A stretch of 64,000 nucleotides of DNA from Myxococcota bacterium (GTDB lineage Bacteria > Myxococcota_A > UBA9160 > UBA4427). The stretch spans positions 1,568,001 through 1,632,000 of the forward strand of contig OZ252299.1 in NCBI GenBank assembly GCA_965250285.1, read 5' to 3'. The position numbers and the translations under genes were made by a program. Of this stretch, positions 1-64,000 are shown piece by piece (positions within the stretch are counted from its first letter, which is position 1; every line of letters starts with the position of its first letter). The notes beneath the pieces were generated by a model. That model was not told the origin of the DNA and ran no database searches. It saw only the letters and a list, made by a program, of their open reading frames with translations.

Positions 1-1311
1 CATGTCTTCGGGGGCGTCGGTGTACTCGCCTTCTTCGCGCAGCCAGCGTTCGATCGCGGCCGCTCGGTCGGCGTCGGTCACGGCTTCGCGCGTGATGCGG
101 TCGGCCAGCGCGAGGACGCTCGGGTCGAAGCTCGGCAGATCGAGATACCGCGCCTGGCGGAGCTGCGCGCGGGGACCCGTTTCGCGCGGGGGCGCCGCGG
201 CGTCGCTGCGCAGCGTCTCGAGGTCGGGGCGATCGTGCGCCGTCCAGACCGTGTAGCGGACGCGCTCGTCGGTTTGTGCCGGGTCGTAGACGCCGCCGTT
301 GGTGTCGCGTTCGAGTTGCTTGAGCGGCCCCTCGAGCCGACGGATGGGTCCAGCCGCGAAGACGACGCCCGCCTCGACGGGCTCACGCACGATGCGTTCG
401 ACCCGTCCGCCCTGGGTCGGACCGCCCCGAACGTTCATGCCGAAGCGGGCGTGGCCGTTCAGCAGCTCGCGGTCGTAGCCGGCGGAGAAGGATGAGATCG
501 ACCAGCGGCGGCCATCGAAGCGGTCGAACGCGAGGCCGCGCCAGTACGCGTCGATGGGGTCGGCCGGCTGGCCCTCGACGGTCTCGACACGGAGCACCAC
601 GGTGTCGTCCTGGCGAATCCGACCGATCGTGCCCAGCTCGACGTGGTCGGAGAAGCCCGCCATCGCGAGGGGGCCGGCGGCCCCGCCGCGAATCAGGGTG
701 GTCTTGAGGCGCGGCAGCGCCATGAAGAAAACGGATGCCAGGGCCAGCGAGAGCAGCGTCGCGATCGCGGTCGTGCGCACCAGGCCGCCCGTCACGACGT
801 GACGGGCGCCGTTCACGTCGCCCGCCTCGAGCGCCTCGGTGCGGAGCGTATGGATCATCAGCGTCCAGGTGACGCTGACGAGAAACGTCACGAGGAGCGG
901 CGGGAAGAGCACGCTGTCGGTCAGGTTCGAGGCCAGCACGACCTGGAAGAGCGCGAGCGCGACGAGCAGGAACTCGCTCTTGCGTGGGCGGGCATCGAGG
1001 AGCTGCAGCGCCTGGCTGAGGGCGGCGAAGTGCGCGAGCGACAGCGTCGCCGGGGTGCCCCGCATCGCGAGGGCCACGGTGAGGCCCGTGATCCCGAGCA
1101 TGCCGAGGTTCAGCACGATCGGGTTGCGGCGCCAGGCGGGCGGGTGTTCGCGCGTCGCGAACGATATGCCGAGCCCCAGCGCCTGAACGACGATCACGGG
1201 GATCATGAGCTCGCCCGTCGCCCACAGCGCCGCGCTGGCGACGGTCGCCATCACCCAGGCCGAGACCGGGCGCGGCAGGTCGACGCGCACGCGTCCTTCG
1301 GCGCGGCTCAA
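1..1311 (-). CDS. DUF3488/transglutaminase (TgpA-like) membrane protein, truncated at window edge
   Basis: Translated by hand from TTG at 1311, which overlaps the DUF58 stop: MSRAEGRVRVDLPRPVSAWVMATVASAALW..., several TM segments, then 'GFSDHVELGTIGRIRQDDTVVLRV' and 'YWRGLAFDRFDGRRW'. It is the third gene of a typical MoxR-DUF58-TGase operon. Confidence 0.85.
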   Translation of the reverse strand, partial: MSRAEGRVRVDLPRPVSAWVMATVASAALWATGELMIPVIVVQALGLGISFATREHPPAWRRNPIVLNLGMLGITGLTVALAMRGTPATLSLAHFAALSQALQLLDARPRKSEFLLVALALFQVVLASNLTDSVLFPPLLVTFLVSVTWTLMIHTLRTEALEAGDVNGARHVVTGGLVRTTAIATLLSLALASVFFMALPRLKTTLIRGGAAGPLAMAGFSDHVELGTIGRIRQDDTVVLRVETVEGQPADPIDAYWRGLAFDRFDGRRWSISSFSAGYDRELLNGHARFGMNVRGGPTQGGRVERIVREPVEAGVVFAAGPIRRLEGPLKQLERDTNGGVYDPAQTDERVRYTVWTAHDRPDLETLRSDAAAPPRETGPRAQLRQARYLDLPSFDPSVLALADRITREAVTDADRAAAIERWLREEGEYTDAPEDM

Positions 1312-2306
1312 CGGCCGGCCTCGCCCGCGTCCACGGGGCGCTCGATGAGCGCGAGGTGCCGCAACAGCGCCGACCGGTGCCAGCGCCCGAGATCGGGCGC
1401 GAAGCGTTCGCCGGGCGTGCGGAGCCCGACCCGCAGGCCCGCGTCGAGGTGGTGCACCACCTCGCTCGCGGCCCGCCGCACCTGACCTTCGAAGAGCGCG
1501 TCGGCTTCGCCCGTCGGCGTGTTCGTCTGGGGCAGCTCGACTTCGACCTCGGCGAGCAGCTCGTCCTCGGCTTCGCCGACGAAGAGCGCCCCGCGTCGCG
1601 CCGACTGACGCCATTGGACGCGGCGGAGTCCGTCGCCCGGCACGTACTCGCGCAGGCCGGCCAGCATGACGCCGCCGCCGTCGCGGGCCTGCGCGTCTTC
1701 GGCGTCGGTCGACTGGCCGGCGTCGGGCGCGGCGGGGGTGACGAGCTCGAGCTCGGGATAGACGAGCGCCTCGCGCGCTTCGTTGATCCACACGCTCTTC
1801 ACGAACAAGCCGAACGGAAAGCGCGTCGAGAGTCGGTAGCCGCCGAATGCGAGCACGCCGCGTTGCTCGGGTACGAGGGCGTAGTCGCGCTGCACGGTCT
1901 CGCCGGGCGCGATCCGGAGCGCGAAGCAGCGGCCTGCGGGCTCGCCGTGCGCGTCGCGCCCGAGCCGATCCTCGACCACGAGGGCAAACGATGCGAGACG
2001 CGGGTCGACGTTCTCGATTCGCAGCACCACGCGGTTGCGATGGCGTGCGTGCAAGTCGACGGGGAGCCGGCGGTCGACCCGGATCCCGCGGAGCGCCGCC
2101 TCGGAGAGGAAGCCTGAGAGGACCAGGAACGCCAGCATCAACGACAGCACGAGGTAGAGCAGATTGTTGCCGGTGTTCAATGCGGCGAAGCCGACGGCGA
2201 AGGTGATGCCGATGAAGAGCCAGCCGGCGCGCGAGGGGCGCAGCGACCGTCGCGCTCGCGACGTCGCGAGCCCGGTGAGTCGCGCGAGCACGCCTTGCAG
2301 CCGCAT
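1308..2306 (-). CDS. DUF58 domain protein
   Basis: 'AALNTGNNLLYL', 'STRFPFGLF', 'GLREYVPGDGLRRVQWRQSAR'. The ATG at 2306 overlaps the MoxR stop. Confidence 0.9.
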   Translation of the reverse strand: MRLQGVLARLTGLATSRARRSLRPSRAGWLFIGITFAVGFAALNTGNNLLYLVLSLMLAFLVLSGFLSEAALRGIRVDRRLPVDLHARHRNRVVLRIENVDPRLASFALVVEDRLGRDAHGEPAGRCFALRIAPGETVQRDYALVPEQRGVLAFGGYRLSTRFPFGLFVKSVWINEAREALVYPELELVTPAAPDAGQSTDAEDAQARDGGGVMLAGLREYVPGDGLRRVQWRQSARRGALFVGEAEDELLAEVEVELPQTNTPTGEADALFEGQVRRAASEVVHHLDAGLRVGLRTPGERFAPDLGRWHRSALLRHLALIERPVDAGEAGR

Positions 2307-3310
2307 CAGAAGGGGACCGGGACCCGCCCCAGCAGATCGCGCAGGACCCACCGGGCTTCTTCGGCCCCCGCGCGCGCTCCGCTGCCGGCGGCCAGCATCA
2401 CGCGGTGGGCGAGGACGTCGGCGGCGAGCTCGGCGACGTCTTCGGGGATGCAGTAGTCACGGCCGTCGACGAGGGCACGGGCCGCCGCGGCCCGCCGCAG
2501 CGCCAGAGCCCCACGCGTCGACGCGCCGAGCTCGAGCGCTTCGTTCTGGCGCGTCTCTTCGACGACGGCGAGCAGGTAACCGACAACGGCATCGTCGATC
2601 TTGACGCCGCGCGCCGCGGTCTGCAGCGCGCGCAGGCCATTGGGGTCGAGCACGGCATGGAGCGAAGCGGCCCCGCCCGCGCCGACGTCTCCCTTGAGGA
2701 CCGCCGCTTCGTCGGCTGGGTCGGGGTAGCCGATCGACAAGCGCATCAAGAAGCGGTCGAGCTGGCTCTCGGGCAGGGGATGCGTACCGTGGTGCTCGAG
2801 CGGGTTCTGGGTGGCGACGACGAAGAAGGGCTCGGGCAGGGCGTGCGTCTCGCCGTCGACGCTCACGGTGCCTTCGCTCATCGCTTCGAGCAGGGCGGAC
2901 TGACTCTTCGGGTTGGCGCGATTGACTTCGTCGGCGAGGACGACGTGGGCGAAGATCGGTCCGGGCTGAAAGCGGAACCGATCGGTGGGGCGGCCCGCCT
3001 CGAGCTCGGGGACGGTCAGACCCGTGAGGTCGCTCGGCAGCAGGTCGCTGGTGAACTGGATGCGGTGGAAGTCGCCGCCGATCGAGTGGGCGAGGGCGCG
3101 TGCGAGCGTGGTCTTGCCGACGCCGGGGACGTCTTCGAGCAGCAGGTGCCCCTCGGCGATCATGCAGACGACGGCGCGTTCGATCACGTCGCGCTTGCCG
3201 CGGATCACACGTTCGACGTTCTCGATCAGCGCTTGCGCGCTCTGCGCCGGCGTCGCGTGAGACGATCGCTCGGCGCGAGCTCGGCCGGCGCCGGCCTCTT
3301 CGGAATGCAT
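2306..3310 (-). CDS. MoxR-family AAA+ ATPase
   Basis: 'HLLLEDVPGVGKTTLA', 'RIQFTSDLLPSD', 'LADEVNRANPKSQSALLEAM', 'ATQNP', 'LPESQLDRF'. ATG at 3310 is preceded by an AGGG RBS. Confidence 0.95.
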   Translation of the reverse strand: MHSEEAGAGRARAERSSHATPAQSAQALIENVERVIRGKRDVIERAVVCMIAEGHLLLEDVPGVGKTTLARALAHSIGGDFHRIQFTSDLLPSDLTGLTVPELEAGRPTDRFRFQPGPIFAHVVLADEVNRANPKSQSALLEAMSEGTVSVDGETHALPEPFFVVATQNPLEHHGTHPLPESQLDRFLMRLSIGYPDPADEAAVLKGDVGAGGAASLHAVLDPNGLRALQTAARGVKIDDAVVGYLLAVVEETRQNEALELGASTRGALALRRAAAARALVDGRDYCIPEDVAELAADVLAHRVMLAAGSGARAGAEEARWVLRDLLGRVPVPF

Positions 3311-3507
3311 CGGTTTCCCTCGGTCGAAATGCTGCCGCCCCGTCTCTGGGCGCAGAGATCGGTCGGCCCGGTGAACGGGCCCTCGAAGCCGTTTCGGCGG
3401 CGTGCCGGACAAAGCTGAGGCTCCGCTCGGCGGCGGCGGGGGGGCGATGGGCAAGAGAGGGGCAGCCCGTACGCAGTTCGGGCGGGCAAGCGGCCGTCGC
3501 GCCGGCG

Positions 3508-5214
3508 CTAGAACGAGTACTTGAACTTGAAGAAGGCGCGCTGGTTCTTGCCCCAGCTGCGGATGGGGAAGTCCTCGCCCGGCACGTAGCCGACGAACCC
3601 GAGGGTCGCCGCGAGGCCGTCGATCACGTCGTACGTCACCTCGCCTCGCAGGATCGCGCCGCCCTGACCGCGATAACCGATCACGTACGCGAGGATCGTC
3701 GAGTGGAGCCGCGCGTTCATCCAGTCCTGCGAGATGCGCAGCGCGTACTCGACCTGATTCTCGTCGACGTAGTTCGGGAAGAACTGGAAGAGCGGGTCGT
3801 AGTCGATGATGTGCCGATTGACGACCTCGAGCGCGATCGTCGTGTCGTTGAAGCCGTAGTACTCGAACCCGACCATGGCGTCGACCCGGCCCGAGAGGAT
3901 GCGGTCGACGTCGTAGAATTGCGGGGTGGGCACCGGCTGCAAGAAGACGTAGTCGACGTCCTTGAACCAGGCGAGCTCGGCCTTGAGCAGCCAGCTGCCG
4001 AGCGTGTAGTTGCCGCCGCCTCCGACCATCGTGACGCGATCGTTCTCGAGGACGCTGAGCGCGGCCGCGCCCGGGACACCCGGCGTGAGCGTCGACCGGT
4101 TCTGGTAGATGCGGGCGACGTAGAATGAGACGTCCCAGCCGCTGAAGATGCCTTCGACGGCGCCGCCGTACTCGGGCGCCGATCCCCAGCGCGATGCGCG
4201 GCGGTCTTCGACATCGTCGGGGTCGATCGGTGAGATCAGCGGAGGCCGCGGCGGCGGAAAGTCCTGCGCGGTCGGGAGCACGAAGAAGTCGCTGCCCGCC
4301 GGCGGGTCGTAGTCGTAGCGGATCTCGGGAATCACGAGCGCGGTGAAGCGAAACGGGCCGGCGAAGTAGTCGGCCTTCGCCATCGTGGCGGGCAGCCGCA
4401 GGTTCTCGATGTCGGCGAGCCCGGGTTCGCGGTTGTCGAGCGAGTTGAGGACGTCGGTGACGCGCACCGTGTCGGACCGGCCCCAGTTGACGACCTGACG
4501 CCCGAGCTTGAGGTCGAGGCGCTCGAAGAGCGTGCCGGCGACCCAGAGGTCGAGCACCTCCGATACGAACTCGTAGTTCTTGAGGATCTCGGTCGTGTAC
4601 GACTCGCGACCGTGGATCAGGTAGGCGAAGTCGAACCAGAGAAAGCCCTGGGCCCGCAGCTGCCAGTCGTAGGGCAGATCGGCGTCGATCTGCAGATCGC
4701 CTCGCGTCCGGAGGCGCTGCAGGCCGAAGTAGTCGGTGCCGGCCAGGATCTCTTCGGGGGTGTCGCCCGGACCGATCGACGAGCGGTGCCGAAGCACGTT
4801 GAACGATCCGCCCAGGCTGAGCGAGCCGGACACGTCGTAGAACCGGTCGGCGGGCGCGGACGTCGACGCGCTCGAAGAGGCTCCCAGCTCGCCGAAGCCT
4901 TCGAGCGCCGCCTCGGTGTCGTCTTCCCCGAAGCCATCGAGGGCGGCATCGACATCGTCGTCTCCGAAGCCATCGAGGGCGGCATCGACGTCGTCGTCTC
5001 CGAAGCCATCGAGGGCGGCTTCGGTGTCGTCGTCGAAGCCCTCGAGCGCCGCCTCGGTGTCATCGAGGGCCGCCTCGGGATCCTCGAAGCCCTCGAGGGC
5101 GGCCTCGACATCATCATCGGCCGCCGCCGAGGGCCCGACGGCGAAGCCGATCAGGAGCAGGGCGCTCAACCCGGCCAGGGCGAGCTGCGTGGCCTTCGCG
5201 GGCAGCGAGGGCAT
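3508..5214 (-). CDS. DUF1302-like outer-membrane beta-barrel protein with acidic N-terminal repeats
   Basis: Signal peptide, 'LGRQVVNWGRSD..VTDVLN' motif, amphipathic beta strands, C-terminal 'KYSF'. Co-oriented with a lipoprotein-sorting protein gene. Confidence 0.7.
   Translation of the reverse strand: MPSLPAKATQLALAGLSALLLIGFAVGPSAAADDDVEAALEGFEDPEAALDDTEAALEGFDDDTEAALDGFGDDDVDAALDGFGDDDVDAALDGFGEDDTEAALEGFGELGASSSASTSAPADRFYDVSGSLSLGGSFNVLRHRSSIGPGDTPEEILAGTDYFGLQRLRTRGDLQIDADLPYDWQLRAQGFLWFDFAYLIHGRESYTTEILKNYEFVSEVLDLWVAGTLFERLDLKLGRQVVNWGRSDTVRVTDVLNSLDNREPGLADIENLRLPATMAKADYFAGPFRFTALVIPEIRYDYDPPAGSDFFVLPTAQDFPPPRPPLISPIDPDDVEDRRASRWGSAPEYGGAVEGIFSGWDVSFYVARIYQNRSTLTPGVPGAAALSVLENDRVTMVGGGGNYTLGSWLLKAELAWFKDVDYVFLQPVPTPQFYDVDRILSGRVDAMVGFEYYGFNDTTIALEVVNRHIIDYDPLFQFFPNYVDENQVEYALRISQDWMNARLHSTILAYVIGYRGQGGAILRGEVTYDVIDGLAATLGFVGYVPGEDFPIRSWGKNQRAFFKFKYSF
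4888..5118 (-). repeat. Intragenic coding repeat, about 6-7 copies of (G)DDD(V/T)(D/E)AAL(D/E)GF
   Basis: The ~36-bp unit ccgaagccatcgagggcggcatcgac(a/g)tcgtcgtct is visible in the DNA and in the translation. Confidence 0.9.
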
Positions 5215-5223
5215 GGGGCTCTC

Positions 5224-6039
5224 TCAGAGCCCCTTCTCGAGCTGCCGCACACTGAACATGTCTTCGCTCAGGTCTTGACCGAAGCGCACGTCGTGTTGAC
5301 GGATGATCGTGCTGTGAAGAGTCTGCTTGCCCTTCTTCGTGGTCATCGTCATTTCAGTGGCGACCCAGATGCCGTCGATCTCCTCGAGCTTCTTGACCTC
5401 GAGATACTTGAGCCGGCCCCCCTTCTTGACCCAGCTCACCGCGCGGATCAGCACGTGGTTGTCCTTGCGGATGAAGCCGATCGATTTCGTGTAGCCGGTC
5501 TCGTCGACCTCTTCAGGGTCGGGGATCGACTCGACCTGCCATACGGGCACGCCGCCGACCTCGGTCTCCTTCATCAGCGTGTACTCGTACCGGTCGAGAG
5601 GACGCGAGGCCATGTCGGCGTAGGTGAAGTCGCTGCCCATGAAGCTGCCGCTCTTGTCGCCCGAGGCGATGCGCTTGGTCTTCTTGAGTGCGGGCAGGTA
5701 GAGCCACTGGTCGTCGTCGCGGCTCTCGTCGTCGTAGTCGTAGGTGAGGAAGCCGGTGTCCTTCACGTCGGCTGGCGACTCGAAGAACATGATCGACTGA
5801 TCGTCGTCGCCCTTCTTCTTGCGGAACGACCGAATCTGGCGGACCCGCTCGTTGCCCCGCTTGTCGATCAGGATCATCTCCATGCGGCTCACCGAGTCGT
5901 CGCCGTCGTCGCGCTCGTCGACCCACTCCATGATCTGGCGGCCGGTCGGCGTCTCGGCGAGTGCCAGTGGTGCGGCCAGCCCGATCGCTGCGGCCACGGC
6001 CCCTGTCGTCACTGCGCGGCAGATCCGTCGAAGAAACAT
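5224..6039 (-). CDS. Outer-membrane lipoprotein-sorting (LolA-like) protein
   Basis: Signal peptide; 'FESPADVKDTGFL', 'QWLYLPALKKTKRIA', 'SFMGSDFTYADM'. Confidence 0.85.
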   Translation of the reverse strand: MFLRRICRAVTTGAVAAAIGLAAPLALAETPTGRQIMEWVDERDDGDDSVSRMEMILIDKRGNERVRQIRSFRKKKGDDDQSIMFFESPADVKDTGFLTYDYDDESRDDDQWLYLPALKKTKRIASGDKSGSFMGSDFTYADMASRPLDRYEYTLMKETEVGGVPVWQVESIPDPEEVDETGYTKSIGFIRKDNHVLIRAVSWVKKGGRLKYLEVKKLEEIDGIWVATEMTMTTKKGKQTLHSTIIRQHDVRFGQDLSEDMFSVRQLEKGL

Positions 6040-6282
6040 CGTTTTCCTCCCCCCTGCGGACGCGGTGAGTTAAACCCAGCCCGCTCGCCCGGGAAAGTGC
6101 GACGCCCGCATCCGATCGGCGCAGTCGCAGCGTGAAGTCGGCGCCGCTCGACTCCCTCGAGTTCCCCGCCGAGGGGGCCTTCGAAAGGGCCGGACGTGTC
6201 CGAACGTGATGGACCATCTCCGGGCGAGACGTCATACTCGTCGCGGGGACGTTCCGGTGGCGGCCGGACGGAGGGGGGTGGC

Positions 6283-6867
6283 ATGAAGGCGCTGATCTTC
6301 GACACCGAGACCACGGGCATGGTCAAGTGGAAGCGACCGCCCGAAGACCCGGCCCAGCCCCATCTCATTCAGCTCGCTCTGCTGCTGGTCGACACGATCG
6401 ACTGGCGGGTCATGGGCCGCTTCGCGAGCCTCGTCCAACTGCCTGAAGGCGCGTCGATCGAGCCCGAGGCGCAGGCGGCTCACGGTATTTCCGAGCAGGA
6501 GTGCAAGGAGTTCGGCATCGCGCCGATCGTCGCCTGCTCGCTCTTCAATCAGATGTGCATGCGCGCCGACGTCATTGTCGCCCACAACATGAGCTTCGAC
6601 CAGACCGTCATGTTGGCCTCACTCTATCGTGTGGGGAACAAGCCCGAGCGCATGAGCGACAAGCGCCTCATCTGCACGAAGGAAGAGAGCACCCCCGTTC
6701 TCAAGCTCCCGGGCAAGTACGGCGACTACAAGTGGCCGACGCTCGCCGAGGCCTACACGCACTACACCGGGCAGGAGCTGGTGGGTGCGCACGATGCCCT
6801 CGTCGACACCGAAGCGTGCCTCGAGGTGCTGAAGGGGCTCGTCGCCGAGGGGTCGGTCGCACTCTAG
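6283..6867 (+). CDS. DEDDh 3'-5' exonuclease (DnaQ-like)
   Basis: ExoI 'FDTETTG', ExoII 'AHNMSFD', ExoIII 'AHDALVD'. GGAGG RBS before ATG 6283. Confidence 0.9.
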   Translation: MKALIFDTETTGMVKWKRPPEDPAQPHLIQLALLLVDTIDWRVMGRFASLVQLPEGASIEPEAQAAHGISEQECKEFGIAPIVACSLFNQMCMRADVIVAHNMSFDQTVMLASLYRVGNKPERMSDKRLICTKEESTPVLKLPGKYGDYKWPTLAEAYTHYTGQELVGAHDALVDTEACLEVLKGLVAEGSVAL

Positions 6868-8075
6868 GGGGTCGGGTCGACGTCGGGCGCGTCGTCGAAG
6901 GGCTCGGTGAAGAAGGAGGCCCGCGGGTCGTCCTCTTCGGATGCGGCGATCAGCGCCGCCACGAATGCCCGCAGATCGCCGTTCATCGCCGTGAGCCGCT
7001 CGTCGTAGCGCTCGAGGTCGGCGCCGTAGGTGCCCTGCAGCGCGAGGCAGGCGTCGTTCAACCGAATCCGCTCGGAGAGCTTCTGTGGATCGCGCCCCGC
7101 GAGCGGCAACGCGGCGAGCCGGGCACGCATGTCGGCTTCGAGCGCGCTGCGTTCGGCGGCGACGTCGGGCGCCTCGCCGCGTGCGCGTCGCGACGCGGCG
7201 TCCTCGTAGAGGGCGCGAAACTCGTCGCGAAAGCCGACCAACGTCGACGCCAGCAGCCGACGGTCGGCGATGCGCGCCGCCTCGGTTGCGACCGCCATAT
7301 CGTCGCCCGCGTAGAACTGCTTGGCGGCCTCTTGCCCCACGAACTGGGCCGCCCCTTCGTTGAAGTCGGGCTGGCTGCGCACGTAGAACGTCGCGTGGAC
7401 GAGCTCGTGCACGATCGTCTCGACCAGCGCGCCGTCGCTGCGGTCGAGCATCGGTTCGGTGATCGGATCGTCGAACCACCCGAGCGTCGAGTAGGCGTCG
7501 ATCGCGAACGTGCACGCGTCGAGCCCCTTGCCGCGCAGGCGTTCGGCCTCGGCCCCGGCCTTGTCGGGGTCGAAGTAGCCCTTGTAGGGCACCTTTCCGA
7601 CGATCGGAAACCAGAATGGATCGGCGTCGACCTGCTCGGGCGGCGTCGCGACCACCGATGTGATGATGCGATCGCCCGGCCAGGCGACGAAGCTCGTGTA
7701 CTGTTGATCGACGTCGAGGCCGAGCGCACGCGCGTGTTCGCGTGCCTCCAGGACGAGCTCGAGCTTGTGCCTCAGCTCATCCGAGGTCTCGTCGCGCGCG
7801 AGCACCTCGTCGATGGGTTCGCGTGCGCGCAGCACCTTCATCTGGCCACTCGCGACATGGCTGTAGTAGCAACCGGGTAGGATCGCGAGCCACGCGAATC
7901 CGACGAAGCAGACGGCGAGCCGCCGAAGAGAGGACGCGCCCTTGAGCGATCCGGACGAGACCGCACGCTTCGTGGTTTCGGCGACCGACGCCGTCGCGCG
8001 CGAGCAGGCGATCGGCGTGGCCTGGGACTCCGGCGCCGTGGGCGTCGAAGAGCGTTCGGATCTCGAGCTCGTCAT
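6864..8075 (-). CDS. Predicted zinc aminopeptidase lipoprotein (start uncertain)
   Basis: 'AYSTLGWFDDP', HExxH 'HELVH', 'FNEGAA', lipobox-like 'LAILPGC'. Confidence 0.8.
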   Translation of the reverse strand: MTSSRSERSSTPTAPESQATPIACSRATASVAETTKRAVSSGSLKGASSLRRLAVCFVGFAWLAILPGCYYSHVASGQMKVLRAREPIDEVLARDETSDELRHKLELVLEAREHARALGLDVDQQYTSFVAWPGDRIITSVVATPPEQVDADPFWFPIVGKVPYKGYFDPDKAGAEAERLRGKGLDACTFAIDAYSTLGWFDDPITEPMLDRSDGALVETIVHELVHATFYVRSQPDFNEGAAQFVGQEAAKQFYAGDDMAVATEAARIADRRLLASTLVGFRDEFRALYEDAASRRARGEAPDVAAERSALEADMRARLAALPLAGRDPQKLSERIRLNDACLALQGTYGADLERYDERLTAMNGDLRAFVAALIAASEEDDPRASFFTEPFDDAPDVDPTP

Positions 8076-8817
8076 CTACGCACCTTCATCGGTCGTGCGT
8101 TCGCTCAGGTCGAGTCTCGTCGACGACCTTGGCGCGCGCGCCAACGTAGCCGAGCCCGAGCGCGTCGAGGTCATCGACTGGACCGAGCAGTGGAAGGAAG
8201 GGCTCGAGCCGATCGAGATCTCGCCCCGCCTCGTCGTCTCGCCCACGTTCATCGAGCTCGACGACGCGCCGGGACGCGTCGTGTTGCGCGTCGATCCGGG
8301 GCAGGCCTTCGGCACCGGCGGCCATTCGTCGACGCGGCTCGTGCTCGAGTGGGTGGCCGAGCTCGAGGCGGACGGCGCGCTTCAGGGCCGGGCGCTCGAC
8401 GTCGGCACCGGCAGCGGCGTGCTCGCGCTCGCGGCGGTGGCGCTGGGCTGCGACCAGGCGGTGGGCTTCGATCTCGATCCGCTGGCTGCCCCCGAAGCCG
8501 AGAAGTGGGCCGCGCTGAACGGGCTCGCCGCGCGCACGCGCTTCTTCACGGGGCCCGTCGAGTCGATGCTCGGCGAGCCGCCGTTCGATCTCGTGCTCGC
8601 GAATCTGCTGAAGCGCGAGGTCTTGCCGATCGCCGAGGCCATCGCGCGTTGCGTGGCGCCGGGCGGGCGGCTGGTGCTGTCGGGGCTGCTCGAAGCCGAT
8701 GGACCCGAGACCCTGCAGGCGTTCGAAGCGCACGGCCTCGAAGAAGCCGGTCGGCGGCTGCGCGTCGACGACAACGGTGACCGCTGGATCTCGCCGTGCC
8801 TCGTCGCCGCGCGCTGA
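7942..8817 (+). CDS. prmA: Ribosomal protein L11 methyltransferase
   Basis: 'DWTEQWK', 'DPGQAFGTGGHSST', 'LDVGTGSGVLA', 'DLVLANL', 'LVLSGLL'. AGAGGA RBS before the TTG. Confidence 0.9.
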   Translation: MSDPDETARFVVSATDAVAREQAIGVAWDSGAVGVEERSDLELVIYAPSSVVRSLRSSLVDDLGARANVAEPERVEVIDWTEQWKEGLEPIEISPRLVVSPTFIELDDAPGRVVLRVDPGQAFGTGGHSSTRLVLEWVAELEADGALQGRALDVGTGSGVLALAAVALGCDQAVGFDLDPLAAPEAEKWAALNGLAARTRFFTGPVESMLGEPPFDLVLANLLKREVLPIAEAIARCVAPGGRLVLSGLLEADGPETLQAFEAHGLEEAGRRLRVDDNGDRWISPCLVAAR

Positions 8818-8915
8818 GGCGGCGCCTGTCGATCGGTGCGTTTCGATGACAGCGCGCGAGCCGCTCTTCGTGGCGAATCGTCGCGGCGTGAGGATGGGGC
8901 TCGGGCAGCGCTGGC

Positions 8916-9037
8916 TCACGCCGAGCTCGCTCGCGCTCGCGCCGATGCCTTTCGCTCTCAGCTCGAGGCCGCTCGCTCTCAGCTCGAAGCCGCTCGCGCT
9001 CAGCTCGAGGCCGCTCGCTCTCAGCTCGAGGCCGCTC
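8916..9037. repeat. 21-bp tandem array copying the 3' end and stop codon of the sugar-reductase gene
   Basis: Unit tcagctcgaggccgctcgctc at 8958, 8979, 9000 and 9021 (the last is the real gene end), with decayed units at 8937 and 8916. Confidence 0.9.
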
Positions 9038-9926
9038 CTGCAACCCGCTCACGCCAGTCGTCGAGCACGTCGTCGAGCGTCGACTCGAAGGCGTGCGTGA
9101 CCTGCCACCCGGTTGCGCTTTCGAGGCGGCGTGCGTCGCCCACCAGCCAGTCGGTCGGCCGGTGGCGGTCGGGGTCGGTCTCGATCTCGGGCCGTACCCC
9201 GGCGCGCCGACACAGCGCATCGAGGACGTCGGCGATGCGCCAACCCCGGCCGCTCGCGACGTTGTACACGTCGGCCGGCACGGCGGGATCGAGCAGACGG
9301 AGATACGCGTCGACCACGTCGCGGACGTCGAGGAAGTCGCGGACCGATTCGAGGTTGCCGACGCGCATTTGCGCGGGCCGAACGCCGGCGGCGATCCCGG
9401 CCACCTGATGGGCGAAGTCGGGCACCACGAAGGTGTCGGTCTGCCCGCGACCGGTGTGGTTGAACGCGCGCACACAGACGACGTCGAGCCCGTCTCGGCG
9501 TGCGAGCTGAGCGAGCTGCTCCGCGGCGGCCTTGCTCCGCGCGTACGGGCTGCGCGGCCTCAGCGGCGTGCGCTCGTCGAAGGGCTCGGCGCCCGGTCCG
9601 CTCGGCGAGTACTGATCGGCCGAGCCGACGACCAGCAGCCGCGCGCGGGGTACGGTGTCGGCGAGCCCCTGCAGGACGGCTCGGGTGCCGAGGTAGTTCA
9701 CGCGCCACGCCGCGCCGGGATCGCGCAGCGAGCGCGCGACCGAGCTCTGGGCGGCGAGGTGGATGATGGCGTCGGGTCGCGCGGCGCCGAAGGCGTGGGC
9801 GACCGCGTCGCGCCGGGTCACGTCGACGTCCTGGTCGGCGGCGCTCACGTCGTGCCCGGCCGCCTCGAGCGCGGGGAGCAGCTGGCCCCCCACGAATCCG
9901 CCGGCCCCGGTCACGTACACGCGCAT
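9021..9926 (-). CDS. NAD-dependent sugar epimerase/dehydratase (GDP-4-keto-6-deoxymannose reductase/Gmd-like)
   Basis: 'VTGAGGFVG', 'HLAAQSSV', YxxxK 'YARSK', 'RAFNHTGRGQ', 'GNLESVRDFLDVRDVV'. Confidence 0.9.
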   Translation of the reverse strand: MRVYVTGAGGFVGGQLLPALEAAGHDVSAADQDVDVTRRDAVAHAFGAARPDAIIHLAAQSSVARSLRDPGAAWRVNYLGTRAVLQGLADTVPRARLLVVGSADQYSPSGPGAEPFDERTPLRPRSPYARSKAAAEQLAQLARRDGLDVVCVRAFNHTGRGQTDTFVVPDFAHQVAGIAAGVRPAQMRVGNLESVRDFLDVRDVVDAYLRLLDPAVPADVYNVASGRGWRIADVLDALCRRAGVRPEIETDPDRHRPTDWLVGDARRLESATGWQVTHAFESTLDDVLDDWRERVAGAASS

Positions 9927-10009
9927 GGCGGCGCAGCGTGCCCCAGAAGCCGAACCGCTGCAATTCGGTACGATCGAGCCGGGCGCCGTGCGCGGCGCGG
10001 GGGGCGAGC

Positions 10010-11017
10010 ATGATCATCGGCATCGCGGGACGCAATGGCGCCGGCAAGGGCGAGGTCGTGGGCTATCTCGCGGATCGCAGCTTCTACGGGCTGTCGCTCT
10101 CCGACGTGATTCGCGACGAGCTCGCCAAGGAGGGCGTCGAGCCGACGCGCGAGGCGATGCTCGACAAGGGCACCGACCTGCGTGCGCAGTTCGGGCCCGG
10201 CGCGCTGGCACTGCGGCTCATCGATCGGCTGATTCCCGACCGCAACTACGCGATCGACTCGATTCGGCACCCGGCCGAAGTCGAGGCACTGCGCGAGAGC
10301 GGACACGGGTTCCACCTCGTCTGGGTCGATGCGCCCCTCGAGGTCCGCTTCGAGCGCATGCGGGCGCGCGGGCGGGCGGGGGATCCCGAAGACATCGAGG
10401 CGATGCGCGGCGTCGAAGCCCGAGAGGCCGGCGGCGATGGCGGAGCCGGTCAACAGCTCGACGCCGTACGCGAGCTCGCCGATTTCGTCGTCGAGAACGA
10501 CGGCGGCTTCGAGCAGCTGCACGAGAAGATCAAGGCCGTCTTTCGCGAGACGCTCTACTTCGATCGGCCGAGCTGGGACGAGTACTTCATGAGCATCGCG
10601 CGGGTGGTGGCCTCGCGAAGCAACTGCGTGAAGCGCAAGGTCGCGGCCGTGGTGACCCTCGACAAGCGCATCATTTCGACCGGCTACAACGGCACGCCCC
10701 GCGGCACGCGCAACTGCAACGAGGGCGGCTGCCCGCGCTGCAATGAGCTGGCACCGGGCGGCACGAACCTCGCCGAGTGCCTCTGCAGCCATGGTGAAGA
10801 GAACGCGATCGTGCAGGCGGCCTTTCATGGCGTGAGTCTGCGCGGCGGCACGATCTACACGACGTTCTCGCCGTGCCTGCAGTGCACGAAGCTCATCATC
10901 AACGCGGGCCTCGCCGAAGTCGTCTACAACAGCCACTACCCCCTTGGGGACGTTGCGCTCTCGCTGCTGGCCGAAGCCGGGGTCGAGGTGCGCCAGTACT
11001 CGCTGCCCAGCGACTGA
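10010..11017 (+). CDS. P-loop NMP-kinase-like domain fused to dCMP deaminase
   Basis: N-terminal 'GIAGRNGAGKG' and 'IDSIRHPAEV'. C-terminal 'RPSWDEYFM', 'STGYNGTP', 'HGEENA', 'SPCLQC'. Confidence 0.9.
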   Translation: MIIGIAGRNGAGKGEVVGYLADRSFYGLSLSDVIRDELAKEGVEPTREAMLDKGTDLRAQFGPGALALRLIDRLIPDRNYAIDSIRHPAEVEALRESGHGFHLVWVDAPLEVRFERMRARGRAGDPEDIEAMRGVEAREAGGDGGAGQQLDAVRELADFVVENDGGFEQLHEKIKAVFRETLYFDRPSWDEYFMSIARVVASRSNCVKRKVAAVVTLDKRIISTGYNGTPRGTRNCNEGGCPRCNELAPGGTNLAECLCSHGEENAIVQAAFHGVSLRGGTIYTTFSPCLQCTKLIINAGLAEVVYNSHYPLGDVALSLLAEAGVEVRQYSLPSD

Positions 11018-11205
11018 TTTCGTCCTGCCACACGCCGATTCCGTCGGGTTTTCGTCCTGCATCGGTCGCTTCGCCGCCGAGATGCACGCTCGCGCTCAAT
11101 CCTCGTCGGCTCACGCCCGATGAGCATGCGAGTCGAGCAGGCAGCCGCGCGGCCGAGAATCGCCGCGCGAGGAGGGGCCCCGTGCGACCCAGCCCGAATC
11201 AGCTC

Positions 11206-12864
11206 ATGGAGTACCGCGAGTTTCCGGTGCTCTACGTCGACGACGAGCCTGACAACCTGCGCATCTTCGAGCTGACGTTTCGGCGCGACTTCACCGTGCT
11301 CACGGCCGAGAGCGCCGAAGAGGGCCTCCGGATCCTCAATGAGAACCCGGTGGCCGTCGTGCTCTCGGATCAGAAGATGCCGGGGGTCACGGGCGTCGAG
11401 TTCCTCTCACGCGTGCGCGAGATCGACGCGAGCACGATCCGCATGCTCGTCACGGCGTACGGCGACGCCGAGACCCTGGGCGAGGCGATCAACGACGGCT
11501 CGATCTACCGCTATGTCCCCAAGCCGTGGGACCCGGCCGACATGCGCCTCACGCTGCTGCGGGCGATCGAGATGTACGCGCTCGAGCGCGAGCGCGGCGC
11601 GCTCCTCGATGAGCTGACCCAGCTGAACCGGCTCTCGCGCAGTCTGCATCGCGAGATCGACTTCGACCGTCTGGTCGAGGTGCTCATGCGGTCGATGACG
11701 CGCGAGCTCGGCTTCGACGGCGCAGCGCTGCTGCTGCTCGACGGGTCGAATGCAAAGCTCGAGTGGGCCGGGCTCTCGCCCGAGGACGGCGAGGTCTCGA
11801 AGCGCCTGCGCGCGATCTCGATCGATGTCGAGGCGGCCCCGGCGTTCTTCGAGGATCTCGTGGCGGGCCACGCCGTCTCGCTGCGCGTCGACGATCTGGC
11901 CGACCTCGAGCCACCGGTGCGCGGCTGGGTGGTCGAGGTGTCGGCTGAAGAGATCCTGGTCGCGCCTCTGATCGGCAAGACGGGCGTCGTCGGAGCCATC
12001 GCCGTCGACAATCGTGCCGGCGGCCGGCGCTTCGGCGCCGACGATCGCACGCTGCTCGATGGGCTCGGCATGCAGGCGGTGATCGCCATCGAGAACGCAC
12101 GGCTGGTGCAGGATCTGCGCGCGTCTCGCGCCCAGGTGCTGCGCGCGGATCGGCTGGGCACGCTCGGTACCCTGGCGGCGGGCCTCGCGCACGAGATCAA
12201 CAATCCGCTCGTCTCGATCCACACGTTCCTCTCGCTGGCGCCCGAGAAGCGTGGCGAGGACGACGCTTCGTTCTGGTCGGAGTACCACGATCTGGCGTGC
12301 TCCGAGCTCGAGCGCATTCGTGGCCTGGTCGCGACGATGTCGCGCCTGGCGCGCGGCGGGGCAGAGCCCGGCAGCGCCGCCCGCAGCACGCTCGCGGTCG
12401 ACGAGGTCGCGAAGGAGGTCGTCGGCCTGGTGAGCCGAGAGGTCACCGCCGGTGGCGTACACCTCGCGCTCGAGGTCGCCGGCGATGCGCCGCCGGTCGT
12501 CGGCGTTCGCGAGCACATTCACCAGGTGCTCCTCAATCTCGTCCTGAACGCGGTGCACGCTACGCCGGGCGAAGGGACGGTGACCGTCGCGGTGGGCGCC
12601 GACCCCGAGGCGCCCGATCAGCGCGCACAGATCACGGTCTCGGATACCGGGCGTGGCATCGAGCCCGAGCACCTCGAGCGCATCTTCGATCCGTTCTTCA
12701 CGACGAAGGATCCAGATCAGGGCACGGGCCTCGGGCTGATGATCTCGCACCAGATCGTGGCCGATCACGGGGGCACCATCGAAGTGCAGAGCCGCCCGGG
12801 CGAGGGCTCGACCTTCACGGTCAAGCTGCCGATCACCGGCCGCCTTCCCGAAGACACCGAGTAG
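11206..12864 (+). CDS. Hybrid sensor histidine kinase (REC-GAF-HisKA-HATPase)
   Basis: REC 'VDDE..SDQKMP..KPW'; H-box 'LAHEINNPL'; N box 'NLVLNA'; G boxes 'DTGRGI', 'FDPFFTTK', 'GTGLGL'. Confidence 0.92.
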   Translation: MEYREFPVLYVDDEPDNLRIFELTFRRDFTVLTAESAEEGLRILNENPVAVVLSDQKMPGVTGVEFLSRVREIDASTIRMLVTAYGDAETLGEAINDGSIYRYVPKPWDPADMRLTLLRAIEMYALERERGALLDELTQLNRLSRSLHREIDFDRLVEVLMRSMTRELGFDGAALLLLDGSNAKLEWAGLSPEDGEVSKRLRAISIDVEAAPAFFEDLVAGHAVSLRVDDLADLEPPVRGWVVEVSAEEILVAPLIGKTGVVGAIAVDNRAGGRRFGADDRTLLDGLGMQAVIAIENARLVQDLRASRAQVLRADRLGTLGTLAAGLAHEINNPLVSIHTFLSLAPEKRGEDDASFWSEYHDLACSELERIRGLVATMSRLARGGAEPGSAARSTLAVDEVAKEVVGLVSREVTAGGVHLALEVAGDAPPVVGVREHIHQVLLNLVLNAVHATPGEGTVTVAVGADPEAPDQRAQITVSDTGRGIEPEHLERIFDPFFTTKDPDQGTGLGLMISHQIVADHGGTIEVQSRPGEGSTFTVKLPITGRLPEDTE

Positions 12865-13102
12865 CTGCCCCAGAACCCCACAGAGCCGTCTCGGGCGCTC
12901 AGGCGCGTTCCCATACATTTTCGGTGCACGGATCCGTGACGGGGCGAACCGCCGTTGCGTGCGCGCCGTCTCTCGCGGGTACGGTCGTCTTCGGGCTTCG
13001 CCCGAGTTGACGGTCTGAGGCGGATCCAAGACACTCCGCCGACTTTCGTGGGGAGGAGCCGAGCTGTCTGCCGAGCAGCCTGACAACGAGACGCGCTGGG
13101 GG

Positions 13103-13753
13103 GTGTTGGGGGCCCGCGTGACCTTCGTGCTCCTGCTGATCGGGGTCGTCGTCGCGGCCCTGCTCGGCGCGAGCGGCGCCCGCGCGCAGTCGCCCGAAGA
13201 GGGCGATGTCGCGTCGGCGCCCGGCAAGCCCACCCTGGCGTTGCTCCCGATGGTCGTTCACAGCAACGAGGACCCCGAGTACCTGCGGCAGGGGCTCTCC
13301 GACATGCTGCGCGCGCGGTTCACCAAGGAATCGGTGGTCGAGGTGATTCCGGTCGAGGACAGCGACCGCGCGACGACCGATCTGGAGAAGGCGCTCGAGG
13401 TCGCCCGCAGCGTCGGAGCCGAGTACGTGGTGTTCGGCTCGTTCACGCGCTTCGGCCAGGGGGCGAGTCTCGACGTGCAGACGGCGGCGACCGCCGCGGG
13501 CCCCGATGGTGAGACGCTGCGAGAGATCTTCGTGCACTCGGGCAGCATCGGTGCCGTGATTCCCGACCTCGACGACCTCGTCGGCAAGGTGACTCGATTC
13601 GCCGTGGGCGACTACGTGATCACGGTCGAGGATGGCGAAGCCGCGCCCGGCGACGCGGCGCGGCCGCGCGCGGTGAGCTCGGCCGATCTGGTGCGCCGGC
13701 TCGAGACCCTCGAGGCCGAAGTGCAGGCGCTGAAGGCGGGCGGCGATCGCTGA
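13103..13753 (+). CDS. Exported hypothetical protein (TolB-N/CsgG-like fold by resemblance)
   Basis: Signal peptide; 'LALLPM..YLRQGLSDML..GAEYVVFGSFTRFG'. Confidence 0.55.
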   Translation: MLGARVTFVLLLIGVVVAALLGASGARAQSPEEGDVASAPGKPTLALLPMVVHSNEDPEYLRQGLSDMLRARFTKESVVEVIPVEDSDRATTDLEKALEVARSVGAEYVVFGSFTRFGQGASLDVQTAATAAGPDGETLREIFVHSGSIGAVIPDLDDLVGKVTRFAVGDYVITVEDGEAAPGDAARPRAVSSADLVRRLETLEAEVQALKAGGDR

Positions 13754-13873
13754 CCTCGGCGGCGCGCCGCACATCCTGCGACACCCTTTCAGCCACCGAT
13801 CGGTGCGCTAACCTGCGCGCCTTCGCGGGAGCCGTGGGCTCCCTCGTGAGCCTGCGGGCTTGCTGCGAGCCGG

Positions 13874-13950
13874 GGCGGTGTAGCTCAGTTGGTTAGAGCG
13901 GCGGCTTCATAAGCCGTAGGTCGGCAGTTCAAGTCTGCCCACCGCTACCA
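13874..13950 (+). tRNA. tRNA-Met (CAT), probably elongator
   Basis: Acceptor stem GGCGGTG/CACCGCT-A-CCA, D arm TAGCTCAGTTGGTTAGAGC, anticodon arm GCGGC-TTCATAA-GCCGT, T arm GGCAG-TTCAAGT-CTGCC. It has no initiator 3GC pairs; Ile2 is not formally excluded. Confidence 0.95.
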
Positions 13951-14116
13951 GGCTCGGCAGCGCGCCGGACGCGGCCGCGATCCCCGCCTCTGCTTCCTTC
14001 GCGCCTTTGCGCGACCCACATTCGACCAGCCCCTGGCCGCGCTCCGGTGCGGTCGGCATGCGGATCGGCGCCTGGTACGCTGGCTTGGGCCGGCGCCACC
14101 CTCGATCGGGGCGAGT

Positions 14117-16156
14117 ATGACCCGCACTGTCCGCACGATGTGTCCGATGAACTGCCACCCCACGCTGTGCGGGATGCAGGTCGAGGTCGACGGCGATCGG
14201 CTGGTCGCGCTGCACGGCGATCGCGAGAACCCCGACAGCCAGGGCTTCTTGTGCGTTCGTGGGCGCGCCGCCGAAGAGATCCCGTCGAACCCCGATCGCG
14301 TGCTCCATCCGATGGTTCGCTCCCGGCGTGGGGGCGACGACTGGCAGCGCATCTCGTGGAGCGATGCCCTCGACCGCATCGTCGAGGGCGTCGACGCCGT
14401 CGGCCGACCGCGGGTGGGGGTGTGGGTCGGACACGGCGGGGTCGCGAACGACTACGGCGTCTTCGCGCACGCGCAGCTGATGACGCGGCTTGCGTTCATG
14501 GCGGGCTTCCAGACGTGGGATCCCTCGATGATCTGCTGGGGGCTCGGCGGGCTCGGTGTCGGGCTCACGGGCGCGAGCGAGGTGCATACGAAGGAGGACA
14601 TGAGCGCCCACTCTGATCTCGTGATCTTGTGGGGCTCGAACTCGGTCAGTCAGCCCAATACGGCGCGCCACGTGGCGCAGGCGAAGAAGCGCGGCGCGCG
14701 CATCATCGCCATCGACGTGCGGGAGACCGAGGCCTGTCGATCGGCGCACGAGATGCACCTGGTGCGGCCCGGCAGCGATGCCGCGCTCGCGCTCGGCCTG
14801 ATGCACGTGCTGATTCGCGATGACCTGTGCGACGACACGTTCATCGAGCAGTACACGGTGGGCTTCGACGCGCTGCGCGCGCACGTCGAGGCGTACCCGC
14901 CCGAGTGGACCGCCGCGCAGACCGGCGTGTCCGCGGCGCACGTCGAGGCGCTGGCGGTCGAGTATGCGCAGACCGAGCGCGCGACGATCCTCATGAGCGG
15001 GAGCTCGATGTACAAGCAGCGCGCCGGCTTCGAGTCGAGCCGGGCGATCAGCTGTCTACCGGCCCTGACGGGCAAGCTCGGCCGGCCAGGTGCCGGGCTG
15101 GGCGCCCGGCATGCGGGGCAACCCCATGGCAGCGGGCTCGCCGGCATCGTCGATCCGACGACGCGACCACCGGGTGACTACATCGGCAATCAGATGTCCG
15201 AGATCATCGATGCCATCGAGGGGGGGCGCCTCGGGGCGATGCTGCTCTTCGGCACCAACTTCGTCTCGTCCTTCGCCGACGCGGCCCGGGTCGACGCCGG
15301 CCTCGCGAAGATGCCGCTGGTCGTGTGCCAGGATCTCTTCATGAATGAGACGATCCGAAAGCACGCCGACCTCGTGCTGCCGGCGACCTCGTGGCTCGAA
15401 GACGTCGGCTGCAAGATGACCGCGACGCACCTCTACCTGATGGATCGCGCGCTTCCGCCGGCCGGCGAGGCACGCTCGGTCGCCGAGGTTGCCCGGATGC
15501 TGGCTGAGCGGCTCGGGCTCGATGGCTTCTACCCATGGGAGACGCGCGACGGCCACATCGACGCGGTGCTCGATCATCCTTCGACCCGACACGCGACGAT
15601 CGCCGCGCTGCGCGCCGAGGGCGGCCTGCGCGCCCTCGACATCGGACACGTGGCGCACCCGGATCTTGTGTTTCCCACCGCATCGGGGAAGGTCGAGTTC
15701 GTCTCGCAGACGGCCGAGCAGCACGGGCTCCCGGCGCTGCCGACGTACACCGAGCGACACGCGCCGTCGTCGGCGTATCCCCTCGAGCTTCGGATGGGTC
15801 GTTCGATCAACCATTTTCACAGCTTCTACGATCACGCGCGCGCACTGCCGTCGATGGCGAAGCACGAGGCCGGGCCCGAGTTGTGGATCTCGACACAGGA
15901 TGCAGCCGAGCGAGACGTCGCCGACGGCGATCCCGTGCGCATCTACAACCCGCGCGGGGACGTGGGCGCCACGGCGCTCGTCACGGACCGGATCCCGGCC
16001 GGCACGTTGTGGATGCACGACGGCTGGCCCGGGCTCAATGCGCTGACGCTCGGCGACGCCGCCGTGCCCGACAGCGCAACGACGATCTTTCCGTTCTCGG
16101 TGGGCCAGGCCGCCTACGACGCGTTCGTCGAGGTGACGGCGGCGCCCGAAGGCTGA
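14117..16156 (+). CDS. Molybdopterin (bis-MGD) oxidoreductase, single-subunit, cytoplasmic
   Basis: [4Fe-4S] motif 'CPMNCHPTLC..LCVRG', 'ILWGSN', 'VRPGSDAALA', 'ADLVLPATSWLE', C-terminal MGD-binding domain. No Tat signal. Confidence 0.9.
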   Translation: MTRTVRTMCPMNCHPTLCGMQVEVDGDRLVALHGDRENPDSQGFLCVRGRAAEEIPSNPDRVLHPMVRSRRGGDDWQRISWSDALDRIVEGVDAVGRPRVGVWVGHGGVANDYGVFAHAQLMTRLAFMAGFQTWDPSMICWGLGGLGVGLTGASEVHTKEDMSAHSDLVILWGSNSVSQPNTARHVAQAKKRGARIIAIDVRETEACRSAHEMHLVRPGSDAALALGLMHVLIRDDLCDDTFIEQYTVGFDALRAHVEAYPPEWTAAQTGVSAAHVEALAVEYAQTERATILMSGSSMYKQRAGFESSRAISCLPALTGKLGRPGAGLGARHAGQPHGSGLAGIVDPTTRPPGDYIGNQMSEIIDAIEGGRLGAMLLFGTNFVSSFADAARVDAGLAKMPLVVCQDLFMNETIRKHADLVLPATSWLEDVGCKMTATHLYLMDRALPPAGEARSVAEVARMLAERLGLDGFYPWETRDGHIDAVLDHPSTRHATIAALRAEGGLRALDIGHVAHPDLVFPTASGKVEFVSQTAEQHGLPALPTYTERHAPSSAYPLELRMGRSINHFHSFYDHARALPSMAKHEAGPELWISTQDAAERDVADGDPVRIYNPRGDVGATALVTDRIPAGTLWMHDGWPGLNALTLGDAAVPDSATTIFPFSVGQAAYDAFVEVTAAPEG

Positions 16157-16163
16157 CGCGCGC

Positions 16164-16757
16164 TCAGCGCCAGCCGAACTCGAAGCCGATGGCGTGGATC
16201 TGGGTGCGGCCGCCCTCGAAGGCGTCGCTCATCATGAAGAAGCGGTACGTCACGCCGGCGGTGAAGTGTTCGCCGAAGGGGATCTCGACGCCGGCACCGA
16301 CGTTGCCGGCCACGTTCCAGTTCTGTTCGGTGGGTCCATCTCGGTTGGACTCGAGTCGCCCGGCACCGACGCCGCCGATGAGGAAGGGGTTGGGGATCTG
16401 ATTGCCGTCGCCGGGCTTCCGGAAGTAGCCCACGCGCAGCGCCGATCCGAGGAACAACGCATCGACGTCCCAGCCGCAACTCTCGACCGGGCAGTCGTCG
16501 AGATCCTGCTCCGACCAGAAACCGGACACGTCCGCGATGTCCACCTGGACCCACTCGCTGAGCCGGAGCCCGACGTTGCCGGAGACGAACGCGCCCGTGC
16601 CCCTGCCAGGGCCGAAACGCGACGGTGCAGCGCCGGCCACGGCGCCGACCGAGAGTCGCGGATAGTCGCCGCCGTCGGCTTCCGCGCGAGCGGGCGCTCC
16701 GCTCACGAGGCCGAGCAGGCAGGCGAAGAGCAGGGCGCGCGACACGATCGACTTCAT
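16164..16757 (-). CDS. Small outer-membrane beta-barrel protein
   Basis: Signal peptide MKSIVSRALLFACLLGLVSGAPARA; 'PFLIGGVGAG', 'NVGAGVEI', 'GVTYRF'. Confidence 0.7.
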   Translation of the reverse strand: MKSIVSRALLFACLLGLVSGAPARAEADGGDYPRLSVGAVAGAAPSRFGPGRGTGAFVSGNVGLRLSEWVQVDIADVSGFWSEQDLDDCPVESCGWDVDALFLGSALRVGYFRKPGDGNQIPNPFLIGGVGAGRLESNRDGPTEQNWNVAGNVGAGVEIPFGEHFTAGVTYRFFMMSDAFEGGRTQIHAIGFEFGWR

Positions 16758-17061
16758 CGAGACTCCTCGATCGCCGTGCACGATCCAGGTCGAGCGCTCT
16801 CCCCCAGCGGCAGCGCCGAGCGGCACTCTATCACGCCGCCTATGGGCCGGCGTCGGCGTGGATGTGCAGCATCGCGTCGGTGATGTGCCTGATCGGCGGC
16901 GGTTCACGATCCGGGATCGCATCCGCACGACGTCGAGAGCGGGGGCCGAACCCTTTGCTACCAACGAACGGTGGCGTACGGCCTGAGCCGCGCCGCCGTC
17001 CAACGCCACGGGCCCGCGTCGACGCGCAGCATGCGTTTCGGGCGCGGGCAGGGGGCGCCGG

Positions 17062-18423
17062 CTAGAGCGCGCCCACCAGGAGCAGCCCGCCCCCGAACAC
17101 CGCTCCGCTCACCAGGAAGATCACGAAGCAGTACCCCATGATCGCGCGGGCGTTCAGGCCGGCGATGGCCAGCATCGGCAGGGTCCAGAACGGCTGGATC
17201 ATGTTGCTCCACTGGTCGCCATACGCGACGCCCATGACCACTTCGGGGATCGGGGTGCCGAGCTTCTGCGCCGCGGCGATGAAGATGGGGCCCTGCACCG
17301 CCCACTGTCCTCCGCCCGAGGGCACGAAAAAGTTGAGAACGCCCCCGGCCACGAAGGCCCAGAAGCCGAGCGTGGCGCTGGTCGCGATCGACACGAAGCC
17401 GTCGCTGAAGCGCTCGACGAGCGGGGTGTTCGTCATCAAGCCCATGATGCCCGCATAGAAGGGGTACTGAAGAAGGACCGGGCCGAGTGCCCGGCTGGCG
17501 TGGGCGATGAGGGAGACGTAGTGCACCGGGGATCGTGCGAGCAGCAGACCGGCGCCGAGGAAGGACCAGTTGACCACGTTGAGCGTCAGTCGAAGCCCCT
17601 CGGTCGCGAACCACTGGGCGAGGTACGCGAGAAACAGCAGACCGGCGAGGGTCGAGAGCCAACGCGCGTGGTCGAGTCGCGCACCCGTCCGGCTCGCGGC
17701 GTGGTCGGCAACGCGCTCGTCGGCGGGCCCGTCGACCTCGACGAGGTCACGATCGAGCTCGACGATGTCGCGATCGAGCGACGGCGCCATGCGGCTGCAC
17801 ACGAACGCGACGAGGCCCAGCGTCACCGCAGCGAGCGCCAGGTTCCACGGCGCGAAGATCGTCGCGGTCACGGGCACCAGCCCCACGCTCGCCTCGAGGG
17901 CGTGGCCGGGGGTCGCGACGAAGAGCGCCGACGAGCTCGAATAGCCCATGTGCCACACCACGAACCCGGCGTACGCGCTCGCTACGAGCATCGGGTAGTG
18001 AAGCCGCAGGCCTTTCGCGCGTCCGGCCCGCGCCACGGCGAGCGCCGCGAGCGCACCGACGACGAGGCCGAGCGACCAGGCGACGAGGCTCGCGGTCCCG
18101 GCCACGAGCGTGACGAGCGCGTAGGCTGCGGGCGGCGTGCGCGGCCAGGCTCCGACGCGGTCGATGCCGCTCCGAACGAGATCGGTGTGGGCGAGGGCGT
18201 GGGCCCCGACGAGCGTCAGCGCCACCTGCGTGATGAAGGGCAGGAGCCCGGCCAGACCCTGTCCCCAGATCGCCACCGCTTCGCCGAGCGTCGTCGGTGT
18301 CCACCCGACCGCCAGGACGAGCGTGACGCCGGTGAGCAGCAGCGCGAAGACGAACGCGTCGGGGTAGAAGCGTTCGACGAAGCCGACGAAGGGCCTCGCG
18401 AGGCGATCGAGCGAACCGGGCAC
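17062..18423 (-). CDS. atoE: Short-chain fatty acid transporter (AtoE family)
   Basis: 'PDAFVFA', 'LQYPFYAGIMG', 'NFFVPSGGGQWAVQGP', 'AYGDQWSNMIQPFW'. Confidence 0.9.
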   Translation of the reverse strand: MPGSLDRLARPFVGFVERFYPDAFVFALLLTGVTLVLAVGWTPTTLGEAVAIWGQGLAGLLPFITQVALTLVGAHALAHTDLVRSGIDRVGAWPRTPPAAYALVTLVAGTASLVAWSLGLVVGALAALAVARAGRAKGLRLHYPMLVASAYAGFVVWHMGYSSSSALFVATPGHALEASVGLVPVTATIFAPWNLALAAVTLGLVAFVCSRMAPSLDRDIVELDRDLVEVDGPADERVADHAASRTGARLDHARWLSTLAGLLFLAYLAQWFATEGLRLTLNVVNWSFLGAGLLLARSPVHYVSLIAHASRALGPVLLQYPFYAGIMGLMTNTPLVERFSDGFVSIATSATLGFWAFVAGGVLNFFVPSGGGQWAVQGPIFIAAAQKLGTPIPEVVMGVAYGDQWSNMIQPFWTLPMLAIAGLNARAIMGYCFVIFLVSGAVFGGGLLLVGAL

Positions 18424-18477
18424 GCGCTGATTCTAACCGCCCGCGGCGCAACGCGGCCGCGAAGTGCCCGGGGCGCA

Positions 18478-18954
18478 TCAGGCGTCGGGTGCGAGTCTCG
18501 CTTCGCTCCGCACCCGTTCGATCAGCGCCTCCTCGGTCGTCTCGTGCGCTGTGCGCAGGGCGGCCAGCGTTTGCAGGCGGTGCGTCGCCTCGGCGGGATC
18601 CCCGGCGAGCAGCTCGGCTCGGATCGCCTCGAGCGCCGAACGCATCTCGTGGTGCTGAGTCGTGAGCGCAGTCAGGTCGGGATCGACGGCGGGCAGCAGA
18701 CCGTGCAGGGCGGGGAAGTAGAGCGTCTCCTCGACGTGCATGTGCGCCTCGAACGCGTCGGCGAAGTGATCGAAGGCGCTGCGTCGCCGTTCGTCGACAT
18801 CGGATGCGAAGGTCTGCTCGAGGTCGGCGATCAGCAGGCTGAGCTGCTCGTGCTGCGAGTGGACGCGCCGGGCCTCGCTCGCCATGCGAAGCTTGAGCCC
18901 GCGGTCGCTCGCGTTCGCGTGCCCCGGTGCGGGTGTGTCTGCGTCGTTCGACAT
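18478..18954 (-). CDS. Hemerythrin-like (HHE) domain protein
   Basis: 'QHEQL', 'AHMHVEETLYFPAL', 'QHHEM', 'AHETTEE'. Confidence 0.8.
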   Translation of the reverse strand: MSNDADTPAPGHANASDRGLKLRMASEARRVHSQHEQLSLLIADLEQTFASDVDERRRSAFDHFADAFEAHMHVEETLYFPALHGLLPAVDPDLTALTTQHHEMRSALEAIRAELLAGDPAEATHRLQTLAALRTAHETTEEALIERVRSEARLAPDA

Positions 18955-19042
18955 GGCCGCCTCGGCGCGCCGTCGGACGCGCGGCGCGGATGCCGCCGGT
19001 CCGTGCGCTCCACCGAAGGGTACGCCGCCTCGGGCAGCGTCG

Positions 19043-20614
19043 TCAGCCCGACAGGCGGTGCTTCTGCACCTTGCCCGATGCCGTGCGCGGCAGATCCCGC
19101 TCGACGACGAAGTGCTGGGGCACCTTGTACTTCGCGAGTCGCTCTTCGGCCCAGGCGCGGAGGCTCTCGGCGTCGACCGTCTCGGCCTCGTGCAGCACGA
19201 GGTGCGCGGAGCCGACTTCTCCCCAGCGCTCGTCTGGCACGCCCACGATCGCGACCTCCTCGATCGACGGGTGCTCTCGAAAGACGGCTTCGACCTCGGC
19301 CGGGTACACGTTCTCGCCGCCCGAGATGTACATGTCGTGCGCCCTGCCGAGCAGCGTGATGAAGCCCTCGGCGTCGCGGCTGGCCAGGTCGCCGGTGCGC
19401 AACCAGCCGTCGATCAGCGTTCGGGCCGTGTCGTCGGGGCGGCCCCAGTAGCCGAGCATCGTGATGTCGCCGCGCACGACGACCTCGCCGCGCTGCCCGT
19501 CTTCGGTGTCTCGCCAGGCGGTCGGGGCAAGCTCGAGATCGTCCGTGCAGACGACGCGAACCTCGGCGTGCTCGACCGGCCGCCCCACCGAGCCGGCCTT
19601 GCGCAGCGCGTCGTCGGCGGCCAGACAAGTCAGCGTCGACGTCTCGGTCTGGCCATAGCCCTGCATGATGAGCACGTCGTGGCGATTGAAGTCGCGGATC
19701 AGCTCGACCGAGATCGCCGAGCCGGCACTGAAGATGAAGCGCAGACCGCGCGCCGCGCGCGCCGCGTCGGCGGATCGCTCGAGCTCGTCGTAGAGGCGCT
19801 GGTGCATCGCGGGGACGCCGCCGAGGTACGAGACGTGCTGCTGCTCGACGTCGTGCCAGACGCGGGTGGGCTCGAACCGGTCGTGGAGGATCACGGCTGC
19901 GCCGGCGAAGAGCGCCGGGAGCGAGAGGATCTGCAGGCCCAGCGAGTGAAAGAGCGGGGCGGCGACCAGGACGCGGTCGTCGGGGCGAAGTGAGAACGTG
20001 ATCTCGGCGTTGAGTGCGTTGAACAGCGCCTTGCGGTGCGGGAGCAAAGCGCCCTTTGGCTCCCCCGTCGTGCCCGACGTGTACATGATCATGAATGGAT
20101 CGTCGGGGGTGACGGGATGCACGGCGTGTCGAGGGGCGGCCTGGGCCAGTGTCTGCTCCCAAGCGTCGCCGCTGGGATCACCGACGATGATGCGCTCGCG
20201 CGGGGCGTGTTCGGCCACGCCGCAGGCGCGTGCGGCGACGTCGCTGAGGGCGCACTCGACGAAGAGGGCGCTCGGCGTGCAGTCGTCGATCTGGAACGCG
20301 ATCTCGCGGGGCGAGAGGCGAAGGTTCATCGGTACGACGATCGCGCCCACGCGCGCAGCGGCGAAGCACACCTCGAGGGTGGCGGATCGATTGCCGAGCA
20401 GCATCGCGATCCGCTCGCCCGGCCCGATGCCGCGCGCTTCGAGCCAGCCCGCCGTGCGAGCCACCCGCCCTTCGAAGGCGCGCCAGTCGAGTGAACGATC
20501 GCCGTCGATCACGGCGTCGGCCTCGCCGCGTGCGGCGGCGTGGCGCGCGGGCCAGTCCCCCACGTTGTTGCGCGGGTCGGGCGAGGCGGTGATGGCAGGC
20601 GGCGAGGGCGTCAT
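19043..20614 (-). CDS. Acyl-CoA synthetase (AMP-forming, fatty-acid/MenE-like)
   Basis: 'YTSGTTGEPKG', 'QGYGQTE', 'WLRTGDL', 'SGGENVYPAEVE', 'LPRTASGKVQK'. Confidence 0.9.
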   Translation of the reverse strand: MTPSPPAITASPDPRNNVGDWPARHAAARGEADAVIDGDRSLDWRAFEGRVARTAGWLEARGIGPGERIAMLLGNRSATLEVCFAAARVGAIVVPMNLRLSPREIAFQIDDCTPSALFVECALSDVAARACGVAEHAPRERIIVGDPSGDAWEQTLAQAAPRHAVHPVTPDDPFMIMYTSGTTGEPKGALLPHRKALFNALNAEITFSLRPDDRVLVAAPLFHSLGLQILSLPALFAGAAVILHDRFEPTRVWHDVEQQHVSYLGGVPAMHQRLYDELERSADAARAARGLRFIFSAGSAISVELIRDFNRHDVLIMQGYGQTETSTLTCLAADDALRKAGSVGRPVEHAEVRVVCTDDLELAPTAWRDTEDGQRGEVVVRGDITMLGYWGRPDDTARTLIDGWLRTGDLASRDAEGFITLLGRAHDMYISGGENVYPAEVEAVFREHPSIEEVAIVGVPDERWGEVGSAHLVLHEAETVDAESLRAWAEERLAKYKVPQHFVVERDLPRTASGKVQKHRLSG

Positions 20615-20697
20615 GAGCGAGGGCTCTGGATAACGGAGCGAAACCGGCGCCGCCAGAACGCGCGCCGCCACGGCGTGCGGCTGGCTACGCTTCAGCC

Positions 20698-21738
20698 ATG
20701 CTCCATGAAGCCTTCGAAGCCGCCGTCCTCGGGCCGGGGATCGCGCGGCGGCATTGCCTCGTGGCCGTGTCGGGCGGCGTCGACTCGGTCGCACTGCTGC
20801 ACGGTCTCGTCGAGCTGCGCGCGCGCGCCGAGCTGGATCTCACGGTGGCCCATGTGCATCACGGTCTCCGCGGCGAAGAGGCCGACGGGGACGAGGCGTT
20901 CGTGCGCGCGCTCGCCGGGGATCTCGACGTCGCCTTCGTCCAGGCGCGCGTCGAGCCCGCCGTGCTTCGCGAGTCGGGCCCGAAGCGCGCTCGGCCCACA
21001 CTTCAGGAGGCGGCGCGCCGGCTGCGCTGGGAGGCGCTCGAGGCCCTTCGCCAGCGCGTCGACGCCGATGCGATCGTCACGGCTCACCATCTCGATGACC
21101 AGGCCGAGACCGTCCTGATGCGGCTCTTCCGCGGCACGTCGCCCGAAGGTCTCGGCGGGATGGCACCCGTGTCCGAGGACGGGCGACGCGTGCGTCCCCT
21201 GCTCGATGTGAGCCGCAGCGAGATCGAGGCCTGGGCGCGATCGCGGGGTCTGCGCTGGCGCGAGGACGCGAGCAACGAGAGCGACGCGTACACGCGCAAT
21301 CGCCTGCGTCGGCGCTGGATCCCCGGTCTTTCCGCAGACTTCAACCCACAATTGCTCAGGGCTGTGGCCAGACTGGCCGAAGCACAGAGAACGGATTCGG
21401 CGTGGATCGACACCGCCGTGCGCGAGATCGAGCCCGACTGGGTCGGGGTCGATCGGGGCGCGCGGGTGCTCCGGCTGGAGGGCTGGGGAGATCTGCCGAA
21501 CGCGCTGGCCCGGCGCCTCGTCGCTCGGGCCGTTTCCGACCTCGGGGGTGGGCGTGACCTCAGCGCGAAGCACATCGATCGGGTGCTCGAGTTCCTCGCT
21601 TCGCCCGAACGGCACGAGGGCGGGCGAAGCCTCGAGCTTCCGGGCGGAATCAGACTCACACGCGCAGCGAAGCAGTGGCGGCTCCACGCGGCGGACGAGA
21701 CGTCTCGCCATCGACCTGCTCCGAAGCGCGACGCCTGA
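20698..21738 (+). CDS. tilS: tRNA(Ile)-lysidine synthetase
   Basis: 'VAVSGGVDS', 'HVHHGLRG', 'TAHHLDDQAETVLMRL', 'RPLL', 'EDASN..YTRNRLR'. Lies upstream of ftsH. Confidence 0.93.
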   Translation: MLHEAFEAAVLGPGIARRHCLVAVSGGVDSVALLHGLVELRARAELDLTVAHVHHGLRGEEADGDEAFVRALAGDLDVAFVQARVEPAVLRESGPKRARPTLQEAARRLRWEALEALRQRVDADAIVTAHHLDDQAETVLMRLFRGTSPEGLGGMAPVSEDGRRVRPLLDVSRSEIEAWARSRGLRWREDASNESDAYTRNRLRRRWIPGLSADFNPQLLRAVARLAEAQRTDSAWIDTAVREIEPDWVGVDRGARVLRLEGWGDLPNALARRLVARAVSDLGGGRDLSAKHIDRVLEFLASPERHEGGRSLELPGGIRLTRAAKQWRLHAADETSRHRPAPKRDA

Positions 21739-22098
21739 GCCGCGAACCCGGACCATGGGTGCCCGGGTCGGGGCTGAAACAGCGCCCACCGAGGTTGGAC
21801 GGCCCGCCGCGACACGTCGGGGCCGGGTCCACACGCGCATGCTAGGCTACGCCACTGTGCTGGAAGACTTTTTCGCCGACGTGCCCCACGGGGCCCGGCC
21901 GCTGAACCCCGCGGCCCGGCCGAGCATCCATTCGCCTGGGGACAGCACCACTCTCTTGCTCGCGACCCCATCCGGTCGCGAGATTCGGGCTCGGCGCGAC
22001 ACGCCGCGGCCCACCATCGAGTCGCCCGCACCGCGGGTCCCGGTCGGACCCGAAGCCTCTCGCGCGTGGCCCCGACCACGCGCCACCGAGGAGCTCAA

Positions 22099-24039
<1,941 letters not shown>

Positions 24040-24093
24040 TCGGCCGATGTCGCGCGGGACCGCCCCTGCGCGGTCCGACCGAAGGAGGATCCC

Positions 24094-24954
24094 TTGCTGA
24101 CCGCGTCGATCTTCCCGTCGGATCGGGTCACGGTGATGGGGGTCGTGAACCTCACGCCGGATTCGTTCTCGGACGGGGGGCGGCTCACGCGGGCGGCGAC
24201 CGGGACCGACGTCGAGGCCGCACTGCGACACGCTGCCGCCCTGGTGGCGGCCGGCGCCCATGTGCTCGACGTGGGCGGCGAGTCGACTCGCCCCGGGGCC
24301 GGTGAGGTTCCGGTCGAAGAGGAGCGAGCGCGCGTCGAGGCCGCGATTCGGGCGCTGGCCGCGGCGGTCGACGTGCCCATCTCGATCGATACGCGCAAGG
24401 CCGAGGTCGCACGCGCGGCCATCGCGGCCGGGGCCGGGCTGGTGAACGACGTCTCCGGGCTGGCCTTCGATCCCGCGCTGGCCGAGGTCGTCGCCGAGAG
24501 CGGGGCCGGCCTCGTCCTGGGCCATGCCCGGGGCACCCCCGACGTGATGCAGAGCCGGGCCGATTACGACGACGTGCTCGCCGAGGTCGCACGTGAGCTC
24601 GAAGTCTCGGTCGAGGTGGCCCTCGCGGCCGGCGTGGCTCGAAATCACCTCGCCATCGACCCGGGGATCGGATTCGGCAAGCAGCTCGATGCCAACCTCG
24701 AGCTGATGGCTCACGTCAGCTGGCTGAAGAGCCGATTCGAACTCCCAGTGCTTGTGGGGCCCTCGCGCAAGGCCTTTCTGGGGCACCTGACCGGCGCCCC
24801 GGTCGACGAGCGCGACGCCGCCACGGCGGAGGTCTGCGCCGTGCTGGCCTTCGCCGGCGCCGACGCGGTGAGAGTGCACGACGTGCGGGGCGCGAGTCGT
24901 GCGGTGAAGCTCGGACGCGCGCTCAAGGACGCGCGCCGCAAGGAGCTGTCGTGA
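24094..24954 (+). CDS. folP: Dihydropteroate synthase
   Basis: 'MGVVNLTPDSFSDGG', 'DVGGESTRPGA', 'SIDT', 'IDPGIGFGK', 'SRK', 'VRVHDV'. Confidence 0.97.
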   Translation: MLTASIFPSDRVTVMGVVNLTPDSFSDGGRLTRAATGTDVEAALRHAAALVAAGAHVLDVGGESTRPGAGEVPVEEERARVEAAIRALAAAVDVPISIDTRKAEVARAAIAAGAGLVNDVSGLAFDPALAEVVAESGAGLVLGHARGTPDVMQSRADYDDVLAEVARELEVSVEVALAAGVARNHLAIDPGIGFGKQLDANLELMAHVSWLKSRFELPVLVGPSRKAFLGHLTGAPVDERDAATAEVCAVLAFAGADAVRVHDVRGASRAVKLGRALKDARRKELS

Positions 24955-25272
24955 TCGAGGTGACCTTCGAAGCCTCGCGTGAGAAGATCGGACGCGCGCT
25001 CGAGGACGCGCGCCGACAGGAGCTGTCGTGATCGAGGCGACCTTCGAAGCCTCGCGTGAGAAGATCGGACGCGCGCTCGAGGGTGCGCGCCGCGAGGAAT
25101 CGTCGTGATCCACGTGACCTTCGAAGCCTCGCGTGAGAAGATCGGACGCGCGCTCGAGGATGCGCGCCGCGAGGAATCGTCGTGATCCACGTGACCTTCG
25201 ACGCCTCGCGTGAGAAGATCGGACGCGCGCTCGAGGGAGCGCGCCGCAAGGAACCGTCGTGATCCAGGTGAT
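24907..25272 (+). repeat. 77-bp tandem array duplicating the folP-stop/cdaA-start junction
   Basis: GTGATC recurs at 24951, 25028, 25105, 25182 and 25259, an exact 77-bp period. Each unit is a 26-codon ORF whose stop overlaps the next start (GTGA). Confidence 0.95.
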
Positions 25273-26143
25273 CCTGAACTTCCTGCGCGAGCTCGCCGAC
25301 TTCTTCAAGGCGAACTTCGATCCGTGGCGTGACAGCGTCGATATCCTGCTCGTCACGCTGGGGATCTACTGGCTGTTGCTGCTGATCCGCGGCACGCGCG
25401 CCGTGCAGATCCTCGTCGGCCTGATCGTCCTGATCGCCCTCAGTCTCGCCTCCGAGCTCTTCCAGTTCGTGACGACCAAGCTGATCCTCGAGAACTTCCT
25501 CGGGTCGGCCGTGTTGATCATCATCGTGCTCTTCCAGCACGACATACGGCGCGCGCTCGCGCGGGTGGGGCGCGGCTTCTTCCCGTCGGTGTCGGCCCAG
25601 CAGGAGTCGCAGCTCCTCGAAGAGCTGGTCCGCGCTGCCCAGTCGCTCGCTGACCGACGCGTCGGCGCGCTGATGGTGATCGAGCGGGAGAGCTCGCTGG
25701 CCGATCAGATCGACGCGGGCACGCCCGTCAACGCCGACCTCAGCAAGGATCTGCTCGAGTCGCTCTTCAATACGAGCTCGCCGCTGCACGATGGCGCGGT
25801 GATCATCCGCGACGGGCGCATCGCGAGTGCCGGCTGCATTCTGCCGCTCACGCTGCGGACCGATCTGCCCGACGGTGTCGGGACGCGTCACCGGGCGGCC
25901 GTCGGCATCACCGAAGAGACCGACGCCGTCGTGATCGTCGTGTCGGAAGAGACCTCGAAGATCGCCGTCGTGATGGGCGGTGAGATGATCCATGGCCTCG
26001 AGGCGCCCGAGCTGCGGCGCGTGCTCTACGACATCATGGCCGGCGATCGGCGAGATCTGCTCGCCGAGAGCGAGTCGGGCGCCCCCGCCGCCGTATCGGA
26101 CATCGACGAAGCCGATGCGCCGGTCGAGCGCACGGCGGGTTGA
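25259..26143 (+). CDS. cdaA: Diadenylate cyclase CdaA/DacA
   Basis: Three N-terminal TM segments, 'FQHDIRRAL', DGA motif 'LHDGAV', RHR motif 'GTRHRAAVG'. Confidence 0.95.
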   Translation: MIQVILNFLRELADFFKANFDPWRDSVDILLVTLGIYWLLLLIRGTRAVQILVGLIVLIALSLASELFQFVTTKLILENFLGSAVLIIIVLFQHDIRRALARVGRGFFPSVSAQQESQLLEELVRAAQSLADRRVGALMVIERESSLADQIDAGTPVNADLSKDLLESLFNTSSPLHDGAVIIRDGRIASAGCILPLTLRTDLPDGVGTRHRAAVGITEETDAVVIVVSEETSKIAVVMGGEMIHGLEAPELRRVLYDIMAGDRRDLLAESESGAPAAVSDIDEADAPVERTAG

Positions 26144-26862
26144 GCGACATGATGCGTTGGTTCCTCAACCTGAGACCCGGCCTGCTGCTGCTGGCGCTGG
26201 CGATCGCCACCTTTCTGTGGGTGATCGCGCACGAGTCGACGAGTGTCGAGCGCACGTTCGACATTCCGGTCGAGCTGCACCGGCTCGACGAGTCGCTGGT
26301 CGTGACCGACCAGAACGTCGATGGCGTGAACGTCCGCGTGATGGGCAGCCGGGCCGCGCTCAACAACCTCGACGAGAAGGGCCTGCGCTACGCGATCGAT
26401 GTGTCGGGCGCGAAGCCCGGCGTCGCCGTGTTCGACGTCGAGCTCTCTCGGCTCGATCTCCCGACGGGAGCCCGCTTCATCAGTCGCTCGCCTGCGCAGG
26501 TCAAGGTGCGCTTCGAGAAGAGTGGCCGGAAGGCGGTGCGCGTGAACCCCGACGTGACGGGTACGCCGGCTCCCGGGTATCACCTGGCTGGTCTCGTGAT
26601 CGAGCCGCAGAAGGTGTGGCTCGCCGGCGCCCGCAGTCAGGTCATGCGCCTCGAAGAGGTCTCGACCGAGTCGATCGACATCGATGGGTTGAAGGACAGC
26701 GAGACGCGCGAGGTGAGGCTCGTGCTGGGCGGAGGCACGCTCTGGGTCGAAGACGACGCGCCGGTGAAGGTGCAGATTCGCATGGAGCCCGACCTGCTGC
26801 CTGATGAAGAGGTGCTGCCGCCGGGTGCGTCGCCGGCCGGTGAAGTGACGGTCGAGGGCTGA
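26140..26862 (+). CDS. cdaR: CdaR/YbbR-domain regulator
   Basis: N-terminal TM 'LLALAIATFLW', YbbR-type beta repeats; lies between cdaA and glmM. Confidence 0.85.
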   Translation: MSDMMRWFLNLRPGLLLLALAIATFLWVIAHESTSVERTFDIPVELHRLDESLVVTDQNVDGVNVRVMGSRAALNNLDEKGLRYAIDVSGAKPGVAVFDVELSRLDLPTGARFISRSPAQVKVRFEKSGRKAVRVNPDVTGTPAPGYHLAGLVIEPQKVWLAGARSQVMRLEEVSTESIDIDGLKDSETREVRLVLGGGTLWVEDDAPVKVQIRMEPDLLPDEEVLPPGASPAGEVTVEG

Positions 26863-26956
26863 CACCCTGTGGCGCGATCCGGGCACTCACCCGGGAGCCG
26901 GACGCCCGGCAGCGCATGCGCAGCAGCGGCGCAATCAATCTGGGGACGAGGAATCG

Positions 26957-28324
26957 ATGGCGGACAAGCGGAAGCTCTTTGGGACGGACGGCGTGCGGGG
27001 CCGCGCCAACGTGCACCCGATGACGGCCGAGATGGCGCTCAAGCTCGGGCAGGCCGTTGCGCATCACTTTCGCGGTCGCGAGCGGGGCCGTCACCGGATC
27101 CTGATCGGCAAGGACACGCGACTCTCGGGCTACATGTTCGAAGACGCCCTCGCGGCCGGCATCTGCTCGATGGGCGTCGACGTGATTCAGGTCGGCCCGA
27201 TGCCGACGCCGGCCTTGGCCTTCCTGACGACCGACATGCGATGCGACGCCGGCGTGATGATCACCGCCAGCCACAATCCGTATCAGGACAACGGCATCAA
27301 GTTCTTCGGCCGCGACGGCTTCAAGCTCGACGACGCCATCGAACTCGAGATCGAACGCATGGTCGAGAGCGGCGAGCTCGAGGGGGCGCGCGCCGGCGCT
27401 GACGAGATCGGCCAGGCCCGCCGCATCGACGACGCCGAGGGCCGCTATGTCGTCTTCCTGAAGAACACCTTCCCTCACGACATCACGCTCGAGGGGCTTC
27501 GGATCGTGCTCGACTGCGCCCATGGCGCGGCCTACAAGGTCGGGCCGACCGTGCTCGAGGAGCTCGGCGCCGAAGTGTTTGCGCAAGGCGTGACGCCGAA
27601 TGGTCGCAACATCAACGACGAATGCGGCTCGCTGCATCCCAACGCGACGGCGAGCCGCGTGCGCGAGGTGCGCGCCGACATCGGCATCGCGCTCGATGGA
27701 GACGCCGATCGGGTGATGATCGTCGACGAGCGGGGCGAGGTGCTCGATGGTGATCTGGTCATCTCGCTCTGCGCGCGCCACCTGATGGAGCGCGGCGCGC
27801 TCAAGGGGGGCGGCGTCGTGACCACGGTGATGAGCAATCTCGGTCTCGAGGAAGAGCTCGAGAAGCTCGGCCTCGCCCTCGTGCGCACGCAGGTCGGCGA
27901 CCGCTATGTCGTCGAGGCGATGCGCGCCGGCGGCTACAACCTCGGCGGCGAGCAGTCGGGCCACGTCGTGTTCCTCGATCACGGCCGCACGGGCGACGGT
28001 CTGATGACGGCGCTGCAGGTGCTCGCGATCCTCGCCCGTTCGAAGAAGCCGCTCTCGGAGCTCGCCGCCGGCTTCAACCGCTATCCCCAGGTGATGGTCA
28101 ACGTCGGCGTATCGACCAAGCGACCGATCGAAGATCTGCCGCGCGTGCAGGACGCGATCGCCGAGGTCGAGGCGAAGCTCGAGGGCCGCGGCCGGGTGCT
28201 GATTCGCTACAGCGGCACCGAGAACAAGGCGCGCGTGATGGTCGAGGGCGAAGAAGAGAGCGATGTGACCGAGTACGCGAACGTGCTCGCTGCGACCCTC
28301 AAGGAGTCCCTCGCCGCCGGCTGA
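26957..28324 (+). CDS. glmM: Phosphoglucosamine mutase
   Basis: 'LFGTDGVRG', 'TASHNP', 'DGDADR', 'GGEQSGH', 'RYSGTE'. Confidence 0.97.
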   Translation: MADKRKLFGTDGVRGRANVHPMTAEMALKLGQAVAHHFRGRERGRHRILIGKDTRLSGYMFEDALAAGICSMGVDVIQVGPMPTPALAFLTTDMRCDAGVMITASHNPYQDNGIKFFGRDGFKLDDAIELEIERMVESGELEGARAGADEIGQARRIDDAEGRYVVFLKNTFPHDITLEGLRIVLDCAHGAAYKVGPTVLEELGAEVFAQGVTPNGRNINDECGSLHPNATASRVREVRADIGIALDGDADRVMIVDERGEVLDGDLVISLCARHLMERGALKGGGVVTTVMSNLGLEEELEKLGLALVRTQVGDRYVVEAMRAGGYNLGGEQSGHVVFLDHGRTGDGLMTALQVLAILARSKKPLSELAAGFNRYPQVMVNVGVSTKRPIEDLPRVQDAIAEVEAKLEGRGRVLIRYSGTENKARVMVEGEEESDVTEYANVLAATLKESLAAG

Positions 28325-28480
28325 TGGGATCCCTGGCGCAAGCGGTCGCGCTCGTCCCGGCCGATCTTCGCTGACTCGCCGTGCTCGGTGGTGCGCCGGG
28401 TTGAGTCGGAGACCGGCGAGCGTCACTCTCTGGGCGACACGCAGGGCCGGCTTCTCGGGCTGCGTTTCGCGGAGACGCCG

Positions 28481-30157
28481 ATGATCGAGTCCGGCTTCTG
28501 GCCTCTCGTGAGCGCGGCGCGCATGCGCGCGCTCGACGCGCACACCATCGACGAGCTGGGTGTTCCGAGCGAAGTGCTCATGGAGAGCGCCGGCCGTGCG
28601 GTGGTCGAACACCTGGCCGCGCACGCGCACGAGCGGGTGGCCGCCGGCGCCCGGGTCGAGCTCGTCTGCGGGCCGGGGCACAACGGCGGTGATGGCCTCG
28701 TGGTCGCGCGCCATCTGCATCTCATGGGCTGGCCCTGCCGGGCCTGGCTCGTGGGCGACCGTGCGCGTCTCGGCTTGACCGTCGCGGCACAGCTCGGCCG
28801 AGCCGAGGCCGTGGGCGTGCGCGTCGAGGGAGCGGCCGACGGTCGATTGTCACTCGACGCCGATGCGATCGTCGTCGACGCGCTCTTCGGCACCGGGCTC
28901 AGTCGCCCGGTCGAGGGGGCCGCCGCGGTCGCGATCCAGGCGATCGGGGCCGCGCGCGCTGCGGGGGCCCACGTCGTCGCCGTCGACCTGCCGTCGGGCA
29001 TCGAGACGGATACGGGCGCGGTGCTCGGCGCGGCGGTCGAGGCGGACGAGACCGTCACGATCTCGCTGCCCAAGGCGGGGCTCGCGCTGCCTCCTGGCCG
29101 CACGCGTGCGGGCCGCGTCTCCGTCGCGCGCGTCGGCATCGTCGACGCGCTGCCGGGCGACCCCGATCCGGTCGAGGGGGTGGCTCGGCTCCACACCCGA
29201 GCGGGCCTGGCCGCGATGCTGCCCGCGCGCCCCAACGCCGGCCACAAGGGCCGCTTTGGTCACGTGCTCGTCGCCGCCGGCAGTGAAGGCAAGACGGGGG
29301 CCGCGGCGCTGGCGGCCCACGCAGCCATGCGGGCCGGTGCCGGCCTCGTCACACTCGCCTGTGCCGAGGGTCTGAATGACATCCTCGAGGTGAAGTGCAC
29401 CGAGGCGATGACCGCGCCGGTCGGAGAGGCCGGCGCGCGGTGGCTCGCCGTCGACGCCGCCGAGGCCATCGGTGCGCTGGCGCGTGAGCGCGACGTCCTC
29501 GCGCTCGGGCCCGGGCTCGGCACCGAGGAGACGACGGGTCGGCTCGTTCGGGCGTTGTGTGACGAGGTCGCACAACCGCTGGTGCTCGACGCCGACGGGC
29601 TCAATGCGCTGGGTCGCGAGCTCGGGGTGCTGAAGGGGCGACCCGGGCCGACCGTGCTGACGCCCCATCCGGGTGAGGCCGCGCGGCTGCTCGGGACCAG
29701 CGCCGCTGAGGTGAACGCCGATCGCGTCGGTGCGGCCCGGGCCCTCGCCGCGGGCGCCGAGTCGGTCGTGGTGCTCAAGGGCGCCGGGACGGTCGTGGCG
29801 GACGCGGATGGCCGGGTGCGCATCAATCCGACGGGCAACCCGGCGCTGGGCTCGGGCGGGACGGGCGATGTACTCACAGGCGTCGTCGCGGCGCACCTCG
29901 CCCAGGGGCTCGCGCCCCTCGACGCCGCGTCGACCGCCGTGTATCTGCATGGCGCAGCCGCCGACGCCTGGGCCGAGCAGCACGGTGAGGCGGGGCTCGC
30001 CGCGCGTGATCTCGCCGAATGGCTCCCCGAAACGGCGCATCGCCTGCGGCTCGGTGACGCGATCGGCGCATCGACGCCCGAGTCGCCCGGCTCGGCCTTC
30101 GACGCAGGGAGAGCGCGTGTCGAGCGCACACTGCTTCCGTTCCCGTTCGGCGTCTGA
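28481..30157 (+). CDS. nnr: Bifunctional NAD(P)H-hydrate epimerase/dehydratase
   Basis: 'LMESAG', 'GPGHNGGDG', 'DALFGTG', 'DLPSG', 'HKGRFG', 'DADG', 'TPHPGE', 'GGTGDVL'. Confidence 0.93.
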   Translation: MIESGFWPLVSAARMRALDAHTIDELGVPSEVLMESAGRAVVEHLAAHAHERVAAGARVELVCGPGHNGGDGLVVARHLHLMGWPCRAWLVGDRARLGLTVAAQLGRAEAVGVRVEGAADGRLSLDADAIVVDALFGTGLSRPVEGAAAVAIQAIGAARAAGAHVVAVDLPSGIETDTGAVLGAAVEADETVTISLPKAGLALPPGRTRAGRVSVARVGIVDALPGDPDPVEGVARLHTRAGLAAMLPARPNAGHKGRFGHVLVAAGSEGKTGAAALAAHAAMRAGAGLVTLACAEGLNDILEVKCTEAMTAPVGEAGARWLAVDAAEAIGALARERDVLALGPGLGTEETTGRLVRALCDEVAQPLVLDADGLNALGRELGVLKGRPGPTVLTPHPGEAARLLGTSAAEVNADRVGAARALAAGAESVVVLKGAGTVVADADGRVRINPTGNPALGSGGTGDVLTGVVAAHLAQGLAPLDAASTAVYLHGAAADAWAEQHGEAGLAARDLAEWLPETAHRLRLGDAIGASTPESPGSAFDAGRARVERTLLPFPFGV

Positions 30158-30620
30158 AACCCAGGCGCTCGGCCAGGCGCTTGGGTCGGTGCTGGCCGCG
30201 GCGCGCGACCGTGGCCTCGTCATCGCCCTCGACGGCGACCTCGGCGCGGGCAAGACCGTCTTCGTGAAAGGGCTCGCGACCGGGCTCGGGGGCGCGGCCG
30301 ATCTCGTGTCGAGTCCGACGTTCGTGATCGCCCAGCGCTACGACGACGGCGCGCTGCGGCTCCACCATGTCGATCTCTATCGGATCGAGGACGAGTCGGA
30401 GCTCGACGGCTTCGGCTTCGACGAAATGCTCGATCCACCCGCGGTGGCGGCCATCGAGTGGTCGTGTCGCTTTCCGCAGGCGTTGCCGCGAGATCATCTG
30501 GCGGTCGCCATTGCGCGCGACGCGAAGGGCGGCGACGACGGGCGATGCCTCGAGGTCGAATCGCGCGGTCCCCGCTCGTCGGCCACCCTGGCGGCCTGGC
30601 GGGCGCGCGTCGCCGTCTGA
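30117..30620 (+). CDS. tsaE: tRNA threonylcarbamoyladenosine biosynthesis ATPase TsaE
   Basis: 'LDGDLGAGKTVFVKG', 'SSPTF', 'HVDLYR', 'IEW'. GTG at 30117 follows AGGGAG. Confidence 0.93.
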   Translation: MSSAHCFRSRSASETQALGQALGSVLAAARDRGLVIALDGDLGAGKTVFVKGLATGLGGAADLVSSPTFVIAQRYDDGALRLHHVDLYRIEDESELDGFGFDEMLDPPAVAAIEWSCRFPQALPRDHLAVAIARDAKGGDDGRCLEVESRGPRSSATLAAWRARVAV

Positions 30621-30781
30621 CTCAGCGCAGGGCGTCGCCGTCGGACTCAGCGCCGGGCGTCGCCGGCTGAATCGGAGCGGCCCACCACGGGCCGATCCGG
30701 CGCGGGGCGTGGCCGTCTGATCCAGCGCGGGGCGTCGCCGGCCGTGTTCGAGCGGGGCGCGACGGGCCCGAGCAACCGCGC
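30607..30781. repeat. 25-bp degenerate tandem array starting at the tsaE 3' end and stop
   Basis: Unit gcgtcgccgtctgactcagcgcagg at 30607, with variants at 30632, 30657, 30707 and 30732 and decayed units at 30682 and 30757. Confidence 0.8.
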
Positions 30782-30844
30782 GCGGTTTTGAACAACGTCG
30801 ACCCGATGCGCACGCACCGCCCGGTCGCCGGGTCGCGGCTCGAG

Positions 30845-31450
30845 ATGCGAGCCTCGCGCCTCGTGAGGCGCTCGAAGTGGATCCGCCGGCGCGTCCGGTG
30901 CCGCCGCCGATCCGCGCTCGTTCGCAGGCGCGGGCGCAGGCATGGAGACAGGCAAAGGCACGCACCGCGCCACGAGGCTCGGGCGCTGCGGCGCGAAGGC
31001 GCCGTCTGGGCGCTGTGCGTGTTCGGCGGAGTCTTGCTTGCGCTTGCGGTCGCGCCCGGGACGGACCCGCGCTCGGCCGGGGCCTGGCGCTGCACGATGC
31101 CGCGCGAGGCCGCGGCCGAGCAGGGCTGGACCCGCGGCGTGACGTGCGGCGCGCTTCCGGGCGGCGGTCGGCCCCTGCGCGGGCCGGTGCGGTGGCTCTT
31201 CGGCCAGCGGGTCGATCTCGCGCGCGCCGACGCGCGGCTACTGCAGGCCCTGCCCGGGATTGGTCCGGCGCGCGCCCGAGCCATCGTCGCCGAGCGCGGG
31301 CGGCGGCCCTTCGAGCGCATCGAAGACCTCGAGCGCGTGCACGGGATCGGGCCGCGCACCGTCGAGCGACTGCGCCCGTATCTGTACATCGACCCGACGA
31401 GGCCCCCTGTGGCGCGCCGCGCGACGGCATTCGAGGGCGGGGAGCGGTAG
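30845..31450 (+). CDS. ComEA-like helix-hairpin-helix DNA-binding protein (start uncertain)
   Basis: TM segment followed by 'LQALPGIGPARARAIV' and 'LERVHGIGPRTVERL'. Confidence 0.75.
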   Translation: MRASRLVRRSKWIRRRVRCRRRSALVRRRGRRHGDRQRHAPRHEARALRREGAVWALCVFGGVLLALAVAPGTDPRSAGAWRCTMPREAAAEQGWTRGVTCGALPGGGRPLRGPVRWLFGQRVDLARADARLLQALPGIGPARARAIVAERGRRPFERIEDLERVHGIGPRTVERLRPYLYIDPTRPPVARRATAFEGGER

Positions 31451-31504
31451 CTTCCCGGGCATGCGGCGCGCGATCCTCCCGCAGCGCTGCCATCCGGAGG
31501 GGGC

Positions 31505-32890
31505 ATGACGGCTCCGACGCCGCGAAGGTCGGCTGCGCCCGAAGGCTGGATCACGCGCATCCGCAATTTCATCGTCGAGGATCTCTGGAACCTCGACGTC
31601 GGTTCGGGGCGCTGGCCCGGGTACGGCCTGCGACTCGTGCAGCTCGCGGTCATGATCGCCGAGGGCTTCGTCCGCGATAAGCTGCTGCTGCGCGCGAGCG
31701 CGCTCACCTACGTCACGACCCTCGCACTGATCCCGCTGCTGGCCGTCATGGTGGGCATCATGCGGCTCGGTCGAGGCGGCGACGAACTGGTCAAAGTCGT
31801 GGTCGACGGCATGACCGCCGTCAGCCCCGAGGCGCGCGAGATCGTGCTCGAGCAGGTGCGCAACGCCGATTTTGCGAGCCTCGGCACCATCGGCGCGACG
31901 ATTCTGCTCGCTACCTCGATCCTCGCGCTGCGCCACCTCGAAACGACGCTGAACGAGATCTGGGGCGTCGAGGACCAGCGCACGTGGGCCCGGCGGCTCA
32001 GCGACTATCTCACCGTGCTCGTGGTTGCACCGCTGCTTACGGGCGTCGCGCTCTCGGTCGCCACGACGATTCAGGGCACCCAGGTCGCAGGCGGCGTCTT
32101 CGACTCGACCACCGTCGCGCAGTTCGAGGCGCTCTGGCTGCGCGCACTGCCCTGGGTCGCGCTGATCACGGCCTTCTCGTTTCTCTACTGGTTCTTCCCG
32201 AACACGCGCGTGACACCGCTCGCAGCGCTTGCTGGCGGCGTCGTCGCCGCCGTGTTGTTCTCGATCGCACGCTACTTCTACGTCGATCTCAACGTCGGCG
32301 TGGCGAAATACAACGCGATCTTCGGCGGCTTCGCCGCCTTGCCGCTGGTGCTGGCCTGGATCTACGTCTGCTGGGCGGTGGTCTTGTTCGGCGCCGAGGT
32401 CGCGTTCGCGGCGCAGAACCTGAAGCACTATCGCCGCGAGGTGCGCGGTCGCGAGCCGGGCATGGCCGAGCGGGAAGCGATCGGCCTGCGCGTCGCGCTC
32501 GCGATCGCACGCGATTTTCGGGGCGGCGCCGGTGCGACGCATGACGACGGGTTGTCCGAGGTGCTCGATCTCCCTGTGCGGGTCGTGCGTGAGCAGGTGC
32601 GCGCGCTGACGGCCGCTGGGCTGCTGGAGCAGACCGTCGACGAGCTGGGCGAGACGGGCGTGCTGCCGGCGCGCCCCCTCTCGAAGATCACGGTGGCCGA
32701 CGTCTTCCACGCGCTGCGCGGCGATCGCGAGAGCGATCCCGACGCCGACGACGGGGCCGATCTCGACGCGTCGGTGCTCGGCAACGACGTGATCGTGCGC
32801 GCCGTCATGCGCGATGTCGACGGCGCCTTCGAGGCCGTCGCGGCGACGCGCTCCCTCGACGATCTGCTGACGGTCGAAGGCCACAGCTGA
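31505..32890 (+). CDS. YihY/BrkB-family membrane protein with C-terminal Rrf2-like wHTH
   Basis: 'ASALTYVTTLALIPLL', 'LNEIWGV', 'YNAIFGGFAALPLVLAWIY..LFGAE', C-terminal 'PARPLSKITVADV'. Confidence 0.85.
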   Translation: MTAPTPRRSAAPEGWITRIRNFIVEDLWNLDVGSGRWPGYGLRLVQLAVMIAEGFVRDKLLLRASALTYVTTLALIPLLAVMVGIMRLGRGGDELVKVVVDGMTAVSPEAREIVLEQVRNADFASLGTIGATILLATSILALRHLETTLNEIWGVEDQRTWARRLSDYLTVLVVAPLLTGVALSVATTIQGTQVAGGVFDSTTVAQFEALWLRALPWVALITAFSFLYWFFPNTRVTPLAALAGGVVAAVLFSIARYFYVDLNVGVAKYNAIFGGFAALPLVLAWIYVCWAVVLFGAEVAFAAQNLKHYRREVRGREPGMAEREAIGLRVALAIARDFRGGAGATHDDGLSEVLDLPVRVVREQVRALTAAGLLEQTVDELGETGVLPARPLSKITVADVFHALRGDRESDPDADDGADLDASVLGNDVIVRAVMRDVDGAFEAVAATRSLDDLLTVEGHS

Positions 32891-33048
32891 GGGCCGCGCG
32901 CCGCTCGGAGCGTTACGGAACCGCTCGGTTGACCCTTCCAGGGGCCGGGGGTAGGGTCGCGGCTCGAACCGACCGCGTGGGTGCGTTCGCCCTCGGATGC
33001 ACGCGCCGCGGTCCTGGGCCGCGCCCGTGCGCGGCGCGCGGATCGCTG

Positions 33049-34212
33049 ATGGGCCGCCTCTCGGAACGCATCTATCTCGACTACAACGCAACGACGCCGC
33101 TGGCGCCCGAGGTGCTCGCGGCGATGACGGAGACCCTCGCCGAAGCCGCAGGCAACCCGTCGAGCACCCATGCCGAGGGCGCCGAAGCGCGCCGTCGCAT
33201 CGAGCGCGCGCGCCGACAGATCGCAGACGCGCTGCGCAGCGGCGCGGCCGAGATCGTGTTCACCGCAGGGGCCACCGAGGCGAACAACATGGTGCACCAC
33301 GCGATGGCCCGAACCGCGGACGAGCCCGGCCACATCGTCGTGACGGCCATCGAGCACCCCTCCGTCATCGAACCCGCCGCCGATCTCGAGCGTGCCGGCT
33401 GGCGGGTGACCCGGCTGCCGGTCGACGAGGGCGGATTGATCGACGTGAGCCAGCTCAGCGATGCCCTCGCGCCCGAAACGCGACTGGTCTCGGTGATCCT
33501 CGCCAACAACGAGACGGGGGTCGTGCAGGACATGTCGGCCGTGCGCGACGCCCTCGCGGGCTCGGATGCGCTGTTGCACGTGGACGCCACGCAGGCCGTC
33601 GGCAAGTGGCCCGTCGACTTCGACGCGCTGGGTGCCGACTATCTCTCGCTATCGGCGCACAAGCTCGGTGGACCGAAAGGCACGGGTTGCCTGATCGTGC
33701 GCGACGGGGCGCCGCTCGAAGCACTGGTGCGCGGGGGACCCCAGGAGAAGCGGCTGCGCGGCGGCACCGAGAACGTCGCGGGCATCGTCGGGCTCGGCGT
33801 CGCCTGCGAGGTGGCTCACCGCGACCTGACGGGGCGCATCAAGCGTTTCGGCGAGCTGCGCGATCGGCTCTGGTCTCGCATCGAGGCCGGTGTGCCCGGC
33901 GCTCGCTGCAATGCACCGCTCGATCGCTGCCTGTCGAACACGCTCAACGTCGAGCTGCCCGGGATCGAAGGCGACGTGCTGCTGCAGGCGCTCGACGTCG
34001 AAGGCGTGGCGGCATCGGCCGGCGCCGCGTGTCATTCGGGCTCGGTGTCGCCTTCGCACGTGCTCGTCGCGATGGGGCGAAGCGCCGAGGAGGCGAGGGC
34101 GAGTCTGCGCTTCTCGGTCGGCGAGGGCACGACGCCCGCGCAAGTCGACCGCGCGGCGGGCCTCGTGCTCGAGATCGTCGAGCGGATGCGCGGAGGCTCG
34201 AACCGTGGCTGA
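33049..34212 (+). CDS. iscS: Cysteine desulfurase (IscS/NifS family)
   Basis: 'YLDYNATTP', 'GNPSS', 'EHPSV', PLP lysine 'SAHKLGGPKG', 'RGGTEN', 'SAGAACHSG'. Confidence 0.92.
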   Translation: MGRLSERIYLDYNATTPLAPEVLAAMTETLAEAAGNPSSTHAEGAEARRRIERARRQIADALRSGAAEIVFTAGATEANNMVHHAMARTADEPGHIVVTAIEHPSVIEPAADLERAGWRVTRLPVDEGGLIDVSQLSDALAPETRLVSVILANNETGVVQDMSAVRDALAGSDALLHVDATQAVGKWPVDFDALGADYLSLSAHKLGGPKGTGCLIVRDGAPLEALVRGGPQEKRLRGGTENVAGIVGLGVACEVAHRDLTGRIKRFGELRDRLWSRIEAGVPGARCNAPLDRCLSNTLNVELPGIEGDVLLQALDVEGVAASAGAACHSGSVSPSHVLVAMGRSAEEARASLRFSVGEGTTPAQVDRAAGLVLEIVERMRGGSNRG

Positions 34213-35302
34213 ACCGGCGCCCGCGCGGGATCGTGTTGTGGTCGCCATGTCGGGCGGCGTCGATTCGTCGCTGGCGGCAGCGCTGATCGTCGAGCGGGGC
34301 GACGAGCCGATCGGTGTGACCATGCACCTGGCAGGCAGCACGTCCCGGTGCTGCAGCCTCGACGACGCCGATGATGCGCGCCGCGTCGCCGAGCGGCTCG
34401 GGATTCGCTTCTACGTCGCGAACTACACCGACGCGTTTCGCGAAGAGGTGATCGAGGCCTTCGCCGATGCCTATCTCGCCGGCCGCACGCCGATTCCGTG
34501 TGTGACGTGCAACAAGCGCTTCAAGTTCGACCTGTTGATGGAGCGCGCGCGCGTATTCGGCGCCGAGCGTGTGGCGACCGGGCACTACGCCCGCGTCGTG
34601 CGCGACGAGACGCTCGGCGAGTGGAGACTGCTGCGACCGCGCGACCGACAGAAGGATCAGACGTACTTCCTCTTTCAACTCGATCAGGCGCAGCTCGCTC
34701 GCATCGAGTTTCCGCTCGGCGAGCTGACGAAGGCCGAGGTGCGGACGCGGGCGCGGGCGCTCGGCCTCGAGACGGCGGAGAAGCCCGAGAGTCAGGAGAT
34801 CTGCTTCGTGCCCGAGGGCCGCTACGACGCGGTCGTGGAGCGGATCCGGCCCGAGGCGGTGACGCCGGAGCGGGCCGCGGGCGAGATCGTCGATGTGCAC
34901 GGCGAGGTGCTCGGCCGCCACGGCGGGGTCCACCACTTCACGGTGGGCCAGCGCCACGGGCTCGGGCTGGCGGTCGGACGCCGGCTCTACGTGACGCGCA
35001 TCGAGGCCGAGGCGCGGCGTGTCGTGGTCGGGGATCTGCCCGACCTCGACGCCAAGGGCATGGTGATCTCGGGACATCACTGGATCTCGAAGCTGGAGCG
35101 GCCCGAGCGCGTGCGCGTGCAGGTGCGTTATCGCCACGAGGCCGTCCGCGCGAGCGTGACCGGCGGCGAAGGCGGGCGGCTCGAGCTGGCCTTCGACGAG
35201 CCGGTGCGCGCCGTTTCGCCGGGGCAGGCTGCCGTGCTCTACGACGAGGCCACGGGCGAGGTCGCGCTCGGCGGGGGTTGGATCGCCGAGGCGGTGTCGT
35301 GA
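34205..35302 (+). CDS. mnmA: tRNA 2-thiouridylase MnmA
   Basis: 'AMSGGVDSS', 'TPIPCVTCN', 'ATGHYA', 'KDQTYFL', 'ESQEICF', 'TVGQR', 'PGQAAVLY'. Confidence 0.96.
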   Translation: MAEPAPARDRVVVAMSGGVDSSLAAALIVERGDEPIGVTMHLAGSTSRCCSLDDADDARRVAERLGIRFYVANYTDAFREEVIEAFADAYLAGRTPIPCVTCNKRFKFDLLMERARVFGAERVATGHYARVVRDETLGEWRLLRPRDRQKDQTYFLFQLDQAQLARIEFPLGELTKAEVRTRARALGLETAEKPESQEICFVPEGRYDAVVERIRPEAVTPERAAGEIVDVHGEVLGRHGGVHHFTVGQRHGLGLAVGRRLYVTRIEAEARRVVVGDLPDLDAKGMVISGHHWISKLERPERVRVQVRYRHEAVRASVTGGEGGRLELAFDEPVRAVSPGQAAVLYDEATGEVALGGGWIAEAVS

Positions 35303-36054
35303 CCGAGCCCGAGGCGGTGTGGCCCGAGCTCGAAGCGCTCGAGGCCGTGCTCGGTCATCGATTCAGTGATCGCGCGCTGCTCGAGCGGGCCCTCTGCCAT
35401 TCTTCGTATGCGAACGAGACCGAGCGCGCTGACAGCAACGAGACGATGGAGTTCCTCGGAGACTCGGTGATCGGCCTGGCGGTGTCGCACATCCTGTTCG
35501 AGGCGAAACCCGAGTGGCGCGAAGGGGAGCTGACACGCGCGCTCCACGGCATCGTCGAGGGGCGCTCACTCGCCGACGCCGCGCGTCGACTCGATCTCGG
35601 GCGTTACCTCCGCCTCGGGCGCACCGAGCGCCAGTCGGGTGGTCACGACAAGGATTCGATCCTCGAGGACGCGATGGAGGCCGTCTTTGCGGCGCTCTAT
35701 CTCGACGACGGGCTCCCGCCGGTCGTGGCGCTCGCACGCAGCCTGTTTGGTGAAGCGCTCTCGGCCGACGCGCCGCGCGTCGAGCGACACCCGAAGATGC
35801 GCTTCAACGAGCGGGTCATGCAGCGGCGCGGGTCGGTCCCAGCCTATCGGTTCATCGCCGACAGTGAGGTCGAAGACGATGCGCGCCGATTCGAGGTCGC
35901 CGTCGACGTCGACGGCGAAGAGGTCGCGCGGGGTTTCGGACGCACGAAGCGCGCGGCCGAACGCGAGGCGGCCGAACGCGCCGACGCACTGCTCTTCGAC
36001 GAGGCCGAAGGCGCGACCGCGGCCGAATCGGTCGATGCCGGAGACGCATCGTGA
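35299..36054 (+). CDS. rnc: Ribonuclease III
   Basis: 'ALCHSSY', 'NETMEFLGDSV', 'EDAMEAVFAALYLD', C-terminal dsRBD 'GRTKRAAEREAA'. Lies upstream of era. Confidence 0.92.
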   Translation: MTEPEAVWPELEALEAVLGHRFSDRALLERALCHSSYANETERADSNETMEFLGDSVIGLAVSHILFEAKPEWREGELTRALHGIVEGRSLADAARRLDLGRYLRLGRTERQSGGHDKDSILEDAMEAVFAALYLDDGLPPVVALARSLFGEALSADAPRVERHPKMRFNERVMQRRGSVPAYRFIADSEVEDDARRFEVAVDVDGEEVARGFGRTKRAAEREAAERADALLFDEAEGATAAESVDAGDAS

Positions 36055-36968
36055 GCGACGAGTCGTTCGATGGTGAGGCGACGCCCGGGCCGCACCGGGC
36101 GGGCTTCGTCGCGATGGTCGGGCCGCCGAACGCGGGCAAGTCGACGCTGCTGAACCGCGTGCTCGGCGAGAAGCTCGCGATCGTCACCGCGAAGCCCCAG
36201 ACCACTCGCAGCCGCATCCTCGGCATTCTGCACCGCGAGGACGCGCAGGTGATGTGGGTCGACACGCCGGGGCTGCACGCATCGACGAAGAAGCTGAACG
36301 TGGCGCTCAACGCAGCGGTCGAAGTCGCCATGAAGGACTGCGACGTCGGCTTGATGCTCGTCGACCAGACGCGTGGCTGCGAGCCGGCTCACGAGGAGCT
36401 CGTCGAGATGGCGCGGTCACATGGGCTGCCGCTCGTCATTGCCGCGACGAAGGGCGACCTGTCGGCGAAGCCCGACGTGATCGACGAGATCATCCGCGTC
36501 ACGGGCTGCGCGCCCGGCGACGTCTACTCGATCTCGGCGCGGACGGGCGAGGGCGTCCGCGCGCTGCTCGACGCCGTGATCGATCGACTGCCCGAATCCC
36601 CGCCGCTCTACGGTCCCGACGAGCTGACCGACAAGCCGCTGCGCTTTCTCTGCGCCGAGCTCGTGCGCGAAGCTGCCTTCGAGGCGCTCGGGCACGAGCT
36701 GCCCTACTCGATGGCCGTCGAGATCATCGCGTTCGACGAGTCGAAGCCCGGCGAGGTCACGATTCACGCGAATCTGTTGGTCGAGCGCAACAGCCAGAAG
36801 CGCATCGTCGTCGGGGCGGGGGGCGCGATGGTGAAGCGCATCGGGACCCGGGCACGACGCGAGATCGAGAAGCTGCTCGATGGGCGCTGTCATCTGAAGC
36901 TCTTCGTGAAGGTCGATCCGCGCTGGTTGAAGAGCGAACGTCGCATCGAGTCGCTGGGCTACGTTTGA
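36051..36968 (+). CDS. era: GTPase Era
   Basis: 'GPPNAGKSTLLN', 'KPQTTR', 'DTPG', 'ELPYS', KH domain 'SQKRIVVGAGG'. Confidence 0.96.
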   Translation: MSDESFDGEATPGPHRAGFVAMVGPPNAGKSTLLNRVLGEKLAIVTAKPQTTRSRILGILHREDAQVMWVDTPGLHASTKKLNVALNAAVEVAMKDCDVGLMLVDQTRGCEPAHEELVEMARSHGLPLVIAATKGDLSAKPDVIDEIIRVTGCAPGDVYSISARTGEGVRALLDAVIDRLPESPPLYGPDELTDKPLRFLCAELVREAAFEALGHELPYSMAVEIIAFDESKPGEVTIHANLLVERNSQKRIVVGAGGAMVKRIGTRARREIEKLLDGRCHLKLFVKVDPRWLKSERRIESLGYV

Positions 36969-37002
36969 GCGCCCGTCCAATGCCTGTGAACAGAGGAGCA
37001 TC

Positions 37003-37956
37003 ATGAGCGGCGAACGCGTGCGCATCAGCGAGGTCGGCCCGCGCGACGGGCTCCAGAACGAGGCAGCGCGCGTGCCGGTCGAGCTCAAGATCGAGCTGAT
37101 CGAGCGCCTCGTGGCGGCCGGCCTGCCCGAGATCGAGGTGAGCTCGTTCGTCTCGCCGAAGTGGATCCCGCAGCTGGCCGATGCCGATGAAGTCGTCGCC
37201 GCGCTGCCGAAGCGCCCGGGCGTGCGCTACGGCGCGCTCGTCCCCAACGAGCAGGGGTACGACCGGTTTCGCGCCTCGGGCCGCCTCGAGGTCGCGGCGC
37301 TCTTCATCTCGACCAGCGAGACGCACAACCGAAAGAACGTGAACCGCAGCGTGGCCGAACACCTCGAGCGGCTTCGTCCCGTGGCCGAGCGCGCACGGGC
37401 CGACGGCGTGCAGGTCCGGGCCTACGCGTCGACGGTCTTCGGCTGTCCGTACGAGGGGCAGGTCGATCCGGCCGCGGTCGTCGATTTGGTGCGTCGCCTC
37501 GACGACATGGGCGCCGACGAGATCGCGCTCGGCGATACGAACGGCGTGGGCGTCCCCCGGCAGGTGAGGTCGCTCGTCGCCCTGCTGCGCGATCACATTC
37601 CGCTCGATCGGCTCGTCCTGCACGTGCACGACACGTGGGGGCGCGGGCTCGCCAACGTCGAGGCCGGGTTCGAAGCGGGCCTGCGCAAGTTCGACAGCTC
37701 GATCGGTGGGCTCGGGGGTTGCCCCTATGCACCGGGTGCCGCAGGGAACGTCGCGACCGAGGATCTGGTGGCGCTCTTCGACGCGGCCGGCGTCGAGACC
37801 GGGATCGATCTCGATGCGCTGGTCGACGTCGCCGCCTGGCTCGAATCGCAGGTCATCGATCGTGCGATCGCGAGCCGCGTGTACCGCGCCACGCTCGGCG
37901 CGCGAGAGCGAGCCGCAGAGCAGACGCAACGAAGCGAGGGAGAGGCCCGTGAGTGA
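37003..37956 (+). CDS. Hydroxymethylglutaryl-CoA lyase
   Basis: 'EVGPRDGLQNE', 'SFVSPKWIPQLAD', 'HVHDT', 'GGLGGCPYAPGAAGNVATED'. Confidence 0.93.
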   Translation: MSGERVRISEVGPRDGLQNEAARVPVELKIELIERLVAAGLPEIEVSSFVSPKWIPQLADADEVVAALPKRPGVRYGALVPNEQGYDRFRASGRLEVAALFISTSETHNRKNVNRSVAEHLERLRPVAERARADGVQVRAYASTVFGCPYEGQVDPAAVVDLVRRLDDMGADEIALGDTNGVGVPRQVRSLVALLRDHIPLDRLVLHVHDTWGRGLANVEAGFEAGLRKFDSSIGGLGGCPYAPGAAGNVATEDLVALFDAAGVETGIDLDALVDVAAWLESQVIDRAIASRVYRATLGARERAAEQTQRSEGEARE

Positions 37957-39478
37957 TGCCAAGGACGTACGCGAGCTGCTCGCGGCGGTCGAGGCCGGGG
38001 GGAAGCCCGCGGCCCACGAGAAGCTCGCTGCGCAGGGCAAGCTCTTCTGTCGTGACCGCATCGCGAAGCTGCTCGACGCGGACTCGTTCGTGGAAGATGC
38101 GGCGCTCGCAAACGTGCGGGCCGGGGATCTCCCGGCCGACGGCGTCGTCACGGGCACGGGTCGCATCGACGGGCGGACCGTCTGCGTGATGGCGAACGAC
38201 TCGACCGTGAAGGCCGGGTCCTGGGGGGCGCGGACGGTCGAGAAGATCATCCGCATCCAGGAGCACGCCGAGCGGCTGCGCTGCCCATTGATCTACCTCG
38301 TCGATTCGGCCGGGGCACGGATCACCGACCAGATCGAGCTGTTCCCGGGCCGACGCGGCGCCGGGCGCATCTTCTTCAACCAGACGCGGCTTTCGGGGAT
38401 GATCCCCCAGGTGTGCCTGCTCTTCGGGCCGTCGGCCGCGGGTGGGGCGTACATCCCTGCCTTCTGTGACGTCGTCTTCATGGTGAACAAGAACGCGAGC
38501 ATGTATCTCGGCTCGCCGCGGATGGCCGAGATGGTCATCGGGCAGGAGGTCACCCTCGAAGAGATGGGCGGCGCGCGGATGCACTGCTCGGTCTCGGGCT
38601 GCGGTGATCTGCTTGCGAAGAATGAAGAAGCGGCGCTCGAGGCGGCGCGCGTCTATCTCTCGTACCTGCCGTCGAACTGCAGCGAGGCGCCGCCCGTGAT
38701 CGAACCCGCGGCCCCCGCATCGGATCCGGCCGAGATCGAGTCGATCATTCCGCAGGAGGAGAACAAGCTCTTCGACGTGCGCCAGGTGATCGAGCGCATC
38801 GTCGATGCAGGGTCGGTGTTCGAGCTGAAGAAGCTCTTCGCCGGCGAGCTGCTGACGTGCTTCGCCCGCATCGATGGGCGCGTCGTGGGCGTCATCGCGA
38901 ACCAGCCGAAGACGAAGGGTGGTGTGCTGATGGTCGACTCGGCCGACAAGGCCGCGCGCTTCATCTGGCTCTGCGATGCGTTCGGGATCCCCCTCGTCTA
39001 CCTCGCGGACGTGCCCGGCTTCATGATCGGCAAGCAGGTCGAGCGGCAGGGCATCATCCGCGCCGGGGCGAAGATGATCATGGCCGTCAGCGAGGCGACC
39101 GTGCCGCGCATCTCGGTGATCCTGCGCAAGGCGTATGGCGCCGGGCTCTACGCGATGAGCGGGCCGGGCTTCGGACCCGATGCGTGTATCGCGTTGCCGA
39201 GCGCGATGATCGCCGTCATGGGCCCCGAGGCCGCGGTCAACGCGGTCTTCTACAACAAGCTCCAGGCGCTCGACGAGGCCGAACGCACCGCCGAGACCGA
39301 GCGGCTGCGTGACGAGTACCGCGAGGATGTCGACCTCATGCGGCTCGCGAGCGAGATGGTCATCGACGCGGTCGTGCCGCCCGAGCGCCTGCGCGCGGAG
39401 CTCGTCGCTCGACTGAGTGCGGCCGAAGGGCGCCGAGACGCACAGCCGCGCAAGTTCCGAAGCGTGACGCCCATGTAA
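37949..39478 (+). CDS. Acyl-CoA carboxylase carboxyltransferase (beta) subunit, methylcrotonyl-CoA carboxylase-like
   Basis: 'DGVVTG', 'DSAGARI', 'AAGGAYIPA', 'DVPGFMIG', 'RKAYGAG', 'AVMGPEAAV'. Confidence 0.9.
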   Translation: MSDAKDVRELLAAVEAGGKPAAHEKLAAQGKLFCRDRIAKLLDADSFVEDAALANVRAGDLPADGVVTGTGRIDGRTVCVMANDSTVKAGSWGARTVEKIIRIQEHAERLRCPLIYLVDSAGARITDQIELFPGRRGAGRIFFNQTRLSGMIPQVCLLFGPSAAGGAYIPAFCDVVFMVNKNASMYLGSPRMAEMVIGQEVTLEEMGGARMHCSVSGCGDLLAKNEEAALEAARVYLSYLPSNCSEAPPVIEPAAPASDPAEIESIIPQEENKLFDVRQVIERIVDAGSVFELKKLFAGELLTCFARIDGRVVGVIANQPKTKGGVLMVDSADKAARFIWLCDAFGIPLVYLADVPGFMIGKQVERQGIIRAGAKMIMAVSEATVPRISVILRKAYGAGLYAMSGPGFGPDACIALPSAMIAVMGPEAAVNAVFYNKLQALDEAERTAETERLRDEYREDVDLMRLASEMVIDAVVPPERLRAELVARLSAAEGRRDAQPRKFRSVTPM

Positions 39479-39544
39479 CGGTGCGTTGGCCCGTCGAGCT
39501 GCTCAGGCTCTGCTGCCCCTCAGCGGCTCCTGAGCCAGTCGCAG

Positions 39545-39576
39545 TTGACGTGAACTGGCAATCTGGACAGATTCCA
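39545..39576 (+). promoter_or_regulatory. Candidate promoter/operator of the merR-icmF unit
   Basis: TTGACG (-35-like) at 39545, followed by the perfect inverted repeat AATCTG-GA-CAGATT (39560-39573). Confidence 0.4.
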
Positions 39577-39659
39577 GGTACTCGTTTGGCGGTCGCACCG
39601 CGTCCAGCGCGTCACGCGGCCGTGCGACGTGGCGCGCATTTCACGTCAGGACCTCCGCG

Positions 39660-40115
39660 ATGCCTTCTCTGACCCTGCCCGCCGAGTCGACGGCTGCGTC
39701 CGACGCCGAGTTCGCGATCGGCGAGCTCTGTGCGCGCACGGGCCTCTCGCCGCGGACCATTCGGTACTACGAAGAGGTCGGCCTGCTCCCCGGCGTCCGT
39801 CGACGCGCGGGCGGTCGGCGGGTGTACGGGAACGACGCGCTCGAGCGGCTGCACTTCATCGGCCGGCTCAAGACGCTCGGCCTGAGCCTGGGCGAGATCA
39901 AAGAGCTGAACGAGCTCTACGCCCTCGCGGGGTCGACCCACGACATGCTGGGTCGACTGCACGGTCTGCTCGGCGAGCACCTGAACGAGTTGGACGAGCG
40001 CATCGATTCGCTCGTCGCTCTGCGCGATGAGATGCGCGGCTATCGCGAGCACGTTGCGCGCCGTCTCGACGAAGGGGAGCCCGCTCCGAAGCGGGCCGAG
40101 GAGGAGAACCCGTGA
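39660..40115 (+). CDS. MerR-family transcriptional regulator (LiuR-like by context)
   Basis: 'IGELCARTGLSPRTIRYYEEVGLL', 'LGLSLGEIKEL', coiled coil. Confidence 0.9.
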   Translation: MPSLTLPAESTAASDAEFAIGELCARTGLSPRTIRYYEEVGLLPGVRRRAGGRRVYGNDALERLHFIGRLKTLGLSLGEIKELNELYALAGSTHDMLGRLHGLLGEHLNELDERIDSLVALRDEMRGYREHVARRLDEGEPAPKRAEEENP

Positions 40116-43100
40116 CCAGTGCTGCGACCCCGATCCGCGAAGGCGCCGCCGAGCCCGCGCGCATTCGCGTCGTCACCGCGGCCTCACTCTTCGATGGCCA
40201 CGACGCCGCGATCAACATCATGCGTCGGCTGCTCCAGGCGCAGGGCGCCGAGGTGATCCATCTCGGTCACGATCGCAGCGTCGACGAGATCGTCGAAGCG
40301 GCGATCGCCGAAGACGCCCACGCGGTCGCCGTCTCGTCCTACCAGGGCGGGCACATGGAGTTCTTTCGCTATCTGGTGGAGCGGCTCGCCGAGCGCGGCG
40401 CGCCCTGGATCCGAGTGTACGGCGGGGGCGGCGGAACGATCACGCCGGCCGAGATCGAAGCTCTGCACGACGCCGGGGTGGCGCGCATCTTCAGCCCCGA
40501 AGATGGTCGCAAGCTCGGCCTCGAGGGCATGATCGGCACGATCATCGAAGACTGCCGCTCGGACGCGATGCGCGCGGCGCGATCGCTCGATGCGGCCCGG
40601 GCAGCGGCGCTGGTCGAAGACCTGCACCCCGCTCGCCCCGGCGCGCTGGCGCGTGTGATCACCTGGCTCGAAGAAGAAGCCGATTCGAACGTCTCCGAGG
40701 CGGCCGCCTTGCGCTCGAAGCTGCAGGAGAAGGGCGACCACGTGCCGGTGGTCGGGTTCACCGGGACCGGAGGCGCCGGCAAGTCGAGCGTCGTCGACGA
40801 GCTCGTGCGGCGCGCCCGTGTCGACGACCCCGAGCGGCGCATCGGCCTGCTGCTCGTCGACCCGACGCGCCGACGCAGTGGCGGCGCGTTGCTGGGCGAT
40901 CGGATTCGCATGAACTCGATCCACGGCGAGGGCGTGTTCGTGCGCTCGCTCGCGACCCGCCAGCGGCACCTGTCGCTCTCCCGGGCGATTCAGGACGCCG
41001 TACGCGTGCTGACGGCGGCCGGCTTCGATCTCGTGGTCGTCGAGACAGCCGGCATCGGCCAGAGTGACTCGGAGATCGTCGACCTCGCCGATCTCTCGAT
41101 CTACGTCATGACGCCCGAGTTCGGTGCGCCGTCGCAGCTCGAGAAGATCGACATGCTCGATTACGCCGATCTCGTGGTGGTGAACAAGTGCGACCGGCAG
41201 GGGGCGCGAGATGCGCTTCGCGATGTCCGCAAGCAGTGGCGACGCAATCGTACGGCGTTCGACCTACCCGACGATCAGGTGCCCGTCTTCCCGACCGTGG
41301 CGCGGCAGTGGAACGATCCCGGCACCGAGCAGCTGCACCGCGCCCTCTGGTCGCGCCTCGGCGGCGCGGCCACGCTGCCCGAACGTCCGGCGGGCCGCGA
41401 CGGCGAAGAGCTGGTGCTGACGTCGACGATCCCCGCTTCGCGCGTGCGATATCTGGCCGACATCGCCGACACCGTGCGGGGCTACCGCGGTCGGGTGGAG
41501 GACGACGCCGCGCGCGCTGGCCGGGCGGACGGTCTGTCGCGTTCGCTCGAGGCTTTTGGTGCGGAGCCGCCCGAGGGCTTGCCCGAGCGACGAGCTGACG
41601 GCGGGCCCGTGAGCGACGCCCCCGAAGAGGTCGTGCGGGCGCTTCAGGCCGAGTGCGATCGCAGCTGGCAAGCCGTGTCGGCCGAGCGCCGCGCGCAGCT
41701 GGTCGATTGGCCGTCGACGCGCCGCGACTATGCGGCCGACACGCAGACCTACGCGGTGCGCGGTCGCGAGATCGAGGTCGAGAATCAGACCCGGACACTC
41801 TCCGATACCCGCGTGTCGAAGGTCGCGCTGCCGCGCACCGACGACTGGGGCGACCTCGTGCGCTATTTCGGCCTCGAGCATCTGCCCGGCCACTTCCCGT
41901 ATACCGCGGGCGTGTTTCCGTTCAAGCGCAGCGGGGAGGACCCCGCCCGCATGTTCGCGGGCGAAGGCGGCCCCGAGCGCACGAACCGCCGATTCCACTA
42001 TCTCGCGTCGGGGCAGCCGGCGGCTCGGTTGTCGACGGCCTTCGACAGCGTGACGCTGTATGGCCGCGACCCCGATCCACGGCCGGATATCTACGGCAAG
42101 GTCGGCAACTCGGGCGTCTCGGTGTGCACCCTCGACGACGCGAAGAAGCTGTACTCGGGCTTCGATCTCTGTGACCCGTCGACCTCGGTCTCGCTCACGA
42201 TCAACGGCCCGGCGCCCATGGTGCTGGCCTTCTTTCTGAACACGGCCATCGATCAGCAGGTCGAGCGGCACCTGCGCGAGACCGGGCAGCTCGAGGCCGT
42301 GCGCGCCCGATTCGAGGCGGAGTGGGCCGAGCGTGGACTCGAGCTGCCGCACTATGAGAGCGAGCGCCCGGAGACGCACGACGGGTTGGGGCTGGCGCTG
42401 CTGGGGATCCCCGGCGACCGCGCCGTTGATGCCGAGACCTACGCGCGCATCCGCAGCGACGTGCTGAAGCGCGTCCGCGGAACGGTGCAGGCCGACATCC
42501 TCAAGGAGGATCAGGCGCAGAACACGTGCATCTTCTCAACCGAGTTCGCGCTCGAGGTGCAGGGCGACATCCAGGCGTTCTTCGTGCAGGAGGCGGTCAA
42601 GAACTTCTACTCGGTCAGCATCAGCGGCTACCACATGGCGGAGGCCGGAGCGAATCCGATCAGTCAGCTCGCCTTCACCCTGGCCAACGGCTTCACGTTC
42701 GTCGAGAGCTATCTCGCACGCGGCATGGCGGTCGACGACTTCGCCCCGAACTTCTCGTTCTTCTTCTCGAACGGGCTCGACGCCGAGTACAACGTGATTG
42801 GCCGCGTCGCCCGCCGCATCTGGGCCGTTGCGATGCGCGAGCGCTATGGCGCCGACGAGCGGAGCCAGAAGCTCAAGTATCACATCCAGACGTCCGGCCG
42901 GTCGCTGCACGCGCAGGAGATGCAGTTCAACGACATTCGCACGACGCTGCAGGCGCTGATCGCGCTGCAGGACAACTGCAACAGCCTGCACACGAACGCC
43001 TACGACGAGGCCGTCACGACCCCGACCGAGGAGTCGGTGCGCCGGGCGCTGGCGATCCAGCTGATCATCAATCGCGAGCTCGGTGCGGCCAAGAACGAGA

Positions 43101-43582
43101 ACCCGATCCAGGGCGCCTATCTGATCGACGAGTTGACCGACCTGGTCGAGGAGGCGGTCCTCACCGAGTTCGAGCGACTCGCTGAGCGAGGCGGCGTGCT
43201 CGGGGCCATGGAGACGCTCTATCAGCGCAGCAAGATCCAGGAGGAGAGCCTCCACTATGAGTCGCTGAAGCACTCGGGCGAGCTGCCGATCATCGGCGTC
43301 AACACGTTCATCGCGGATGGTGAGGGTGAAGCCGCCGACGAAGTCGAGGTCGAGCTGATGCGTTCGACCGACGACGAGAAGCAGGAGCGACTCTCGTCGC
43401 TGGCGGCGCATCACACGTACTGGAGCGAGGAAGCCACCGCGGCGCTCGCTCGGCTGCAGGACGTCGCACGGGCAGGCGGCAATGTCTTCGAGGAGCTGCT
43501 CGAGACCGTGAAGGTCGCCAGCCTCGGCCAGATCAGCGAGGCGCTGTTCGAAGTGGGCGGACGCTACCGACGCTCGATGTAG
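40112..43582 (+). CDS. icmF: Fused isobutyryl-CoA mutase/GTPase IcmF
   Basis: B12-binding 'FDGHDAAINIMRR', MeaB-type G domain 'GTGGAGKSS..VETAGIGQ..NKCD', mutase barrel with Phe specificity residue 'RMFAGEG'; 1156 aa. Confidence 0.95.
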   Translation: MTSAATPIREGAAEPARIRVVTAASLFDGHDAAINIMRRLLQAQGAEVIHLGHDRSVDEIVEAAIAEDAHAVAVSSYQGGHMEFFRYLVERLAERGAPWIRVYGGGGGTITPAEIEALHDAGVARIFSPEDGRKLGLEGMIGTIIEDCRSDAMRAARSLDAARAAALVEDLHPARPGALARVITWLEEEADSNVSEAAALRSKLQEKGDHVPVVGFTGTGGAGKSSVVDELVRRARVDDPERRIGLLLVDPTRRRSGGALLGDRIRMNSIHGEGVFVRSLATRQRHLSLSRAIQDAVRVLTAAGFDLVVVETAGIGQSDSEIVDLADLSIYVMTPEFGAPSQLEKIDMLDYADLVVVNKCDRQGARDALRDVRKQWRRNRTAFDLPDDQVPVFPTVARQWNDPGTEQLHRALWSRLGGAATLPERPAGRDGEELVLTSTIPASRVRYLADIADTVRGYRGRVEDDAARAGRADGLSRSLEAFGAEPPEGLPERRADGGPVSDAPEEVVRALQAECDRSWQAVSAERRAQLVDWPSTRRDYAADTQTYAVRGREIEVENQTRTLSDTRVSKVALPRTDDWGDLVRYFGLEHLPGHFPYTAGVFPFKRSGEDPARMFAGEGGPERTNRRFHYLASGQPAARLSTAFDSVTLYGRDPDPRPDIYGKVGNSGVSVCTLDDAKKLYSGFDLCDPSTSVSLTINGPAPMVLAFFLNTAIDQQVERHLRETGQLEAVRARFEAEWAERGLELPHYESERPETHDGLGLALLGIPGDRAVDAETYARIRSDVLKRVRGTVQADILKEDQAQNTCIFSTEFALEVQGDIQAFFVQEAVKNFYSVSISGYHMAEAGANPISQLAFTLANGFTFVESYLARGMAVDDFAPNFSFFFSNGLDAEYNVIGRVARRIWAVAMRERYGADERSQKLKYHIQTSGRSLHAQEMQFNDIRTTLQALIALQDNCNSLHTNAYDEAVTTPTEESVRRALAIQLIINRELGAAKNENPIQGAYLIDELTDLVEEAVLTEFERLAERGGVLGAMETLYQRSKIQEESLHYESLKHSGELPIIGVNTFIADGEGEAADEVEVELMRSTDDEKQERLSSLAAHHTYWSEEATAALARLQDVARAGGNVFEELLETVKVASLGQISEALFEVGGRYRRSM

Positions 43583-43710
43583 GCATCGGATGCCACACGG
43601 CGTCGCGCTGCGAGTCGGGCCCCGCGGGCCCTGCTAGACTGCGCGCCCGCTCGACGTCGCTCGATCGAGACAGGTAGAGCAAGAGCAAAACGAGAAGAAC
43701 GGAGCACGAC

Positions 43711-45858
43711 ATGGCTGGGAAGAACGACGGCGCCGATCTCGGCAAGTGGCGAGATCTCGCGGCGAAGGAGCTGCGCGGCAAGGACGTCGACGACCTCTTC
43801 TGGGAGAGCCCGGAAGGCATCGCCGTCAAGCCGCTGTACACGGCGGCCGATCTCGAGGGGCTGCCGCACCTCGACACGCTGCCCGGCGTCGCGCCCTATC
43901 TGCGCGGCCCCCGCGCGACGATGTACTCGAATCGCCCGTGGACCGTTCGCCAGTACGCCGGCTTCTCGACGGCGGAGGAGTCGAACGCCTTCTACAAGGC
44001 AAACCTCGCCGCCGGCCAGCAGGGCCTGTCGGTGGCGTTCGATCTCGCCACCCACCGCGGCTACGACTCGGATCACGAGCGAGTGACCGGCGACGTCGGC
44101 AAGGCGGGCGTGGCGATCGACAGCGTCGAGGATATGAAGATCCTCTTCGACGGCATCCCGCTGAGTGACGTGACCGTGTCGATGACCATGAACGGCGCCG
44201 TCCTGCCGATCCTCGCGTGCTTCGTGGTGGCCGGCGAGGAGCAGGGGGTGCCCTCTGAGCAGCTCGCGGGCACGATTCAGAACGACATCCTCAAGGAGTT
44301 CATGGTCCGCAACACCTACATCTATCCGCCCGAGCCCTCGATGCGCATCGTGGCCGACATCATCGAGTTCACGGCGAAGAAGATGCCGAAGTTCAACTCG
44401 ATCTCGATCTCGGGCTACCACATGCAGGAGGCCGGTGCCGACACCACGCTCGAGCTGGCCTTCACGCTGGCCGACGGGGTCGAGTACGTGCGCGCGGCCC
44501 TGTCGAAGGGCCTCGACGTCGACGCCTTCGCCGGGCGGCTCTCGTTCTTCTGGGCGATCGGGATGAACTTCTATCTCGAGATCGCCAAGATGCGCGCAGC
44601 GCGCATGCTGTGGGCCGAGCTCATGGCGCAGTTCGAGCCGAAGAACCCGCGCTCGTCGATGCTGCGGACGCACTGTCAGACCTCGGGCGCTTCGCTGACC
44701 GAACAGGATCCGATGAACAACGTCGTTCGGACGACCGTCGAGGCAATGGCCGCGGTGTTCGGCGGAACGCAGAGCCTGCACACCAACGGCTACGACGAGG
44801 CGGTCTCGCTGCCGACCGATGCGGCGGCGCGCACGGCGCGCAACACGCAGCTGATCTTGCAGGAGGAGTCCGGCATTCCCGCCGTCGTCGACCCGTGGGC
44901 GGGCTCGTACTTCATGGAGTCGCTCACGCACGAGGTCGCCGACCGCGCCCGCAAGATCATTGCCGAGGTCGAGGAGCTCGGCGGGATGACCAAGGCGATC
45001 GTGAACGGCATGCCGAAGCTGCGGATCGAGGAGGCGGCGACACGCCGCCAGGCCCGCATCGACCTGGGCGACGACGTGATCGTCGGCGTGAACAAGTACG
45101 TCCTCGACGAAGAGCCCGAGATCGACGTCCGCGACATCGACAACACGGCGGTGCGCGAGGCGCAGGTCGCGAGGCTCGAGCAGATTCGCGCGAGCCGCGA
45201 CTCGGCGGCCGTCGAGAAGGCGCTGTCGCATCTCACCGAGCTCGCCGAGAGCGGCGAGGGCAACCTGCTCGAGGCCGCGGTCGACGCCGCCCGGGCGCGG
45301 GCCACCATCGGCGAGATCAGCGATGCGCTCGAGAAGGTGTACACGCGCTACGCCGCGAGCGTGCAGAGCGTGTCGGGGGTGTACGGGTCGGTGGAGCGGG
45401 GCAACGACGAGTACGACGAGGTCTGTGCCGACGTGGCGAAGTTCGCCGACGAAGAGGGGCGGCGGCCGCGCATGCTGGTCGTGAAGCTCGGTCAGGATGG
45501 CCACGACCGCGGCATGAAGATCATCTCGACCGCGTTCGCCGACATCGGTTTCGACGTCGACGTCGGGCCGCTGTTCCAGACGCCCGAAGAGGCCGCGCGG
45601 ATGGCCATCGACAACGACGTGCACGTCATCGGCGTGTCGAGCCAGGCGGCCGGCCACAAGACGCTCGTGCCGCTGCTCGTCGAGCAGCTGCGCGAAGCGG
45701 GCGCCTCCGACATCCTCGTCGTGGTCGGCGGCGTGATTCCGCCGCAGGACTACGAATACCTGCGGGAGTCGGGCGCGTCGGCGATCTTCGGCCCCGGCAC
45801 GCCGATCCCGAAGGCGGCCGCCGAGGTGCTGGCGGTGCTGCGGGATCAGCGCAAGTGA
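43711..45858 (+). CDS. scpA: Methylmalonyl-CoA mutase
   Basis: '[10 protein letters not shown]' (Tyr specificity residue), '[10 protein letters not shown]', '[13 protein letters not shown]', B12 motif 'GQDGHDRG'. Confidence 0.97.
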
Positions 45859-46880
45859 GCAGCCGGCCTGGCTCGAACGAGCCGGGATCGCGCGGGCGGG
45901 GCTTCGACTCGCCGGAGGGGTATCGCGACGCGATCCGCTCCGGCGATCGCCGAGCGATGGCGCGCGCGATCACTCTGATCGAGAGCACGCGTCCCGATCA
46001 GGCCGAGTTCGGCCAGCAGATCCTCGAGTGCCTCGTGCCCGAGACCGGCGGCGCGATTCGTGTCGGCGTGACCGGACCGCCGGGCGCCGGCAAGAGCACG
46101 TTCATCGAAGCACTCGGCCTGTCTCTCGTCGACGCGGGCCTCAAGGTGGCGGTGCTTGCGGTCGACCCGTCGAGCCCCGTGACCGGCGGCAGTATCCTCG
46201 GTGACAAGACGCGCATGGAGAAGCTCGCGACCCGAAGCGAGGCCTTCATTCGACCGTCGCCGTCGGGTGGGTCGCTCGGGGGCGTCGCCCATCGCACGCG
46301 CGAGGTGATGCTGCTCTGTGAGGCGGCGGGCTACGACGTGGTGTTGATCGAGACGGTGGGCATCGGACAGAGCGAGGTGAGCGTGGCCTCGATGGTCGAC
46401 TTCTTCGCCGTTCTCTTGCTGCCGGCCGGTGGAGACGAGCTGCAGGGGATCAAGAAGGGTGTGATCGAGCTCGCCGACGTGCTCGTGGTGAACAAAGCCG
46501 ATGGCCCGACCGCCGAGGTCGCCGAGCGCACCCGCCTCGACTACCAGGGCGCGCTGCACCTGATTCGGCCGGGGTCCGAGGCGTGGCAGCCCCGTGCGCT
46601 GGCGGCGAGCGCCCTCGAGGGCACCGGCATCGCCGAGCTCTGGGCCGCCGTCGAGGAGCACCACGCTGCGCTGAGCGAGAGCGGCGAGCTGGCCGAGAAG
46701 CGGCGGCGCCAGGCGCGGGCCTGGATGTGGAGCCTCGTCGAAGAGGGCCTTCAGAACGCGTTCCGACAGGATTCGAATGTGGCCCGCGATCTGCCGCACC
46801 TCGAAGCCGAGGTCGCCGACCAGAAGACGACGCCGGCGGCGGCCGCCCGGTCGCTGCTCACGCGCTTCCTGAAGGGCTAG
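45855..46880 (+). CDS. meaB: Methylmalonyl-CoA mutase-associated GTPase MeaB
   Basis: 'GPPGAGKST', '[16 protein letters not shown]', 'ETVGIGQSE', '[10 protein letters not shown]', 'NKAD'. Confidence 0.96.
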
Positions 46881-47052
46881 CGCCTGCCCCGCTCGGGCCG
46901 CGCGGCTTCGTGGCCCGGCCAGCGATCATCCGTGTGAAAACCGCCCGTCGAATCCCGCTCGACCTACATGTTTCGACGCGGTCGTCCGATGAACCCCGGG
47001 GAGGAGCCGCGGCGACTCGGCCGGTGTGCCAGCGCGTGCGGAGCACGAGACC

Positions 47053-47706
47053 ATGGTCCAGATCAACATGTCGTCCAAGGAGATCACGCTGAAGGTCGTG
47101 TACTACGGCCCGGCGCTCTCCGGCAAGACGACGAATCTGCAGCAGCTGCACGAGCAGATGTCACCGTCGGCCCGCACCAAGATGCTGACGCTGGACACGA
47201 AGGACGACCGCACCCTCTACTTCGATTTCCTGCCCGTGGAATTTTCCACCTCGGGCGGATTCAGCGTGAAGATGAAGCTGTTCACGGTGCCCGGCCAGGT
47301 GATGCACAAGTCGACGCGCAAGGTCGTACTGGCCGGCGCCGACGCCGTCGTCTTCGTCGCCGACAGTCAGCGCTCGAGCGCGAGCGCCAACGCGTACAGC
47401 TGGCGCGACATGGAGGCGAACCTCAAGGCGAACGGGATCGACTTCGAGTCGCTGCCCAAAGTCGTGCAGTTCAACAAGCGCGACTTCCCCGACGTGAAGC
47501 CCTTGAAGGAGATCAAGGAGCAGTGGGGGGACATTCCGACCTTCCCCGCGATCGCGACCCGGGGCGAGGGCATTCAGGAGACGTTCCGCGAGCTGATGCG
47601 GGCGCTCTATCGCTCGCTCGACGAGAAGCACGACTTTGCCCGCAAGTTCCAGGTGTCCGAGAAGGACTTCCTCGAAGGCATCTTCACGAACTTCTCGCCC
47701 GCCTGA
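47053..47706 (+). CDS. MglA-family small GTPase, with no adjacent mglB
   Basis: 'KVVYYGPALSGKTTNL', 'DRTLYFDFLP', 'TVPGQ', 'GADAVVFVADSQ', 'NKRD'. Confidence 0.9.
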   Translation: MVQINMSSKEITLKVVYYGPALSGKTTNLQQLHEQMSPSARTKMLTLDTKDDRTLYFDFLPVEFSTSGGFSVKMKLFTVPGQVMHKSTRKVVLAGADAVVFVADSQRSSASANAYSWRDMEANLKANGIDFESLPKVVQFNKRDFPDVKPLKEIKEQWGDIPTFPAIATRGEGIQETFRELMRALYRSLDEKHDFARKFQVSEKDFLEGIFTNFSPA

Positions 47707-47825
47707 GCGACACCCCGCGCGCCTCTCGCGCCGACCCCCGCCTGAGCGACTCCGGGCGCGTCTCGCGCTGACCCGGCAAGAGCAACACCGGGCGCCTCTC
47801 GCGCCGAGCCCGCCAGACGACCCCG
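47698..47825. repeat. 36-39-bp decaying tandem array starting at the stop of the MglA-like gene
   Basis: gcctgagcgac at 47701 and 47740, gcaagagcaac at 47776, gccagacgac at 47812. The first three are followed by a (c/g)tctcgcgc(c/t)ga motif. Confidence 0.8.
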
Positions 47826-47944
47826 ACCGGCCCGCCCCATGGGGCTGCTCAGCGCTTCGGCGCACCTGAGGCGCTCCTGCTGCTCGTGACCCGGCGTCGG
47901 TGAAATCGTCGCCAGATCGGGCGGTTCGGGGCCGTCGCGTCAGA

Positions 47945-47973
47945 TTGACACTGCAATCAACCCTTCCTATCGT
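47945..47973 (+). promoter_or_regulatory. Sigma70-type promoter upstream of ribBA
   Basis: TTGACA-N17-TATCGT in a locally AT-richer patch. Confidence 0.7.
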
Positions 47974-47979
47974 GCCCGA

Positions 47980-48257
47980 GCGCCGACAGGCATCGGCGCG
48001 ACCAACGATCGATCCTGGCCCACGCGTTCTCCTCGGCCGACGCCGGCGAGTGCGGATTCGAGCGTCGATCGAGGCCAGCGCGCCACTCGGTCCGGCCTCC
48101 GGCATCGCAAGGTGCCGGCGATCCCCGGAGACGCCGAGGGCCGACTGAGCCGACGCAGACGAGCGAAGCGGCGAGGCAGGATCGGTCGAGGGTGTTTCGG
48201 TCACGCAGCGCGCCCGCCGGAACCGTGCCACGGTCCGTACGGGAGGTTCGACCCCCT
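47980..48257 (+). promoter_or_regulatory. Structured 5' leader of ribBA (candidate cis-regulatory RNA)
   Basis: Hairpin 47980-47999; long-range helix 48006-48017/48177-48188; inner ccggcatc-GCAA-ggtgccgg hairpin; the SD can pair with the downstream accccc. Confidence 0.5.
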
Positions 48258-49568
48258 ATGTCCGACGAACAGTCCTCGCAAGAGTCCGCATCCCAGCCCG
48301 AACCGGGCGCCGACGCCCCGGCGGATCTGCGCGGCCAGGCCGGGACCCCCGGCTCGGCGCTCTCTTCGATCGAAGAGGCGATCGCCGATGTCCGCGACGG
48401 CAAGATGGTCATCCTCGTCGACGATGAGGATCGCGAGAACGAGGGCGACCTCTGCATGGCGGCGGATCTGTGTCGCGCCGAGGACGTCAACTTCATGGCA
48501 AAGTTCGGTCGCGGCCTGATCTGCCTGCCGATGAGCGAGTCGCAGCTCAGACAGCTGAACCTCGAAATGATGGTGCCCGACTACGAGAACAACTCGGGCT
48601 TCGGCACCGCGTTCACGATCTCGATCGAGGCCCGCGAGGGCGTGACCACGGGCATCTCGGCGGCGGACCGGGCCCATACGATCCAGGTCGCGATCCAGCC
48701 CGACGCCAAGCCGACCGACATCGTCCGCCCCGGCCACGTGTTCCCGCTGCGCGCCCGCGAGGGCGGCGTGCTGCGCCGCGTCGGCCAGACCGAGGGCAGC
48801 GTCGACCTCGCGCGCCTCGCCGGCCATTCCTCGTCCGCAGTGATCTGCGAGATCATGAACGACGACGGCACGATGGCCCGCATGCCCGACCTGGTCGAAT
48901 TCGGCCGCGAGCACGGCCTCAAGATCGTGACGATCAAGGATCTCATTCAGTATCGCTTGCGCAACGAGGAGCTGGTGCACCGCGCGGCCAAGTCGAAGAT
49001 GCCGACACGGGCCGGCGGCGACTTCCACTGCATCGTCTACACGAATGACATCGACCACGTCGATCACATGGCGATGGTGAAGGGCGAGATCGACCCGGAC
49101 GAGCCGGTCCTCGTGCGCGTGCACAGCGAGTGTCTCACCGGCGACGCCTTCGGCTCGATGCGATGCGACTGCGGCGAGCAGCTCGAGTCGTCCATGCGCA
49201 TGATCGACGAAGAGGGCACGGGCATCGTGCTCTACATGCGCCAGGAAGGCCGGGGCATCGGCCTCAAGAACAAGATTCGCGCGTATGCGCTGCAAGACGA
49301 GGGGCTCGACACCGTCGAGGCCAACGTCAAGCTGGGCTTCGCGCCGGATCAGCGCGACTACGGCGTCGGCAGCCAGATCCTCTCGGACCTCGGCGCCCGA
49401 CAGATTCGCCTGATCACGAACAACCCGGTGAAGCGCGCCGGGATCGAGGGCTACGGCATCAAGATCGTCGAGCGGGTGCCGCTCGAGGTGCAGCCCAACG
49501 AGAACAACATGACCTATCTCCGCACGAAGAAGGAGAAGCTCGGTCACGTCCTGCACCTGATGGGCTGA
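48258..49568 (+). CDS. ribBA: Bifunctional DHBP synthase / GTP cyclohydrolase II
   Basis: '[10 protein letters not shown]', 'TTGISAADR', 'PGHVFPL', '[10 protein letters not shown]', 'CDCG', 'QEGRGIGL', 'TNNP'. Confidence 0.97.
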
Positions 49569-49631
49569 GTGCCCTGATGTGGTGCCGGGTGACCCGGGTC
49601 GGTCGAGCGAGAGACAGGGAGAGGTAGAGCA

Positions 49632-50621
49632 GTGTTCGACTCCGTCGATGACGTCATCAATCAGCTGAAAGACCAGGACTACATCTGCGACAAGCAGATC
49701 GCCACCGTGGTCTTCCTCGCCCAGCAGCTCGGCAAGCCCGTGCTCGTCGAGGGGCCCGCCGGCGTGGGCAAGACCGAGCTCGCCAAGGCCGTCTCGACGG
49801 CACTGCGCCGCGAGATGATCCGGCTGCAGTGCTACGAGGGCCTCGACGAGGCGAAGGCGCTGTACGAGTGGGAGTATTCGAAGCAGCTGCTCTACACCCA
49901 GATCCTCAAGGACAAGGTCAGCGAGACGATCAGCGACAGCCAGACCCTGGCCGACGCGGCCGAGCGGGTGGGCAAGGAAGACTCGGTCTTCTTCTCGTCG
50001 CGCTTCATCGTGCCGCGCCCGCTGATGCAGGCGATCACGAGCGAGGTGCCGACGCTCCTGCTGATCGACGAGGTCGACAAGAGCGACCCCGAGTTCGAGG
50101 CGTTCCTGCTCGAGGTGCTCTCCGACTTCCAGGTGACGATCCCCGAGATCGGCACGATCCAGGCCAAGAGCCAGCCGCTGGTGTTCCTGACGTCGAACGA
50201 CGCGCGTGAGATGAGCGACGCCCTGAAGCGCCGCTGCCTGCATCTCTGGATCGACTACCCGAGCGAAGAGCTCGAGGTGAAGATCCTCGACACGAAGGTG
50301 CCGAACATCGCCCGGGCGCTGGCCGAGGATGTCGTGGGTCTGATGAACAAGATCCGCGGTCTCGACCTGAAGAAGGTGCCGTCGATTTCGGAGACGCTCG
50401 ACTGGGCGCGCGCGCTGATGGCCCTCAACGTCGACGATCTCGCCGAGGACGACGTGAAGGACACGCTGAACGTCATCCTCAAGTACGAGGGCGACATTCA
50501 GAAGACCCAGAACGAGCTCTCGAAGCTGATCGAGAAGAAGGCACCGAAGGCCGACGCGCCCGAGGCGGCCGAAGAGCCCGCGAAGCCCGCCGAGCCCGCG
50601 AAGAAGGGGATCCTCCACTGA
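49632..50621 (+). CDS. MoxR/CoxD-like AAA+ ATPase
   Basis: 'EGPAGVGKTELA', 'RLQCYEGLDE', 'LIDEVDK', 'LTSN', 'DALKRRC', 'KVPSISETLDW'. Confidence 0.92.
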   Translation: MFDSVDDVINQLKDQDYICDKQIATVVFLAQQLGKPVLVEGPAGVGKTELAKAVSTALRREMIRLQCYEGLDEAKALYEWEYSKQLLYTQILKDKVSETISDSQTLADAAERVGKEDSVFFSSRFIVPRPLMQAITSEVPTLLLIDEVDKSDPEFEAFLLEVLSDFQVTIPEIGTIQAKSQPLVFLTSNDAREMSDALKRRCLHLWIDYPSEELEVKILDTKVPNIARALAEDVVGLMNKIRGLDLKKVPSISETLDWARALMALNVDDLAEDDVKDTLNVILKYEGDIQKTQNELSKLIEKKAPKADAPEAAEEPAKPAEPAKKGILH

Positions 50622-50623
50622 CC

Positions 50624-52042
50624 ATGCAGCAGAAGGTCATCGAGTTCACGAACCTCCTTCGAAAGAGCGGGGTGCGTGTCTCCGTCGCCGAGGGGCTCGA
50701 CGCTTTCCTGGCCCTCGAAGAGCTCTCGATCGACGATCGAGCGCTGTTCAAGGACGCCTTGCGCACGACGATGGTCAAGCGCGGCGACGAGATCCCGACG
50801 TTCGACGAGCTCTTCGAGCTCTTCTTCTCGGGCTTCTACGACAATCTGCGCGATCAGTTCGGCGATCTCGGCGAGCAGATGGGCGCCGAGGGGATCGATC
50901 TCGACCAGCTGCTGCAGCAGCTCGCCGAGATGATGCAGCAGATGGATGGCGAGATGGATCTCAGCGAGCTCGCCAAGGCTCTGCTGACTCAGGATCTCTC
51001 GCAGCTCGAGAACCTGATTCGGGACGCCGCCCAGGACGCCGGCATCGACCGCATCGAGAACATGCTCCAGGTCGGCTTCTTCAGCCGGCGCACGCAGGAG
51101 CAGCTCGACATGGAAGGCGCCATGGGCGAGCTCGAGTCGCTCACCGAACGCGCCGCCGGCATGGGCATGTCGGAGGAGGATCAGGAGGGCATGCGCAAGC
51201 TCATGCAGAAGCTGCAGGAGCTCATGCGCAAGACCGTCAAGAACTTCGTCGAGCAGGAGCTGCAGACGCGGAACCATGACTACATGGAGAAGTTCCGCAA
51301 GGAGATGCTCCAGGAGAAGAGCTTCTACCACCTGACCGAGGACGAGATCGCGCGCATGCGCGAGGTGGTGAATCGGCTCGCCCAGCGCATCAAGAACGTG
51401 CTCTCGATTCGCAAGAAGCGGATCAAGCGCGGCAAGCTCGATCTGCACAACACGCTGCGCCGCAACATGGCGCACGGCGGGATCCCGTTCGAGGTGGTCT
51501 ACAAGCACCGCCGCAAGGATCGTCCGAAGCTGATCATCATGTGCGACGTGAGTTCGTCTGTCGCGAACGTCTCCCGCTTCATGCTGCAGTTCATGTACGG
51601 GCTGCAGGAGGCGTTCAACAAGATTCAGTCGTACGTCTTCGTGAGCGACCTGGGCGACGTCACGCCGGTCTTCAAGGACGGCGACGTCAACACCGCCATC
51701 GAGAAGGCGCTCGACGGCGGCGACGTCATCAACGTCTACACCCGCTCGAACTTCGGTAAGGCCTTCCATGACTTCTGGAAGGACCACCTGTCGATGGTCG
51801 ACAACAAGACGACCGTGCTGATCCTCGGTGACGCGCGCAACAACTACAACGATCCGAAGGCCTGGTGTCTCCGCGACATCCACAACAAGGCCAAGAACGT
51901 CGTCTGGCTGAACCCCGAGAGCCCGTCGGCCTGGGGCTTCGGCGACAGCGTGATGGATCGCTACATGCCGTACTGCGACATCGTCGAAGAGTGCCGCAAC
52001 CTGCGGCAGCTCTCGCGCATCGTCGACCAGATCGTCCTCTAG
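50624..52042 (+). CDS. CoxE-like VWA domain protein
   Basis: 'LRKSGVRVS', MIDAS-like 'CDVSSSV', 'ILGDARNN', 'VWLNPE', 'CRNLRQL'. Follows the CoxD-like ATPase. Confidence 0.9.
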   Translation: MQQKVIEFTNLLRKSGVRVSVAEGLDAFLALEELSIDDRALFKDALRTTMVKRGDEIPTFDELFELFFSGFYDNLRDQFGDLGEQMGAEGIDLDQLLQQLAEMMQQMDGEMDLSELAKALLTQDLSQLENLIRDAAQDAGIDRIENMLQVGFFSRRTQEQLDMEGAMGELESLTERAAGMGMSEEDQEGMRKLMQKLQELMRKTVKNFVEQELQTRNHDYMEKFRKEMLQEKSFYHLTEDEIARMREVVNRLAQRIKNVLSIRKKRIKRGKLDLHNTLRRNMAHGGIPFEVVYKHRRKDRPKLIIMCDVSSSVANVSRFMLQFMYGLQEAFNKIQSYVFVSDLGDVTPVFKDGDVNTAIEKALDGGDVINVYTRSNFGKAFHDFWKDHLSMVDNKTTVLILGDARNNYNDPKAWCLRDIHNKAKNVVWLNPESPSAWGFGDSVMDRYMPYCDIVEECRNLRQLSRIVDQIVL

Positions 52043-52058
52043 ACCCAGGAGCGACGGC

Positions 52059-53291
52059 GTGCACCGCCTTCGTCTGGGGGCCCTGCGCATCGCGGTGCTG
52101 CTCGTCTCGCTGGGCGTTTCGCTCGCGCTGGCCGATGCGGCCTTCCGGCTCTACGAACGCATTCACCTGCTCGCGCGCATGCCCGAGCCCGGTGACGTTG
52201 GCGCCATCGACCTCGGCGCGCTCAACTACAACGAGGGCGTCGTCGAACGGAGCAAGGCTCCGGGTGAGTTTCGCGTCCTGAGCTTCGGTGACTCGTTCGG
52301 CTACAGCATCATGCAGCCCGATCGCTCCTACGCCGGCATCGTCGAGCGTGAGCTCGCCCGCGCGCGCCCCGATCTCGACGTCCGCGTCATCAACCTCGCC
52401 GAGCCCGCGACGTCGCCGCGCGACTACGTCGCGGCGTCCCGCTACTGGGCCGAGATCTTCGAATACGATGCGGTGCTGTTCCACGTCTACCTCGGGAACG
52501 ACATGATCGACGCGCCGTTCTATGACCGAACGCGCGACTGGCGGCCGATCTACGGCTTTGGCGAGCACGACCGCTCGATCGTCGATGGGCGATTGCGTCG
52601 CATCCCGCATCGCTTTCCCCTGCGCATGCTCGACCACCTCTACGCGCTGTGGCGCGCCGAGCCGCCGACCCCGCCGCCGCCCGGCTTCAACCTCGCGGCC
52701 GCGAGCAATCTCGACGAGCGCACGTTTCGGCAGACGCTGACGGCCCAGATGCTGAACTTCGACGTGGATCAGCTGGAACCGATGCGCGAGGGCTACGACG
52801 AGGTCGTGCGGCTGCTGCGCCGTGCGGTCGAGTTGAAGCAAGCCGGCAAGGGGGTCGCCGTGGCGCTGGGGCCGAGCGAGGTCCAGGTGCGCCCCGAGGT
52901 CTTCGACTGGGTGGTCGAGCAGAGTGCGCTCGATGCGGGGCGCTACGACGTCTTCTTACCGCAGCGCGTGATCGCGCGGATCGCCTCACGGATCGCGGTC
53001 GGTGTGCCTTTCTTCGACATCACAGCTGCGTTCCAGCGGCGCCACGCGGCGACGGGCGCGCCGCTCTATCACCGCCGCAACACCCACTGGGACGCCGAGG
53101 GCAACGTGCTCGCGGGAGAAGTGATCGCAAGCGTGCTCGGCGAGGTGTGGTTCGGGCTGGCGCCGTCGCCCCACACGGCGACGCCGGGCATCCCGCGTCC
53201 GGGCGGCGCGCACGTATCGGATGACGCGATCGACCTGTACGTCGACGGGCTGCTGGCGGCGCCCGACGGTGCGCCCGGGGCGGGGCCCTAG
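52059..53291 (+). CDS. SGNH/GDSL hydrolase-like membrane-anchored protein
   Basis: N-terminal TM, 'FGDSFG', 'YLGND', 'NTHWDAEGN'. Confidence 0.7.
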   Translation: MHRLRLGALRIAVLLVSLGVSLALADAAFRLYERIHLLARMPEPGDVGAIDLGALNYNEGVVERSKAPGEFRVLSFGDSFGYSIMQPDRSYAGIVERELARARPDLDVRVINLAEPATSPRDYVAASRYWAEIFEYDAVLFHVYLGNDMIDAPFYDRTRDWRPIYGFGEHDRSIVDGRLRRIPHRFPLRMLDHLYALWRAEPPTPPPPGFNLAAASNLDERTFRQTLTAQMLNFDVDQLEPMREGYDEVVRLLRRAVELKQAGKGVAVALGPSEVQVRPEVFDWVVEQSALDAGRYDVFLPQRVIARIASRIAVGVPFFDITAAFQRRHAATGAPLYHRRNTHWDAEGNVLAGEVIASVLGEVWFGLAPSPHTATPGIPRPGGAHVSDDAIDLYVDGLLAAPDGAPGAGP

Positions 53292-54637
53292 GGGCCGGAG
53301 CGCGCCCCCGAGTCGCCTCCACCGAGCCGTGGGTGCGCCTGACCATCCACAGGGTCGCCGGGCTCGATGCCGAGCAGCGCGGCCACCGTCGGGTGCACGT
53401 CGACGCTCTCCATCCCGCTCAGCTCGACGCCAGCGGGCACGGCTTCGCCCCACGCAAAGAACACGGCGTTCACGCCGGCATCGGCCTCGACCGGGTAGCC
53501 GTGCATGCCGCGGGCGCGTTCGACCTCGAGCGTCTCGCTGCCGAAGCGACCGAGCCAGCGCAGATACCAGGGCACGTGGGCGAGGTCGGCGCCCCAGTAG
53601 CCGGGGTGGGCGACGAGGATCAAGTCGCCCGATCGGGCGGACGCCCCGACGTGGACGCCGGGCGGCGGGTCGGCTGGATCGATGACGTCGAAGAATCGGC
53701 CGTTCGAGAGCGCCGCGCGTGCCTCCGGGCGTTCATCCGGGCGATCGAGGTAGACGTGGGCGACGACCCCCGCTCCCATGGCCTGTCCGTCGACACCGGC
53801 TTCGCGCAGGATCGCGTGCCAGTTGAGCATCGTGTTCACCGCGTCGACCATGCCGTGGTCGGTGGTCACGATCAGTGTGACCGATTCGCCGAACGCCCCG
53901 GCGTCGATCGCTCCCAGCACCCGGCCGATCTGAGCGTCGACCTCGGCCGTCACGGCGAGCGTCTCGGGGGCGTCGGGGCCGAAGGCGTGCCCCGTTGAAT
54001 CGGGCTCGGTGACGTACGCGGTGATCAGCCCGAGCTCGGGGTGTGTCTCGAACAGCTCGAGCACGCGATCGATCTGTTCGCTGGCGGTCGGCGGCGGCTC
54101 GCGAAACGGCTCGGCGATCGTGGCCAGCCGTCCGCGACGCGTCGACGAGTTGCCCACGGTGCCGAGCGCAGCGCTGCGCACGCCCTGGGCTTCGGCCACC
54201 TCGTGGATCAGCTCGCACTCCACGAGCCAGTCGGCGTCGCCCTTGGCGTTGTAGATGCCGCGCTCCGGATCGTCGAAGTGATTCGAGACGATGCCGTGAT
54301 GCTCGGGCCGGCATCCGGTGCCGAGGACGAAGTGGTTCGGAAGCGAGAGCGTGGGAAACTCGGGGCGCAGAGCGAGGGTCGATGCGCCTTCTGCGGCCAT
54401 CCGGTCGAGGTGCGGCGTGGGTGCTGCACGCACGGCCGCCGGCGAGAGCCCGTCGAAGATCAGCACCACGACGCGACGCGCATCGTCTTCGCGGGTCGGC
54501 ACGGTCGCGACGAAGTCGCTCGTCGGCTCGACGAACCGGCGGGCCGGGATCTCATACGGGGCGCGCGCGGAGACCGCGACGAGCACCAACGCAGCCACGA
54601 GGAGGGCGGCGACGACCAGGCCCGCACGACGCATCAT
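53288..54637 (-). CDS. Nucleotide pyrophosphatase/phosphodiesterase (alkaline phosphatase superfamily), exported
   Basis: 'FDG', 'FPTLSLPNH', 'HGIVSN', 'EPDSTGHAFGP', 'TTDHGM', 'GMHGY'. Confidence 0.88.
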   Translation of the reverse strand: MMRRAGLVVAALLVAALVLVAVSARAPYEIPARRFVEPTSDFVATVPTREDDARRVVVLIFDGLSPAAVRAAPTPHLDRMAAEGASTLALRPEFPTLSLPNHFVLGTGCRPEHHGIVSNHFDDPERGIYNAKGDADWLVECELIHEVAEAQGVRSAALGTVGNSSTRRGRLATIAEPFREPPPTASEQIDRVLELFETHPELGLITAYVTEPDSTGHAFGPDAPETLAVTAEVDAQIGRVLGAIDAGAFGESVTLIVTTDHGMVDAVNTMLNWHAILREAGVDGQAMGAGVVAHVYLDRPDERPEARAALSNGRFFDVIDPADPPPGVHVGASARSGDLILVAHPGYWGADLAHVPWYLRWLGRFGSETLEVERARGMHGYPVEADAGVNAVFFAWGEAVPAGVELSGMESVDVHPTVAALLGIEPGDPVDGQAHPRLGGGDSGARSGP

Positions 54638-54728
54638 CTCGGGTCGTCCTCGAAGCGTCGATGCATGCCGCGAAGATATCGAAGCGCAATGAAACGCATG
54701 AGGTTTGCGACGAACAGTCTTGCGCCCG

Positions 54729-54765
54729 AAAGAAGAACGCCCCGCCGGCGAACCGACGGGGCGTC
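54729..54765 (-). terminator. Rho-independent terminator
   Basis: On the minus strand: ACGCCCCGTCGG-TTCG-CCGGCGGGGCGT followed by TCTTCTTT. Confidence 0.85.
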
Positions 54766-54890
54766 AAAGGGGGAGGGCGGTGGACTCTTTAATGGGGGGT
54801 GAGAGGTTGGACATTTCCGAGAGAAATGACCAATCCACCGCCGCTCCGAAACCCTTTGCTTCCTCAGTCTGTGGTCGCGGTCACGACCTT
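54729..54890 (-). ncRNA. Putative ~160-nt structured small RNA (or attenuator leader), family not recognised
   Basis: Bounded by a TTGACA-N16-CATAAT promoter and an intrinsic terminator; folds by eye into a 5' hairpin plus a multi-branch domain. Confidence 0.7.
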
Positions 54891-54895
54891 GAATG

Positions 54896-54923
54896 ATTAT
54901 GGCTGGCTGGCCTCCGATGTCAA
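54896..54923 (-). promoter_or_regulatory. Sigma70-type promoter
   Basis: Minus-strand TTGACA (54923-54918), 16-nt spacer, CATAAT (54901-54896), with A/T-rich sequence upstream. Confidence 0.75.
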
Positions 54924-55094
54924 TCACGATTTGATTTTCGGAGCGAATCCCGCACCCGAAAAACCCTCGAAAAAACGAGACAATAGCCGGGGAGTTTCGT
55001 TCGTTTCCTGCGCTTTTCCGGGTGCTTCCGATCGACGGCTGCCGATTTGGTCGGGCCGCCGCCTTCGACTAGGTTCTGCGCGCCCGCCGAACGG

Positions 55095-56651
55095 ATGACG
55101 ATCGAGCCTCGAAACGTGAGCGATTCCCGCAGCTTCCATATCCGCACCTACGGGTGCCAGATGAACGTCCACGACTCGGAGAAGATCGAGAATCTGCTCT
55201 TCCACGCGGGGCTGCGGCCGGCCGAGGTCGAGGCCGAGGCCGACGTGCTGATCATCAACACCTGTTCGATTCGCGACAAAGCCGAGAATCAGCTCTACAG
55301 CGACCTGGGCAAGCTGCGGGACTGGCGCGGTGCGCGCCCGGGGCGCGCGCTCGGGGTCGGGGGGTGCGTCGCCCAGCAGGTCGGCGACGGCCTGCTCGCG
55401 CGATTCTCGCACCTCGACTTCGTGTTCGGCACGCACAACGTGCGCCACGTCCCGGCAATGGTCGACGCCGCGCTGGCCGGCGACCGCGCCGCCGACACCC
55501 GGGAGACGAGCGACGTCGACCGATTCGATCTGCCTGCTCCCCACGCCGAGCGCGCGCCGCGTGCCGGGGGCAAGGCGTACGTCACGATCATGGAAGGCTG
55601 CGACATGTTCTGCAGCTTCTGCATCGTGCCGACGACGCGGGGGCGCGAGATCAGCCGGCCGGCCGAGGCCATCCTCGCCGAGGCCCGCCAGCTCGCCGCT
55701 GCGGGCATCCGCGAGATCACGCTGCTGGGCCAGACCGTGAACGCCTACGGGCGCCACGACGTGCGGCGGGGCAAGGCGGCCGAGAAGGGCACGATGCCGT
55801 TTGCCGATCTGTTGCGGGCGCTCGACGCGATCCCGGGGCTCGAGCGCATTCGCTACACGAGCCCGCACCCGCTCTTCTTCGACGACGACCTGATCGCCGC
55901 CCACGGCGAGCTCGAGAAGCTCTGCCCCCACGTGCACCTGCCGGTCCAGAGCGGCTCCGACCGGGTCCTCGAGGCCATGCACCGACGGTACGGCCGAGCA
56001 CGCTATCTCGAGATCGTCGCGGGCCTCAAGGCGTCGCGGCCCGGGCTCACGGTCAGCAGCGATCTGATCGTCGGCTTCCCGACCGAGACCGAGGCCGAAT
56101 TCGAGGAGACGCTCGAACTGATCCGCCAGGCCGGCTTCGTCGACAGCTTCAGCTTCAAGTACTCGCCGCGGCCCGGGACCCGGGCGGCGGAGCTCGGGGG
56201 CGAGGTGCCCGGCGAAGAGGCTCAGCGGCGTCTGATGGCCCTGCAATCGCTGCAGCGGGAGCAGACCCTGGCCTACCACCGCAGCCGCGTCGGCAGCACC
56301 ACGCGCATTCTGGTGGAGGGCGACAGCCGGCGGGGGGCCGGGCAGGTGATGGGCCGCGATCCCCACCACCGGGTCGTGAATCTGTCTCCGCCGACCGGAT
56401 CGGTCTTCACTGCGGGCGTCGAGCCGGGCGCGATGGTCGACGTCGACGTGGTGGAGGCGACGCCCCACAGCCTGATTGGCGCGCCGCTGGGCGCGGCTGC
56501 AGCCGTGCGCGACGAAGCAGCTGAAGCCCCGGGCGAATCGAGCGAAATCGCCGGCGGGCGAGTGAAGTGGGCGCCCCGTCCCGCCGATGAGACCGGGTGG
56601 AGGGGTGGCCGCCCGGACACGCCGAATGATCCCCTCCGTGTGATCGGCTGA
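55095..56651 (+). CDS. miaB: tRNA-i6A37 methylthiotransferase MiaB
   Basis: 'TYGCQMNVHDSE', 'NTCSIRDKAE', radical SAM 'GCDMFCSFC', 'HLPVQSGS', 'FKYSPRPGT', TRAM domain. Confidence 0.96.
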   Translation: MTIEPRNVSDSRSFHIRTYGCQMNVHDSEKIENLLFHAGLRPAEVEAEADVLIINTCSIRDKAENQLYSDLGKLRDWRGARPGRALGVGGCVAQQVGDGLLARFSHLDFVFGTHNVRHVPAMVDAALAGDRAADTRETSDVDRFDLPAPHAERAPRAGGKAYVTIMEGCDMFCSFCIVPTTRGREISRPAEAILAEARQLAAAGIREITLLGQTVNAYGRHDVRRGKAAEKGTMPFADLLRALDAIPGLERIRYTSPHPLFFDDDLIAAHGELEKLCPHVHLPVQSGSDRVLEAMHRRYGRARYLEIVAGLKASRPGLTVSSDLIVGFPTETEAEFEETLELIRQAGFVDSFSFKYSPRPGTRAAELGGEVPGEEAQRRLMALQSLQREQTLAYHRSRVGSTTRILVEGDSRRGAGQVMGRDPHHRVVNLSPPTGSVFTAGVEPGAMVDVDVVEATPHSLIGAPLGAAAAVRDEAAEAPGESSEIAGGRVKWAPRPADETGWRGGRPDTPNDPLRVIG

Positions 56652-56696
56652 CCGACCCCGCGCCGCGCGGGCCCGGTCCGCCGCGCGAGGGGATCG

Positions 56697-58535
56697 ATGC
56701 CGAAAGCGCGCGTACTCGCCGTCGACGATCAGCGCTACTTCCGCGAGCTGATCGAGGGGCTCCTCTGCGAGGAGGGCTACGAGGTCCAGACGGCCTCGAG
56801 TGGCGAAGAAGCCCTCCACATCCTCGAGCGTGAAGACTTCGACATCGTGCTGACCGACCTCGTGATGCCGGGCATCGACGGCAGCGAGCTGGTCGCCCGG
56901 ATCAAGGAGCGCATCCCCGACCAGGAGATCGTGATGGTCACGGGCGTGGTCGACGTCAAGACCGCGGTCGAGGCGATGAAGCAGGGGGCGACCGACTACA
57001 TCCTGAAGCCGTTCGAGCGTCCGACGCTCGTGCGCAGCCTCGAGAAGATCCTGCAGCGCCGCCGGCTGCGCGATGAGCACGAGCGGCTGATGGCCGAGAA
57101 CCTCGAGTACATGAGCGTGCTCTCGCTCTATGAGCGCGCCACGGCTCTATTTTCGACGCTCAGCCTCGAGCCGTTGGCCGAGCGTCTCATCGAAGGGCTC
57201 TGCCTCGAGACCCGCGCCCAGAGCGGCGTGCTCTGGATCGCCCGAGACCAGGGCGCCCGCGCGCTCGGCCTCGCGGCGGCCCGCGGCTTGATTCGGGTCG
57301 AGGAGGAAGCCGAGCAGCTCGAGGCGAACGAGCTCGTGCAGGTGCACCGACCCATCGCCGACGGCGAGCGCTCGTTCGTGGCGCCCGTCGAGCACGGCGG
57401 CCATGTGCACGAGGCGCTCTACGTGCCGCTGCGCCGGGGCGCGGAGATCCTCGGGCTGGCGCGACTCTCCGACAAGCTCGACGGTGCGTCGTTCAACGAC
57501 CGCGACCGCGCCGCCGCCGAGAAGTTCGTCGACTTCGGCAGCCAGGCCCTCGAGAACGCCCTGCGATTCCACGGCCTCGAGCGCCGTTCTTTCCGCGACC
57601 CAACGACCCGGGCCTACACGCGGGCCTACTTCGAGGACGTGGTCCGCAACGAGATCCAGAAGGCTGGCCGCTTCGGCCACCGCTTCTCGATGATCCACGT
57701 GCAGCTCGACGGCCTTGCCGAGGCGCGTCGTTCGCAGAGCGAGACCGACTTCTCGGCCTGGCTCGCCGAGCTGGCGCAGTCGGTCGGTAGCGCCCTGCGC
57801 TCGACCGATCTGCTCGCGACCCTCGACATCGATCGCACCGCGATCCTGTTGCCCGAGACCGATGGGCTCGGGGCGGCGGTGCTCAAGCAGCGCGTCCGCG
57901 AGGTCGTCGACGAGAGCGAGATGCTGAGCCGCGCGGGCGGCGGCGAAGCGCCGCGGCTCGTGCTCGCGACCGCCACGTATCCGACCGACGGCACCCAGCT
58001 CGACGCCCTCGATCGCACCCTCGAAGAACGCCTGGCCGAGGGGCGGGAGAGCCGTGTCGTGTCCGATCCGGGTGACGGTCGCCCGCTCGCCGCCGCGCTC
58101 GACCTCGTCGTGCGCGAGGGCGAGAAGCTGCCGCTCGCGTCGGGCCCGCGGATCACCCGCTTTCTGCTCGAAGAGATCGCGCGTCGACCGCGCGACCGCG
58201 GCCTCGTCTTCCTGTCGCCCGGCGAGGGGCTGATGCCCGCGGTGCACGCCGGGCTGCAGCACCTCGATGGCCAGGAGGTGCGCTCGGAGCTCGTGCTGGT
58301 CGGCGAGAAGGATCACGGCGCCGACTGGGATCTGCCGCTCACGTGGGTGACGCCCGGACGGCTCGAGACCGACCGCGCGTTCGTCCTGCACTACGGCGAC
58401 GGTCCGGCGTATGCGCTCGTCTCGGATGTGCAGGCCGGGCAAAGCGCCGCGATCCGCCACACCGCGGATCGGCACCTCGTCGAGCACCTGGTCTTCCAGC
58501 TTCAGCGGGATCTCGGTATCCCGCTCGGCGTGTAG
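56697..58535 (+). CDS. Response regulator with GAF and degenerate GGDEF-like domains
   Basis: REC 'AVDDQ..TDLVMPG..KP'; GGDEF scaffold 'RDPTTRAY..LRSTDLL..ILLPET' with 'DIDRT' in place of GGDEF. Confidence 0.8.
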   Translation: MPKARVLAVDDQRYFRELIEGLLCEEGYEVQTASSGEEALHILEREDFDIVLTDLVMPGIDGSELVARIKERIPDQEIVMVTGVVDVKTAVEAMKQGATDYILKPFERPTLVRSLEKILQRRRLRDEHERLMAENLEYMSVLSLYERATALFSTLSLEPLAERLIEGLCLETRAQSGVLWIARDQGARALGLAAARGLIRVEEEAEQLEANELVQVHRPIADGERSFVAPVEHGGHVHEALYVPLRRGAEILGLARLSDKLDGASFNDRDRAAAEKFVDFGSQALENALRFHGLERRSFRDPTTRAYTRAYFEDVVRNEIQKAGRFGHRFSMIHVQLDGLAEARRSQSETDFSAWLAELAQSVGSALRSTDLLATLDIDRTAILLPETDGLGAAVLKQRVREVVDESEMLSRAGGGEAPRLVLATATYPTDGTQLDALDRTLEERLAEGRESRVVSDPGDGRPLAAALDLVVREGEKLPLASGPRITRFLLEEIARRPRDRGLVFLSPGEGLMPAVHAGLQHLDGQEVRSELVLVGEKDHGADWDLPLTWVTPGRLETDRAFVLHYGDGPAYALVSDVQAGQSAAIRHTADRHLVEHLVFQLQRDLGIPLGV

Positions 58536-58544
58536 GAGCGGCTC

Positions 58545-60146
58545 ATGCCGACCCAGGGCGAAGACTCGACGGACACCATGGAGCTGGAGGCGCCGCGCCT
58601 CGTCCTCGTCGCCGATGGCAACGCCGGGCGTGCCCAGCGGGTGGCGGCCGAGTGCGAGCTCGCGGGCTACGAATGGAAGATCGCCGCGCACGGCGCCCAG
58701 GCCCTCGAGATCGCACTCGCGACCAAGCCCGACCTCGTCGTGGCCGAGATCGACCTGCCGCTGGTCGATGCGTTCAAGCTCGCCGAGATCATGCGCGCCA
58801 ACCCGCGCACGCGCACCGCGCGCTTCCTGCTGATCGGCGAGCCCGAGAGTCAGCGCGCCTTGCTCGGCGTAGGCGACCGTACGATCGAGCCGACTCGCAC
58901 GCCGCACGAGATCGCCGAGGCCGTGACCGAGATGTTCGTCCATCAACGGCGGCTCGAGCTGCTCGAAGAGGCGGGTCCGTCGGGCGAGGTGACAGAGGGC
59001 GCGCTCGAGCAGCTCTCCCTGGCCGATCTGCTGCAGAGCTTCATGATGCAGCGCCGCAACGGCGCGCTCTTCCTCGACCGCACCGACGACCACGAGCGCC
59101 GCCACCGTGCACGCCTGCTGATTCGCGACGGCGAGGTGCTCCAGGCCGAGGTCGGTCGCGTCGACGGGGAGAAGGCGCTGTTCCGACTGATGGGCTGGCG
59201 CAGCGGTCGCTTCCGGTTCGAGCCGGGCGCGCGCGCCGAGACGCCGACGATCCTCGCGCCCACGCGCCGACTGCTCGTCGAGGGCCTGCGACAGCTCGAG
59301 GAGTGGGATCGGCTCTCGCTCCAGCTGCCGCCGCTCGATGCGCCGGTGAAGCTCGCGGTGAAGAGCGCCGATCTGCCGAACATCGTGCACCCGCTGACGC
59401 AGGAGGTGCTGCTGCTGCTCGAGGATCACACGGTCGTGCGCGACGTCGTCGACCACAGCGTGTTCCCCGACTACCAGGTGCTGCGCACGCTCCACACGCT
59501 GAGCGAGCGCGGCATCATCGAGCTGCAGCGGGCGCCGGCCAAGGAGCCGGAGCGCACGCATCCCCTCGACCGCCTCTTCAACGAGAGTCAGGCTCGCCGG
59601 CTGCGCGACTGGCTGCTCGAGGCGGCGATGCGCGGCGGCGATCTGCCCGACGCGAAGCTTTTGGTGCTGGGCTCGAGTCCCGAGGCCGTGCCCGAGTTCG
59701 TACGCCTGGTCGCCAACGTGCCGGGGGTCGAGCTCTCGCGGGCGAGCCTCGAGGGCCGCGATGTTTCGAGCGAGATCGTCACGCTGGGCCGGCTCGCGGT
59801 CGACGACGAGCTCGGGATCGAGTTGGTCCACGTGCCCTCGGGCGCGGCCTGGGCGCCGCTGTGGCCCGTCGCCGGCCACGGTGCGCTCGGCGCTCTGTTC
59901 CTGCTGACCGGCGCGTTGGCCGAGGCGGCCGCTCGGGTCGAGCCGGCTGCCGAAGCGCTCAAGCGCCGGCCGCGGGCCCGCACGTTCCACGTCGCGCTGC
60001 TTGGCAAGGACGAGCGACTCGCCCCGGACGAGTTGCGCGAGAACCTCTCGCTCCTCGACGAGGCGAGCCTGTTCCTGCTGCCGGTCGAGAGCGGCAAGTC
60101 GCCGGCGTCGCTGATGCGCAGTCTCTTCGCGCGGGTGATGCCGTGA
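58545..60146 (+). CDS. Atypical REC + DUF4388 protein with degenerate C-terminal GTPase-like domain
   Basis: REC lacking the phospho-Asp ('VAEIDLP'); DUF4388 'GALEQLSLADLLQ..GEKALFRLMGWRSGRFRF..LLVEGLRQLEEW'. Confidence 0.8.
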   Translation: MPTQGEDSTDTMELEAPRLVLVADGNAGRAQRVAAECELAGYEWKIAAHGAQALEIALATKPDLVVAEIDLPLVDAFKLAEIMRANPRTRTARFLLIGEPESQRALLGVGDRTIEPTRTPHEIAEAVTEMFVHQRRLELLEEAGPSGEVTEGALEQLSLADLLQSFMMQRRNGALFLDRTDDHERRHRARLLIRDGEVLQAEVGRVDGEKALFRLMGWRSGRFRFEPGARAETPTILAPTRRLLVEGLRQLEEWDRLSLQLPPLDAPVKLAVKSADLPNIVHPLTQEVLLLLEDHTVVRDVVDHSVFPDYQVLRTLHTLSERGIIELQRAPAKEPERTHPLDRLFNESQARRLRDWLLEAAMRGGDLPDAKLLVLGSSPEAVPEFVRLVANVPGVELSRASLEGRDVSSEIVTLGRLAVDDELGIELVHVPSGAAWAPLWPVAGHGALGALFLLTGALAEAAARVEPAAEALKRRPRARTFHVALLGKDERLAPDELRENLSLLDEASLFLLPVESGKSPASLMRSLFARVMP

Positions 60147-60210
60147 GCGCGGCGGCGGGGCGAACCGAGCAGAGCGCGACCGCCGAGTCGGTGCGCGCGA
60201 GGGGGATCGC

Positions 60211-60636
60211 GTGAACGCGGCCGATCTCAAGTCGATCGATCTGCTCGCCGAACTCGGTGACGATGACCGCGATGCGCTGGCCGAGCTGCTCGAGGAGCAG
60301 ACGGTGGCGCAGGGTCGGCGCCTGTTCAGCGAGGGCGAAGAGAGCGAAGACCTCGTGCTGGTGCTCGAGGGGCGCGTGCGACTCGAGCTGCGCGGGGGGG
60401 ACGCGCTGGGAGAGTTGCCCGCAGGCTCGACTCTCGGCGGCATCTCACTCGTCTGCTTCGGGAAGCGGGGCGCGGCCGCCTACGCCGAAGCGCCGTGTCG
60501 TGTCGCGCGGCTGGATCGTTCGGGCTATCGGCGACTGGCCGACGACTACCCACGGACGGCCTGTCGGCTGATCGAAGCGCTCTTCAAGCAGCTGGCGGAC
60601 GACGTCCGAGAGTCGCTCGAAGACGCGACCCTCTGA
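60211..60636 (+). CDS. Stand-alone cyclic-nucleotide-binding domain protein
   Basis: '[31 protein letters not shown]'. Confidence 0.8.
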
Positions 60637-62396
<1,760 letters not shown>

Positions 62397-62562
62397 TTCG
62401 AACGGCGTCTCGCCCCGCATCGAAGGGGTGTCGGATTTCCGGGTCGGGGCGCGATCCGATACACTGCGACGGCGTCCCCCCGCCTACAATCTCGTCCCTG
62501 GTTCCGTGCTCCGGCGTCGCCCGCGGCGCCGCGTGTGCACAGGAGGTTGCACGCTTCCCCCC

Positions 62563-64000
62563 ATGACGACCTCGAAGCAAGGCCCCCCCGCTGGCCACGC
62601 CCGCATCCTGATTCTCGACTTCGGCTCTCAGTTCACGCAGCTGATCGCGCGCCGGATTCGTGAGCAGCACGTCTACTGCGAGATCCACCCCGGTGACCTC
62701 GATGTCGAGTCCGTGCGCCGCTTCGGCGCGTCGGGGATCGTGCTCTCGGGCGGCCCGTCGAGCGTGACCGACGACGACGCCCCGCGCCTCGATCCCGCCG
62801 TGCTCGAGCTCGGGCTGCCGGTGCTCGGCATCTGCTACGGGCTGCAGCTGCTCGTCCACATGCTCGGTGGCCACGTCGAGGCGGCCGACGATCGCGAGTA
62901 CGGGCGGGCCCACCTGAAGATCGAGCGCGACGACCCGCTCTTCGCGGGCCTCGAGGCCGACACCGACCACGTCGTGTGGATGAGTCACGGCGACCGCGTG
63001 CTCGAACTGCCCAGCGGCTTCGAGGTGCTCGCGAGCAGCGGCAACTCACCGTTCGCGGCGGTGCGCGCTTCGGGCGCCGATCTCTGGGGCCTGCAGTTCC
63101 ATCCCGAGGTGGTCCACACCGAGGGCGGCGGGCGCATGCTCGAGAACTTCGTCGGTGGGATCTGCGGGTGCGCCGGTGACTGGACGATGGCGGCCTTCGT
63201 CGAAGAGGCCATCGCCGACATTCGGGCGCAGGTCGGCGACGGACAGGTCGTGTGCGGGCTCTCGGGTGGCGTCGATTCATCGGTCGCGGCCGCGCTGGTG
63301 CACCGCGCGGTGGGCGACCAGCTGACGTGCATCTTCGTCGACCACGGCCTGATGCGCGAGAACGAGCGGGCGCAGGTCGAGGCCACGTTCCGCGAGAGCC
63401 TCGGGATCGACCTGGTGACGGTCGACGCGAGCGAGCTCTTTCTCGGCAAGCTCGCCGGCGTCACCGATCCGGAGGAGAAACGCAAGATCATCGGCGCGCT
63501 GTTCATCGAGGTGTTCGAGGACGAAGCCGCGAAGGTCGGCGATGCGAAGTTCCTCGTGCAGGGCACGCTCTATCCCGACGTCATCGAGAGCGTCTCGGTC
63601 AAGGGGGCCTCGGTCACGATCAAGAGCCATCACAACGTCGGCGGTCTGCCCGAAGACATGAAGCTCGAGCTGGTCGAGCCGCTGCGCGAGCTCTTCAAGG
63701 ACGAGGTGCGCGCCCTGGGCCGCGAGCTCGAGCTGCCCGAGCATGCCGTGGCCCGGCATCCCTTCCCCGGGCCGGGCCTCGCCATTCGCATCATGGGTGA
63801 GGTCACGCCCGAGCGGCTCGAGCCGCTGCGGCGGGCCGACGCGATCATGAACGAAGAGATCCGCGCAGCCGGACTCTACGACGAGATCTGGCAGGCGCTC
63901 GTGGTCTTCCTGCCCGTGCAGAGCGTGGGGGTCATGGGGGATGCGCGCACGTACGAGAACGTCGTCGCCGTGCGATGCGTCACTTCGGTCGACGCAATGA
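62563..64000 (+). CDS. guaA: GMP synthase (glutamine-hydrolysing), truncated at window edge
   Basis: Translated by hand: '[17 protein letters not shown]', 'GICYG', 'QFHPEV', 'LSGGVDS', 'IKSHHNVGG', 'HPFPGPGL'. Confidence 0.97.

Follow-up and report, generated by a model that had tools for sequence, protein, structure and literature searches.

A relay of short overlapping reading frames between folP and cdaA in a Myxococcota genome: a probable by-product of the local duplication of a coupled gene junction

Introduction

In the genome of a Myxococcota bacterium (called G000 below), a chain of four mini-ORFs of 26 codons stands between folP and the diadenylate cyclase gene cdaA, the stop of each overlapping the start of the next in a GTGA. 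Does such a relay serve cdaA, through its peptides or through the number of its units, or is it left over from a process which has nothing to do with cdaA in particular? We analysed the window, by which we mean the whole stretch of 64,000 nucleotides containing this locus, together with the rest of the genome, related genomes and metagenome contigs.

Results and discussion

The array and its reading frames

On the forward strand of the window one finds, in this order, ftsH, folP, the array, cdaA, a YbbR/CdaR-like gene and glmM. The features are the following.

24094..24954, + strand: folP, dihydropteroate synthase (TIGR01496 over cut-off); its TGA overlaps the start of mini-ORF 1
24907..25291, + strand: the whole array, five copies of a 77-bp ancestral junction (44 nt of folP end and 33 nt of cdaA start), from the repeat and breakpoint analysis
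24940..24945, + strand: ancestral cdaA Shine-Dalgarno (SD) word within the folP end, now ahead of mini-ORF 1 (-8.4 kcal/mol)
24951..25031, + strand: mini-ORF 1 (U1), 26 codons
25028..25108, + strand: mini-ORF 2 (U2), 26 codons
25105..25185, + strand: mini-ORF 3 (U3), 26 codons
25182..25262, + strand: mini-ORF 4 (U4), 26 codons; its TGA overlaps the GTG of cdaA
24979..25332, + strand: a second, accidental GTGA relay in another frame (three times 26 codons, then 40 codons), without SD; internal control
25248..25253, + strand: the present, weakened SD word of cdaA (-5.2 kcal/mol)
25259..26143, + strand: cdaA, diadenylate cyclase, intact (TIGR00159 over cut-off)
26149..28324, + strand: co-oriented downstream genes, a YbbR/CdaR-like protein and glmM

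TRF describes the array by a period of 77, 4.8 copies, 92% identity and 0% indels at 24906-25271, the highest score among its 14 rows in the window. With its head-to-tail units of tens of bases, the array has the architecture of a VNTR (minisatellite). The four ORFs, their coordinates, their translations and their GTGA overlaps are exactly those given by the initial annotation, which had also placed an SD sequence upstream of each unit. SD-like words do lie 5 nt ahead of each start, that of cdaA included, and their duplex energies for U1, U2, U3, U4 and cdaA are -8.4, -7.5, -5.9, -5.9 and -5.2 kcal/mol.

The 77-bp array and its four GTGA-coupled 26-codon ORFs are real. In a single study, three public runs, which may include the source sample, yielded contigs that reproduce the folP-U1, U2-U3, U3-U4 and U4-cdaA joins with zero letter differences. 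An artefact in the assembly of this single-contig genome could be invoked in that no listed contig spans the full array and none bridges the U1-U2 join; since the units differ by substitutions and the unit-specific joins are matched in these contigs, practically no credence can be given to it. Run X4 (share 0.05) holds just short, mainly diverged pieces. No joint skipping a unit occurs in the contigs of the three runs, and the relatives compared, none of them conspecific, have one copy. A CRISPR array or a structured RNA was ruled out: there are no unique spacers, the RNA of the array shows no excess folding (fold z = -0.24) and an Rfam search gave no match on it. No promoter- or terminator-like site was found at the array.

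The relay itself is a matter of arithmetic. Since 77+4 is a multiple of 3, each copied start terminates at the next copied stop, and any copied -4 junction with a period of 3n+2 produces such a relay. One can observe the same in the other frame, where three ORFs of 26 codons (24979-25059, 25056-25136 and 25133-25213) and then one of 40 codons are chained in the same manner with no SD to serve them (-0.7 kcal/mol). This shows that the relay pattern arises mechanically.

Origin of the unit

Each unit is made of the first 33 nt of cdaA and the last 44 nt of folP, the best switch point of a breakpoint scan falling at unit position 32-33; the annotation was thus right in describing chimeras of the CdaA N-terminus and the FolP C-terminus. 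In G001, a genome of the same genus, folP and cdaA are joined by a plain overlap, and the collinear sequence has exactly 308 nt fewer, a number equal to 4 x 77. We examined 29 relatives, 6 of which lack folP upstream of cdaA; in the others (23/23) the start codon overlaps the folP stop and there is no array. Among 65 further loci, which come partly from genomes already present among the 29 relatives, 51 have folP, and an overlap is estimated in 50 of these 51; the three closest metagenome contigs, with a CdaA identity of 83-96%, are among them. The closest relative, L092, with 96% CdaA identity, has an estimated overlap and no array. The 77-bp unit matches a single locus in the whole genome and was found in no other genome or contig examined; an exact search of metagenome contigs with the core of the unit, in which records near the genome itself may be left out, gave 0 matches. 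The annotation had expected a direct overlap with a variable number of units in relatives: the direct NTGA overlap is there, the variable number is not.

Even in the most diverged part of the unit, nucleotides 13-33, 14/21 positions agree with the cdaA start of L092, and a 14/21 match to the cdaA start of G001 is reached by 0.1% of random 21-mers. Divergence within the unit is uneven, being 7-8/21 in nucleotides 13-33 and, for the tail compared with the genome's own folP, 4-8/44. The explanation that we prefer below accounts for this unevenness by edge effects only, which we count against it. By their linked variants, U1 goes with the folP end, and U2-U4 go with the cdaA side. The units are mosaics of folP-side and cdaA-side variants, which suggests a later expansion by unequal exchange or slippage. 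Only four of the arrays of G000 could be mapped to G001 sequence, and that of folP/cdaA is the only one for which a clean single-copy site was obtained. A distant relative, L097, carries at 93-137 a 41-bp duplicate of the folP/cdaA junction, which is independent and provides a clean 14-codon link.

In six family members (L016-L021) there is no folP directly upstream of cdaA, and the upstream sequence resembles the end of ftsH. Another diadenylate-cyclase-like match, more distant with its 35% identity, lies at G000:C1:2951146-2951871. Most relatives have this second match as well, and in several of them it sits at no more than about 10 kb from a type IA topoisomerase match.

A genome-wide class of local duplications

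In the 6.25-Mb genome a lag scan detected 293 clusters of local repeats, whose periods peak at 33-46 and at 70-84 bp. We retained 157 arrays in the bands 31-47 and 70-84 bp, that of folP/cdaA among them. The periods which are not multiples of three number 51 at 31-47, 1 at 48-69, 24 at 70-84 and 2 at 85-106 bp. There is a preferred length regardless of sequence, in the form of two broad bands and not of one sharp size, and the consensus units of the arrays appear unrelated by eye. That the 70-84 band would consist of dimers of the shorter one was rejected for 34/40 arrays, the folP/cdaA array included. Two further arrays of G000 have a period of 119, and a 135-bp x 4 array at G000:C1:5764131-5764670 lies outside both bands, the period 135 being found in four clusters of the genome.

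All of the arrays lying inside predicted genes (37/37) have periods that are multiples of three. The 120 arrays outside genes contain a stop in 74 cases and a start in 21, where the null hypothesis is that both are about equal (p=7e-9); the genes were called by a simple finder of our own, whose starts are less reliable than its stops. Convergent gaps are enriched for arrays (35 vs 16 expected) and divergent gaps are depleted of them (12 vs 33 expected). Overall the arrays are enriched near the 3' ends of genes. There is no leading-strand excess among the stop-bearing genes (39 vs 43). In the window, other arrays are found at or just behind gene ends at 62278-62396, 47698-47825, 30607-30740 and 8922-9037, with periods of 33, 36, 25 and 21/42, and an in-frame 36-bp array lies within a gene at 4892-5065.

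In G001, 9 arrays with periods that are not multiples of three were found in the 588 kb sampled of 5.8 Mb, and 790 kb from 14 other genomes gave 0 where 9.5 were expected, most of these 14 being fragmented assemblies, which can lose repeats; G001 is fragmented too. The size-class trait is common to G000 and G001. Size classes in a ratio of 1:2 are present in two genomes of one genus and were not found in what was sampled of other genera in the family and order, which offers a comparative handle on the origin of new fixed-length tandem repeats in bacteria. As the folP/cdaA array is a member of a class that counts about 150 unrelated local duplications across the genome, an explanation specific to cdaA is not needed.

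Apparent absence of constraint on the peptides

The annotation had pointed out that no unit has an indel or an internal stop, and had suggested that helical peptides could themselves be functional. Compared to the modelled ancestral junction, the pN/pS of the peptides is 0.95-1.5, a value based on 14-20 changes per unit in units which are not independent; against G001, it is 0.22 for folP and 0.06 for cdaA. There is no signal of purifying selection on the mini-ORF peptides (pN/pS ~1), and they are absent from the relatives examined. In simulations, a unit receiving 22-26 random changes acquires no stop with a probability of about 0.5, and in 12-17% of the simulated cases the frame remains open while both its start and its stop survive. 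Moreover, 53 of the 71 comparable arrays of the genome have 0% indels. As pN/pS is about 1, as the open frames are at the level of chance and as indel-free arrays are common, the peptide sequence looks unconstrained, and the clean state of the four frames cannot be taken as a sign of selection. Pfam gave no match for the two peptides scanned of the four. The retention of GTGA is mildly suggestive. From comparisons of this kind, made on sequence, we infer no functional role for the peptides.

An apparent coupling filter across the genome

The annotation had proposed that coupling from folP to cdaA is preserved through the relay; that preserved coupling matters has indirect support from other junctions of the genome. 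We called a junction coupled when the duplicated stop has an overlapping start word and the last copy opens a coding-like gene, and uncoupled when it opens no gene. A one-unit relay is kept by 10 of the 12 duplicated coupled junctions and by 5 of the 15 uncoupled ones (Fisher p=0.012), in a comparison limited to these 12 junctions and to a simple coding test; without the folP/cdaA locus the count is 9/11 (p=0.019). When the gene finder is used instead, 10/13 coupled junctions are obtained vs 5/11 in the control: the binomial test gives p=0.0025, and the comparison with the control is not significant (p=0.12). The 588 kb of G001 contain no duplicated coupled junction, hence the filter is not replicable there. 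This bias supports the view that a duplication persists when it would keep ribosomes passing on; that the array was itself favoured does not follow from it. A junction-length bias of this sort constitutes sequence-only evidence of selected translational coupling in an uncultured lineage.

The nine other relay-forming duplicated stop/start junctions are located on G000:C1 at 3659 (period 80), 582851 (83), 1102877 (35), 1211688 (35), 1337652 (77), 3420752 (80), 4302270 (26), 4687632 (41) and 5104363 (43). One relay, at genome position 5104182, sits at a junction with a -8 overlap. At G000:C1:4774294-4774577, a 79-bp array covers an ATGA junction and its length breaks the one-unit relay; a two-unit ORF of 53 codons and another ORF of 29 codons may still reach the next gene.

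Coupling is described as most efficient at spacings of -4 to +3 and as lost with distance (PMC12548453). The same source reports reduced coupling at spacings to about +40 nt, one study with little or none above 30 nt, and one study of artificial constructs with some coupling out to hundreds of nt (PMC12548453). Since coupling falls with distance and since Rho is present in the genome, an untranslated gap of 304 nt before cdaA-cdaR-glmM would plausibly be costly. The weakening of the cdaA SD from -8.4 to -5.2 kcal/mol fits either a reliance on restarts or drift.

Explanation of the array and its rivals

We consider it probable that the mini-ORF relay is a tolerated by-product, under a coupling filter, of a lineage-specific tandem copying of a coupled junction. 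One old duplication of the folP/cdaA junction would have been produced by the genus-wide process which makes 31-47 and 70-84 bp repeats; the unconstrained half of each copy would then have drifted during a long period, before a later expansion via unequal exchange or slippage. Ribosomes would cross the predicted mini-ORFs by stop-and-restart and would be passed on to cdaA. A length which keeps the relay would spare cdaA-cdaR-glmM the 304-nt untranslated gap, so that the duplication would not be purged, and duplication lengths which break the relay would mostly be purged. It counts against this that cdaA retains a usable SD, so it may have a start of its own.

If cdaA does start from its own SD, the array could be a neutral spacer, the relay being irrelevant and the fit of the frame a 1-in-3 coincidence. 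The ease with which the pattern arises, seen in the accidental second relay, the cdaA SD which still pairs at -5.2 kcal/mol, and the decay of the U3, U4 and cdaA SDs all agree with this; yet relay-keeping lengths are in excess at the coupled junctions of the genome, which speaks against it together with the independent case of L097, and we find it unlikely. The fact that L097 duplicated the folP/cdaA junction independently can also be cited in favour of a selected rheostat, where each restart would shed ribosomes, and where the number of units and the decay of the SDs would lower or tune the output of CdaA and of c-di-AMP. The SDs do become weaker from U1 (-8.4 kcal/mol) to cdaA (-5.2 kcal/mol), and c-di-AMP levels are described in the literature as tightly balanced. 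We nevertheless hold a rheostat to be quite improbable, for the closest relatives have no array, nine unrelated junctions of the genome carry the same kind of relay, and no copy-number variant exists among the contigs of the three runs (this last point being weak evidence). The tuning of CdaA by copy number, which the annotation had put forward, is unsupported: as a regulator of cdaA the array matters little, and the evidence favours a tolerated scar. As for 26-aa peptides that would function, for example, by binding FolP, CdaA or GlmM, the four frames are all open and the peptides are similar and charged, but with a pN/pS of about 1, with open frames expected by chance and with no such peptide in any relative examined, this is very improbable.

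Comparison with known repeats

A mycobacterial interspersed repetitive unit (MIRU) of 77 bp is known at senX3-regX3. MIRUs resemble our array in that they are described as short intergenic repeats containing an ORF that couples to the following gene at -4, with expression little disturbed; they differ in being apparently mobile, inserting at start codons, whereas the folP/cdaA unit copies its own flanking genes (PMC12548453). The identical architecture, coupled to the target gene with -4 spacing, would be the reason for supposing that our array entered the start of cdaA as a mobile repeat of the MIRU type or as the scar of an integration. The array does possess the -4-coupled internal ORF, but it is neither a member of an interspersed family nor foreign to its site: it exists at a single locus of the genome, and the local sequence explains the whole unit. 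We can scarcely entertain such an insertion; the array works like a MIRU but is none.

The constant-length, variable-sequence bacterial repeats described by Subirana and Messeguer likewise comprise many unrelated sequences of preferred lengths in some taxa only (PMC8161180, PMC6749651). In Bacillus these are reported as sharp classes of 20-21 and 52 nt, in families with shared motifs (PMC8161180, PMC6749651), whereas the bands found here are broad (31-47/70-84, in a ratio of about 1:2) and located at gene 3' ends, and the arrays that were inspected are local copies. The duplication mutator topA R168C of E. coli is described as making de novo head-to-tail duplications independent of existing repeats, as here, the difference being that their lengths are 2-19 bp (PMC6954433). 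We found no link of the arrays to TopA, the single TopA-like enzyme being present also in array-free relatives. Termination-reinitiation coupling at NTGA overlaps (PMC12548453, PMC6728339) is the mechanism that the relay would use, with five consecutive restarts where ordinary coupling has one. Neither locally derived junction relays nor 31-47/70-84 bp size classes turned up in the open-access literature that we searched.

Candidate causes of the duplications

Microhomology amounts to 0, 0, 1 and 3 bases in the four perfect two-copy arrays of 33-84 bp, and to 4-9 bases in 8 of 10 such arrays with periods of 18-30 bp; these numbers are small, and rows with partial extra copies were excluded from them. 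The low microhomology at 33-84 bp suggests that the first duplication was not due to plain slippage. Both members of the genus have matches to MutS, MutL and PolA (those to MutS and MutL being partial in G001). Neither G000 nor G001 gave a match to Ku, reverse transcriptase or the histone fold; SSB and Rho are present in 5/5 genomes tested. Cas1 is present in G000 and in the array-free G018, and was not found in G001, which is 83% complete. A single type IA topoisomerase is a state common to the array-free G002, G013 and G023. Among the repair and chromatin genes tested, none distinguishes the genus from its relatives.

One can tentatively imagine, as a possibility that we find rather doubtful, that the genus has a ruler-like duplication process advancing by about 38 or about 77 bases per step, with almost no microhomology and a preference for gene 3' ends. 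The length of the step would come not from slippage but from the footprint of a protein complex bound to DNA, for instance SSB, a nucleoid protein or an RNA polymerase at termination, with paired nicks made around it, and the surviving junction copies would display a ribosome relay through up to five consecutive restarts. Were this reading true, these copies would amount to a natural genome-wide assay of ribosome relay. What sets the 38/77-bp step is a question worth more than the cdaA relay.

Some minor observations can be added on the genes just mentioned. The sole type IA topoisomerase of G000 (G000:C1:385781-388630) is TopA-like; it has cysteine-rich motifs and ends in a long tail rich in Lys and Ala. 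The lag scan detects no repeat-spacer array in the 40 kb surrounding the cas1 match of G000 (G000:C1:3245666-3246523), and a CRISPR-like repeat-spacer array is found in a family member (L072:9874-10833, in G005).

Follow-up and report, generated by a model that had tools for sequence, protein, structure and literature searches.

The 6C RNA (B11, RF01066) of high-GC Gram-positive bacteria pairs G-rich mRNA sites by its C6 loops without a chaperone, and its over-expression elongates cells (PMC6486639, in excerpt). The RNA described here, which is encoded divergently from miaB in a myxobacterial genome, may, by analogy, likewise pair G-rich mRNA sites without a chaperone. The two differ in architecture: the six conserved C are present only once in the new RNA, in an asymmetric internal loop with one long seed, whereas 6C exposes them in C-rich hairpin loops (its stem-loops) and belongs to another phylum. 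In addition, ftsZ, a candidate target here, was a negative control for 6C according to the same excerpt (PMC6486639). Resemblance only is noted to Pxr, a Myxococcus sRNA of ~110 nt with a C-rich tract (seen in the probe sequence) from genomes without Hfq (PMC5568312, in excerpt). According to that excerpt, Pxr has a sigma-54 promoter behind nla19/pxrR (PMC5568312), whereas the new RNA features a sigma-70-type promoter and lies divergent from miaB; moreover, Pxr consists of three serial stem-loops and the new RNA of a nested fold. Pxr is also treated in PMC5684412, PMC10217877 and PMC11928866.

Other related systems act at the dcw cluster or on ftsZ. The sRNA StsR of Rhodobacter sphaeroides pairs with and remodels UpsM, a structured RNA heading the dcw cluster (PMC8266604, partial text). 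A system of this type is defined by refolding and RNase E cleavage of the dcw leader in response to the sRNA; here, too, an sRNA is by calculation complementary to a structured RNA at this cluster. The putative partner differs in that it is located behind mraZ in one order and before it in the other; furthermore, the sRNA has a sigma-70-like promoter, and its seed matches the ribosome-binding sites (RBS) of ftsA and ftsZ in addition. The mRNA of ftsZ is acted on by DinR of Klebsiella, which occupies the RBS (PMC10907235, in excerpt), and by StfZ of E. coli (PMC9628754, in excerpt), but DinR is Hfq-dependent and arises by processing of a 3' UTR, while StfZ is cis-antisense. Finally, the mraW RNA motif (RF01746) is a structured RNA before mraW (rsmH), the same position as that of the mraZ element presented below (PMC3890552, partial text). 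The sRNA family is new and its kind is known; its putative partner is unusual in consisting of two parts.

The gene was predicted in the window, i.e., the whole stretch of 64,000 nt analysed, as an unannotated ~160-nt structured RNA with its own promoter and terminator on the minus strand, and both signals are found in the sequence as described. The -35 hexamer TTGACA (54918..54923, minus strand) and the -10 hexamer CATAAT (54896..54901, minus strand) are separated by 16 nt; this arrangement at 54923-54896 has 11/12 consensus matches and was observed once compared to 0.1 expected in shuffles. Just upstream of the -35 hexamer, an A-tract with a GTG/GTT motif (54924-54935, minus strand) recurs in 126 promoters and may serve as an UP element or be bound by a regulator. 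The intrinsic terminator (54728..54765, minus strand) comprises a hairpin of 13 pairs (54765-54736) with a TTCG loop and a U-rich tail. Together with a 154-nt contig from an RNA library, promoter and terminator predict a primary transcript of ~161 nt (54729..54889, minus strand, strand inferred). It contains a conserved core of ~125 nt (54729..54853, minus strand), defined by homologue alignment, covariation and a covariance model, and a genus-specific 5' leader (54858..54888, minus strand) of a hairpin (54873-54888) and a linker. The latter two had been part of the original prediction and exist in this sequence, but they occur in only 2 of 145 loci, lie outside the family core and are no family feature. 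The leader is variable in general, because the TTGAC...-10 pattern, which precedes the core in 127/145 loci, does so at a distance of 7-217 nt. The divergent neighbour miaB (55095..56651, plus strand; TIGR01574 with 459 bits vs a cut-off of 355) has its start from the home-made gene caller used throughout, by which some starts were placed wrongly, e.g., that of ftsA by three codons. The region had also been called much more AT-rich than the flanking genes; its GC content is indeed lower, but the difference is moderate (0.60 for the RNA and 0.55 for the promoter vs 0.71 for the flanking genes).

The minimum free energy (MFE) fold of the 164-nt strand 54890-54727 (minus) reaches -84 kcal/mol with a z-score of -6.36, which none of 200 shuffles equalled, and it contains every helix that had been named. 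Nevertheless, these helices fare differently in the family. The pairings GGAG/CUCC and AAAGGG/CCCUUU are both seen, but both need one same C, as only four C are present. Likewise, the two inner hairpins form in the MFE structure, but the outer UUG/CAA pairs and the CUCU/AGAG pairs are formed in 52 and 44% of cases, respectively, with no compensatory change, so that one of the two hairpins is kept (P3) and the CUCU/AGAG hairpin is not. The C-rich stretch is therefore a long open loop in the family and not a small hairpin loop. Testing homologues for covariation revealed a covarying core of ~125 nt: for the 33 named pairs, pairing in the MAFFT alignment amounts to 93.2% and 18 of them are changed on both sides, which was reached by 0/500 shuffles, and slid-structure controls on the same alignment gave 43-55% pairing. 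The double-changed pairs belong to the terminator (10 of 12), P2 (4 of 9) and P3 (4 of 8), with none in P1. The closing helices P1 (54847-54844 with 54775-54772) and P2 (54842-54834 with 54784-54776), both within 54772..54847 on the minus strand, are 96.4 and 98.5% paired, and P2 is fully compensated in the divergent genome G045. The inner hairpin P3 (54810..54830, minus strand; 92-99% paired) has a variable loop. Accordingly, the family fold consists of a closing helix, a short inner hairpin, a ~24-nt open strand and the terminator. Within the open strand lies the nearly invariant, single-stranded C-rich seed (54793..54809, minus strand), the 17-mer CAACCUCUCACCCCCCA, with an unpaired probability of its C-run of >=0.98. 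It is exact in 61/64 loci found by BLAST, a count from which later loci were left out since they had been selected on this 17-mer. The spacing of indels across the core is spread over three frames (94/27/18), and the core is thus regarded as non-coding.

Homologues were detected by BLAST in 56/61 relatives including the own genome and in 54/57 other genomes of the class, which we take to be UBA9160. Outside of the class, 8/243 genomes gave a BLAST match, each to the terminator part only. A covariance model, for which 90 of the 142 trimmed cores were used, found one copy in 26/27 class genomes, and matches in 3/122 genomes outside, at <=30 bits and all without the seed. Family f10 was missed by BLAST and has degenerate copies at the same place (43 bits in G053 and 26 bits in G045), which retain P1, P2 and a C6-C8 run. 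A scan of a species collection with 19 bases yielded at least 119 loci; among the matches listed, 117 represent the RNA and two are chance hits, and the loci derive mostly from metagenome bins of Myxococcota or Deltaproteobacteria. A few loci under other phylum labels show the same surroundings and are read as mislabelled or misbinned. No exact match of the pattern was found in viral contigs. The gene is real, and the sRNA family is conserved across an uncultured myxobacterial class.

In a close relative, expression of the RNA as a short, discrete species is also seen. The ~160-nt species to be looked for in RNA-seq data is represented by a 154-nt metatranscriptome contig spanning promoter to terminator (54733-54886), which was obtained from run X1, shows 6 differences and no loose ends and is the sole X1 contig on 11 kb. 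Run X9 contains a 144-nt contig over the core with adapters at both ends (depth 57) and run X4 a further one over the core (depth 44); contigs listed elsewhere have depths of 2-10, depth being a poor measure here. Against a discrete transcript, contigs of runs X3 and X5 extend across the promoter. The analysis covered seven of the nine RNA runs, all in the form of contigs, which show neither strand nor true ends. Contig ends recur at 54768-54771 in runs X2, X7 and X9, but were not counted as a processed end because they may be priming stops at the terminator; an adapter end at 54852 stems from a single contig.

The RNA reaches the cut-off of no Rfam family: at the gathering score, Rfam gave nothing at the locus or in seven homologous loci, and a tRNA gene (13874-13947, plus strand) is the sole Rfam match at cut-off within the window. 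The best weak match, Spot 42 (RF00021), scored 26.9 vs 80 bits with several broken pairs and was rejected. A relation to Pxr (RF01812), which had been suggested for checking, was not found, as there was no match at E up to 10 (cut-off 80 bits) and the locus differs, too; since none of 150 genomes of the phylum passed this model either, the comparison has no positive control. The 6C model (cut-off 47 bits) did not match the locus, its best score in the genome being 22.1 bits elsewhere, and 14 controls likewise gave nothing over the cut-off. For 6S RNA (RF00013), no match was obtained at the locus, and the best one of this genome is located in a coding frame. A role as a 6S stand-in was rejected, since G050 and G045 have true 6S genes over the cut-off and both also hold this RNA. 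6S was not detected in 24/24 genomes of family f1, and the gap between zapA and its neighbour, presumably ygfA (L070:1880-1935), is with ~50 nt too short to contain it. In a literature search that did not cover subscription journals, no paper on this RNA was found; the main texts of PMC11109978 and of the preprint 10.64898/2026.10.21.760802 do not mention it, although their supplements could list the family.

The RNA probably acts in trans, its C-rich loop pairing with sites at ftsA, ftsZ and beside mraZ and thereby regulating or dampening dcw expression. The supposed pairing of the C-rich loop to G-rich Shine-Dalgarno regions gains support from conserved candidate sites at all three places. 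A G6 run lies within 25 nt before the start of ftsA in 37/50 and of ftsZ in 35/44 loci of the class, compared to 1/40 and 1/27 outside, and the longer GGGGGUGA precedes ftsA in 16/50 and ftsZ in 23/44 class loci but in 0/40 and 0/27 outside, whereby the genomes are related and the counts therefore not independent; ftsZ starts were placed in 44/50 class and 27/40 outside loci. For comparison, G6 occurs before miaB in 2/113 loci and before 98/5185 of all genes in this genome (GGGGGUGA: 0/113 and 7/5185), and same-class controls gave 0/30 for mraZ, 0/29 for rsmH and 2/28 for zapA. Perfect complements to the seed at ftsA and ftsZ reach 13 nt. The calculated duplexes at these sites amount to -23.2 and -26.6 kcal/mol with the seed vs -15.5 and -16.0 with the 16S tail, and among 5184 5' windows the ftsZ site ranks 10th and the ftsA site 30th. 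A genome-wide target search over 5185 called genes also listed ftsA and ftsZ, but the enrichment is mild: 10 seed complements of >=10 nt at start codons compared to 0-10 for 30 shuffled seeds. As the 16S tail of this genome is canonical, a changed ribosome is no explanation for G6, although G6 could also be used as a Shine-Dalgarno sequence through G-U pairing, which speaks against the targeting. Family f10, in which the seed has drifted, offers a separate comparison. Its four ftsA/ftsZ sites each pair best with the seed of their own genome (margins to the next seed 1.1-5.9 kcal/mol). The G045 seed reaches -21.6 on ftsA and -26.3 on ftsZ of G045 vs -15.9 and -21.8 for the usual seed, and the G053 seed -20.1 on its ftsZ vs -12.6, whereas ftsA of G053 has an ordinary GGAGG site that is weak with every seed. 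Two further observations concern ftsZ in this class: FtsZ has a long, variable N-terminal extension, and in the ftsA-ftsZ interval (L240-L269) a GTGTTACATT-like motif recurs shortly before ftsZ, which suggests an internal ftsZ promoter.

The third candidate site is more complex. In this genome, 11 nt behind mraZ and before rsmH, UAAUGGGGGG is followed by a hairpin and then by GAGAGGUUGG; together, the two sequences make up the complement of the 21-nt loop, which the hairpin splits into halves. The whole element (L276:954-1105; G000:C1:2748153-2748305) features two G-runs and covarying stems. The calculated pairing with the seed (-31.6 kcal/mol) ranks first among 5185 3' windows (next -24.2) and is ahead of all 5184 5' windows. 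The split complement is present in 22/27 loci of the window's order, the exceptions being the two f10 genomes plus three further ones, and in 0/23 outside of the class (26 fetched, 3 not aligned); a G6 run at this position occurs in 27/27 loci of the order vs 5/23 outside. In the intervening hairpin and the following long stem, which carries the second G-run in its loop, 15/21 consensus pairs are double-changed over 24 sequences. Up to E = 1, none of the Rfam models, the mraW motif RF01746 included, matched any of four mraZ loci. The mraZ-rsmH element is thus an undescribed structured RNA deserving a family model of its own. In the other order of the class (f13), mraZ and rsmH abut with no gap, and the mraZ leader of 23/23 genomes contains a long hairpin that exposes G7-9 at the tip; the GAGAGG partner was not found there, although the seed is intact. 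This f13 hairpin (L382, L385, L389, L393, L497-L515) lies ~60-105 nt before the mraZ start and behind the mraZ promoter, and many loci have a second hairpin over the mraZ start region. In f10, the mraZ site lacks its GAGAGG half, which has disappeared together with the 5' half of the seed. Several findings count against the pairing or weaken it: the two f10 mraZ loops show no preference for their own seeds, GAGAGG also pairs in cis with the 3' end of the element, which alone could conserve it, and the net energy of seed binding after opening ranges from +3.3 to -26.4 kcal/mol over 22 loci, with +1.2 in this genome. Cofolding of the whole molecules gains 3.4 kcal/mol only, with loop-loop pairing outside the model.

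Regarding the mechanism, the scaffold would present the C-rich strand, and pairing could nucleate between its C6 run and a G6 run. A duplex formed at ftsA or ftsZ would cover the Shine-Dalgarno sequence and keep the 30S subunit from loading. On the mraZ element, the 5' G-run or the G-loop would be the docking site for the C6 run; GAGAGGUUGG would next be invaded by the 5' half of the seed, whereby the 3' strand of the element itself would be displaced. This displacement might alter how the downstream operon is read through or processed or how stable it is, or it might titrate the sRNA. The G-C-rich pairing would make Hfq unnecessary, and none was found in this 95%-complete genome. In its most far-reaching form, this amounts to a class-wide two-RNA division switch, in which an invariant 21-nt strand would gate the dcw operon at three points without Hfq, blocking the ftsA and ftsZ RBS and opening the mraZ-side RNA by toehold strand displacement across a three-way junction; it is put forward tentatively, as one possibility. 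Rather doubtful is a reversed relation, according to which release of the mraZ element would yield a stable RNA, abundant enough to sponge the sRNA, and dcw transcription itself would relieve the repression of ftsA and ftsZ. The element would be suited for this by its two G-runs, the strongest complement in the genome, a stable fold (z -3.63) and an end that is often a pyrimidine tract, and its f13 counterpart directly follows the mraZ promoter, as UpsM does (PMC8266604, partial text). In the window's order, however, it is located inside the operon and its release would need processing or termination. This sponging is compatible with the RBS part of the preferred explanation.

An effect of the RNA beyond the dcw genes was considered as well. 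In this genome, 103 genes have G6 near the start, among them murA, murB, murJ, ddl, cpoB, tolQ, smc, recN and mutL, the names having been derived from 19 hand-picked proteins. A broad anti-Shine-Dalgarno damper on ~100 such genes, with the dcw genes as only a part of the set, would agree with this number, with G6 at tolQ in 3/4 relatives, with G6 loops behind nrdJ in 5/11 loci of the order and with the many targets of 6C RNA (PMC6486639, in excerpt). Such a damper is nevertheless unlikely, as conservation is seen for ftsA, ftsZ and mraZ but not for ihfA (G6 in 0/5), smc (1/5), zapA and ftsQ, which are not supported as conserved targets. The nrdJ hairpin is partly supported as a conserved target. 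Not counting two truncated loci and four that hold a shorter paralogue, G6 is found within 190 nt of the nrdJ stop in 8/24 loci, and none of the loci of the other order has it in a hairpin loop. Long hairpins with G6-7 loops lie directly behind nrdJ (L342:715-780, minus strand; L429, L433, L434, L439), and two nrdJ hairpins carry a 12-nt complement of the seed. Seed complements of 9-10 nt also occur at the RBS of genes for two lysine/alanine-rich histone-like proteins, one of them HC2 (L271:369-923, minus strand; L272:359-637, plus strand).

It is quite unlikely that a protein binds the G-runs, or that they simply represent a strong Shine-Dalgarno variant kept by descent, and that the RNA acts otherwise, e.g., as a decoy for a protein binding C-rich RNA. 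G6 pairs with the 16S tail and is used by 98/5185 genes here, several G6 sites are not conserved (ihfA 0/5, smc 1/5, zapA 2/28), and the seed varies less than would usually be expected from only a few targets. On the other hand, G6 at ftsA and ftsZ tracks the presence of the RNA, G-runs are also present beside mraZ, in loops that are not an RBS, a single site offers a complement to each half of the seed, and seed and sites drift together in f10.

The genomic surroundings bear on the remaining readings. Divergence from miaB holds here as well as in 115/115 loci with enough flank, whereas the downstream gene varies: a convergent VWA gene is found in 84/111 loci, a thiolase gene in 8 and a phosphodiesterase gene in 2, both of the window's own genus. 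The VWA (CoxE-like) gene of the window (50624..52042, plus strand) is 62% identical to the gene downstream of the RNA in those 84/111 loci; in most relatives it is convergent and abuts the RNA, with two genes in between here. These are an SGNH-like gene and the type I phosphodiesterase gene, which only in this genus separate the VWA gene from the RNA (52059-54637). In G045, a ribBA-like sequence adjoins the RNA instead. The inconstant downstream partner, the own promoter and terminator and the conserved candidate targets all favour the trans-acting reading. It is very improbable that the opposite strand is the functional one, forming a G-rich element at the 3' end of the convergent VWA mRNA: this strand carries the same G-rich motif as the targets, the VWA gene abuts the locus in most genomes and the RNA contigs are unstranded, but the promoter is directed into the C-rich strand in 127/145 loci, the U tail belongs to that strand, the P2/P3 variants on it are mostly G-U (~30 cells vs ~5 A-C) and the core persists where the VWA gene is displaced. 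The alternative offered by the original prediction, a cis-acting attenuator or riboswitch for the phosphodiesterase gene (PF01663; 53288..54637, minus strand), can practically be dismissed: the gene does start co-directionally 92 nt behind the terminator and its U tract, in agreement with the ~90 nt given, but it follows the RNA in just 2/111 loci while 84/111 have a convergent gene, so that cis control is ruled out by the variation of downstream genes and the phosphodiesterase gene is a genus-specific neighbour and not a regulated partner, and neither a covarying antiterminator nor an Rfam riboswitch match was found.

Few sRNA families are conserved class-wide with target sites that can be read from genomes alone. 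For a lineage present here only as metagenome-assembled genomes, likely targets can now be named, and a second undescribed RNA element is added to the dcw operon. Moreover, family f10 offers natural compensatory variants. Thus, two questions become testable in vitro or in a surrogate host: the control of division by RNA in high-GC bacteria without Hfq, and toehold displacement in a natural RNA pair.
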